From positions 8,494,001 to 8,558,000 of the forward strand of contig CATNEN010000029.1 of assembly GCA_950097015.1 (NCBI GenBank): a stretch of 64,000 nucleotides of DNA. Reading direction: 5' to 3'. Positions 1-64,000 of the stretch are shown one piece after another. Position 1 is the first letter of the stretch. Each line of letters opens with the position of its first letter. Position numbers and translations under genes: made by a program. This DNA is from Macrostomum hystrix. Lineage: Eukaryota; Animalia; Platyhelminthes. Under the pieces are notes generated by a model. The model was not told the origin of the DNA and did not search any database. It worked only from the letters and a program-made list of their open reading frames with translations.

Positions 1-795
1 ATCCATGCCCTTGGACGCACGCACACCTGCTCGCGCACAGTCCTCGACTGCGTCGCGCAACTCAACCGCTTAGGGACCCACAACAAGGTGTCCCTAAGGT
101 GGATTCCAGGGCACTCTGGCCACCCTGGTAACGAATTGGCCGACAGCCTCGCAAAGGCCGGTTCGACGGGCTCGCTTTTTGGCCCCGTGCCTGCGGTCTC
201 CACCCCTACCGCCGTCGTCAACACTCGGATTAACCAGTGGGTGACCTCAAAGCACAAGGACAGATGGATCAACACCGCCGATTGTCGGCAGTCTCGCGCT
301 GCTGTCCCTTGTCCCTCCACTGCCCTTCGCAAAGCCTTGCTTGGACTGAACCGCAAGGACATCAGGGCAGTCACCATGGCCCTCTCTGGCCATGGCTGTT
401 TCGCCAGGCACCGCTTCCTGCAAGGCAAAATCCGCAGTGAGGAATGCCCCTTCTGCCTCTCCTATGTTGAGGATGCAGAGCATTTTATTTGCGACTGCCC
501 CGCCTTCACTCAGGACCGGCTCACCTATCTCGGCCCAAACCCGGATCTCCCCGACGTTTTCAGGCCTGAGAACATCTGCCAGCTCGTCCGATACCTGAGG
601 GCCACCGGGCGAGCAACCCTCCACCTCCTGGACACTCCGGAGGAGGACCGCGCTGCGGACGCCGGCACCACCGGATCCCCCTGCGCGACACCGCAGCTCT
701 AGTTGCCCGTGGTCGCCAGGGGCTAGCGGAATGGGCGGCAACGCCTCCCCGCTGCATCCGGAAGATGCCCCCTGCAGCTAAGTCAGTAAGTCAAG
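1..795 (+). mobile_element. 3' end of a non-LTR retrotransposon (RNase H C-terminus + CCHC zinc knuckle, I/LOA/R1-type), antisense in a TM9SF2 intron
   Basis: Frame open from base 1 to the stop at 702: [17 protein letters not shown]...[25 protein letters not shown] (RNase H motif), then LSGHGCF and [18 protein letters not shown] (zinc knuckle). Followed by a short 3' UTR and a simple tail TAAGTCAGTAAGTCAAG. Confidence 0.9.
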
Positions 796-1682
796 GCATA
801 GCCTGAGGACCAGAAACAGGTTTGGCAGAGCCTGAGGATCAGAAACAGGTTTGGCAGAGCCTGAGGATCAGGAATAGGTTTGGCATAGCCTGAGGATCAG
901 GAACAGGTTTGGCAGAGCCTGAGGATCAGAAACAGGTTTGGCAGAGCCTGAGGATCAGAAACAGGTTTGGCAGAGCCTGAGGATCAGGAATAGGTTTGGC
1001 ATAGCCTGAGGATCAGGAACAGGTTTGGCAGAGCCTGAGGATCAGAAACAGGTTTGGCAGAGCCTGAGGATCAGAAACAGATTTGGCAGAGCCTGAGGAT
1101 CAGAAACAGGTTTGGCATAGCCTGAGGATCAGGAACAGGTTTGGCAGAGCCTGAGGATCAGAAACAGGTTTGGCAGAGTCTGAGAATCAGGAACAGGTTT
1201 GGCAGAGGATCAGAAACAGGTTTGGCAGAGCCTGAGGATCAGGAACAGGTTTGGCAGAGCCTGAGGATCAGGAACAGGTTTGGCAGAGCCTGAGGATCAG
1301 AAACAGGTTTGGCACAGCCTGAGGATCAGAAACAGGTTTGGCAGAGCCTGAGGATCAGAAACAGGTTTGGCAGAGCCTGAGGATCAGAAACAGGTTTGGC
1401 AGAGCCTGAGGATCAGAAACAGGTTTGGCAGAGTCTGAGAATCAGAAACAGGTTTGGCAGAGTCTGAGAATCAGGAACAGGTTTGGCAGAGGATCAGAAA
1501 CAGGTTTGGCAGAGCCTGAGGATCAGAAACAGGTTTGGCAGAGCCTGAGGATCAGAAACAGGTTTGGCAGAGTCTGAGAATCAGGAACAGGTTTGGCAGA
1601 GGATCAGAAACAGGTTTGGCAGCCTGAGGATCAGGAAACAGGTGTGGCATAGCCTGAGGATCAGGAACAGGTGTGGTATAGC
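796..1682. repeat. 29-bp minisatellite (GCCTGAGGATCAGAAACAGGTTTGGCAGA)n, about 30 copies
   Basis: Direct tandem units read from the sequence; lies in the TM9SF2 intron downstream of the exon ending at 1758. Confidence 0.95.
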
Positions 1683-1757
1683 TTGATGATTTGAAATTGT
1701 TCTCTGTCAGCTCTTATAAATGGAATAATTAGAGTTAAATTGCAATAACGAACTCAC

Positions 1758-4700
1758 ATCGGAGCCCCAGATTGAGTTAAGGATGAAGAACAGCTGAATA
1801 AAGATGCAGCCAAATGGCAAGATGCCAGCCCATCAGAATGCCAGGCAGAGGCTTAGTATAGAAGCTCTGGTCCGGGATCTGCCTTGGGATCTGGTTCGTG
1901 CGCACCGGATGCTCCATTGGCGGCTTCTTGAATCCGAAATAAGCGCCAAGGAAGCAGAGCGGCACGGAGACAAGAAACCAGAGCGCTAGGATGGCTACGA
2001 TGGTGCTGAATGGCACAGCAGCCGAGCTGCCCTTAGCCCAAAGCACCAGATTTAGCACAAAGAAGATGACAAACACAAGGCCTGGACAGAGCAGGGCGGT
2101 TAGCAAAACGTGCAGCTTCCAGCGCAGGCCGCCGAACATTTTATAGATGCGAGCGGACACGTAGCCAGCCGGGGTGCCCAGTAGGACGTACAGCACCATA
2201 GCGCAGGTCATCAGGGCGCCGCGATTAGCCGGGCTGAGGAAGCCGAGACAGGCGAAGGCAAGGGTTATTAGCGTCATGCACAGGATCTGGACTCCGTTGC
2301 CTAGGAACACGCTGAGCAGCATGCCCTTGGCCGGCGGACGGAAAACATCGCCGTGCACCAGCTTCCAGCCGAACTCCTCCTGAGCCTCCTCGTGAGCCTC
2401 CTGCTGATTATAGCGAGAAATATCCCGATGCAGGGTGCGCAGCAGAATCATAGCCACCATGCCGCTGAGGAATAGAACAATCACTAGAGAGTTGAGAATG
2501 CTGAACCACTGGATGTTTGAGTGCGGCATGGAGTCCAAGATGTAGTCCCAGCGGGAGCTCCAGCGGATGGTGTTGTCCTGTTTGAACGCCACACTATAGG
2601 TGTAGACAACCTTCAGCGGCTCCGGCAGTTCGTCGCTATTCGCCGCGATGCTCAACGGCGCCGTTGAATCACCACAGCTCGGCAAATTCTCGTCCTTGTG
2701 GTTGAAGCTCTGCACAATGGCCTTCACGGAGATAATGCGACCGCCTGGGCCCGAGATGCCGGCGCCCCAGCTCTCCGATTCGCTACTGTGATAAGAGATC
2801 TGCAGCTGCACGTGATTGAACAGGTACACTTTGTTCGGCGAGTTGAACCTGCGGGTTGCGAACATTAGAGACAATAGCATGTAAATATATTGTAACTATA
2901 TTGCATGTAACTGCATTGCCGCCCAATCAGCTAGACCTTGAGTGTGCTGCCCAATCAGCTAGACCTTGAGTGTGCTGCCCAATCAGCTAGACCTTGAGTG
3001 TGCTGCCCAATCAGCTAGACCTTGAGTGTGCTGCCCAATCAGCTAGACCTTGAGTGTGCTGCCCAATCAGCTAGACCTTGAGTGTGCTGCCCAATCAGCT
3101 AGACCTTGAGTGTGCTGCCCAATCAGCTAGACCTTGAGTGTGCTGCCCAATCAGCTAGACCTTGAGTGTGCTGCCCAATCAGCTAGACCTTGAGTGTGCT
3201 GCCCAATCAGCTAGACCTTGAGTGTGCTGCCCAATCAGCTAGACCTTGAGTGTGCTGCCTAATCAGCTAGACCTTGAGTGTGCTGCCCAGCTAGACCTTG
3301 TCTCAGTATGCAGCCATAAAAGACACACAATACATTACTCTATCAAGTCCTATATAATTCAGTTCAATATCACTGTGACACGGGACCAAGGCAAACTTAA
3401 AAGATGCAGTGCAAAGAGGCAAACCTAGGGCTAGTTGAGCAGGCGTCCCGTCGCTCATTCTTGCTAGTCACATAGCAACCAATGGGAAAGCCCGGTGCGC
3501 AGAAGTGCTGGTCATTCTCAACTGTGTAGCACCAAGTCACAGGCAGGTTATCCGATGATCCAATGGTGCTGGTAATTCAGTATGATGCTGTTCTTTAGAA
3601 ACTGCAGCTTCTGAATGCCGGCTTTATCACCTTGAGCATAGGTCTTGGTGCAGACCGTTTTGCACTGTAACCTCCTCTAGAAAGTTGATTTTGTAGGGGC
3701 TGGGCCGGATTCGTTCACCAAAGACCACCTGGCCGAGGTTCTCTACTGGACTGGATGAATCACTGGGCGCCTCGCAGAAATCAAATCTGGTCAAGTGGAT
3801 GGCGGAATGAGTTATGCTGGTAGATTGAATTTTAACAAAACAAAACTTACTAGCTATGTAATATATAGACTCACCTATCATATTCATATGGCAGCACAGA
3901 TTGTGTTGAATCCAACCGGTTCACAAACAGTGGAATTTGGGACTAAAATGTATTCAACGGGTGTTGCTTCTAGCTTTATTTGAATGTAAGCATAAAAATT
4001 ATCAGATCAAACATCTGAATGGGTTTATATTTTAAATCTGGCCAACTATTCGAAATTGGCAAGATAACTTATACTAGAGATAAAACAAATCGAAGTTTTC
4101 CTAAAAACAATATCAACTATTTAGACATGCTTTTTAAGGCTGAATATGAACACCAAAAAGTAATAACAAAGAAGAAACTTTAAAACTATCATATTTGCTT
4201 AAAACTAATAGTCAAAAGAACTATATTATTAATCAAATAACTGACAAGCAAATAATTATTTAACATCTAACTATTTATCTTGAATGAAATTATAGTTCAT
4301 TATTGTACATCTGAGACGAACATTTTTATATTTTTTTGTTTAGTATCTATCAAGACTTTCAATATTTGGTATGTTTTCAACCCTTCAAATGACCACTTTT
4401 ATGCCCAAATGTGCAACAAGTCCCCTAATTTTACCAAGATGTCTGACAAGCATTAACTATCAGACTTTCAATATCTTTTTAAGTCTAAACCTAACCTGCG
4501 GCACAGTCACATATGTGATCTTTAAAAGACAAAAAGTGTGACAGGCTTGTTGAAAAATGCAAAACACATGTCCCAAAAAATGTCATTTATTCCCATAGGT
4601 TGTTTATCTAACTATGCAACTGATTTAATAATTCAGATTGCTTAAATCTAACCAATTCAAAAGCTTATCTAATATCCCAATATAACTTATAAATCCAATA

Positions 4701-5565
4701 GTTTTATATAGCTTGGCTCCAACATGCACAACCTCAGAGATCATAGCTGAGCATGGAAATTTGTTTGATACATGCTAAATTAAGGAATATAATACTAGAA
4801 GTATCAAAAAATGTAAAAATACATAAATAAGTTCTTTACAGAAAACTGTATTTCATATTTTTTATAAGAATCAACAAACCTAAAATATTTATATTATTAA
4901 CACAAATTCCAATTTAGCTCTAGAAACATACAATACTATACTTTTTTTTCTGAGTTGTAACAAAATGTGACCTAGCCATTTAATTTGTTGCTATGAGTAG
5001 GTGAAGCTAAATTTAGAGTTTAAACTTTAGAAGCATAACCTATCTGCCAATAAATATTACTTGCTTCAAAAGTAATCAAAACTTTCTTTACATTACATTT
5101 GCTCTAATTGCATTTCTATTTTTATTGTTCTCAATAAAATAAATATATATAATTTAAATATAATTTGATAAAATAATGAATTCTGAATAGTAGGGGGCCT
5201 ACAGTCAAACAAAGAGTACTACTATGAATAAAGCAGACATGCATATATGCAAAAGTAAATAGACCAAATCTTTGAAGCAGATTTACTAGATATATTGACA
5301 CAGTACGAAGGTTCATAGTTAAGTAAAACTCTCGATAGCTATTAGTTCATCAAGTTTATAAGAACTGCCATAAAAGCCAAATCAAGAATGTCATATTTTC
5401 GTTTTTTTCAGAATTGAAATTTTCAATACTGTTTCTAGCAACACTTACTTTGCAATTGCTCGCGGCGGAGTTCTTACAATAATTAACAGGCGCCAATCCA
5501 GGCAGATAAAAAGCATTTGACTGTTGAAGTAGTAGTGATAGTACTATCGTTGCAGCAAGCTTCAT
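1758..5565 (-). CDS. TM9SF2: Transmembrane 9 superfamily member 2-like; 3' exons lie beyond the window start; three 1-nt insertions
   Basis: Exons 5565-5449 (signal peptide, [12 protein letters not shown]), 3942-3875 ([19 protein letters not shown]), 3786-3425 ([45 protein letters not shown]) and 2848-1758 ([68 protein letters not shown]). All introns GT-AG. Frame restored only by removing one base at about 3665, 3552 and 1827. Confidence 0.92.
2920..3300. repeat. 28-bp minisatellite (GCCCAATCAGCTAGACCTTGAGTGTGCT)n, about 13 copies
   Basis: Near-perfect tandem units in TM9SF2 intron 3. Confidence 0.95.
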
Positions 5566-7172
5566 GTTTAGCAGCAATAAAAAATGTCGTTCAATTCAAA
5601 ATTTCAGAAAACTTGCTGCCAGCTCGAAACGAGGTTATTGAGTCTATTATAATTGGTCTTTTGATCTTGCTTTTTCAGTTTGTTCTGTTCACCTTCTTAG
5701 ACGACAGCTATTTTGCTATTCGAAACCGATAATCAATATTTAGTAAACATTACGACGATGTGTTTTAAAATAACTGTTTAAAATGCTAACGTTGAAAAAC
5801 ATTAATAAATCAGAAGAAACAACATTCTATTTCCAGAGAAACTGTATTTAAAAATTTTATTTATGCCTGAAAATGCCTTTTAAGTAAGGCTGAGTTTGCA
5901 GAATTTTTTTCAAAACAACTTTTTGTTATCTTTGACAACCTATTCCGGTGAATTAGTAAAAATGTTTAAAATTGCAAGTTAAGCAAACTTCTTGAATTAC
6001 CTCAGTCAGTTAAGGAAGAAAATAATTTTTTAAGCAATGTCAATACCTTCGTATTGTCTATCTATTTAAACAACATATATAGCAAATATTTACGACAATG
6101 CCTAGACATATAAAGTATATAAGCAGCTATGGCAAGAATGTGTTCTTGTGTTAATTTTTCAATTTATTTGCAAGATTTGGAGTTTTTTGGCTCTGCTTTT
6201 TAACCTATAAAAGCAATGTGTTTTACATAAAACACACATAAGTTTCCACGTCTGAAATAGCTGACTTATTGGAACAAATCAGTTTAATGATGAAGCTCTT
6301 ATATTTCAATATAAATTGAATTAGAAAATTGTATTGTGGTTTTATAAGTGTCAGTAACGTAAATATTTACAGATAGAAACAAAATACTCGTAGAAAGACG
6401 AGAACGTACTATAAAAACTATCTATAGAGTTAAATCGTGCATGACTAGTACGAAAGTTGAATTAAATTATCTCTATGTAGAAAGTAAATCTCATGGTGTG
6501 TTATTCAAAGTATATGGATTTAAGCCTTTTAAATTCTCTTATAAAGCTCAAATTCTTTATAAAGTCTCAATTCAAATTAAATAAGCGATTTTTCAGTGCA
6601 CAATCGTATCTTAGGCATTGGCACGAAGCACTATTTTTTTATATCGCAGGATCACAACTGGAGCAAGAGCAAAATAGGTTGGCGCACGATATCACAATTC
6701 AATGTTGTCGAATGGTCGAAGGAATATAATTATGCTTAATCGAAATAAAGGCGTTTATTGGTTATTTTTTAGGCATGCCTATATAAACACTAGGAGTAAT
6801 AAAGACAAGAGCCACAAGACTAGAATAATAACCTCTAGATACGGAACAAAGTGCGACCGGCTGTTTTGATTACATAAAAGCTGAATTTAGAGACACAAAT
6901 TAATTTTTCTGTCTAGAATATGACGACTAGATTGAGACATAAAAAGCCAATCGAGCCAGCTCAATTAAAGCCAAACTTAAATAGCAAAGAGGAAAAAACG
7001 CAAGCTTTAGACTAGAGAATAAGCATGTGGAGTAAAGCCAGGTTTATATAGAGTACAAAAGCCACTGGAATAAAGATAGGGAATAATGAATGGTGTCTTT
7101 TGAAACCATTATCTGAGTAGACAAGATTGATTGTCAGAAAATTGCCAGGAAAAGCGTTTTCAGCCAGATTCT

Positions 7173-15807
<8,635 letters not shown>

Positions 15808-16164
15808 CCCTCTTTAGAGATGTGTGAGCAGAATAAAAGTAATAACTGTATCAGGCAAAATAGAAAGTCAAGCAAAACCTAGTGGTGGAGCTGCACACAC
15901 AAGCTACTAAAAATATAGGCCTGTGTTAAGACAAAAATGGAGCACGTATTAAAATATTGAAGTATTTCGTGATTGAATCGCGCAAGATCAATTACTACAG
16001 GAACTTCAACTTTAGGAGACCTTCTCTGCTTGCGTTATTAACAATAATAACAGCATTCAATCTCGTTAAATAGTTAACGTTCGTCTTGTTCTACTTCATT
16101 CAACAAAGTATATTGTAGATGTTATGATACACAGTTCACATTTTCGTTTACTTGCAAAAAACGA

Positions 16165-16200
16165 ACGACCTATATATCAGAGCCGCTCCTCGATTGGTCA
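16165..16200 (-). promoter_or_regulatory. Candidate CAMK1 core promoter (CCAAT box + TATA-like element)
   Basis: Minus strand GACCAATCGAGGAGCGGCTCTGATATATAGG in a CpG-richer patch about 370 nt upstream of the CAMK1 ATG; motif match only. Confidence 0.3.
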
Positions 16201-17329
16201 GTGTATCACGTATAAAAACTCGCGATAACTCGAAACATCGTTTGAATAATGTATACGAGTTCGAATAATGAAATTAAAAAATAATAACAAACCGTCATTT
16301 TTAGTGATCAACCTTTGGTACACTATTTTGAATATAGCAGGTGATTTTTTGACAGCCTCTATTTTTTCAACTTTGCGATAATATAATTACATTGACAATC
16401 AATAGTGCAGATAAAACATTGCCTCACGGGAATAAACTGTTACCTATGGCCTGATTTACTAGAGGATTTCCTATTAGGAGTAATTATGTGTATTTTGTGG
16501 AGTCCTAAAATTAGTAGTTCAAAGCTTTCTATTTCGGAATATTTTATTTATTTCGAGCTTTGATTTATAATTTCTATATCATCCATATCATCCATCCCAT
16601 CCACCTCTCCAAGACCGACTTTGCTGGTTTTAGTGCTGCTGTTTCGTCAAGGAGCACTTTAATTCATGTCGACAGATGCGTTTAAAGGAAATCCCGAGAA
16701 TTAAATGCCTCGAGAGGTTCAATGCCTGGACAGGAGAAGGCTGGGTGACCACTACAGTCAGCTTAGAGGCAATCGCACTTTGGAGCGGACCATGTGTCAT
16801 TTGGAAAAGAAAGTGCGCGTAACAACCGACCTCGACGACGCACCCGGAGGCCCAGGTGTTGAGGAAGAAAGTCAGTCAAGCAGCTCGGTGTTCAGTGCTA
16901 GGGTGCCGCAGGCGCCCTTTTCGGCCTGGACTCTTCTGAGTGAAGCCGCCCCAAAAAGCAAAACAATGTTCAATAAGAAATAATGCATTAACATCTATAG
17001 CGCTTTTTTGTATAAGCAGTTGATTCTGCCCAAACGAATACAATCTGGCAAGCGGGGCCTAAATTTTCGATTAGCAGAAGACAGAACGCGATCCTTAAAA
17101 AATTTATAAATCCTTAAAAAATGTATAAATTTATGCAAAAATTAATTTGTTTATTTAAAAAAAAATTCATAATAATATAATATTGCAGGTAATAATTGCA
17201 GGACATTTTGGAGCAAGGCAATGAAGCACCGTTGGCTAAAATCTCCAACAACCCCCCTTTGCCACGGGGCAATTAATTCAACGCAATGGCAGGCCATTGC
17301 CTCATGGCCATTGCCACGAAGTGAAATTT

Positions 17330-17590
17330 TAGGCAATGGCACATCATTTGGTGACACTAGAACCGCAGCCAGTGAGGAGGCGGTTCAACTCATTTCGCTG
17401 ACTCGTGAGCACACACGCACATAGATACCGTACACGCTTACACAGGTGCGTACATCGACTTTCTCATCTTCAGGCAGTGTGCAATCCCACAGTGCCTTGA
17501 AAGTTGGCCCTCAAGGGCGTAAATTGCACGACAAGCCCCGAAGGCTTGTTTCGAGAGGCAAACGCCTTAACCGCCCTGCCACGGCGCCTT
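17330..17590 (-). mobile_element. SINE family 1 copy (internally deleted)
   Basis: Reverse complement of GTGTCACCAAATGATGTGCCATTGCC, CTTGTCGTGCAATTTACGCCCTTGAGGGCC and the head GTGGCAGGGCGGTTAAGGCGTTTGCCTCTCG. Confidence 0.85.
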
Positions 17591-17976
17591 AGACTCAACT
17601 TTCAGGCATTTTCAAATTGAGAAAAATACTGGGGGACTCGTAGGCTTTCATTAAAATGCGACGACTCTTAAAATTTTTTTAATTCGAGAACGCGTTGGAA
17701 ACTTATAATTTCATGACCTAGAGGTTGGGAGTTCGAATTCAGTTTCATAGACAAAAAGAAATGGTCTTAAGTTGCTTGGCTGTACTCAGCACAGGCTGAC
17801 AGCATAAGCACTGTGTCTAATAACCTCGTGTATTGAGCTCACGCCTGGCCTGCGCACCTGTTGCTGAGGCGCTATGCTGCTGAAAGCAATCTATTAACCT
17901 TGAAAAAATACACTTAACTAAGATTAGCGAGCTGCTTAGTGAAACAAATGAGTCAGTCAGCTGATCCAGCTGCCAG

Positions 17977-18651
17977 TCAGCCCAGCATGGAGCGGCACTT
18001 CAGCATCACGCCATTCCTGCCCTGTACAAACTGGCCGCAGCTGCACATGCACAGAGGCACAATGTAGCCGAACTTCTTCTCGGTCGGATGTCGCGCCACC
18101 AGACCCGAGTGGTGCCTGAGGTGCTCCGGCGGGCCGTACAGACCCAGTAGGGCCTGCTGGGCCATGCCGGCCCTACCGCCCAAGGCTGGATCAGTCGGCA
18201 GGGGCGCGCTGATCTGCGTCTGGCTGCAGTCGCACTGTAGGCTCCGACAGGCGGACGTCGGGATCGAGAACAGCACGCGGCCAGGCCTTGACATTGTCGA
18301 GCAGTTGCCACCGGCCGGTTGTGCGGGGCCGGACTGCGACGGCGCCTGCCGGCTCGTCTGAGTGTTCGGCCCAGAGCAATTGGTGCCACCGCCGCGGCTG
18401 CCACAGCCCCAGCCGCCGCAGCCAGCTGCGCCCTCCGCTTGACGATGCTGATTGGAGGCGGCAGCCGAAACCCACGACGTCGCGGCAGCCGCCGCGCCTT
18501 GACCAGGAAGCTGGCACGAGCAGCACGATCCGCAAGCGGCCGATTCTTCACGAAGGCGGTTGATTCCACTGCGCCTCTTCTGCTGCTGCGTCTGTTGGCA
18601 GCCTCTGCTGTTGGCGCTGCAGCACTTAGAATGGCAATTCGGTGAGGACAT
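17977..18651 (-). CDS. Intronless Cys/Gly/Ala-rich 224-aa protein of unknown family
   Basis: ATG-to-TGA ORF in a GC-rich island. The C-terminal half (GRVLFSIP..GLYGPPEHLRHHSGLVARHPTEKKFGYIVPLCMCSCGQFVQGRNGVMLKC) has the strong G/C third-position bias seen in neighbouring real exons. No family recognised. Confidence 0.65.
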   Translation of the reverse strand: MSSPNCHSKCCSANSRGCQQTQQQKRRSGINRLREESAACGSCCSCQLPGQGAAAAATSWVSAAASNQHRQAEGAAGCGGWGCGSRGGGTNCSGPNTQTSRQAPSQSGPAQPAGGNCSTMSRPGRVLFSIPTSACRSLQCDCSQTQISAPLPTDPALGGRAGMAQQALLGLYGPPEHLRHHSGLVARHPTEKKFGYIVPLCMCSCGQFVQGRNGVMLKCRSMLG

Positions 18652-19044
18652 TTGCCCCGCCTTTAGTCTAGAAATCTTCTTCCGGTGAGTCCCACCCGCG
18701 ATACGTACCCATGGATGGTGTTAGGCTAAGGCTTAGGAAGCATCTATTTTTGGATTGGCCCATAGAATGTTGGCTTTCCATAGCTTTGTAAGCAAGTAGT
18801 TGTCTCTGTTTTAATTTGCTATATAAAATTCAAGAACTTCAATCAATTCTACTAGTAGTAGTGACCTGGATATAATTCCGCAGTAATTTATTAGCCAATG
18901 GAAATATGATTGGCTTAGAGATGGAAGTAGAAGCTATAATGCTCATAAAAAGCAATACAATACAATACTATTGCAAAGTGGTTTATATTATCTAGCCGCG
19001 TACCTCGATGTGCTCAGATTTAGATAAAGCTTGATTGTGTTGCT

Positions 19045-22000
19045 ATGGCAACACTACCGAATCGGACAACTGCGCTGCAATTGCGGCTGTTCCCCATGCT
19101 GCTGCTGCTGATGCTGGGACTGCTGGACAGACCGCACGGTGGGGCTGCCCTGTTCGACCTCTACTATTTGACGAAGGACGCCACAGGCACAAGTGAGTCC
19201 TAGTGCGCTCCAGAGCTGATCTTCTGAGAAAACAGGAGTCCAAATATTCATTATGAATAAAGACTTTAAGATAGACACTCACAGCTAGAGAAGACAGATA
19301 TTCAAAGAGCAGGCATACACTCAGAGCAGACATACACTGAGCAGACATACACTCAGAGCAGACATACACTCAGAGCAGACAGACAGTCAGAGCAGACAGA
19401 CAGTCTGAGCAGACAGACACTCAGAGCAGACAGACAGTCAGAGCAGACATACACTCAGAGCAGACAGACAGTCAGAGCAGACAGACAGTCTGAGCAGACA
19501 GACAGTCAGAGCAGACAGACACTCAGAGCAGACATACACTCAGAGCAGACATACACTCAGAGCAGACATACACTCAGAGCAGACAGACAGTCAGAGCAGA
19601 CAGACAGTCAGAGCAGACATACACTCAGAGCAGACAGACAGTCTGAGCAGACAGACAGTCAGAGCAGACAGACAGTCAGAGCAGACAGACAGTCAGAGCA
19701 GACATACACTCAGAGCAGACAGACAGTCAGAGCAGACATACACTCAGAGCAGACATACACTCAGAGCAGACAGAAATTCAGAGCAGACAGACAGTCAGAG
19801 CAGACATACACTCAGAGCAGACAGACAGTCAGAGCAGACAGACAGTCAGAGCAGACAGACAGTCAGAGCAGACATACACTCAGAGCAGACAGACAGTCTG
19901 AGCAGACAGACAGTCAGAGCAGACAGATAGTCAGAGCAGACAGACAGTCTGAGCAGACAGACAGTCAGAGCAGACAGACAGTCAGAGCAGACATACACTC
20001 AGAGCAGACAGACAGTCTGAGCAGACAGACAGTCAGAGCAGACAGACAGTCAGAGCAGACATACACTCAGAGCAGACATACACTCAGAGCAGACAGACAG
20101 TCAGAGCAGACAGACAGTCTGAGCAGACATACACTCAGAGCAGACAGACAGTCTGAGCAGACAGACAGTCAGAGCAGACATACACTCAGAGCAGACAGAC
20201 AGTCAGAGCAGACAGACAGTCAGAGCAGACATACACTCAGAGCAGACAGACAGTCTGAGCAGACAGACAGTCAGAGCAGACAGACAGTCAGAGCAGACAT
20301 ACACTCAGAGCAGACATACACTCAGAGCAGACAGACAGTCAGAGCAGACAGACAGTCAGAGCAGACAGACAGTCTGAGCAGACAGACAGTCTGAGCAGAC
20401 AGACAGTCTGAGCAGACAGACAGTCAGAGCAGACAGATAGTCTGAGCAGACAGACAGTCAGAGCAGACAGACAGTCTGAGCAGACAGACAGTCTGAGCAG
20501 ACAGACAGTCAGAGAGCAGTTCTACTCATTTTGCAGAGCCATACAACGGGTCCCGGGTGTACTACGTGTTCAATGGCACAGCGAACAGGTACGCTCTAGG
20601 CTTCAGTATACCAGTGCCTTTGCCAGTCTCCAGTCTTCGCTTTCGCTGGGTGAGCCATTCTTTCCACAAGGTAACATGACTGTCTCAGTATGCTCAGATA
20701 ATATAGGTTTGCAGTCGTGAATGTTTTACAAAAATCATCGCCTGCTTTTCAGATGCCTTACTCAATCAGCTTCGCCGTGGCCAACAAGCGGGCGATGGAC
20801 TCTCCGAGGCTGAGCATACCGAGGACTGGATCCGTGCCCAGCGCTGATTCAGGTGCAGTGCTCTGTCCCGGAAATTTTGGGCATCAAGCTGGTAGTTCCT
20901 GGTAGTTTGATGCGGAAGAACTGTGGGCACAGGTGGTTGGGTTGGGAGGTAGGTAAGGACAGCACAGGTGGTTGGGTTGGGAGGTAGGTAAGGACAGCAC
21001 AGGTGGTTGGGTTGGGAGGTAGGTAAGGACAGCACAGGTGGTTGGGTTGGGAGGTAGGTAAGGACAGCACAGGTGGTTGGGTTGGGAGGTAGGTAAGGAC
21101 AGCACAGGTGGTTGGGTTGGGAGGTAGGTAAGGACAGCACAGATGGTTGGGTTGGGAGGTAGATAAGGACAGCACAGATGGTTGGGTTGGGAGGTAGGTA
21201 AGGACAGCACAGGTGGTTGGGTTGGGAGGTAGATAAGGACAGCACATGTGGTTGGGTTGGGAGGTAGGTAAGGACAGCACAGGTGGTTGGGTTAGGAGGT
21301 AGGTAAGGACAGCACAGATGGTTGGGTTGGGAGGTAGGTAAGGACAGCACAGGTGGTTGGGTTGGGAGGTAGATAAGGACAGCACAGGTGGTTGGGTTGG
21401 GAGGTAGGTAAGGACAGCACAGATGGTTGGGTTGGGAGGTAGGTAAGGACAGCACAGGTGGTTGGGTTGGGAGGTAGATAAGGACAGCACATGTGGTTGG
21501 GTTGGGAGGTAGGTAAGGACAGCACAGGTGGTTGGGTTGGGAGGTAGATAAGGACAGCACAGGTGGTTGGGTTGGGAGGTAGGTAAGGACAGCACAGATG
21601 GTTGGGTTGGGAGGTAGGTAAGGACAGCACAGGTGGTTGGGTTGGGAGGTAGATAAGGACAGCACAGGTGGTTGGGTTGGGAGGTAGATAAGGACAGCAC
21701 AGGTGGTTGGGTTGGGAGGTAGGTAAGGATAGCACAGGTGTTTGGGTTGGGAGGTAGATAAGGACAGCACAGGTGGTTGGGTTGGGAGGTAGGTAAGGAC
21801 AGCACAGGTGGTTGGGTTGGGAGGTAGGTAAGGACAGCACAGGTGGTTGGGTTGGGAGGTAGGTAAGGACAGCACAGGTGGTTGGGTTGGGAGGTAGGTA
21901 AGGACAGCACAGGTGGTTGGGTTGGGAGGTAGATAAGGACAGCACAGGTGGTTGGGTTGGGAGGTAGGTAAGGACAGCACAGGTGGTTGGGTTGGGAGGT

Positions 22001-25000
22001 AGGTAAGGACAGCACAGGTGGTTGGGTTGGGAGGTAGATAAGGACAGCACAGGTGGTTGGGTTGGGAGGTAGATAAGGACAGCACAGGTGGTTGGGTTGG
22101 GAGGTAGATAAGGACAGCACAGGTGGTTGGGTTGGGAGGTAGATAAGGACAGCACAGGTGGTTGGGAATCGACTGAGGTCGAGCCGGGGTGCGGCAAGGC
22201 ACCAGTGTTCCTGAGCACCAGTGTTCCAGTGTTCCTACTCAGGAGTAGGAGGGTTGTAGGCAATGGTACATCATTTGGTTACACTAGAACCGTAGCCCAT
22301 GTCGCTGACTGCTGAGCACACACGCACACAGATACCGTACGCAGGCACACACTTACACAGGTGTGTACATCTGCCCTGGCCCTCTCATCGTCGGGCAGTG
22401 TCGGAAGATGGGAAGAAGCTACAGACAGCCAGCTAGCATAAAAATATGAATCAGGAAGATTTGGAAATGTGAGGATTCAGGCTGGCTAGGGATGAATTTT
22501 GCCCGCTCACTTGGCCAGAGTCCTATAACTGGGTCCCTGGGACCAAGGAATTATTCATGAGTTAGCTCAGGGCCAAAATGCCCCAGATTTTAAAGTCTCT
22601 CTGGGTCCCAATGGAAAAACATTTGTGGCACGGAATCTTTTTCCTGATAAATTGCTTCTTTTTCGCTGATCGAGTCCATCCTCAACCAGCTTAACATAAA
22701 GAAGTGAAAAGTGCTTGTGTACTTTAATAAAAGTCATCATTTTAAATATGTTTTAGGCCTTAAGTACATCGTAAAAATAGGTACAACCCTATTTTTCAGT
22801 AGGGTTGCAGGGAGATCAGCTAGTTTGGTTGCAGGGAGATCAGCTAGTAGGGTTGCAGGGAGATCTGCAGCTAGTAGGGCTGCAGTGAGATCAGCTAGTA
22901 GGGTTGCAGTGAGATCTGCAGCTAGTAGGGCTGCAGGGAGATCAGCTAGTAGGGTTGCAGGGAGATCAGCTAATAGGGTTGCAGGGAGATCAGCTATTAG
23001 GGTTGCAGGGAGATCAGCTAGTAGGGTTGCAGGGAGATCTGCAGCTAGTAGGGCTGCAGGGAGATTAGCTAGTAGGGTTGCAGGGAGATCAGCTAGTAGG
23101 GTTGCAGGGAGATCAGCTAGTAGGGTTGCACGGAGATCAGCTAACTAGTTGTAACTGTAGAAACTGTCGAATCGTCTCCACAGCATTCGACGTCGCTCTG
23201 CAGTGCACAGGCGCCGTGCACGCCGAAGTGGCCCTGGTCATTCTGCTGAATGTCACGGTGCAGCCCGACGGCCCTCCGATCCAGCTGAAGATTCGAAGGC
23301 GCAAACTTTGTGGCGGCACTGGTGAGTGGGCTGTGGGTTGCACTGGTGGATGTGCTGTGGGTTGTACTTTTTGGTGGGCTGTAGGTTGTACTTTTTGGTG
23401 GGCTGTGGGTTGTACTTTTTGGTGGGCTGTGGGTTGCACTGGTGTATGTGCTGTGGGTTGTACTTTTTGGTGGGCTGTGGGTTGTACTTTTTGGTGGGCT
23501 GTGGGTTGCACTGGTGTATGTGCTGTGGGTTGTACTTTTTGGTGGGCTGTGGGTTCTACTTTTTGGTGGCATGTGGGTTGCAATGGTGGGTGGGCTATGG
23601 GTTGCACTGGTGGGTGGGCTGTGGGTTGTACTAGTGGGTTGGCACTATGGTGCACTCGTGGGTGGGCTGTGGGTTGTACTAGTGGGTTGGCACTTTGGTG
23701 CACTCGTGGGTGTGTTGCATAAATTCCGAAATTTTTGTCGTTTCAAAAGTGATCGCGCCGCTAGAAGCCACGGAATCGGCGGTCGTTGCCGTCGCCCAGC
23801 GACCGCTGGGCCCCGGTGGTGCCGGCACATTGGCTGCGTCGTCTGCCACTGCGTCAGCCGAAAAATTTCCAATCGCCATTGTTCGTCTGCTGCTGCTGCT
23901 GCTGTTGCTTCTGCTGGCCTTGCCTGCCTCTGCAACCGTCGCTTTCCTGACTCTGCGCAGATGCTGCCGGTTTAGAAGCGCCGCGGCTGCCGCACCCGGT
24001 GGCGAAGGCACGGACTCCACCGGTCAGCAGCTGACGTCTGCAGCCTCTGTGGTTGTCTGGCTTCGTGGTGCGGACAGCTGCAGCCAGACCAGCGGCTGCA
24101 CCTCGGGCGGTGAGTTCGAATCTTGCGCTATTGAATTCACTCAAGAACCGAAAATATCCGACAGGCACGGTTCTCTTTTTGAGGGCAGACTTGAGCCCCG
24201 GGTTTGTTGATCTTTTCGTCAGTGGACAACTCGGTTGAGAATGGAAATGTTGCTGATTATATACAGACTGCGAATAGTGCAGGGGATAGGCAAAAAAGAT
24301 AGGCAAATCCGTGCATAGTTGACAGCACACAGTGCTGAAGGGAGTGCAGATCCGTGCATAGTTGACAGCACACAGTGCTGAAGGGAGTGCAGATCCGTGC
24401 ATAGTTGACAGCACACAGTGCTGAAGGGAGTGCAGATCCGTGCATAGTTGACAGCACACAGTGCTGAGCGTACCGCTCCGCCCGCAGGCCAGCCCAGTCA
24501 CCAAGTGGGCGCCTCGCCGATTGTGCAACGCCGAATCAGCAGTCCGCGTGACATTCTGCTCGAGGTTCAAACAACCTGGCCAAGCATCAGTGTTGATTGT
24601 CTTGTAATGGAAGGTGAGCACACAAAGTCCTGAGCACTGAAACTGGAACTGATATGTCCCGATGTACTCGTGAATGAAACTAATCGCTCATGAATTCAAC
24701 TTGCAGGCAGCTACGGCCGAATCTACCGCGGCAGCTGGGCGGCTCCGATTCAAAGGGGACAACGCGTGGAGGTGCTCATCAAGACGGTTGCCGGTGAGGC
24801 TGCCCACACATTGACTTCACTTCGCGAACACCTATTCGATATCCAATTCAATGAGTAATCACAGAGTCTCCTACTCACAATCTACGCATCAGGTATCCTA
24901 CTCATCGAGTATCCTACTCACATTCTATTCATCAAGTATCCTACTTACATTCTACTCATCAAGTATCCTACTCACATTCTACTCATCGAGTATCCTACTC

Positions 25001-28000
25001 ACAATCTACTCATCAAGTATCCTACTCATCGAGTATCCTACTCACATTCTATTCATCAAGTATCCTACTTACATTCTACTCATCAAGTATCCTACTCACA
25101 TTCTACTCATCGAGTATCCTACTCACATTCTACTCATCGAGTATCCTACTCACATTCTACTCATCGAGTATCCTACTTACATTCTACTCATCGAGTATCC
25201 TACTCACATTCTACTCATCGAGTATCCTACTCACATTCTACTCATCGAGTATCCTACTCACATTCTACTCATCGAGTATCCTACTTACATTCTACTCATC
25301 GAGTATCCTACTCACATTCTACTCATCGAGTATCCTACTCACATTCTACTCATCGAGTATCCTACTTACATTCTACTCATCGAGTATCCTACTCACATTC
25401 TACTCATCAAGTATCCTACTTACATTCTACTCATCGAGTATCCTACTCACATTCTACTCATCAAGTATCCTACTTACATTCTACTCATCGAGTATCCTAC
25501 TCACATTCTACTCATCAAGTATCCTACTCACATTCTACTCATCGAGTATCCTACTCACATTCTACTCATCGAGTATCCTACTTACATTCTACTCATCGAG
25601 TATCCTACTCACATTCTACTCATCAAGTATCCTACTTACATTCTACTCATCAAGTATCCTACTTACATTCTACTCATCGAGTATCCTACTCACATTCTAC
25701 TCATCAAGTATACTACTTTCAATTCACTTATCGAGTATCCTTCTCACATGGGTGTCAGTGGCAGAGCGGTTATCGCGTTTGCCTGTCACTCCAAGGTCAC
25801 TGAGATCGATTCCATGGCGAGGCCGCATTCATTTGGGGCGCAGCCACAGAGAGAAGGCTTGGGGGCTTGTCGTGCAATTTACGCCCTTGAGGGCCAACCT
25901 CCAAGGCACAGTTAAATGTACACTGCCTGACGATTAGAAAGTCAGGACATATGTACACACCTGTGTGAGCGTATGCCTGCGTACAGTAAGTTTCTGAGTG
26001 CCTGTGTGCTTAAGAGTCAGTGAAATGGGCAGAATTGCCTCCTCGCTGGCTGCGGGTCTAGTGTCACCAAATGATGTGCCATTGCCTGCAACCCTCCTAA
26101 ATTCATCGAGTATCCTACTCAAAAGCTGCTCACAAACAGGGCCACATGGGCTATGCTTGATTTCATAAGAATCGGCCACATGCAGCGGGGAGGGTGGAAA
26201 GACTTGGCAAATAAGTTGCTGAGAAATTGAGCCAGAAGAAAAGTCTATCGCGCACTTGAGGCAGTTCTTACCAGACTCCCATCAGAGCAAAAGTGTTTCA
26301 ACGGGCTGCCAGAGAGCTGGGGGTTAGGGATGCGGCACCGTGGGATTTTTCGCACACTCGAATAGAAAATATTGCCAGCCCTGTGGCGGTCACGGTCGAA
26401 TGCAATTTCCTGATTGCTGGGCCAGCAGCAGCAACAGCAGCACATGGCCATCTCCGCCTGAAGCCGTGCGGGACGGGGCAGCAGAGCCTGGGGCGTGTCA
26501 GAACTGAGCAGCTATTGATTCTGTAATAGTTTGCCTGCTCAGTGGGAGTTCATTATTGGCAGTGTAGTTTTATATAAGGGCCGCCGCCCAATGCTTGTAA
26601 GAAGCTTAAGTAAGCATTGTTTAGCCTAGATGCAGCTGCTATGCAATTAGCGATCAGTTGTCATGTCGTTATTATGTGCTTGCTGTAAAAATATTGTTGT
26701 TGCTACACAATTGATATGCCGTTGCTATACAGTTGCTATGCCGTTGCTATACGATTGATATGCCGTTGCTATACGGTTGCTATGCCGTTGCTATACGGTT
26801 GCTATGCCGTTGCTATACGGTTGCTATGCCGTTGCTATACGATTGATATGCCGTTGCTATACGGTTGCTATGCCGTTGCTATACGGTTGCTATGCCGTTG
26901 CTATACGATTGCTATGCCGTTGCTATACGGTTGCTATGCCGTTGCTATACGGTTGCTATGCCGTTGCTATACGGTTGCTATGCCGTTGCTATACGGTTGC
27001 TATGCCGTTGCTATACGATTGATATGCCGTTGCTATACAGTTGCTATGCCGTTGCTATACGATTGATATGCCGTTGCTATACAGTTGCTATGCCGTTGCT
27101 ATACGGTTGCTATGTTGCTATGCCGATGAGTTGTTTTATCCTAACTGCACATGCTTCTCTTATCAGAGACGAGCAGGCAGGACCAGCAAACCGCCCTGGC
27201 TAAGGCGGGAGTCCTGCTGGCAGGCTTGCAGCACCGGCACGTCAACCCGCTGCTTGCCTCGGCCATGCGGCCGTGCGATCCGAGGCCGCACTTAATCTAT
27301 CCTTACCCGGCTGGCGGCAACCTGAAGTTGCGCTTGATTGGCTGTCGCACCGGGCCGCCTAATCAGTTCAACGTGAGCCTCTTTTGTCATGAATTTTCAT
27401 TACTATCGTTAAACTGCATTGCTTAAGACCTTCACTGAATCCGGCTGGCGCAACGAGCAGACGCTATCAACACAGCAGCTGCTGCACATGGCGGTGGAAA
27501 TCGGCAAGGGACTGGCCTATCTGCACCGGATGCAGGTGCTGCACCGGGACTTGGCCTGCAGGAACTGTGTGTGAGTGGCTAAAGTACCTGTATCAACTGG
27601 GCCATATAAACTAACGATATCAACTGGGCCACCTAGAGTAACGATATCACCTAGGCCACCTATAGTAACGATATCACCTAGGCCACTTAAAGTAACGATA
27701 TCCCCAAGGCCGCTTAAAGTAAAGATAAAACCTAGGCCACTTAAGTAACGATATCACCTAGGCCACCTAGAGTAACCATATCACCTAGGCCACTTAAAGT
27801 AACGATATCCCCAAGGCCGCTTAAAGTAACGATATTACCTAGGCCACCTAGAGTAACGATATCACCTAGGCCACCTAAAGTAACGATATCAACTGGGCCA
27901 CCTAGAGTAACGATATCACTGTGAGAGATACAATTCAGACTACTGACAACAGTAGAAAGGCAAAGAATTGGCTGCACAACTTTAACACAAAACTGTATCA

Positions 28001-29743
28001 CCATAAAAATGGCAAAGTTAAAAGAGACTTCTGTGCACACTAAGAGTGGTGGGAGAGGACTGCGTGTGGCTATGGCTGACTGACGAAGGCAAACTGGCCA
28101 GAAACCGGTCTCGGTCTGCCAGCGCAAGGTTGTTCCCCACTTTTAGTGTGTTACAATCACCAAGGCCGTTTTAAGTAAAGATGTCACCAAGGCCGCTTAA
28201 AGCAACGATATCACCAAGGCCAATTAAAGTAACGATATCACCAAGGCCGCTTAAAGCAACGATATCACCAAGGCCAATTAAAGTAACGATATCACCAAGG
28301 CCGCTTAAAGCATCGATATCACCTAGGCCACGTAAAGTAGCGAAATTTCCGAGACAACTTAGAGTAACGATATCACCCTGGGGGAACGAAAAGTAACGTT
28401 ACTCCCGAGGAAGGTTGAGTGAATATTCTAGCATATAAAGGACTACCTTATAGGAACCTACTAGAATAAGAAGCATTGTCTTTTAAGCACTACCCATGAA
28501 TTCTACTCACAGTCTCACGGCGGACAGCACAGTGCAAATCGCTGACGCAGCCCTGTCCAAGGACCTATTCCCAGCGGACTACGAGTGCACAGCGGACGGC
28601 GACAATCGTCCAGTCAAGTGGCTGTCAGTCGAAGCGTTGATTGAACGAAAGTTCTCGCCAGCATCAGACATCTGGTCGCTTGGCGTGACCCTGTGGGAGC
28701 TCATCACCCGTTGCCAGCAGCCCTACCACCGGGTGGACCCATTGGAGATGTCAACTCACCTTCGAGACGGCTACAGGCTGGAGAAACCAAACAACTGCCC
28801 GGACCAGATGTGAGCACCTGCTAACCCTAATTAGGCAACTAGCTATCACAATTAGTCACTTAGTTATTCCAATTAGTCACTTAGATATCCCAATTAGTCA
28901 CTTAGATATCCCAATTAGTCACTTAGATATCCCAATTAGTCACTTAGCTATCCCAATTAGTCACATAGCTATAACAATTAGTAACTTAGATATCCCAATT
29001 AGTTAGATGAACATCCAATTAGTCACTTAGATATCCCAATTAGTCACTTAGATATCCCAATTAGTCACTTAGATATCCCAATTAGTCACTTAGATATCCC
29101 AATTAGTCACTTAGATATCCCAATTAGTCACTTAGATATCCCAATTACTTAGATGAACATCCAATTAGTCACTTAGCTATCCCAATTAGTCACTTAGCTA
29201 TTCCAATTAGTCACTTAGATATCCCAATTAGTTAGATGAACATCCAATTAGTCACTTATATATCCCAATCAGTAACTTATATATCTCAATTAGTCACTTA
29301 GATTTCCCAATTAGATAGATGACCATCCAATTAGTCACTTAGATTTCCCAATTAGATAGATGACCATCCAATTAGTCACTTAGATTTCCCGATCAGTCAC
29401 TTAGATATCCCAATTAGTCACTAAGCTATTCCAATTAGTATTAGTGACGTAGCGCACCACCATAGTACAATTTAGGCCGTTGAAGAAAACTTCCCTTCCT
29501 GCGAACCCTTCCTGCGAACCCTTCCTGCGAACCCTTCCTGCGAACCCTTCGAGGACTTCTATATACTGTATGGAATATATTATAGAAGTCCTTGATGAAT
29601 GTGCTGACTCAATCGCCGTTCTTTCCCGCAGGTTCTCCATCATGCACAGCTGCTGGAACGCCCGACCGGAGCGCAGGCCGAGACTCAAGCAGCTGAAAGT
29701 GGCTCTGGCCGAGTTTCACCGTACGCTGAGCGTCTACGTGTAG
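19045..29743 (+). CDS. RYK: RYK/Derailed/LIN-18 Wnt receptor (WIF domain, transmembrane helix, pseudokinase), 11 coding exons
   Basis: Exons 19045-19192 (signal peptide), 20537-20670 (VYYVFNGTANRYALGFSIPVP), 20753-20852, 23184-23321 (FDVALQCTG..LKIRRRKLC), 23750-24109 (TM), 24488-24613, 24707-24793 (EGSYGRIYRG..VLIKT), 27167-27372, 27461-27570 (HRDLACRNC), 28513-28809 (DAALSKDLFPADY..NRPVKWL..SDIWSLGVTLWEL) and 29632-29743 (CWNARPERRP..LSVYV*). Phases consistent. Confidence 0.95.
19305..20515. repeat. 17-bp minisatellite (CAGAGCAGACAGACAGT / CAGAGCAGACATACACT)n, about 70 copies
   Basis: Fills RYK intron 1 to within about 20 nt of the acceptor. Confidence 0.95.
20925..22165. repeat. 35-bp G-rich minisatellite (AGGACAGCACAGGTGGTTGGGTTGGGAGGTAGGTA)n, about 35 copies
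   Basis: Tandem units in RYK intron 3. Confidence 0.95.
22250..22402 (-). mobile_element. SINE family 1, 3' fragment
   Basis: GCAATGGTACATCATTTGGTTACACTAG..TTACACAGGTGTGTACATCTGCCCTG is the reverse complement of the family 3' half. Confidence 0.8.
22798..23146. repeat. 24-bp minisatellite (GGGTTGCAGGGAGATCAGCTAGTA)n
   Basis: RYK intron 3; ends about 40 nt before the acceptor. Confidence 0.95.
23326..23712. repeat. 24-bp minisatellite (GGGCTGTGGGTTGTACTTTTTGGT)n
   Basis: RYK intron 4; begins a few bases after the GTGAG donor. Confidence 0.9.
24306..24466. repeat. 43-bp tandem repeat (ATCCGTGCATAGTTGACAGCACACAGTGCTGAAGGGAGTGCAG), about 3.7 copies
   Basis: RYK intron 5. Confidence 0.9.
24880..25745. 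repeat. 27-bp minisatellite (TCCTACTCACATTCTACTCATCGAGTA)n, about 31 copies
   Basis: RYK intron 7. Confidence 0.95.
25750..26097 (+). mobile_element. SINE family 1, full-length, with a possible ~17-bp target-site duplication
   Basis: Head GGGTGTCAGTGGCAGAGCGGTTATCGCG..GAGATCGATTCC, 3' end GTGTCACCAAATGATGTGCCATTGCC. Flanked by ATCGAGTATCCTTCTCA and ATCGAGTATCCTACTCA, which also match the minisatellite unit. Confidence 0.9.
26712..27125. repeat. 22-bp minisatellite (ATGCCGTTGCTATACGGTTGCT)n
   Basis: RYK intron 7, near the acceptor. Confidence 0.95.
27590..28380. repeat. Degenerate 27-bp minisatellite (AAGTAACGATATCACCTAGGCCACTTA)n, interrupted by unique sequence at about 27920-28155
   Basis: RYK intron 9. 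Confidence 0.85.
28840..29445. repeat. 21-bp minisatellite (CCAATTAGTCACTTAGATATC)n
   Basis: RYK intron 10, starts about 30 nt after the donor. A 13-mer (CTTCCTGCGAACC) x3-4 follows at about 29495-29550. Confidence 0.92.
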
Positions 29744-29934
29744 TGTAACTAGCGAGTAACGATTAACGATTAAAAATTAACGAGTAGCTTTGCTACTGTA
29801 TATTGTTGTCTTTAGATTCTAGGAAACTCTTGGGTGGATAACTCTGAATATGAAATACCCAATGGGAAAGTTCCTAATATTCTTATTAATAAATACTAGG
29901 TGGATAGTTGTAGGTGAGAGATTATAGTTAGGAG

Positions 29935-30765
29935 ATTCTAGCTGGGGAATTCTAGTTGGGAGATTCTAGTTGGGAGATTCTAGGTGGGAGATTCTAGTTG
30001 GGAGATTCTAGGTGGGAGATTCTAATTGGGAGATTCTAGGTGGGAAATTCTTGGTGGGAAATTCTAGGTGGGAGATTCAAGGTGGGAGATTCTAGGTGGG
30101 AGATTCTAGCTGGGGGATTCTAGGTGGGAGATTCTAGTTGGGAGATTCTAGGTTGGAGATTCTAGTTGGGAGATTCTAGGTGGGAGATTCTAGGTGGGAG
30201 ATTCTAGGTGGGAGATTCTAGGTGGGAGATTCTAGCTGGGGGATTCTAGGTGGGAGATTCTAGTTGGGAGATTCTAGGTGGGAGATTCTAGGTGGGAGAT
30301 TCTAGCTGGGGGATTCTAGGTGGGAGATTCTAGTTGGGAGATTCTAGGTCGGAGATTCTAGTTGGGAGATTCTAGGTGGGAGATTCTAGGTGGGAGATTC
30401 TAGCTGGGGGATTCTAGGTGGGAGATTCTAGTTGGGAGATTCTAGGTTGGAGATTCTAGTTGGGAGATTCTAGGTGGGAGATTCTAGGTGGGAGATTCTA
30501 GGTGGGAGATTCTAGGTGGGAGATTCTAGCTGGGGGATTCTAGGTGGGAGATTCTAGTTGGGAGATTCTAGGTGGGAGATTCTAGGTGGGAGATTCTAGC
30601 TGGGGGATTCTAGGTGGGAGATTCTAGTTGGGAGATTCTAGGTCGGAGATTCTAGTTGGGAGATTCTAGGTCGGAGATTCTAGGTGGGAGATTCTAGGTG
30701 GGAGATTCTAGGTGGGAGATCCTAGCTGGGAGATCCTAGCTGGGAGATCCTAGGTGGGAAATCCA
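29935..30765. repeat. 14-bp minisatellite (GGGAGATTCTAGGT)n, about 58 copies
   Basis: Between the convergent 3' ends of RYK and PNP. Confidence 0.95.
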
Positions 30766-31081
30766 ATTGAAAACTCTAGGCGGTAAAGTATTCTAGGAAA
30801 TCTTGATAGCATAATTATAGGATAATTTTTTAAGGCAGGAATTCAGAGTCGAGAGAGAAAACTAAACAGAGCCACAGATATCATCCACACTGTTTAACAT
30901 TCACATGCTTTCAATCCGATTCGCTATTAAAGGGATATTAAAATTATAGTAAATTCATTTTATCGCTCGAGCCATCTAGGCCTTTAAACACGTGTGAAAT
31001 TTAGTTAATTCTACTAAATAAAGTTTTAAATTAATGAAGTTCAGCAATAAAGCCGCACAGACTACTGCCAGTAGGCTGGAG

Positions 31082-32772
31082 CTAAAGCTGGCTGATGGTG
31101 TGTGCGATGATAGACTGCAGCCGGTGGGCGGCCAGCTGGCTGGCCTTCAGCACCTCCAGGTGCACGCCGGTCTGGTCGACCTCCGAGTCCGAGTCGGTCA
31201 CGGCCACGTTGGTGATGATTGAGAAGCCGATGACCCGCACCTTGCACTGCTTGGCCACAATCGCCTCGTGGACTGTACTCATGCCGACCACGTCGGCGCC
31301 CAGGCTGCGCAGCAATCGGCACTCGGCGGGCGTCTCGAAGTGCGGCCCGCCCAGCATGGCGTAGATGCCGGTACGGAGTGACACGCCGCTGATCGCGGCG
31401 GCGGCCGCCACCTGGACAACAGGCGGGCAGAAATTTTTGACATTGTGACCCCAGCTACCCCCGCTGCCCTTTCTACCTTTCTACCCCAGCTACCCCCGCT
31501 GCCCTTTCTACCTTTCTACCCCAGCTAACCCCTCTGCCCTTTCTACCTTTCTACCCCAGCTACCCCCTCTGCCCTTTCTACCTTTCTACCCCAGCCACCC
31601 CCGCTGCCCTTTCTACCTTTCTACCCCAGCTACCCCCGCTGCCCTTTCTACCTTTCTACCCCAGCTAACTTTCTGGTAAAAGAATCCGATTTCCTAACAA
31701 GTTTAGACTCTACAACTGGGCTTATGGTCTCTTATCTCGTGTCGGGGTTGAGTGGCAGAACGGTTAACGCGTTTGTCTCTCGCACCAAGGTCCCTGAGCT
31801 CGATACCGCGGCGAGGCAACATTCCTTTAACCCTTAGACTGCGTAGTCGACTGCACGGTTTAAACGTTGTTTGCGGGATGGCCTGCACTGCAGGCCATAG
31901 ACAACTTTTTTGGCCACTGGGGCGCAGCCGCGGAGAGAAGGCTTGGGGGCTTGTCGTGCAATTTTCGCCCTTGAGGCACAGTTAAAGTTTACACTGTGTG
32001 ACGATGATAAATTCAGGGCAGATGTACACACCTGTGTGAGAGTGTGTCTGCGTACAGTATCTGTGTGCGTGTGTGCTCAGGAGTCAGCGAATTGGGCAGA
32101 ATTGCCTCCTCGCTGGCTGCGGGTCTAGTGTCACCAAATGATGTGCCACTGCCCCGCAGCCCTCCTGCAATTAATACTCCCCCTTGGATGCGCCACAAGT
32201 TGATGCGGCATCGCCGAACAGAACCAACCATTGCAACAACTCACCTTGTCGCGCAGCTTCTTATCGTAGGCATTGTTCATTGGCACAAAGCGGTCGCCGA
32301 ACACCTCCGGGCTCAGGCCCTGCAGCGGACTGAGTCCTGAGAAGCCCGGGAAGTTGAGGTGATCCCGGATGCACATGATGTCCCCCGGCTGGAACTCCGG
32401 CCGCAGTGAGCCGGCAGCGTTGGTGAGGATGACCACTGACACGCCAAGGCGAGCCATGACCCGCATGGGGAATGAGCACTGCAGATAGCTCAGGCCCTCG
32501 TACGGGTGCAGGCGGCCCTGCATGACGCAGACCCGCCGGCCGGACAGCTGGCCCAGCACCAGCACGCCAGAGTGGCCGTGGACGGTGCTCTGGGCGAAGT
32601 GCGGAATGTCGCCGTAGCGAATGCGCACCGCCGGCTCCTGGATGCTGTCGGCCAGCATGCCCAGGCCGGAGCCGCACACAATGCCCACCTCAGGCTGATC
32701 GGCGTAGAAGGAGCGCACATAGTTAGTGGCTTCGTCAATCATTTCCATGGTAACTGCTGGTGCGGAGGCCAT
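31082..32772 (-). CDS. PNP: Purine nucleoside phosphorylase (trimeric, mammalian type), 2 coding exons
   Basis: Exon 32772-32245 (GIVCGSGLG, IPHFAQSTVHGHSG, MQGRLHPYEG, LTNAAGSL, IRDHLNFPG, MNNAYD) and exon 31411-31082 (GIYAMLGGPHFETPAE, GADVVGMST, SIITN). A splice acceptor lies 6 nt upstream of the ATG, at 32779/32778. Confidence 0.97.
31449..31668. repeat. 35-bp minisatellite (CCCCAGCTACCCCCGCTGCCCTTTCTACCTTTCTA)n
   Basis: PNP intron, near the acceptor. Confidence 0.92.
31742..32172 (+). mobile_element. SINE family 1, full-length with a ~90-bp insertion
   Basis: A box GAGTGGCAGAACGGTT, B box GAGCTCGATACC, body GGGCGCAGCCGCGGAGAGAAGGCTTGGGGGCTTGTCGTGCAATT, 3' end CAGCCCTCCTGCAATT. Confidence 0.92.
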
Positions 32773-32902
32773 TGCGTCCTGTGGGAGTCAATTGAGATAT
32801 TGAACATTGTTGCAAATCATTTGAGGGTGTGTCCGCCCTACCTGTATATTATTCTGCTAGAAATTCAGAGCATATGAGGAGAGACGGAAGACAGCTAGCA
32901 GG

Positions 32903-32907
<5 letters not shown>

Positions 32908-32936
<29 letters not shown>

Positions 32937-33043
32937 ATAATAATAATAATAATAATAACAATAATAATAATAATAAAGACCTGTAGCCAGCGAGGAGGCA
33001 GTTTTGCACATTTCGCTGACTCGTGAGCACACACACACAGACA

Positions 33044-33074
<31 letters not shown>

Positions 33075-33362
33075 ATACATACACACACACACTCACACAC
33101 ACACACAGACACTCTCATACATACACACACACACACACAGATACTGTACGCAGGCACTCGCTTACACAGGTGTGTACATCTGCCCCGACTTTCTCATCGT
33201 CAGGCAGTGTAAAATCAACGACCTCAACGGTGTAAATTGCACGACAAGCCCCCAAGCCTTCTCTCCGCGACTGCGCCCCAAATGAAAGCGGCCTCGCCGC
33301 GGAATCGAGCTCAGGGACCTTGGTACGAGAGGCAAACGCATTAACCGTTCTGCTAATCAGCC
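32908..33362 (-). mobile_element. SINE family 1 copy with an internal (CA)n expansion and a (TTA)n tail
   Basis: Head at about 33355 (CTGATTAGCAGAACGGTTAATGCGTTTGCCTCTCG..GAGCTCGATTCCGCGGCGAGG); (TAA)n at 32908-32975; (CA)n at about 33030-33140. Confidence 0.9.
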
Positions 33363-33439
33363 CCAGAAAACTGGGATCTTTAGAAGTGCAAGCTTAGGAA
33401 CTGAGATCCCAATTTTGAAGAAGACTGGAGTAAGAGATA

Positions 33440-33620
33440 CAACCACGGCACACTGGTATGTTGGAGACAAGCCGTGTACAGCTGTTCAGTCTATGGACTG
33501 TAAGGCCACCAAACTTTCGAAAACTGAACTGAAGCAATAGGGGGGTTCCTGGGCTGGGATTCGAACTACAGACCTCTCGATCATAAGTCCGAAGAAGTCC
33601 TGACCAATGGCCTACAAGCT
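33440..33620 (-). mobile_element. SINE family 2, degenerate copy
   Basis: Minus strand has a tRNA-like head (..GAGAGGTCTGTAGTTCGAATCCCAGCCC), then CATTGCTTCAGTTCA-like sequence and CAGTCCATAGACTGAACAGC. Confidence 0.65.
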
Positions 33621-33949
33621 GCTAAGTAGTTTACACACGATAATAGTGTGACACAAAATACTCCAGCTCTTATCTATAGCTCAAATATATAATTCTTATC
33701 GATTCGGAAGATCCGAAAGCCGCTTTGAACTGGTTTCTGGGGTCGTTGTACTACAGTATATGCATTTCCGACTAGCAAGCCGATATAACAAATTAATAAG
33801 ATACGACCGCTCAATTCGCTATCGCTGCTAAAACGACTCCTTTGCAGATTTTCAGATTTTCAAAACAAATGGATTCGAAACCTCAATTTGCTGAAACGAT
33901 TTCAAGAGCACCAATTAAAACGTTTAAAAAGTTTTCAGGCCGAGCGGAC

Positions 33950-34200
33950 TGGCAGAGCGGTCTAATTAACGCGTTTGCCTCTCGCGTTCGTGTTTGTTCG
34001 TCTACACGAAAAAACACAGGGGCTTTTCGTGTAGTTTACACCATTTAGGGCCAACCTCCAAGGTACAGTAAAAGTGTACACTGCCTGACGATGAGAAGTC
34101 AGGGCAGGTGTACACACCTGTGTGAGTGTATGCCTATCTACGGTATCTGAGTGCCTGTGTGCTCAGGAGTCATGTGCCATTGCCCGCAGCCCTCCTGCAA
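33950..34200 (+). mobile_element. SINE family 1 copy (internally deleted)
   Basis: CTGGCAGAGCGGTCT..ACGCGTTTGCCTCTCGC, GGGCCAACCTCCAAGG, TGTACACTGCCTGACGATGAGAAGTCAGGGCAG and CAGCCCTCCTGCAA. Confidence 0.85.
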
Positions 34201-35129
34201 ATATTATTTCTGGGGAGACGTAAGAAAGTCAAGCTGCTGGTTTGACTGTCGTTAAACTATGCTTCATTGTCGCTAAAAGGTTGTTTAAGTTTTCTGCGAA
34301 ACTGCGAATAAAGAGTCCCTTTCGAATATTTTGTGTTTCTCGGTGGTCGTCTAATAAAGGGCTGCCATCGGTACGCATAGAAAACAGTCCTTACCTGAGG
34401 ATTCGGCAGTCAATAAGTCAATTTAATACAAAGGCGAACTCAATTGAGCACAGAGACTATGGCCAGGTCTCTGGAGTTCCGGCCAGGTTTTATAACAATC
34501 CGGTGGTGGTACCGCAGGGGTGGATGGTGTGGGGTCTTAGCCTTCCAGACCGTGGGTGGCTGTCGGTATCTAGGCAGCCCATTAGACTGGCACATCGCCT
34601 TATCTCTAGGCTGTGAGGGTTGGTCATGGTTGGAGTAGTCATCAAGCCGCAATGATAATGGCCCAGTTGCTGCAGATATGACAAGACTTGTAGCAGTGAT
34701 GAGTCATTTCTATTCGACTCTGGCAAGCCCTTGTCACGTGTCGAGTTAAAATGTCTGAAGGACTGTCAGGTACTGTCAAGTGTCTGCGCTAGCATGCTGT
34801 GTCTGGCTTGGCTTGTTTTACTGAAAATCTTTCGCATTCAAAGTCTGCTTACGGGAAATTATTTTGAGCACTGATTTAAAATTATAGTACTGTGAAAATA
34901 CCGGTCAGACAGATAGACAGATCTTAGAGATTTAGAATAGGTGGATTGATAGTGACATTGACTAGCAGTTAGTTAATACTGCATGCATGATTTAAAAAAC
35001 TTCATTAAAATACTATATGTACTCGTATGTATTAATAGCTCGTACATACATCCGTATTACGCTGTGTTAAAATATATCCGAGATACAGCTTGTAGATTAA
35101 AAAACGACTATCTTAAACGAGCGGATAAA

Positions 35130-35822
35130 TTGGCAGTTGGGAGAGGGGATCAATTGGTAATGGGAGATGGGATTAATTGGAAATGGGAGATGGGATAAAT
35201 TGGTAGTTGGGAGAGGGTATCCATTTGTAATGGCAGATGGGATAAATTGGTAGTTAGGAGATAGGATAAATTGGCAGTTGGGAGAGTGGATAAATGGTAG
35301 TTGGGAGAGGGGATAAATTGGTAGTTAGGAGATGAGATAAATCGGTAGTTAGGAGATGGGATAAATTGGCAGTTGGGAGAGGGGATACATTGGTAGTTGG
35401 GAGAGGGGATAAATAAGCAGTTGGGAGAGGGGATCAACTGGTAATGGGAGAGGGGATCAATTGGTAATGGGAGAGGGGATCAATTGGTAATGGGAGAGGG
35501 GATACATTGGCAGTTGGGAGAGGGGATCAATTGGTAATGGGAGAGGGGATCAATTGGTAATGGGAGAGGGGATAAATTGGTAATGGGAGAGGGGATCAAT
35601 TGGTAATGGGAGAGGGGATAAATTGGCAGTTGAGAGAGGGGATCAATTGGTAATGGGAGAGGGGATCAATTGGTAATGGGAGAGGGGATCAATTGGTAAT
35701 GGGAGAGGGGATAAATTGGCAGTTGAGAGAGGGGATCAATTGGTAATGGGAGAGGGGATCAATTGGTAATGGGAGAGGGGATCAATTGGTAATGGGAGAG
35801 GGATAAATTGGCAGTTGGGAGA
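35130..35822. repeat. 23-bp G-rich minisatellite (GGGAGAGGGGATCAATTGGTAAT)n
   Basis: Tandem units downstream of the CAP gene stop codon. Confidence 0.92.
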
Positions 35823-36013
35823 GGTAATGAATCGACCTAGAAGCAAAGAGTTGAAGCAAAGCACGCAGTGTAAATATAATTATCAGCCGAACCATATAGG
35901 GCAATAAATTTATTTAGATCCAATCTGTCACAATGTAATTCAGTCACCACATGGACAACATAGACCTGATTTAACTAGCCCGACATCATCAGAAGTTAGA
36001 GTCCGTTTATCAT

Positions 36014-37960
36014 TCACTTGGGCGATCGGGCCTTAACGCTGTCCCTGTTCACAACCAGCGTGTCGCGCAGAACAAGCGGCTTGCACAAGTTGCACACCTT
36101 GGGACACTTGGGGGCATAGTTAGTATAGGAGCAGATGCCGTTGAAGGTGCAATAATCACTGGGGATGGTGGAGTCGGCGCAAGTGTCTGCAATTTTTGTT
36201 AAAGTTTTTTGTCAGTATGCATGACGCGTTTCAGACCACTGCTAGTAGAATTTCTGCCAAAAAACTTGAAATGTGTACTGATAGGCCGCCAATTTACAAG
36301 TTAGATGACACATACCTACCAAGGTCCCTGAGCGCGATCCTTTGTCGAGGCCAGATTAATTTGGGGCGCAGCCGTGGAGAGAAGGCTTGCGAGAAATTTG
36401 TCGAGTAATTTACCTCCATGGTGGGCCAACCCCAAAGCACAATGAGATTGCACACTGCATGACAATGTAAAATTCGGGGCAGATGTTAAACACCTGTTTG
36501 AGTATGTAAGTTCGGGTCTACTGGCACCTGTGCCCACAGCCCTCCTGCTTCTTGGAGTAATTCGAAGCAAAAACGTATTGATGGAAAAAAAGACGATGGC
36601 ATGGAAGGGGAGTCGAACTCACTCTCGCACTTGTCCCCATAGAAGCCGGCCGGGCATTTGCAGGCGCAGTTGACGGTGTCCAGAGTGCCGCCGTTCTGGC
36701 AGGCGGAGATGGTGCAGGCGCAGTCGGAGTCGCACTGGTCCTTGCGCAGGCAGAGGCCGCGTTGCTTGAACGAATAGTCGCCCTTGCACTGGCTGCCCTC
36801 AGTGCCGCTCACGTAGGGCGACTCGCCGTTGTAGTTGCCGCCGAAAGCGTAGTTGCAAACCACGTTGTAGGGGTAGTTGCTGCACTGCGACACTCCGCAA
36901 CCAACCAGAGTGGTCTTGGCCCACACAACCTGCGTGTAATGGCCGCACACACCGGAGCAGGCCTTGGTGCTGTAGGTGTAGTCTTTGTACTCGTCAAACC
37001 ACATCTGCACGTAGCTGCAACAGGCGATGCGAGTTTGGGCGCATTTGATTACCATTTTTACTTGAGAAAGTCAGGGCCAGATGAACAGTGCCGAATGCTG
37101 CACTGAGGGGAATTCTATCTAGCGCAGCCGCAGCTATTGCGCGACACATCTGAAGGCTGCGTACGGCTGTTCAGTCCATGGACTGGGGGGGACGCCACAC
37201 CCACCATCACATCCACCAGCTAATGCTGGCACCCATTAAACAGCTGGGTGAACTGAAGCAATGCAGAGTTAAATGTATACAGACACACAGAGGAAATTGT
37301 ACCGGTAGAGCCGAGAATTGAATCCTCGACCTTCAAGTCGTGAGTACGACGCTCTAACCACTATAGGCTACAATAAGGTAAAATTGATTCCAATATTTAG
37401 CTGGTGCGTAAATCTGGGTGTTAGTTCTATACCTATCTCCCAATCCCTTTTTCTATAATGATGAAAGTGCTCACGAGCTGAAGTTGCTACTGTAGCCGCC
37501 GGCCCAGTTCTGGCCAACCCAGCTGTAGCCGGGCAGGGCGCGGTCGGCCCCGGTGTCATGTCCGGCGATGCATTTCTTCACCCAGTTGTTGGCGCTGTCC
37601 ATCAGCCGGTCGTCCCACTCCTGTCGGTCAGAATCGGCATGCGATATTTAAAGAGGCCAATATACTGAAAGCTCAGGTTCACAGACTCACCAGGACAGGC
37701 ATGTTAGCCGCTTTGGGCTGAGTTCCGACGAGTCCCTGCGCCGTGCGGGCTCGCAGAACGTTGTGCGCGTCCAGAAGGGCCTGCTTCTGGTCAGCGGTCA
37801 GGCTCACCAGCTGAGCGTTGCACACGGCTGCCATAGCAACCAGGGCCCACGTTAGAGCTGCAGACAAGAGCAAGCAGGAGGCGGGCAATGTGGAGAGTTT
37901 ATGAAATTTACAATTCAGTTCAAACGTTTTACGTCAACACTTACCAAACACAATGGCCAT
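36014..37960 (-). CDS. Secreted CAP (SCP/CRISP/venom-allergen-like) protein with EGF-like and ShKT domains, 5 coding exons
   Basis: Exons 37960-37945 (MAIVF), 37857-37691 (signal peptide, LLDAHNVLRA..AANM), 37620-37475 (EWDDRL..WVKKC..VGQNWA), 37014-36623 (MWFDE..CGHYTQVVWAKTTLVGCG..VVCNY..CQNGGTLDTVNCACKCPAGFYGDKCE) and 36186-36014 (CAD..YC..IC..CPKVCNLC). Phases consistent. Confidence 0.92.
36315..36552 (+). mobile_element. SINE family 1, degenerate copy in a CAP intron
   Basis: CCAAGGTCCCTGAGCGCGATCC, GGGGCGCAGCCGTGGAGAGAAGGCTT and CAGCCCTCCTGC. Confidence 0.8.
37128..37370 (-). mobile_element. SINE family 2 copy in a CAP intron
   Basis: Head TAGCCTATAGTGGTTAGAGCGTCGTACTCACGACTTGAAGGTCGAGGATTCAATTC, core CATTGCTTCAGTTCACCCAGCTG..AATGGGTGCCAGC, and CAGTCCATGGACTG. 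Confidence 0.85.
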
Positions 37961-38514
37961 AACTGAACAGTCGTGTCCTAGCTGAAGAATCTTGTCTGAT
38001 GCAGCTACCGATTGAAGTAGTGGTGCAACTTTGTACCTGTATTTATAACCCAAAAACCTGAACAGGATATTGGCACATTTCGAACACCTGGGTGCCGATT
38101 CTGACTCCGATCCGGAAATGAAAGTTTTTCTTACTACTCGTCACGCAACGAGCGCGCTTCGTTTCGATTGGAAAAATAAACTTTCCATTATTTGCAGTGC
38201 GCCATTGGACACAGTTTGATTGCCACGCAACTACTTTAAATAATTTCCGCCGCGTAGTAGCAAAAGTTTGCAAAATTTGGCCCATTTTAATCTGACATTT
38301 TTAAATCCTTTGTTTGCTCTCCGTGAGGTTCAGCCCACTGTTAGTGCCCGCTGTCCGTTCCATTTGAGCGTAAATTTTGTAAAATAACGCAAACCTGTCT
38401 TTTTTACAAACTAAAAACCAAATATACTTTAGTGCTTCGGCGTGTGCAAAAATACCTAACCCGTGCACTGCAGCCCCTGTTCTGAATAGTCTTGATATGT
38501 TTAGAATGCAATGG

Positions 38515-39445
38515 GTAGATTTTGAAGCTCTTGGGGTAGGTTTTGAAGCTCTTGGGGTAGGTTTTGAAGTTCTTGGGGTAGGTTTTGAAGCTCTTGGGGT
38601 AGGTTTTGAAGCTCTTGGGGGAGGTTTTGAAGCTCTTGGGGTAGGTTTTGAAGCTCTTGGGGTAGGTTTTGAAGCTCTTGGGGTAGGTTTTGAAGTTCTT
38701 GGGGTAGGTTTTGAAGCTCTTGGGGTAGGTTTTGAAGCTTTTGGGGTTTTGAAGCTCTTGGGGTAGGTTTTGAAGCTCTTGGGGTAGGTTTTGAAGCTCT
38801 TGGGGTAGGTTTTGAAGCTCTTGGGGTAGATTTTGAAGCTCTTGGGGTAGGTTTTGAAGCTTTTGGGGTTTTGAAGCTCTTGGGGTAGGTTTTGAAGCTC
38901 TTGGGGCAGGTTTTGAAGCTCTTGGGGTAGGTTTTGAAGCTCTTGGGGTAGGTTTTGAAGCTCTTGGGGTAGGTTTTGAAGCTTTTGGGGTTTTGAAGCT
39001 CTTGGGGTAGGTTTTGAAGCTTTTGAGGTTTTGAAGCTCTTGGGGTAGGTTTTGAAGCTCTTGTGGTAGGTTTTGAAGCTCTTGGGGTAGGTTTTGAAGC
39101 TCTTGGGGTAGGTTTTGAAGCTCTTGGGGTAGGTTTTGAAGCTTTTGGGGTTTTGAAGCTCTTGGGGTAGGTTTTGAAGCTTTTGGGGTTTTGAAGCTCT
39201 TGGGGTAGGTTTTGAAGCTCTTGGGGTAGGTTTTGAAGCTCTTGGGGTAGGTTTTGAAGCTCTTGGGGTAGGTTTTGAAGCTCTTGGGGGAGGTTTTGAA
39301 GCTCTTGGGGTAGGTTTTGAAGCTCTTGGGGTAGGTTTTGAAGCTCTTGGGGGAGGTTTTGAAGCTCTTGGGGTAGGTTTTGAAGCTTTTGGGGTTTTGA
39401 AGCTCTTGGGGCAGGTTTTGAAGCTCTTGGGGTAGGTTTTAAAGC
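38515..39445. repeat. 21-bp satellite (TTTTGAAGCTCTTGGGGTAGG)n with 17-bp variants, about 45 copies
   Basis: Direct tandem units upstream of the CAP gene. Confidence 0.95.
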
Positions 39446-39747
39446 TTGAATTTTTGAAGATCGGAGTCAAAGGTCGTTGATCGAATTTTGATTGATCGAT
39501 TGGTTGAATTTTGACCAGCAAAGCGGAATTCACTTTCTGCATCATTACCAATGCAAATTTTGGTTTCTAAATCAGTATACTTGCAAGCAACTATGCTCCC
39601 TGTTGGGGAGCTTAAACCTGAATGTAATAGTAGTTATAATTATACTAATGTAGTTAAGCTTATTAAAAATGCGTGTAAATTTGTCATCATATTCGGCATC
39701 TTTTGGTGAAGAAACGGTGAAAATCGGTTGAGCCGTTCGAGAGATAG

Positions 39748-42700
39748 CAAGAATCTAGTGCAGTTTAGCAAGAATAAAATGCAGTTTAGCAAGAGTCTAA
39801 TGCAGTTTAGCAAGAATCTAATGCAGTTTAGCAAGAGTCTAATGCAGTTTAGCAAGAGTCTAATGCAGTTTAGCAAGATTCTTTGCAGTTTAGCAAGAAT
39901 CTAATGCAGTTTAGCAAGAGTCTAATGCAGTTTAGCAAGAATCTAATTCAGTTTAGCAAGATTCTTTGCAGTTTAGCAAGAATCTAATGCAGTTTAGCAA
40001 GAATCTAATGCAGTTTAGCAAGAGTCTAATGCAGTTTAGCAAGAGTCTAATGCAGTTTAGCAAGAGTCTAATGCAGTTTAGCAAGATTCTTTGCAGTTTA
40101 GCAAGAATCTAATGCAGTTTAGCAAGAATCTAATGCAGTTTAGCAAGAGTCTAATGCAGTTTAGCAAGAATCTAATTCAGTTTAGCAAGAGTCTAATGCA
40201 GTTTAGCAAGAGTCTAATGCAGTTTAGCAAGATTCTTTGCAGTTTAGCAAGAATCTAATGCAGTTTAGCAAGAGTCTAATGCAGTTTAGCAAGAATCTAA
40301 TTCAGTTTAGCAAGATTCTTTGCAGTTTAGCAAGAATCTAATGCAGTTTAGCAAGAATCTAATGCAGTTTAGCAAGAGTCTAATGCAGTTTAGCAAGAGT
40401 CTAATGCAGTTTAGCAAGAGTCTAATGCAGTTTAGCAAGATTCTTTGCAGTTTAGCAAGAATCTAATGCAGTTTAGCAAGAATCTAATGCAGTTTAGCAA
40501 GAATCTAGTGCAGTTTAGCAAGAATCTAATGCAGTTTAGCAAGAATCTAATGCAGTTTAGCAAGAGTCTAATGCAGTTTAGCAAGAATCTAATGCAGTTT
40601 AGCAAGAATCTAGTGCAGTTTAGCAAGAATCTAATGCAGTTTAGCAAGAGTCTAATGCAGTTTAGCAAGAATCTAATGCAGTTTAGCAAGAATCTAGTGC
40701 AGTTTAGCAAGAATCTAATGCAGTTTAGCAAGAGTCTAATGCAGTTTAGCAAGAATCTAATTCAGTTTAGCAAGAGTCTAATGCAGTTTAGCAAGAGTCT
40801 AATGCAGTTTAGCAAGAGTCTAATGCAGTTTAGCAAGAGTCTAATGCAGTTTAGCAAGAGTCTAATGCAGTTTAGCAAGAGTCTAATGCATTTTAGCAAG
40901 ATTCTTTGCAGTTTAGCAAGAGTCTAATGCAGTTTAGCAAGAGTCTAATGCAGTTTAGCAAGAGTCTAATGCAGTTTAGCAAGAGTCTAATGCAGTTTAG
41001 CAAGATTCTTTGCAGTTTAGCAAGAATCTAATGCAGTTTAGCAAGAGTCTAATGCAGTTTAGCAAGAGTCTAATGCAGTTAAGCAAGAGTCTAATGCAGT
41101 TTAGCAAGATTCTTTGCAGTTTAGCAAGAATCTAATGCAGTTTAGCAAGAATCTAATTCAGTTTAGCAAGACTCTAATGCAGTTTAGCAAGAGTCTAATG
41201 CAGTTTAGCAAGAGTCTAATGCAGTTTAGCAAGATTCTTTGCAGTTTAGCAAGAATCTAATGCAGTTTAGCAAGAATCTAATGCAGTTTAGCAAGAATCT
41301 AATGCAGTTTAGCAAGAATCTAATGCAGTTTAGCAAGATTCTTTGCAGTTTAGCAAGAGTCTAATGCAGTTTAGCAAGAGTCTAATGCAGTTTAGCAAGA
41401 ATCTAATGCAGTTTAGCAAGAATCTAATGCAGTTTAGCAAGAATCTAATGCAGTTTAGCAAGAATCTAATGCAGTTTAGCAAGAATCTAATGCAGTTTAG
41501 CAAGAGTCTAATGCAGTTTAGCAAGAATCTAATTCAGTTTAGCAAGAGTCTAATGCAGTTTAGCAAGAGTCTAATGCAGTTTAGCAAGAGTCTAATGCAG
41601 TTTAGCAAGAGTCTAATGCAGTTTAGCAAGAGTCTAATGCAGTTTAGCAAGATTCTTTGCAGTTTAGCAAGAGTCTAATGCAGTTTAGCAAGAGTCTAAT
41701 GCAGTTTAGCAAGAGTCTAATGCAGTTTAGCAAGAGTCTAATGCAGTTTAGCAAGAGTCTAATGCAGTTTAGCAAGATTCTTTGCAGTTTAGCAAGAATC
41801 TAATGCAGTTTAGCAAGAGTCTAATGCAGTTTAGCAAGAGTCTAATGCAGTTAAGCAAGAGTCTAATGCAGTTTAGCAAGATTCTTTGCAGTTTAGCAAG
41901 AATCTAATGCAGTTTAGCAAGAATCTAATTCAGTTTAGCAAGACTCTAATGCAGTTTAGCAAGAGTCTAATGCAGTTTAGCAAGAGTCTAATGCAGTTTA
42001 GCAAGAGTCTAATGCAGTTTAGCAAGATTCTTTGCAGTTTAGCAAGAATCTAATGCAGTTTAGCAAGAGTCTAATGCAGTTTAGCAAGAATCTAATTCAG
42101 TTTAGCAAGATTCTTTGCAGTTTAGCAAGAATCTAATGCAGTTTAGCAAGAGTCTAATGCAGTTTAGCAAGAATCTAATTCAGTTTAGCAAGATTCTTTG
42201 CAGTTTAGCAAGAATCTAATGCAGTTTAGCAAGAGTCTAATGCAGTTTAGCAAGAGTCTAATGCAGTTTAGCAAGAGTCTAATGCAGTTTAGCAAGAGTC
42301 TAATGCAGTTTAGCAAGATTCTTTGCAGTTTAGCAAGAGTCTAATGCAGTTTAGCAAGAGTCTAATGCAGTTTAGCAAGAGTCTAATGCAGTTTAGCAAG
42401 AGTCTAATGCAGTTTAGCAAGAGTCTAATGCAGTTTAGCAAGATTCTTTGCAGTTTAGCAAGAATCTAATGCAGTTTAGCAAGAGTCTAATGCAGTTTAG
42501 CAAGAGTCTAATGCAGTTAAGCAAGAGTCTAATGCAGTTTAGCAAGATTCTTTGCAGTTTAGCAAGAATCTAATGCAGTTTAGCAAGAATCTAATTCAGT
42601 TTAGCAAGACTCTAATGCAGTTTAGCAAGAGTCTAATGCAGTTTAGCAAGAGTCTAATGCAGTTTAGCAAGAGTCTAATGCAGTTTAGCAAGATTCTTTG

Positions 42701-44346
42701 CAGTTTAGCAAGAATCTAATGCAGTTTAGCAAGAGTCTAATGCAGTTTAGCAAGAATCTAATTCAGTTTAGCAAGATTCTTTGCAGTTTAGCAAGAATCT
42801 AATGCAGTTTAGCAAGAGTCTAATGCAGTTTAGCAAGAATCTAATGCAGTTTAGCAAGAATCTAATGCAGTTTAGCAAGAATCTAATGCAGTTTAGCAAG
42901 AATCTAATGCAGTTTAGCAAGAATCTAATGCAGTAGAGCAAGACTCTAATGCAGTTTAGCAAGAATCTAATTCAGTTTAGCAAGAGTCTAATGCAGTTTA
43001 GCAAGAATCTAATGCAGTTTAGCAAGAATCTAATGCAGTTTAGCAAGAATCTAATGCAGTTTAGCAAGAATCTAATGCAGTTTAGCAAGAATCTAATGCA
43101 GTTTAGCAAGAATCTAATGCAGTTTAGCAAGAATCTAATGCAGTAGAGCAAGACTCTAATGCAGTTTAGCAAGAATCTAATTCAGTTTAGCAAGAGTCTA
43201 GTGCAGTTTAGCAAGAATCTAATGCAGTAGAGCAAGACTCTAATGCAGTTTAGCAAGAATCTAATTCAGTTTAGCAAGAGTCTAATGCAGTTTAGCAAGA
43301 ATCTAATTCAGTTTAGCAAGAGTCTAATGCAGTTTAGCAAGAGTCTAATGCAGTTTAGCAAGAGTCTAATGCAGTTTAGCAAGAGTCTAATGCAGTTTAG
43401 CAAGAGTCTAATGCAGTTTAGCAAGATTCTTTGCAGTTTAGCAAGAGTCTAATGCAGTTTAGCAAGAGTCTAATGCAGTTTAGCAAGAGTCTAATGCAGT
43501 TTAGCAAGATTCTTTGCAGTTTAGCAAGAATCTAATGCAGTTTAGCAAGAGTCTAATGCAGTTTAGCAAGAATCTAATTCAGTTTAGCAAGATTCTTTGC
43601 AGTTTAGCAAGAATCTAATGCAGTTTAGCAAGAGTCTAATGCAGTTTAGCAAGAATCTAATTCAGTTTAGCAAGATTCTTTGCAGTTTAGCAAGAGTCTA
43701 ATGCAGTTTAGCAAGATTCTTTGCAGTTTAGCAAGAGTCTAATGCAGTTTAGCAAGAGTCTAATGCAGTTTAGCAAGAGTCTAATGCAGTTTAGCAAGAA
43801 TCTAATTCAGTTTAGCAAGAGTCTAATGCAGTTTAGCAAGAGTCTAATGCAGTTTAGCAAGAGTCTAATGCAGTTTAGCAAGAGTCTAATGCAGTTTAGC
43901 AAGAGTCTAATGCAGTTTAGCAAGATTCTTTGCAGTTTAGCAAGAGTCTAATGCAGTTTAGCAAGAGTCTAATGCAGTTTAGCAAGAGTCTAATGCAGTT
44001 TAGCAAGATTCTTTGCAGTTTAGCAAGAATCTAATGCAGTTTAGCAAGAGTCTAATGCAGTTTAGCAAGAATCTAATTCAGTTTAGCAAGATTCTTTGCA
44101 GTTTAGCAAGAATCTAATGCAGTTTAGCAAGAGTCTAATGCAGTTTAGCAAGAATCTAATTCAGTTTAGCAAGATTCTTTGCAGTTTAGCAAGAATCTAA
44201 TGCAGTTTAGCAAGAGTCTAATGCAGTTTAGCAAGAATCTAATTCAGTTTAGCAAGATTCTTTGCAGTTTAGCAAGAATCTAATGCAGTTTAGCAAGAAT
44301 CTAATGCAGTTTAGCAAGAATCTAATGCAGTTTAGCAAGAATCTAA
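39748..44346. repeat. 4.6-kb 21-bp satellite (GCAGTTTAGCAAGA[G/A]TCTAAT)n, about 220 copies, with 20-bp variants and higher-order blocks
   Basis: Continuous array with variants AAGATTCTTT (20-mer) and TAATTCAG, plus rare marker variants that recur. Confidence 0.97.
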
Positions 44347-44533
44347 TCTTTGAAAAGTTGATTGTTGAATTTAATTTACAAACAAGTAAACTAAATTTTT
44401 TGAAGTAACAAAAATATTACTAGCCTTAGAAAGTCAGAACCAACGAGAGTCAGAGCATTCAGTATAATTAGTAACAAAAATATTACGAGCCTACGTGAGT
44501 CAGGACCTACGAGAGCCATGAAGACTACGAGAG

Positions 44534-46366
44534 TCAGAACCAGAAGCTAACGCTGAGGCTGCAGGAGAGGCTGCGCACGTGGTGCCACCAGCCCGCCGGG
44601 ATGAACAGCATCTCGCCGGGCCCCAGCTTAGCCAGCAGTTCGGTGGCACCCGCAAAGTCGGGGAATTTCTCCAGGTCCGGCTGTTCAACATCGACGCGGC
44701 TGGTGCCGGCGAGCAGGTTGGCGCCACCGACCGGGTACAGGCGATCGGCCTGGTCGGCGGGGTAGAGCCTGACGGCTTTGAAGCCGCGCACCTGGCACAG
44801 CAGATTCGGCCGAGGATCCTGGTGGCAGGGGGAGACGGTGTGAGGCGGCCCGAACCAGCAGTTGATGTCGGGCTCGGAGTCGCCCAAGCAGCAGTAGTCG
44901 GGCACGTCGGTGTCCTTGCCCAGGTCTGGCAGCTGATCCAGCAGGCCGTGCTGAGCCAGGTAGCCGCAGGGCAATATTTCGCAGGCGTGGCGACCGCCGG
45001 CTACGGCCGCAGCGCAGCGGGGCGCTACCAGGCGGCGGTGAAACTCGCCGAACGGCATCAGCTGCTGGCCCCAGTCGTCGTCAGTGTAGCGGGAGCCGAT
45101 TTCGATCTAAATCGGCACGTCACGAAAAAACGTGTACAATAATAGTCTGATCAAACACACAATGTCTGCCGAAATTACAGATCTAAATAGCCGCTGCAAT
45201 AATTCTATCAAATAGTTGGTATTTCTTGAGTGGCACAGCGGTCTAACGCGTTTGCCTCTCACACCAAGGTCCTGAGCTCGAATCAGCGGCGAGGCCACAT
45301 CCATTTTGGGCGCAGCCGCGGAGAGAAGGCTTGGGGGCTCGTCGTGCAATTTACGCCCTTGAGGGCCAACCTCCAAGGCACAGTTAAATGTACACTGCCT
45401 GACGATTAGAAAGTCAGGGCAGATGTACACACCTGTGTGAGCGTATGCCTGCGTACAGTATCTGAGTGCCTGTGCTCAAGAGTCAGTGAAATGGGCAGAA
45501 TTGCCACCTCGCTGGCTGCGGGTCTAGTGTCACCAAATGATGTGCCACTGCCTGCAGCCCCACTGCAATTATTATTATTTTATTATGACTTTATGCAGTC
45601 TGTGGTGCGTCAAGCACCTGGTACATGGCCTTATTCAGCCAATGCCAAGCTCAGCAGAGGGTCTCACCGGAACTGTTCGGTAGCCCCAGTGGTCCAGCAA
45701 GTACTGCCAGCTCCAGCGCTGCATAGCGGGCCAGTGGTCCATGGCGCCGCACACAATGACCGGCTCAGTGAGGCTGACGAACTGCTCCAGCGAGGGTCGC
45801 GTAAGACGAGCCACCGATCGGCCGTTGGCCGGCCCGGCTGCTGAAGGCCAAGAATCGTCGGCATTTTCCAGTGCGGCGGAGCAGATGCAAGGCTGGCAGG
45901 CAGGCGGCGCGGGCAGTCGGACGTGCAGGCGTTCTGCTAGGCCGGCCAGCCCCTGCAGCGGGTGGCCCAGAAGGAGTCCGCGGTCGCAGACAGCCAGGAG
46001 GTCTCGCAGGCGCGCTTCGTCAAGCTGAGAAGCGAGCTGGCCGAGCCAGGCGGCCATGAAGGCCAGGCGGGCGTACAGTCGGCGCCAGAACATCGGAGTG
46101 TCCTTCCAGTGGCCGCTGTGCAGCCGGTTCCAGGCCAGCTCCTGCAGCCGTTGACAATCGCCGGACAGTGTCTGCTTATTGTCGTCATCATCGGCTACAG
46201 GCGCCGACGCTGCAGCACCGAATCGGTTGAACAGTCCGTAGAATTCGTGCAGCGCAAGCGGTGCCACATCGGCGTCGGACGATGGAAAGTCGACACAGCT
46301 GGACAGGAAAGTCTCCAACAGCTGGTCTGGCTGGAATGGAGAAAGGTCACAGTTTCGAATCTCAGC
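44534..46366 (-). CDS. KDM8: JmjC-domain protein 5 (KDM8/JMJD5), 2 exons, no in-frame genomic ATG at the 5' end
   Basis: Exon 46366-45668 (AEIRNC..LAWNRLHSGHWKDTPMFWRRLY..CDRGLLLGHP..PSLEQF..AMDHWPAMQRWS..GYRTVP) and exon 45106-44534 (IEIGSRYTDDDWGQQLM..YLAQHGLLDQLPDL..VPDYC..NCWFGP..SPCHQDP..GEMLFIPAGWWHHVRSL..SVSFWF*). The H-x-D...H iron triad is intact. Confidence 0.93.
45228..45575 (+). mobile_element. SINE family 1, full-length, in the JMJD5 intron
   Basis: GAGTGGCACAGCGGTCTAACGCGTTTGCCTCTC..GAGCTCGAATC; 3' end GTGTCACCAAATGATGTGCCACTGCC..CAATTATTATT. Confidence 0.92.
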
Positions 46367-46384
46367 CTAAGTAAGGGGATACTA

Positions 46385-46490
46385 TTTGTGCCTTTGAGCA
46401 CCCCAGTGCTTCAGTTCATCCAGCTGTAAAATGTGTACCGTTAGCGTCTGAGTGTGGCGGCCACCCCAGTCCGCGGACTGTACAGATATG
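46385..46490 (+). mobile_element. SINE family 2, core fragment just upstream of the JMJD5 acceptor
   Basis: GTGCCTTTGAGCA..GTGCTTCAGTTCATCCAGCTGTAAAATGTGTACC..GTGTGGCGGCCACCCCAGTCCGCGGACTG. Confidence 0.7.
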
Positions 46491-47021
46491 TACATCTCTG
46501 GAGCGCTTCGCAATATTCTATGCAGAAAAATAAATCTGGGACTACCAAAATCAGGTAAGTGGTCTCAGATAAGAGTATACTCATACTCAAGTCAGCTAAA
46601 ATGCAAAACTAAACTTTCAGTCAAGATTTGGGGAAAACTTCTGTGGTTTTTATCACTAACCTATCCCACACTACTACAAGTAGGGTAGTAGGGTACTTTT
46701 ATGAGCAACGAGCTACATCATATTTGAAAACACAATCTAAGCACAACATATTTTTCCACCTCTTTTAGTTGCAATAAAATAATTATTTAAGACACATGGA
46801 CATGAAAGAAAGCCTTGCCGTCAGATTTCTAGGAAATTATATGAAAATAACAAATAACGAAAACATTATTATTTTTATTTAAATTAATTTAATCACAATA
46901 CAAAAACAGGTTCAAATTATTTTTTTAAGCGGAGAATTTCTAAAAAATATGATAGCTCTCGAAATGTTGACAAACACATTTTTTGTAATCGTTAATCATT
47001 TTTATTAAAAACCGGCGAGGA

Positions 47022-47312
47022 GTCCCGCGTATGACCCCCGAGTCATGCGTATGACCCCCGAGTCATGCGTATGACCTCCGAGCCATGCGTATGACCTCCG
47101 AGCCATGCGTATGACCTCCGAGTAATGCGTATGACCTTCGAGTCCCGCGTATGACCTCCGAGTTCGTCGCATGACCTCCGATTCATGCGCATGACCTCGG
47201 AGTCCCGGGTATGACCCCCGAGTCCCGCTTATGACCCCCGAGTCCCGCTTATAACCTCCGAGTCCCGGGGTCGCGGGTATGACCTCCGAGTCCTAGATGG
47301 GACCCCTGAGTC
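47022..47312. repeat. 20-bp degenerate minisatellite (CGCGTATGACCTCCGAGTCC)n
   Basis: Between the giant gene and JMJD5. Confidence 0.9.
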
Positions 47313-47608
47313 CTGGTAGATGATTCTGACATGGCTGATTGAATTGCACAAAAGCATTAGGCATCAAAATAAAGGATTTTAAAATATGAATTTAGATAAA
47401 AAATTTAGGTCTGAAAATTATTCTGACTGACATCAATTGAATGCAAAAATATGCACACGTGAATTAATTCGAGTTTAAAATGCATTTTTTGTAAATCTGA
47501 ACTAGAAAAGTTGAAGAAAAATCTATAAATATTATCGATTCGCCGTCGAAAATGAGTAAATCTAAAACATGTGTGAAAGAGGTAATAAAATTTGGACAGT
47601 GATTATGA

Positions 47609-50600
47609 TTAGGAAACACAAAAGTAGTCGGCACATATTCGAAAAATCTAAATAACATCTCGGACTGAAAACAATAGGCAATCGAAATTTGTCCGATTTA
47701 GCAAAAGAAGAAAACCGGATGGAAAAAAAGTTATTTTGTTAACACTTGCGATCGACTTTTTTTCAACTCACGCCGAAAGCAACCTCGAAATGGCTGGGCA
47801 AAGCGTCGAATGCCTCTCGCTGACAGCGGGCAAGTGCTCTGCAATGAGAAATGTGAGACTCAGAATTATTCTAACATCGTGTATGACTTCTGAGTCCTCA
47901 GTGTGACTCTTGAGTCCTCAGTGTGACTCTTGAGTCCTCAGTGTGACTCTTGAGTCCTCAGTGTGACTCTTGAGTCCTCAGTGTGACTCTTGAGTCCTCA
48001 GTGTGACTCTCGAGTCCTCAGTGTGACTCTTGAGTCCTCAGTGTGACTCTTGAGTCTTCAGTGTGACTCTTGAGTCCTCAGTGTGACTCTTGAGTCCTCA
48101 GTGTGACTCTTGAGTCCTCAGTGTGACTTCTGAGTCCTCAGTGTGACTTTTGAGTCCTCAGTGTGACTCTTGAGTCCTCAGTGTGACTCTTGAGTCCTCA
48201 TGTATGACCTCAGAGAGTTTTAAGTTTTTTAACTCTGAGTCCCTAGTGTGGGAATTTTTGCGCAATCATAATTATTACGATGAAAAAAAAATTGTTTTAA
48301 AATTAGAAAATGAATTTCTAAACAAATAAATCACGTAATCGATAATCGATCATTTGTAGCGGGTGCAGTTACAAGCTACTTAGCATCCTGGCATCAGGCC
48401 ACTTATCAGGCGCCAAATTATCTTACTCAAATTCAGCTCAAAATGCCGCGGCTACAATGGGCAACAGCCGCGGTGCAGTGTGCGAGCGAAGGCTGCAGCC
48501 AAAGCAGAACCCTGAAATAAATTTTCATCTAAGTTTAGCTGAGTTCAGGGGGTCAGTGGCAGAGCGGTCAACGCGTTTGCCTCTCGCATTAACTTTCCTG
48601 AGCTCGATTCCGCGGCGAGGCCACATTCATTTGAGGCGCAACCGTGAAAAGAATGCAGGGTTTTGTCGTGCAATTGACGCCCTTGTGGGCGAACCTCCAA
48701 GGTACAGTGGAAGTGCACACTGCCGGACGATGAGAAAGTCAGGGCAGATGTACACACCTGGGTGAGCGTGCTTTTTAACAAAAGCAGCCGTCTTTGAGAT
48801 GCCGATCTGGTGCTGTTGTTGAAGGTCTCCGTGGTCGCCGCCGATGCTCCAGACGGGCGATGAAGGGGACCCTGGTGACTGGGATGCTGAGAACAAAGGT
48901 CCCAGCGACTGATTGACCTAGTGGGTGTGTACCTTTTATTTCAAAATCAAGATCTTACCTTAGGACGCTCATTATCATGTTCATCACCATCTTCATCGGG
49001 CTCCATCGGCTGAATGTCAGCGGCAATGGTAGTTTCTCTAGGCTGATTACTGAAACAGAAAAAAATGTTTTTTTACTAAAACCAGTAACAAAGTGATCTT
49101 AGGCCGATATATATAAACATATATATCTATTTAACTTACTGAGAAGTTTGCATCAAATTCTCAGAATAACCAATTGCTTCTCTAGGGTCAGAAGACTCGA
49201 CTACAGAACGTGTTGCAGAATATCTTACTGACGAATGACCACTGCAGGATGCTGTAATATGGACACTGCTTGAATTATCTTCCAATGATGCCTCTCTACT
49301 ATGTTCTTTGCTTGTGGATCGTAAGTGATCTCCACACGGGTGCTCAGTAGACCCTTTTATTGTCGGATTGTCGAGTATGGTCTTATCATTTGTAGTCAGA
49401 CGAGAACTGACACTGCACCTTTTGTGACACGCAGGTATATCATTCTCCATATCTTCAGGACAGTTCTCGGAGTTATTGTTAAGATAAGTTCCTAATTTCA
49501 AGTCTTTGGCTCTCACGAAATCATTCGCCTCATCAGTGCCGGAGTCATTCAACTCATCAGCTCTCACGGAATCATTCGCCTCATCAGTGCCGGAGTCCTT
49601 CAACTCATCAGCTCTCACGGAATCATTCGCCTCATCAGTGCTGGAGTCCTTCAACTCATCAGCTCTCACGGAATCATTCGCCTCATCAGTGCCGGAGTCC
49701 TTCAACTCATCAGCTCTCACGGAATCATTCGCCTCATCAGTGCCGGAGTCCTTCAACTCATCTGCTCTCACGAAATCATTCGCCTCATCAGTGCCGGAGT
49801 CCTTCAACTCATCAGCTCTCACGGAATCATTCGCCTCACCAGTGCCGGAGTCCTTCAACTCATCAGCTCTCACGGAATCATTCGCCTCATCAGTGCCGGA
49901 GTCCTTCAACTCATCAGCTCTCACGGAATCATTCGCCTCATCAGTGCCGGAGTCCTTCAACTCATCAGCTCTCACGGAATCATTCGCCTCATCAGTGCCG
50001 GAGTCCTTCAACTCATCAGCTCTCACGGAATCATTCGCCTCATCAGTGCTGGAGTCCTTCAACTCATCAGCTCTCACGGAATCATTCGCCTCATCAGTGC
50101 CGGAGTCCTTCAACTCATCTGCTCTCACGAAATCATTCGCCTCATCAGTGCCGGAGTCCTTTAACTCATCAGCTCTCACGGAATCATTCGCCTCATCAGT
50201 GCCGGAGTCCTTCAACTCATCAGCTCTCACGGAATCATTCGCCTCATCAGTGCCGGAGTCCTTCAACTCATCAGCTCTCACGGAATCATTCGCCTCACCA
50301 GTGCCGGAGTCCTTCAACTCATCAGCTCTCACGGAATCATTCGCCTCATCAGTGCCGGAGTCCTTCAACTCATCAGCTCTCACGGAATCATTCGCCTCAT
50401 CAGTGCTGGAGTCCTTCAACTCATCAGCTCTCACGGAATCATTCGCCTCATCAGTGCTGGAGTCCTTCAACTCATCAGCTCTCACGGAATCATTCGCCTC
50501 ATCAGTGCCGGAGTCCTTCAACTCATCAGCTCTCACGGAATCATTCGCCTCATCAGTGCCGGAGTCCTTCAACTCATCAGCTCTCACGGAATCATTCGCC

Positions 50601-53600
50601 TCATCAGTGCTGGAGTCCTTCAACTCATCAGCTCTCACGGAATCATTCGCCTCATCAGTGCCGGAGTCCTTCAACTCATCAGCTCTCACGGAATCATTCG
50701 CCTCATCGGTGCCGGAGTCCTTCAACTCATCAGCTCTCACGGAATCATTCGCCTCATCAGTGCCGGAGTCCTTCAACTCATCAGCTCTCACGGAAACATT
50801 CGCCTCACCAGTGCCGGAGTCCTTCAACTCATCAGCTCTCACGGAATCATTCGCCTCATCAGTGCCGGAGTCCTTCAACTCATCAGCTCTCACGGAATCA
50901 TTCGCCTCATCAGTGCCGGAGTCCTTCAACTCATCAGCTCTCACGGAATCATTCGCCTCATCAGTGCCGGAGTCCTTCAACTCATCAGCTCTCACGGAAT
51001 CATTCGCCTCATCAGTGCCGGAGTCCTTCAACTCATCAGCTCTCACGGAATCATTCGCCTCATCAGTGCTGGAGTCCTTCAACTCATCAGCTCTCACGGA
51101 ATCATTCGCCTCATCAGTGCCGGAGTCCTTCAACTCATCAGCTCTCACGGAATCATTCGCCTCATCAGTGCCGGAGTCCTTCAACTCATCAGCTCTCACG
51201 GAATCATTCGCCTCATCAGTGCTGGAGTCCTTCAACTCATCAGCTCTCACGGAATCATTCGCCTCATCAGTGCCGGAGTCCTTCAACTCATCAGCTCTCA
51301 CGGAATCATTCGCCTCACCAGTGCCGGAGTCCTTCAACTCATCAGCTCTCACGGAATCATTCGCCTCATCAGTGCTGGAGTCCTTCAACTTATCAGCTCT
51401 CACGGAGTAATTCATATCTGACACGGACTCCCTTAAATCTGTCACGGAGTAACTTTCATTATCTGTCCCTGACTCCTTCGATTCCTGAGTTCTAATGGTA
51501 TCACTCGGATCATATTTCTGGAGCTCCTTTGGTCCCTCGGTTTTCAAGGAATAGTTCGCGTCATCTCTCAGAAGCTCTTTTGAGAAATCTGGTCTCACGG
51601 ATTCATTCGCCTCGTCCGTCACGAACTCCATCGGGTCATCTGCTCTCACAAACTCCATCGGGTCATCTGCTCTCACGAACTCCATCGGGTCATCTGCTCT
51701 CACGGACTCCATCGGGTCATCTGCTCTCATAAATTCCTTCGGGTCATCTGCTCTCATGGATTCATTCGCCTCATCCGTCGCGAGCTCTGCTTTCACTAAC
51801 TCTTTCGGGTCATCTGTTTTCACGTAGTGCTTTGAGTCATCTGTCCTCACAGAACCAACATATAACACGTCCTTACTGGCGAAGTCTTTTGTTTCCATAT
51901 TTGGTTCAGTACATTGTGTTGAATTATCTATCACGGAATATTTTTCTTTTTCTTTCCATGCATTTTCCAGTTCTATCTTAGTAAAATAACTATTAATAGT
52001 ATCATATTTGATTGAAGCTGTTTTTCTTGCGATTCTTTTGACGATACCGGCGCCACGCTTGCGAAATGCTGAATCTTCTGTTCCGATGCTCAAGTTATCA
52101 AAAGCCTCAACCAACAGTGGTTCGGGGCTTTCAGTGATAATACTGGAATCCTCATCAGCACAACCCTTTTGAGATGCTGAGCCTGCTCTTCTAACCATTG
52201 AATCTTCATCAGCAAAATCTGTCCTTATACTTGCGCGTTCATTGTAGCAACTCTCCGTTGATGCTGGACCTTCTGTTCCATTCGTAGAACCTTTATCAGA
52301 ATCATAGGCACAATATTTACAGGATTTTGAACATTCTGTTCTGAGGTTTGAATCCTCCTCACCATCCTTCTGTGATGGCTGATCGAATGTCCTAACAATC
52401 GAATCTTCATCAGAACTATTCTTCATCAGTGATGCACGATTATCTGCCAGTCCAATGCGATAATCTTTGATAGCACCATCCTTGAGCAATTTAGGGGTTT
52501 CTATTTTGATGCGTAGATCTTCATCAGCACATTCACTCAATGAGCAAAGACCATCCGTTCTGATGCTCGAATGTTTAGCAACATCATTTAATGATGCTAG
52601 ATATTCTGTACTAACAGTGGAATCTTCAGTGCAATTCTTAAGCGATGCTGGATTTGTTATACTGATGTTTAGATCGCTCTGATTTGTACATTTCAGCATT
52701 GTAGGAGGATGCAAGAGTGAGACTACTTTGGACTCAGGACTCGTAACATCGTCAGTTCCATTCCCTATAAATGACGACAAAGAATTGGATTTAGGACACA
52801 GAGCATCGTCAGCGCTTTTCACAGCAACTGACGGAGACTTGGATTCAGGACTTGAAGCATCACTGGCCCTGTTCACTACAGCTGACGGACACTTGGATTC
52901 AGGACTCGAAGCATCACTGACCCTGTTCACTACAGCTGACGGACACTTGGATTCAGGACTCGAATCATCACTGGCCGTGTTCACAGCAACTGACGGACAC
53001 TTGGATTCAGGACTCGAAGCATCACTGGCCCTGTTCACAGCAACTGACGGAGACTTGGATTCAGGACTCGAAGCATCACTGGCCCTGTTCACAGCAACTG
53101 ACGGACACTTGGATTCAGGACTCGAATCATCACTGGCCCTGTTCACAGCAACTGACGGAGACTTGGATTCAGGACTCGAAGCATCACTGTCCCTGTTCAC
53201 TACAGCTGAAGGACACTTGGATTCAGGACTCGAAGCATCGTCAGCGCTATTCACAGCAACTGACGGAAACTTCGATTCAGGACTCGAAGCATCACTGGCC
53301 ATGTTCACTACAGCTGACGGACACTTGGATTCAGGACTCGCAATACCATCAGCCCTGTTCACTGCAGCTGACGGAGACTTGGATTCAGGACTCGCAATAC
53401 CATCAGCCCTGTTCACTGCAGCTGACGGAGACTTGGATTCAGGACTCGAAGCATCACCAGCCCTGTTCACTTTAGCTGACGGAGACTTGGATTCAGGAGT
53501 CGCAATACCATCAGCACTGTTTACTGCAACGAACGGAGACTTGGATTCAACTCCCGAAGCATTATCAGTCCTGTTCACTGCAGCTAACGGAGACTTGGAT

Positions 53601-56600
53601 TGAGAATTCGAAGCATCATCAGCCTTATTCGCTGCAACTGACGGGGACTTGGATTCAGGACTCGAAGCATTATCAGTCCTGTTCACTGCAGTTGACGGGG
53701 TCGTGGATTCAGGACTCGAAGAATCATCAGCCCTGTTCACTTTAGCTGACGGGGACTTGGATTCAGGACTCGAAGCATTATCAGCCCTGTTCACTGCAGT
53801 TGACGGGGTCGTGGATTCAGGACTCGAAGAATCATCAGCCCTGTTCACTTTAGCTGACGGGGACTTGGATTCAGGACTCGAAGCATTATCAGCCCTGTTC
53901 ACTGCAGTTGACGGGGTCGTGGATTCAGGACTCGAAGAATCATCAGCCCTGTTCACTTTAGCTGACGGGGACTTGGATTCAGGACTCGAAGCATCATCAG
54001 CCCTGTTCACTGCAGTTGACGGGGTCGTGGATTCAGGACTCGAAGCATCATCAGCCCTGTTCACTTTAGCTGACGGAGACTTGGATTCAGGACTCGAAGC
54101 ATCATCAGCCCTGTTCACTGCAGTTGACGGAGTCGTGGATTCAGGACTCGAAGAATCATCAGCCTTATTTACTTTAGCTGACGGAGACTTGGATGCAGGA
54201 GTCGCAATACCATCAGCACTGTTTACTGCAACGAACGGAGACTTGGATTCAACTCCCGAAGCATTATCAGTCCTGTTCACTGCAGCTAACGGAGACTTGG
54301 ATTGAGAATTCGAAGCATCATCAGCCTTATTCGCTGCAACTGACGGGGACTTGGATTCAGGACTCGAAGCATTATCAGTCCTGTTCACTGCAGTTGACGG
54401 AGTCGTGGATTCAGGACTCGAAGCATTATCAGTCCTGTTCACTGCAGTTGACGGAGTCGTGGATTCAGGACTCGAAGCATCATCAGTCCTGTTCACTGCA
54501 GTTGACGGTGTCGTGGATTCAGGACTCGAAGCATCATCAGCCCTGTTCACTGCAGTTGACGGTGTCGTGGATTCAGGACTCGAAGCATCATCAGCCCTGT
54601 TCACTGCAGTTGACGGTGTCGTGGATTCAGGACTCGAAGCATCATCAGCCCTGTTCACTGCAGTTGACGGTGTCGTGGATTCAGGACTCGAAGCATCATC
54701 AGCCCTGTTCACTTTAGCTGACGGAGACGTGGATTCAGGACTCGAAGCATTATCAGCCCTGTTCACTTTAGCTGACGGAGTCGTGGATTCAGGACTCGAA
54801 GCATCATCAGCACTGTTCACTGCAGTTGACGGTGTCGTGGATTCAGGACTCGAAGCATCATCAGCCCTGTTCACTTTAGCTGACGGAGACGTGGATTCAG
54901 GACTCGAAGCATCATCAGCCCTGTTCACTGCAGTTGACGGAGTCGTGGATTCAGGACTCGAAGCATCATCAGCCCTGTTCACTGCAGCTAATGGAGACTT
55001 GGATGCAGGAGTCGCAATACCATCAGCACTGTTTACTGCAACGAACGGAGACTTGGATTCAACTCTCGAAGCATTATCAGTCCTGTTCACTGCAGCTAAC
55101 GGAGACTTGGATTGAGAATTCGAAGCATCATCAGCCTTATTCGCTGCAACTGTCGGGGACTTGGATTCAGGACTCGAAGCATTATCAGCCCTGTTTACTT
55201 TAGCTGACGGAGTCGTGGATTCAGGACTCGAAGCATCATCAATCCTGTTCACTGCAGTTGACGTAGTCGTGGATTCAGGACTCGAAGTATCATCAGCCCT
55301 GTTCACTTTAGCTGACGGAGACATGGATTCAGAACTCGAAGCATCATCAGCCCTGTTCACTTTAGCTGACGGAGACATGGATTCAGAACTCGAAGCATCA
55401 TCAGCCCTGTTCACTTTAGCTGACGGAGACATGGATTCAGAACTCGAAGCATCATCAGCCCTGTTCACTTTAGCTGACGGAGACATGGATTCAGAACTCG
55501 AAGCATCATCAGCCCTGTTCACTTTAGCTGACGGAGACATGGATTCAGAACTCGAAGCATCATCAGCCCTGTTCACTTTAGCTGAAGGTGACTTGGATTC
55601 AGGACTCGAAGCATCATCAGCCTTATTCGCTGCAACTGACGGGGACTTGGATTCAGGACTCGAAGCATTATCAGCCCTGTTCACTTTAGCTGACGGAGTC
55701 GTGGATTCAGGACTCGAAGCATCATCAGCCCTGTTCACTGCAGTTGACGAAGACTTGGATGCAGGAGTCGCAATATCATCAGCCCTGTTCATTGCAACTG
55801 ACGGAGACTTGGATTCAGGACCCGGAGCATCGTAAGTCATGTTCACTGCATTTGACGTAGTGATGGATTCAGAATTCTGAACATCGTAAGTCATGCTCAC
55901 TACAGCTGACGGAGGCTTCGATTCAGAACTCTGAATATCGTCAGTCATGCTCACTACTGCTGGCGGAGACTTGGATTTAGCACACGGAGCGTAGTCAGAG
56001 CTATTCGTAACAGCTGTTGATGTCTTGGAGTCGGCAGCATTTGTGCCTTGCTTCGCTTTAAATAAATATTCGCTTGAAATTGCTCCAATTTGCAAGCCAG
56101 ATTTCTTTTGTACGAAAGAATTTTCGTAATTTGGTGAGAAGCTTGATAAGGCCATTGTTTTCTCAAACTGTTCTGCTTCTTTATAGACAAAATACCCAAT
56201 TCGATCGTCACTTTCAGAAAGCACACGCGGTAAAATTCGAGTCTTCGATTCAGTTCTTTCTCTTTCATCATCAATATGACTTGAACTCCTGCCATCTAGT
56301 TCTAACTCGTCTTCCAAAACATCACAAACATTCAAGTAAGGTTTCAAACCTAGCATTTCTTTTGTAGTTGTCATCAGAGGCAACGGGACAGCAAAATCAG
56401 AACTTGGACTATCTAAAGCGTTACTATTCGCAGGAAGCGGAGCTAAGAACTCAGAGCCTTGACAACGAAAATAGGCATTGGTTACAGGTAAAAAAGGCGA
56501 GAAGCCGTCGTTAGCCAGAGAATCTTTGGTAACATCATTAAATATCAGTAATGAAGCTTTCGTAGTCGGAATGTCTATAGAACCCACAGTCGTAGGCAGC

Positions 56601-59318
56601 GGTTCTGAAGCCTCGGAACTCACAATATCAACAGCTGACAGCGCCTGGGCTTCAAATGGCTGACCATCCAGAGGCTTATCCGTCACGAGTAATACAGCCT
56701 TGTCCTCAAATGTCAAGCACTCTTCAAAATTGGATTTCCCAAGTAACGGAGCCGGGACGTCAAAACTTAAACCTACTACTGCGAAATTTATCACAGGTGC
56801 AAAAGCCTGGAGCTCAGAGCTCTGGACCTGGACCAAAGTACTCGTACTTTCCTTCATGTGTAACAAAGCTTGGGTCTTACCAATTTTGCTAAGCTCTTGC
56901 TCTCTTGGAACATCATTCACAGAAAAATTATTGACCGCAGTGAGCTCTTTGTTTAGCTTCTCTGGAACAACGTACGGAAATACTGTTCTGGATTCAATGA
57001 TTTTTGGAGGCTTCACCATGTCACGACTCGTGGTATTCTCTACTAAATTAGATGTCACAGCAGTGTCCACATGTTTCTCGATATTTTCGAATGCATTAGT
57101 TGTACATTGATCTTCTTGGATGACGTCTGCTAGTGAAGCTTCTGAGATGAGTTCAGATTTACTCTGATAATTATCTTCCTCGTGTCTTGTAAGGATTTCA
57201 AAGTCGTTTCTTTCATCGGAAACTTTCTTTTCGATTGCGGTAGCACAAGTTTCGCCTTCAACCTGTGCCTCATTGGCAGTGCAATTAGTAACCGATTCGC
57301 CAACTTGCAAGCCAAGCGGATTAGATAAAATCTCATCCAGAATTGAAGAGCCTTGGCTACTTAGCTGAGTGCGAAAGCTTGACTGCCCTGCTACGGTCTC
57401 CTTTCTATCAGTTGGTCCCTTACCAATGTGATTCTGAGGTACAGAATAACTTTCAATATCTTCTTCATCAGTTGGTTCCTTGTCAAGATAAGTCTGTGCT
57501 ACATGATCAGTTACTGTCTCTTCTTCACCACTTTGCTCTTTGTCAAAGTGAGTATGTGCTACATGATCAGTTTTAGTATTTTCTTCATCAGTTAGTCGCT
57601 TATCAAGATGATTCGGAAGTACAGAATCGCTTCCGAGTTTTTCGTCATCAGTTGGTTCCATGTCCAAGTCAGTCTGTGCCTCATCACTTCCAATCGGTTC
57701 TTCATTAGTTGGTTTATTGTCAAGGTAAGTCTGTACTAAATAATCGGGTTCAGTCTCTACTTTATCAGTTGGTTCCTTGTCAAGATGAGTCTGTGCTACC
57801 TGATCAGTTTTAGTCTCTTCTTCACCAGTTGTTTCATTCTCAAGGTTAGACTCAAGGGACGTTCCAGTTTCTTCATCATGAGTTAAATGTTCGTCAAGGT
57901 GAGCCTGTTCAAGATTGTCGATCTCGACTCGGGACTTAAGTTTCTCCTCAGTTTTCAGCGTTTCATCCTGGTGGGTGTTAAGGGAAGTAATAAAATGTAA
58001 AGTCTATATTCCCAATCTGGCAACACTAGTTCACGGCCCTAGTTTGTGCTCAGCAGTACTTTCAGAGAGGTGCAAGTAAACTTCACTCACGCGAATGATC
58101 TGAAGAAGGCTCTCAAGCACATCTTCGCCAGAATAATCATTTTCTAAGTCGAATTTACTTCTTGCTATTTGAAAAATTCGGTTGGCCATGGCTTTCAGCT
58201 GAAGTGAAAAGGAGGCTGGGTAAGTTATTAAATGTTTAATAATACGGCCTACGATTTTGATTCAATTCAACCTACCATTGCGGAATACTTAATTGTATTT
58301 TCTGAGTCTGCTGATTCAGTCTTGGCCGATAAATCACCCAGTCTGGCCAAAATCTCATCTCTCTCCTTTGCGGCGGCGGTCAAATTGGTCAGAAATTGGC
58401 GCTGCGTTTCCATGGCAACTGAGTAAGCAAATTCAATCTGAAGTAGGCAGTGGTGTAGCATTGTATTGAGCCCATAATTCAGGGCGAAGAGAAGGCTTGG
58501 GAGCCCAAGACACAGTGAGAGGGTACAGTGCCTGACGATGAGATATAAAGGCAGATGTACAGGTATGTGTGTGTGCCTGCGTACAGTATCTGTGTTCGTG
58601 TGTGCACAATAGCCACTGGAATGGCCGCAATTGCCTCTCGCTGGCTGCGGGTCTGCTGTCACCAAATGATGCGCCAGTGAACACAGCCCTGCTGCAAATT
58701 GTATTACATATTGTATTTAACAACTCACCTTATCTCGAGTTCCCTCCAGCTCAACTGTTAAATCGGCCAAATTTCTCTTGCTGGCCTCAGTAGACTGATC
58801 CTCGTGCTGAACAGTCGAGCTGGCTGCTGGGAAGTCATCTAGCTGCAGGTTGGCCAGCTGCTCGGACAGCAGGCGACACTCGGCCTGCAGCTGCGGCAGC
58901 CTTTCGGCCGTCTCAAAGACTGCCACCTGACGGAAAATAACCCAATAGAAAAGCCGTTCTAAACTGTATCAGAGGATAACACGGCATTCATATGTCGCAC
59001 CTGGTTTCGAAGCTGTTGCAGAGCGCAGTCGCAGTCGGCAACTTCGGCTCTCAGCGTCTCATTGCGACGGAGCAGATCGCCAAGGCCGCGCAGCAGGTCG
59101 GCAGTTGGTCGGTTCGGCGCGGCCACCAGCAGCGGCCCCAGCTGGCGACGCTCGACTGCGATAGGTGCCAGACGCTGCGTCAGATGCTCCAGCCGCCGAT
59201 GTGCCCGACCGGCGCCGCTGAGAAACTCGACGCTTAGTAGCCGCGTTTCGTCTGCAAGCTGGCTAGCTGCTAGCTCCTCTACGACATCCGCACGGGTATA
59301 CAACTGCGCCTCCGACAT
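47609..59318 (-). CDS. Giant (~3,300 aa) protein: N-terminal coiled-coil, then acidic Ser/Pro/Asp-rich tandem repeats; 5' and 3' ends uncertain
   Basis: In-phase exons 59318-59001, 58926-58729, 58437-58276, 58198-58091, 57967-49140 (8,828 nt, stop-free, TCTCA|GTAAGT donor), 49049-48959 and 48917-~48755. Candidate terminal exons 48511-48427, 47838-47772 and 47647-47609. Contains about 60 x 54-nt and 37 x 51-nt coding repeats. Confidence 0.85.
47885..48212. repeat. 20-bp minisatellite (TGAGTCCTCAGTGTGACTCT)n
   Basis: In the intron between candidate exons 48511-48427 and 47838-47772. Confidence 0.93.
48546..48770 (+). mobile_element. SINE family 1, 3'-truncated, antisense to the giant gene
   Basis: GGGGTCAGTGGCAGAGCGGTCAACGCGTTTGCCTCTCGC..GAGCTCGATTCCGCGGCGAGGCC..AAAGTCAGGGCAGATGTACACACCTG. 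Confidence 0.88.
49506..51410 (-). repeat. Coding tandem repeat, 51 nt / 17 aa (DSVRADELKDSGTDEAN), about 37 copies
   Basis: Unit length is a multiple of 3 and there are no frame-breaking indels. Confidence 0.95.
52730..55950 (-). repeat. Coding tandem repeat, 54 nt / 18 aa (SPESTTPSTAVNRADDAS and variants), about 60 copies
   Basis: Unit length is a multiple of 3; sub-blocks of several units are re-duplicated. Confidence 0.95.
58490..58697 (+). mobile_element. SINE family 1, 5'-truncated, in a giant-gene intron
   Basis: GAGAAGGCTTGGGAGC..CAGTGCCTGACGATGAGA..CTGCGTACAGTATCTG..GCTGGCTGCGGGTCT..GTCACCAAATGATG. Confidence 0.8.
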
Positions 59319-60905
59319 GTCGGGCCGCGAGACGGAGCTTGGCGAAGTATTTCTAGCCAAAAACTACTTATTGGCTTATGGCTGATGAAGAACTGCAATG
59401 TATTTGTCTTCAGCATTTCCGGAGTCAAGTCTATATGATACAATTGCTATAACATTTCTTTCGGTGTTCAAAAGGACACCCTTTTAACTATCCTTGGTAG
59501 CTGTAGCTGATCACCTGCCAGATGGTGGGTCGAGGGTTAGCATTACCAGTAGCGCCAGCTCCATTGGAGTAGCTGCACCCACCGACTAGATTCAGACTGA
59601 ATCATCTAAACAGGTGCACCCGAAAGGGCTGAGCCTTACTCTCTTTAGCATTGAGGTAGCTAATGATGTGGACCTTGCAGCCTAATTGCAGCACCTGCAC
59701 CCCAACCAATGGTAAATAGGTAAAAAAATTGCTGCTATTCTTCCCTAGTTGAAGCACAATACAAAATATTCCATACTTAAGAGAAAACACAAGGAAAAGA
59801 CTTAGCCATTTTGTCATAAAATCACTAAAATGCCTTGAGATTGGCTGCTAATATTCTATAGGTCTATGCATATGTGTTTTAGTTATAATACAATAATGAT
59901 TAAAGTAAAGGGAAGCTATGTTTCATACTATAAGCAGACAAGTGTTCTGTTGTCAGAACACTAAAATGTTTAAAATGTGGTATCCATTATTAGTGATTTG
60001 TGATTTTTTTCCTAAAAGTCTCAAAATAATTTAGGCAAAGTTCTGTTCTGAAATGAAACCAACCAAGATATATATACATCCTAAAATTTTTATATAATTT
60101 TTTTCTGAAGCATGAAGTAGAAACTAGGAATATAAAGATTAAAATATTACAGCACTTTAATACTGAATTTACAAAGATAACTTTCTTTAACTCTGCTTTT
60201 CCTAGTGGGATCCCAGCCTTACTATGTCCTTTTTCAAACTTAAAATTTAGGGCTAAAATACTCAGAGTTAGCTAAATTTTATTAGCTACCTAAAGTTAGG
60301 TAGGCCTAGCATAGCTTGCTATTCCTCATCATGCAGACTGCATAATAAATTTTATAAACTAGTTGTTACTTAATATAAAAATGAAATTCCGATTAGACCA
60401 TACACGGCTTTACGTTTTAAAATAAACCATCGTTTTAAATGCGAAATGATGACTAAAATCTTAATAGATTCAGTATTCGTTGTTTCATCTTAAAGATACA
60501 AAACGCTAAATTTCAATTTACAAAACAATAACGATTAAAATTTCCGTGTTTTTAAAACGACATAAGAAGCCACCCTAGCTTAAAACTATTTTATGGCTTT
60601 AGATCCAGACCAAACTAGTGATACCATACCGCTTGACTAAGACCACAATCATCACATGGGGGCCATAGGGGCCATGGGGCCATGGGGGCCAGACTGCTGC
60701 ATTGGATTTGTTCTAAGAAAAGGTGAAGTTTGATTCGGTTCATTTTTACGACATGCAAACAAAAGCAAATCTAAAAAGTTAAAGAAAACCCCGCTAAAAT
60801 GTCTAATCTAAATTTAATCGGAATTATCTATGTATTTGTATTTCTACTCTGCGTGTGAATGGTGCGCTGAAAATTTTTTCTCCTCACTATATACTTCATA
60901 TAGTA

Positions 60906-61827
60906 ACGGGTGTCTCAAAAATGGGGATAAATAAACTGTCAATTGTGACGCTCCCTTTCAACCGGAAATTTTAAAACTTAACATATTCATTTTAAACACT
61001 TAAAGGTGTTTACAAGGGCTATTAAAAAATTAGGCACTGTTTTTTGTTTTATGAAGGCTTCTTAGCCCGACAGTCTTAGAGGAGAGGCAGTTCTGGCAAC
61101 TAAATCATTATAACTCTGAAGACTTTGCGTGTGATTCTAGGGTATGTAAATTTCCCGGAGATGAGCGGCTCAGGATCCTTGAGTTTTTTTACCAAAGTGG
61201 AGAGAGTGTTGTTCGAATTAGTTCGCCAGTTTAACACATGGAGAGCCAGCAAGCCAAAGTCGCTGCATGGAATCCCAATGGTGCTGCAAGCGGACCTCAA
61301 CCCAGTCGACTTTTTTCTCTAGGGTTTCATGCGAGACCGCGTGCAGTGCGAGGGACATTTGGATGCTGCCATCTTGGAGGCGTTCAACTGGACGCGGGAG
61401 AATAGAATGAATGAAGAGAGAGAATAGAATCGGCAAAGGTGAAGTCGTGTATGCGCCTGCTCTCTATCTAGGGTCTCTGTTTTATTACACTATCTTTGAC
61501 ATTGATTATTGGCATTGCAAAACATTGTTTATTGTACCTTTTTTTGTTAGTTTGTTGCATTTGTTTGTTAGTTAGGTCTGTTGAACTCCCACTTTCTCTA
61601 CATGAGCAACTTCTGCTGATTTCTGTGGCAATGCATAGTGCAGCAGCCAAAAAGGACCCCATCTTTTAATAGCCATCGAAATGCATAGCAGCGTCAGTTG
61701 GAGTTAAAACTTCACTGAAAAAAACGTATTAAGTGTTTACCATGAATCTGTTAAGTTCTAGGCTTTTCGGTTGAGAGGGAGCTCCGCAGTTGAGAGTTTA
61801 TTTGGCCCCACTTTTTGAGACACCGAT
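60906..61827 (+). mobile_element. Internally deleted Tc1/mariner-type DNA transposon relic (~920 bp)
   Basis: TA-flanked imperfect terminal inverted repeats (ACGGGTGTCTCAAAAATGGGGATAAATAAACT and AGTTTATTTGGCCCCACTTTTTGAGACACCGAT). Transposase fragments ERLRILEFFYQSGESVV and DLNPVDFFL*GFMRDRV, with stop and frameshift. Confidence 0.85.
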
Positions 61828-62619
61828 TATGTACGAGCTATATGTCCATGTACCATGCGATGCTCAGGACGCTTATTGCATTAGTAATTATATGTACTGC
61901 GACTACTTACTTGACTGAAGTATGACAGCAATACTTTTGTTTTGAATCAATAAAACACCTGGCTTAACTGGAGAGGAACTCTTTAGAGTAGTCGCTATAA
62001 AATCATGCAAATGTTAGCCATATTTTATAAAGTATTTCGCATGAAGCAATCAGTAATTTTTACTAATTTAGACTTACGAAAGATAATTTAGACCACGAAA
62101 TCGAGCTATTTTTGTGTTTCTCGTACTAAGCTACGAGTAATTCCTACAAAAATCACAAAACAATTTCATTTGTCAGAATTAAGTACTAACGATCACTAAC
62201 TAAACGAGTGCCAACTAATGGTGTACTAACGGCAAGGCGTTTGTATTAACTATGTCAATTAATTTTAAAAATTCGCTTTTTCCCTTTTCGCATGTACATG
62301 TTACATGCTGCGTGTGTCTAGAATAATTTGCGAATCACAAAAGCTAACTAGAGATGATTTAATATTCATAGGATATTTTTGTCTACAGAAGAAAAAGTCA
62401 TAGACAAAAGATGGAACTGAAAGTAGCATTCAATTAAGATATTTTGGTTATGCGGGGCAATTACTTTATTTCGTCTATGGATGCGCCGGCTTTGCAATAT
62501 TAAGCAATCAATCGGGTACAGTGTTCCACAGTGCTGAAATTTTTATTGCCGCTTTAGAAGACTAACGCGTTTACTCACACCTGACACAAAACTAAGACCA
62601 ACCGCTGATGCTCTGAGTC

Positions 62620-64000
62620 ATGGCGGATGCTAGCAAAAAGCGATCAAAGAAGAGGACAGTAAACCCGGCCGAGAAGGAAGAAATCGTAAAGAAGAAACTT
62701 ACCGAGTTTTACTCCAACGAGCTTAACAAGGAGCCGGTGCTTAAGAAGTGCTTCAATTCTGAAGCGGCTGTCTTACTTGGTGCCGGCGCTTTCGGTCATG
62801 TATTCCTGGTCACAGCCAAGAAGGACATCACTTTTGATGATCTCGATAACATCACTCTCACCTTAGGCAGGGATGAGAAGCATGAGTTTCTTAACCAAGT
62901 GGAGCCTCTGAGGGCATTAAACAAATCTGAGGTAATTCTGAAGAAAGGCCAGGGTGTGGCTATGAAATGCGAGACTGCATTTCTCTTTCAAGTGGAGAAC
63001 TTTCCTATCACTGCGAAGAACCTACCGGATGCAGATCCCGAAAGGTTTTCAGTATACAAGGAGTACAATACACTAAATGACATATTTTCAAGGTGAGACT
63101 CAGTCGCAATTACTCGTTTTCAATAGGATCCCGGCGTGAAATTTGCAGTATCTATTAAGTCATCAGCTCCATTTGAATTCTTCTATTTAAATCGCTGCTT
63201 GGATGGCTTTTATGATTTCACACAGATTCGGTTACAAAGACACCCGTGGCTTCACAAAGCCGTACGCTTTCGGACGCCTTGGGGACTATTCATATACCCA
63301 CATTGAGAGCTCCAAGAAGACGAAGATGTATGGCTTCCATTTTCTGATCTTGGAAATCTGTGGACCAGATATGGAGGACATGATGGAGATCTGCAGCTAC
63401 AACTGTCGTCAAAATGAGCAGCGTCTTTCAACTCGGTATGCAATGTTTTAACTTAAATAATGCTGCATTTCATAAAAAACTGCATGCACCAACAGCATAA
63501 ATAATAGAAGTAATCAACTAACTTTGCATTACAGACCAGGAAACTAACAAAATTAAAAAAACAACGATCGTTAGTTACTTCGGTTATTGTAGGGTTGTAA
63601 TAAGAAGTAATCAGTTCAATATACGTTTTCTAGAAATTTAGGTGCACGACAAAAAAACTTTGATTTTGAGTTTATATTTACAAGCGCTGCTATTCGCTTC
63701 TTTTTATCTAGGAATATATTTAGCATCGCAAGTGTTGTCTATCTGTGATTTTATCATTAAAATTGCATTCCCTCAGTACGGTCTTCATGGTTGGCGACCA
63801 GTTCTTATCGAGAATACAGTGCATCCAGGACACAGCTCTCGGCCTGACGCACAACGATCTTAAATGCGATCAGCTGATGACAGGCAAGGGAGAGAATGGC
63901 AATACTATCTACCTGATTGACTACGGTCTAGTCTCGAAGTACAAGGAAACGTGGACGTCAACTATGGTGACTCCGCTTGGTAACCGCAGGTGGGCGCCGC
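62620..64000 (+). CDS. Divergent casein kinase 1-family (CK1/TTBK/VRK group) protein kinase; continues beyond the window
   Basis: Exons 62620-63092 (LLGAGAFGHVFLV..VAMKCE), 63226-63435 (FLILEICGPDMEDM) and 63777-end (TVFMVGDQFLSRIQCI..THNDLKCDQLMTGKGENGNTIYLIDYGLVSKY..LGNRRWAP). Phase-2 introns consistent. Confidence 0.85.

What the first reader, a model, noticed from the sequence alone, without database searches (positions are those of the whole stretch)
46300..47650. JMJD5 has no start codon: candidate spliced-leader-supplied AUG in a dicistronic unit
The ORF begins at a clean acceptor (CCCCTTACTTAG|GCT GAG ATT) whose TAG is an in-frame stop, and the first in-frame Met is about 90 codons in, after the conserved N-terminal helices. 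No GTRAG donor exists on this strand for 1.4 kb upstream, until an exon of the giant gene. Flatworm spliced leaders end in AUG, and use of that AUG as initiator is established in trematodes. Joining a leader here gives M-A-E-I-R-N in frame. The upstream same-strand gene has AATAAA signals about 500-640 nt before the acceptor, as expected for an operon. The PNP acceptor (6 nt before ATG) and the orphan's upstream AG (9 nt) are also in frame with such a leader.
Basis: partly seen in the sequence, partly recalled or inferred. Interest (0 to 1): 0.75.

Follow-up and report, generated by a model that had tools for sequence, protein, structure and literature searches.

The report
Spliced leader likely starts JMJD5

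Summary
A two-exon KDM8/JMJD5 gene lies on the minus strand (46330-45668 and 45106-44534). Its frame is closed by a TAG at 46369-46367. The first in-frame ATG is codon 92, inside the conserved N-terminal domain, and is Val in M. lignano. No GTRAG donor lies upstream before 47771. These sequence facts hold.

Comparison with two M. lignano copies moves the boundary. Homology starts 10 nt upstream of a conserved acceptor, TTCCAG|CCA, with the exon starting at 46330. All M. lignano gene models start there without a Met. Their frame has an upstream stop and no ATG. The 36 nt between 46366 and 46330 look non-coding (GC3 5/12 against 0.79 in the CDS).

Macrostomum leaders end in ATG, so the likely product starts M-P-D-Q-L-L, not M-A-E-I-R-N.

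The operon idea is unproven: the AATAAA count is at chance level. The "nearest donor" lies inside a conserved ATG-less 35-codon terminal exon (47838-47731).

The mechanism has been known since 2006, and this scan has already noted many such cases elsewhere in this genome. This is an ordinary new example.

The parts
46331..46345 (-). Proposed spliced-leader acceptor: pyrimidine tract plus CAG (acctttctccattcCAG). The first exon base is 46330.
   Evidence: 13/15 pyrimidines. It fits the published M. lignano SL-acceptor motif [T/C]TNCAG (PMC8629364). It aligns base for base with the M. lignano acceptor cccttcgcag|CCGGAC (A2). DNA homology to M. lignano starts at 46340.
45668..46330 (-). JMJD5/KDM8 coding exon 1, 221 codons (PDQLLETF...GYRTVP), followed by donor GTGAGA at 45667.
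   Evidence: 63% identical to M. lignano P0005, with window residue 13 aligned to P0005 residue 1. Pfam ARM_KDM8_N and the start of Cupin_8 match. GC 0.65, GC3 163/221.
46091..46093 (-). First in-frame ATG of the ORF (codon 92 counted from 46366; codon 80 counted from 46330).
   Evidence: It lies inside the ARM_KDM8_N match. The aligned M. lignano residue is Val, so it is not a conserved initiator.
46331..46369 (-). In-frame TAG (46369-46367) plus 36 open nt (AEIRNCDLSPFQ). It is probably outron, or at most a minor alternative acceptor.
   Evidence: No homology to M. lignano. GC 0.47, like the upstream DNA. GC3 is 5/12 against 0.79 in the CDS, binomial P=0.005; only 1.75% of 12-codon CDS windows are that low.
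45107..45667 (-). Intron (GT...AG, 561 nt) carrying a tRNA-like SINE fragment.
   Evidence: Read. The junction RTVP|IEIGSRY matches the M. lignano protein. The repeat also hits M. lignano L001 10631-10741.
44534..45106 (-). JMJD5 coding exon 2 (190 codons plus TGA): JmjC/cupin catalytic domain with HQD...H iron ligands.
   Evidence: Cupin_8 E=1.6e-36. 85% identical to P0005. Translation.
46370..47730 (-). Outron or intergenic DNA: AT-rich, with a 20-nt minisatellite (47005-47335) and AATAAA at 47006-47001 and 46879-46874.
   Evidence: No GTRAG donor. No phase-0 ATG...GT mini-exon with a good donor. No homology to M. lignano. AATAAA count at chance level.
47731..47838 (-). Conserved ATG-less 35-codon terminal coding exon ('exon B'), starting at a phase-0 CAG acceptor and ending at stop TAA 47733-47731. 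It is either an alternative last exon of the giant gene or a leader-dependent micro-ORF.
   Evidence: Against M. lignano: 7 identical, 10 synonymous and 7 nonsynonymous codons. Alignment A1.
48455..48514 (-). Conserved last coding exon of the upstream giant gene ('exon A', ...RGCCPL, stop TAG).
   Evidence: Acceptor, frame and stop are conserved in M. lignano (A3; tblastx).

Best explanation
JMJD5/KDM8 in this Macrostomum genome is an SL trans-spliced gene whose genomic coding sequence has no initiator codon. The pre-mRNA carries an outron that ends at the acceptor ...ttctccattcCAG (AG at 46332-46331). The spliceosome joins the ~35-nt spliced leader, which ends ...TTGCATG, directly to 46330. 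The leader's terminal AUG then becomes codon 1, in frame with CCA GAC CAG (M-P-D-Q-L-L-E-T-F...). The TAG|GCT site 36 nt upstream is in the same frame and could be a minor alternative acceptor.

Shown here:
- the gene structure;
- the absence of any in-frame ATG before a conserved domain;
- the conserved acceptor;
- the absence of usable upstream cis donors.

Taken from the literature: the leader sequence and its use as an initiator in flatworms.

Inferred: that the leader is actually joined here.

Whether the outron is transcribed from the gene's own promoter or is the tail of a polycistronic RNA from the upstream giant gene is open. I put the operon at about one in three.
For: 1. The ORF is closed by an in-frame TAG at 46369-46367. 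The first in-frame ATG is codon 92, inside the ARM_KDM8_N domain.
2. Neither that Met nor M. lignano's first Met is conserved in the other species.
3. Six M. lignano models from two annotations all lack a Met. The three UniProt models that cover the N-terminus begin PDELL, exactly at the acceptor cag|CCGGAC. The two NCBI models are flagged partial and begin 1 and 3 codons later.
4. The M. lignano frame has a stop 18 codons upstream and no ATG in between.
5. The acceptor is aligned exactly between species, and homology begins only 10 nt before it.
6. The acceptor fits the YTNCAG motif reported for M. lignano SL sites (PMC8629364).
7. Composition and GC3 change at 46330.
8. There is no GTRAG donor for 1.4 kb and no credible ATG mini-exon.
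9. The leaders of M. lignano, M. hystrix and M. cliftonense all end in ATG (PMC8629364; supplement of PMC10468722). Initiation from the SL AUG is established (Cheng et al. 2006, cited in PMC12582326 and PMC5832876).
10. 30-39% of M. lignano genes are trans-spliced, and trans-spliced genes are enriched for conserved genes.
Against: No RNA evidence was obtained. The protein database holds no transcript-derived N-terminus for this gene. The NCBI M. lignano models start 3 and 9 nt after the acceptor rather than on it. The species of the window was not identified directly.
Confidence: 0.65

Rival explanations
1. One reading: the leader is joined mainly at TAG|GCT (46366), giving M-A-E-I-R-N-C-D-L-S-P-F-Q-P-D-Q-L-L.
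For: An acceptor-like site with 11/15 pyrimidines, in frame. 0.2-1.4% of genes in M. hystrix and M. cliftonense show several SL sites (PMC10468722), so both sites could be used.
Against: The 12 extra codons have no counterpart in M. lignano. GC3 is 5/12 against 0.79 in the CDS. TAG does not fit the YTNCAG motif. The site coincides with the stop that bounds the ORF, which any ORF search would pick up.
Confidence: 0.15
2. A small cis-spliced upstream exon carries the real ATG, and the gene is not dependent on the leader.
For: Tiny first exons are easily missed. An in-frame ATG at 46495 with a GTACAC 'donor' at 46438 exists.
Against: No GTRAG lies within 1.4 kb. The best phase-0 ATG...GT candidates match at most 4 of 7 donor positions. 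The region is not conserved with M. lignano. No M. lignano model has such an exon.
Confidence: 0.1
3. The acceptor is used in cis from the upstream gene. Either the giant gene's phase-0 donor at 48958 joins 46330 to give an in-frame fusion, or exon B (donor 47771, one spare base) joins the second AG at 46326 and keeps the JMJD5 frame.
For: The phases are compatible, by reading. Parasitic flatworms share acceptors extensively between cis- and trans-splicing (PMC12582326).
Against: Exon A and exon B both end in conserved stops. The 47771 donor and the second AG are absent in M. lignano. Phase compatibility is a one-in-three chance. No animal JMJD5 is known to me with such an extension (own knowledge).
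Confidence: 0.04
4. Translation starts at the internal Met-92 or at a non-AUG codon (for example CTG or TTG at codons 16-17), without any donated AUG.
For: These codons exist.
Against: Met-92 lies inside the conserved ARM_KDM8_N domain and is Val in M. lignano. The 79 codons upstream of it are conserved as protein (63% identity).
Confidence: 0.03

Closest known systems
Flatworm mRNAs that use the spliced leader's 3'-terminal AUG as initiator (Cheng, Cohen, Ndegwa and Davis 2006, J Biol Chem 281:733, shown in Schistosoma; cited in PMC12582326 and PMC5832876)
   Same: The leader ends in AUG. The acceptor sits directly before the first sense codon, in frame. There is no genomic ATG.
   Different: This is a free-living macrostomid and another gene (JMJD5/KDM8). 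Here the join is inferred from DNA and orthology, not shown by cDNA.
SL trans-splicing and operons in Macrostomum lignano (Wudarski et al. 2017, PMC5730564; Ustyantsev and Berezikov 2021, PMC8629364) and in M. hystrix and M. cliftonense (Wiberg et al. 2023, PMC10468722)
   Same: Same genus and same leader (...ATTTATTGCATG). The acceptor is of YTNCAG type. The target is a conserved housekeeping-type gene. The genes form a same-strand cluster.
   Different: The published operon criterion is a repeat-adjusted gap under 1 kb between transcripts. Here only stop-to-acceptor distances are known: 1.40 kb, or 1.07 kb without the minisatellite, from exon B, and 2.1 kb from exon A.
M. lignano JMJD5 orthologues (UniProt A0A1I8JL31 and A0A1I8HP88; NCBI PAA89034.1 and PAA77045.1, flagged 'partial')
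   Same: Same two-exon structure, same acceptor position, no Met; 63% and 85% identity in the two exons. Same neighbours (large upstream gene, then JMJD5, CAP, PNP).
   Different: A minisatellite abuts the acceptor in M. lignano. The window has 36 open in-frame nt and a TAG there instead.

Membership tests
mRNA initiated at the spliced-leader AUG (flatworm type) | The organism has an SL RNA whose leader ends in AUG | tested here: met
The window is a Macrostomum by 71-82% DNA identity and gene order with M. lignano. The window itself holds no SL gene. The species was not identified directly.
mRNA initiated at the spliced-leader AUG (flatworm type) | A 3' splice acceptor directly before the first sense codon, with no cis donor upstream to pair with it | tested here: met
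   Conserved TTCCAG|CCA acceptor at 46330. Nearest GTRAG at 47771, and that one lies inside a conserved ORF.
mRNA initiated at the spliced-leader AUG (flatworm type) | No in-frame genomic ATG between the upstream stop and the conserved coding sequence | tested here: met
   Window: TAG at 46369-46367, first ATG at codon 92. M. lignano: stop 18 codons upstream, no ATG.
mRNA initiated at the spliced-leader AUG (flatworm type) | The acceptor is in phase 0, so the leader AUG is in frame | tested here: met
   Both 46330 and 46366 have frame offset 0.
mRNA initiated at the spliced-leader AUG (flatworm type) | cDNA or reads with the leader joined at the acceptor | not testable with these tools
No transcript-derived protein was in the database.
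SL-resolved operon (polycistronic unit) | Short gap between the upstream gene's poly(A) site and the downstream SL acceptor (under 1 kb repeat-adjusted in M. lignano) | tested here: inconclusive
   Stop-to-acceptor distance is 1.40 kb from exon B (1.07 kb without the 331-bp minisatellite) and 2.1 kb from exon A. The poly(A) site is unknown. AATAAA is at chance level.
SL-resolved operon (polycistronic unit) | A precursor RNA spanning both genes | not testable with these tools
Conserved same-strand gene order is compatible with an operon but is not evidence for one.
KDM8/JMJD5 JmjC hydroxylase | Cupin_8/JmjC domain with HxD...H iron ligands, plus the KDM8 N-terminal helical domain | tested here: met
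   Cupin_8 E=1.6e-36. ARM_KDM8_N scores 25.5 bits, just under its cut-off of 27. CHQDP and WWHHV are present in exon 2.

The most novel reading that the evidence does not exclude
The conserved 35-codon ORF at 47838-47731 may not be an alternative last exon of the giant gene. It begins at a phase-0 acceptor, has no ATG, and shows 10 synonymous against 7 nonsynonymous differences from M. lignano. It could be a separate micro-gene whose only possible start codon is the leader's AUG. The locus would then be a giant gene, micropeptide, JMJD5 polycistron in which two consecutive cistrons depend wholly on the leader for initiation.
Probability: 0.1. Interest if true: 0.45.

Novelty: new member of a known kind. 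Interest (0 to 1): 0.2.

Why it matters
For annotation, JMJD5 in Macrostomum genomes is not a 5'-truncated or broken gene. Gene finders that demand a genomic ATG will cut it to Met-92 or mark it partial, as has happened in M. lignano. It adds one more conserved gene to the set that depends on the leader AUG. It also shows that the acceptor position, not the open frame, should define the N-terminus. It does not change what is known about the mechanism.

Tried and rejected
I did not pass it run ids from papers, because it asks for ids from that tool.
- Two word-based protein searches looked for transcript-derived N-termini. The ORF from 46366 to its first stop (243 aa) and the first 122 aa found only M. 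lignano genome models and one distant protein.
- The cluster of the M. lignano protein holds no Met-bearing member.
- A search for the M. lignano gene id Mlig024268 in papers and supplements found nothing.
- The leader sequence is not in the window.
- ARAGORN found no tRNA in the SINE-like repeats.
- tblastx of the giant exon against the 10 kb upstream of M. lignano JMJD5 gave only low-complexity matches. The orthology of the giant gene to the annotated 1089-aa M. lignano gene is therefore open.
- Exons were searched apart, by reference.
- The large representative search, structure prediction and fold search were not used, because the protein family is not in doubt.
- Pseudogene reading rejected: both exons are open and conserved, at 63% and 85% identity.
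Full report
**What is there**

On the minus strand the window carries a two-exon gene for a KDM8/JMJD5-type JmjC hydroxylase.

- Exon 2 (45106-44534, stop TGA 44536-44534) matches Pfam Cupin_8 at E=1.6e-36 and carries the HQD...H iron ligands.
- Exon 1 ends at 45668, before a GTGAGA donor. It matches the KDM8 N-terminal ARM domain (25.5 bits) and the start of Cupin_8.
- The junction RTVP|IEIGSRY is the same as in the Macrostomum lignano protein.
- The reading frame of exon 1 is closed upstream by a TAG at 46369-46367.
- The first in-frame ATG is codon 92 (46093-46091), inside the ARM_KDM8_N match.

**Check of the observation**

- the text ccccttacttag|GCTGAGATT;
- no GTRAG on this strand until 47771;
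- AATAAA 513 and 640 nt upstream of 46366;
- the PNP acceptor 6 nt before its ATG.

Two of them carry less weight than they seem to. An ORF is by definition bounded by a stop, and a TAG stop always looks like an acceptor. Two AATAAA in 1.36 kb of this AT-rich DNA is what chance gives (0.87 expected, P=0.22; the other strand has four).

**Where the exon really begins**

The closest relatives found are M. lignano proteins from two annotations: UniProt A0A1I8JL31, A0A1I8HP88 and A0A1I8F1S8, and NCBI PAA89034.1 and PAA77045.1, both flagged partial. None has a Met. The UniProt models begin PDELL.

I fetched two genomic copies (L001, L002).

- In both, PDELL begins exactly at an acceptor, cccttcgcag|CCGGACGAG.
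- In both, the frame has a stop 18 codons upstream with no ATG between.
- DNA homology between the window and M. lignano starts at window 46340. The CAG|CC of the two species aligns base for base with window ttccag|CCAGAC, exon start 46330.
- Window residue 13 aligns with residue 1 of the M. lignano protein, at 63% identity over exon 1 and 85% over exon 2.

The 36 nt between 46366 and 46331 have no counterpart in M. lignano. Their GC is 0.47, like the DNA upstream, against 0.65 in the exon. Their GC3 is 5/12 against 0.79 in the CDS (binomial P=0.005; only 1.75% of 12-codon windows of the CDS are that low).

The 46330 acceptor has 13/15 pyrimidines and fits [T/C]TNCAG, the motif reported as most enriched at M. 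lignano SL sites (PMC8629364). The 46366 site is a TAG with 11/15 pyrimidines. Both are in frame, so the choice changes only 12 residues of the predicted protein.

**Why a donated AUG is the best explanation**

- The 79 codons between 46330 and the first ATG are conserved as protein. The window's Met-92 is Val in M. lignano, and M. lignano's first Met is Phe in the window. Neither internal Met is therefore a conserved initiator.
- No phase-0 ATG...GT mini-exon with a reasonable donor exists in the 1.36 kb upstream. The best candidates match 4 of 7 donor positions. That DNA is not conserved with M. lignano.
- The leaders of M. lignano, M. hystrix and M. cliftonense end ...ATTTATTGCATG (PMC8629364; supplement of PMC10468722).
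- Use of that AUG as initiator is established in flatworms (Cheng et al. 2006, as cited in PMC12582326 and PMC5832876).
- The M. lignano annotation pipeline trims leaders and cuts transcripts at SL sites (PMC5730564). That is the expected origin of Met-less models beginning at an acceptor.

The protein collection holds no transcript-derived N-terminus for this gene. The join is therefore inferred, not shown.

**The upstream gene and the operon idea**

The giant 8.8-kb exon ends at a donor at 49139. A 91-nt exon follows (49049-48959), ending in phase 0 by my reading. Then comes a short exon, 48514-48455, ending ...RGCCPL-stop. Its acceptor, frame and stop are conserved in M. lignano.

About 620 nt further on lies a second conserved block, 47838-47731. 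It starts at a phase-0 CAG acceptor, has no ATG, and encodes 35 residues up to a TAA. It differs from M. lignano by 10 synonymous and 7 nonsynonymous codon changes, with 7 codons identical. That is a coding signature.

It reads GCGAGC in M. lignano, and the conserved residues run past it, so it is probably not a donor. This block is either an alternative last exon of the giant gene or a separate leader-dependent micro-ORF.

From its stop to the JMJD5 acceptor is 1.40 kb, or 1.07 kb without the 331-bp minisatellite. From the first stop it is 2.1 kb. The published M. lignano operon criterion is a repeat-adjusted gap under 1 kb between transcripts. The poly(A) site is unknown here, so the test is inconclusive.

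The order large gene, JMJD5, CAP, PNP, all on one strand, is the same in M. lignano. That is compatible with an operon but equally with plain synteny. I put the dicistronic reading at about one in three.

**Comparison with what is known, and novelty**

The mechanism was shown in schistosomes in 2006 and is assumed for Macrostomum in the genome papers read here. This scan's own notes list many ATG-less genes in this same genome, several reported as confirmed with RNA data (s1-408126, s1-408140, s1-366064 and others; not checked by me). One was refuted by a tiny upstream exon (s1-316733), which is why I keep a 10% rival.

This finding is a further, ordinary member of a known kind. Its useful points are two: the corrected junction, and the note that the M. 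lignano orthologue is annotated as 'partial' for the same reason.

**Procedural remarks**

The spliced protein was never joined for a search. Exons were searched by reference, apart. 

Noticed in passing
window 47731-47838 (-); L001 4799-4891: A conserved ATG-less 35-codon ORF begins at a phase-0 acceptor between the giant gene and JMJD5. Against M. lignano it shows 10 synonymous and 7 nonsynonymous changes. It is either an alternative last exon or a leader-initiated micropeptide.
   Followed up: partly
window 48455-48514 (-); L001 3586-3648: The conserved last coding exon of the giant acidic-repeat gene ends ...RGCCPL-stop. This Cys-Cys C-terminus could be a lipidation signal.
   Followed up: partly
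L003 1-19351 and window 31085-58003: The gene order large upstream gene, JMJD5, CAP-domain gene, PNP, all on one strand, is the same in M. lignano and in the window.
   Followed up: partly
P0006 (UniProt A0A1I8F1S8, M. lignano): One M. lignano model fuses JMJD5, cut within its last exon, to the downstream CAP-domain protein. This may reflect read-through or polycistronic RNA joined at the CAP gene's acceptor.
   Followed up: no
window 45230-45470 and 48540-48780; L001 10631-10741: Copies of a tRNA-like SINE lie in the JMJD5 intron and in an intron of the giant gene. ARAGORN calls no tRNA. The same repeat family is present in M. lignano.
   Followed up: partly
window 47005-47335, 47880-48215; L001 5590-5975: 20-nt minisatellites sit directly upstream of splice acceptors in both species: before exon B in the window, and before the JMJD5 acceptor and exon B in M. 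lignano. The placement recurs without an obvious reason.
   Followed up: no
window 32772-32790 (-): The PNP gene has an acceptor cccacag followed by GACGCA and its own ATG. A leader joined there would add an in-frame upstream AUG (M-D-A-M...).
   Followed up: partly
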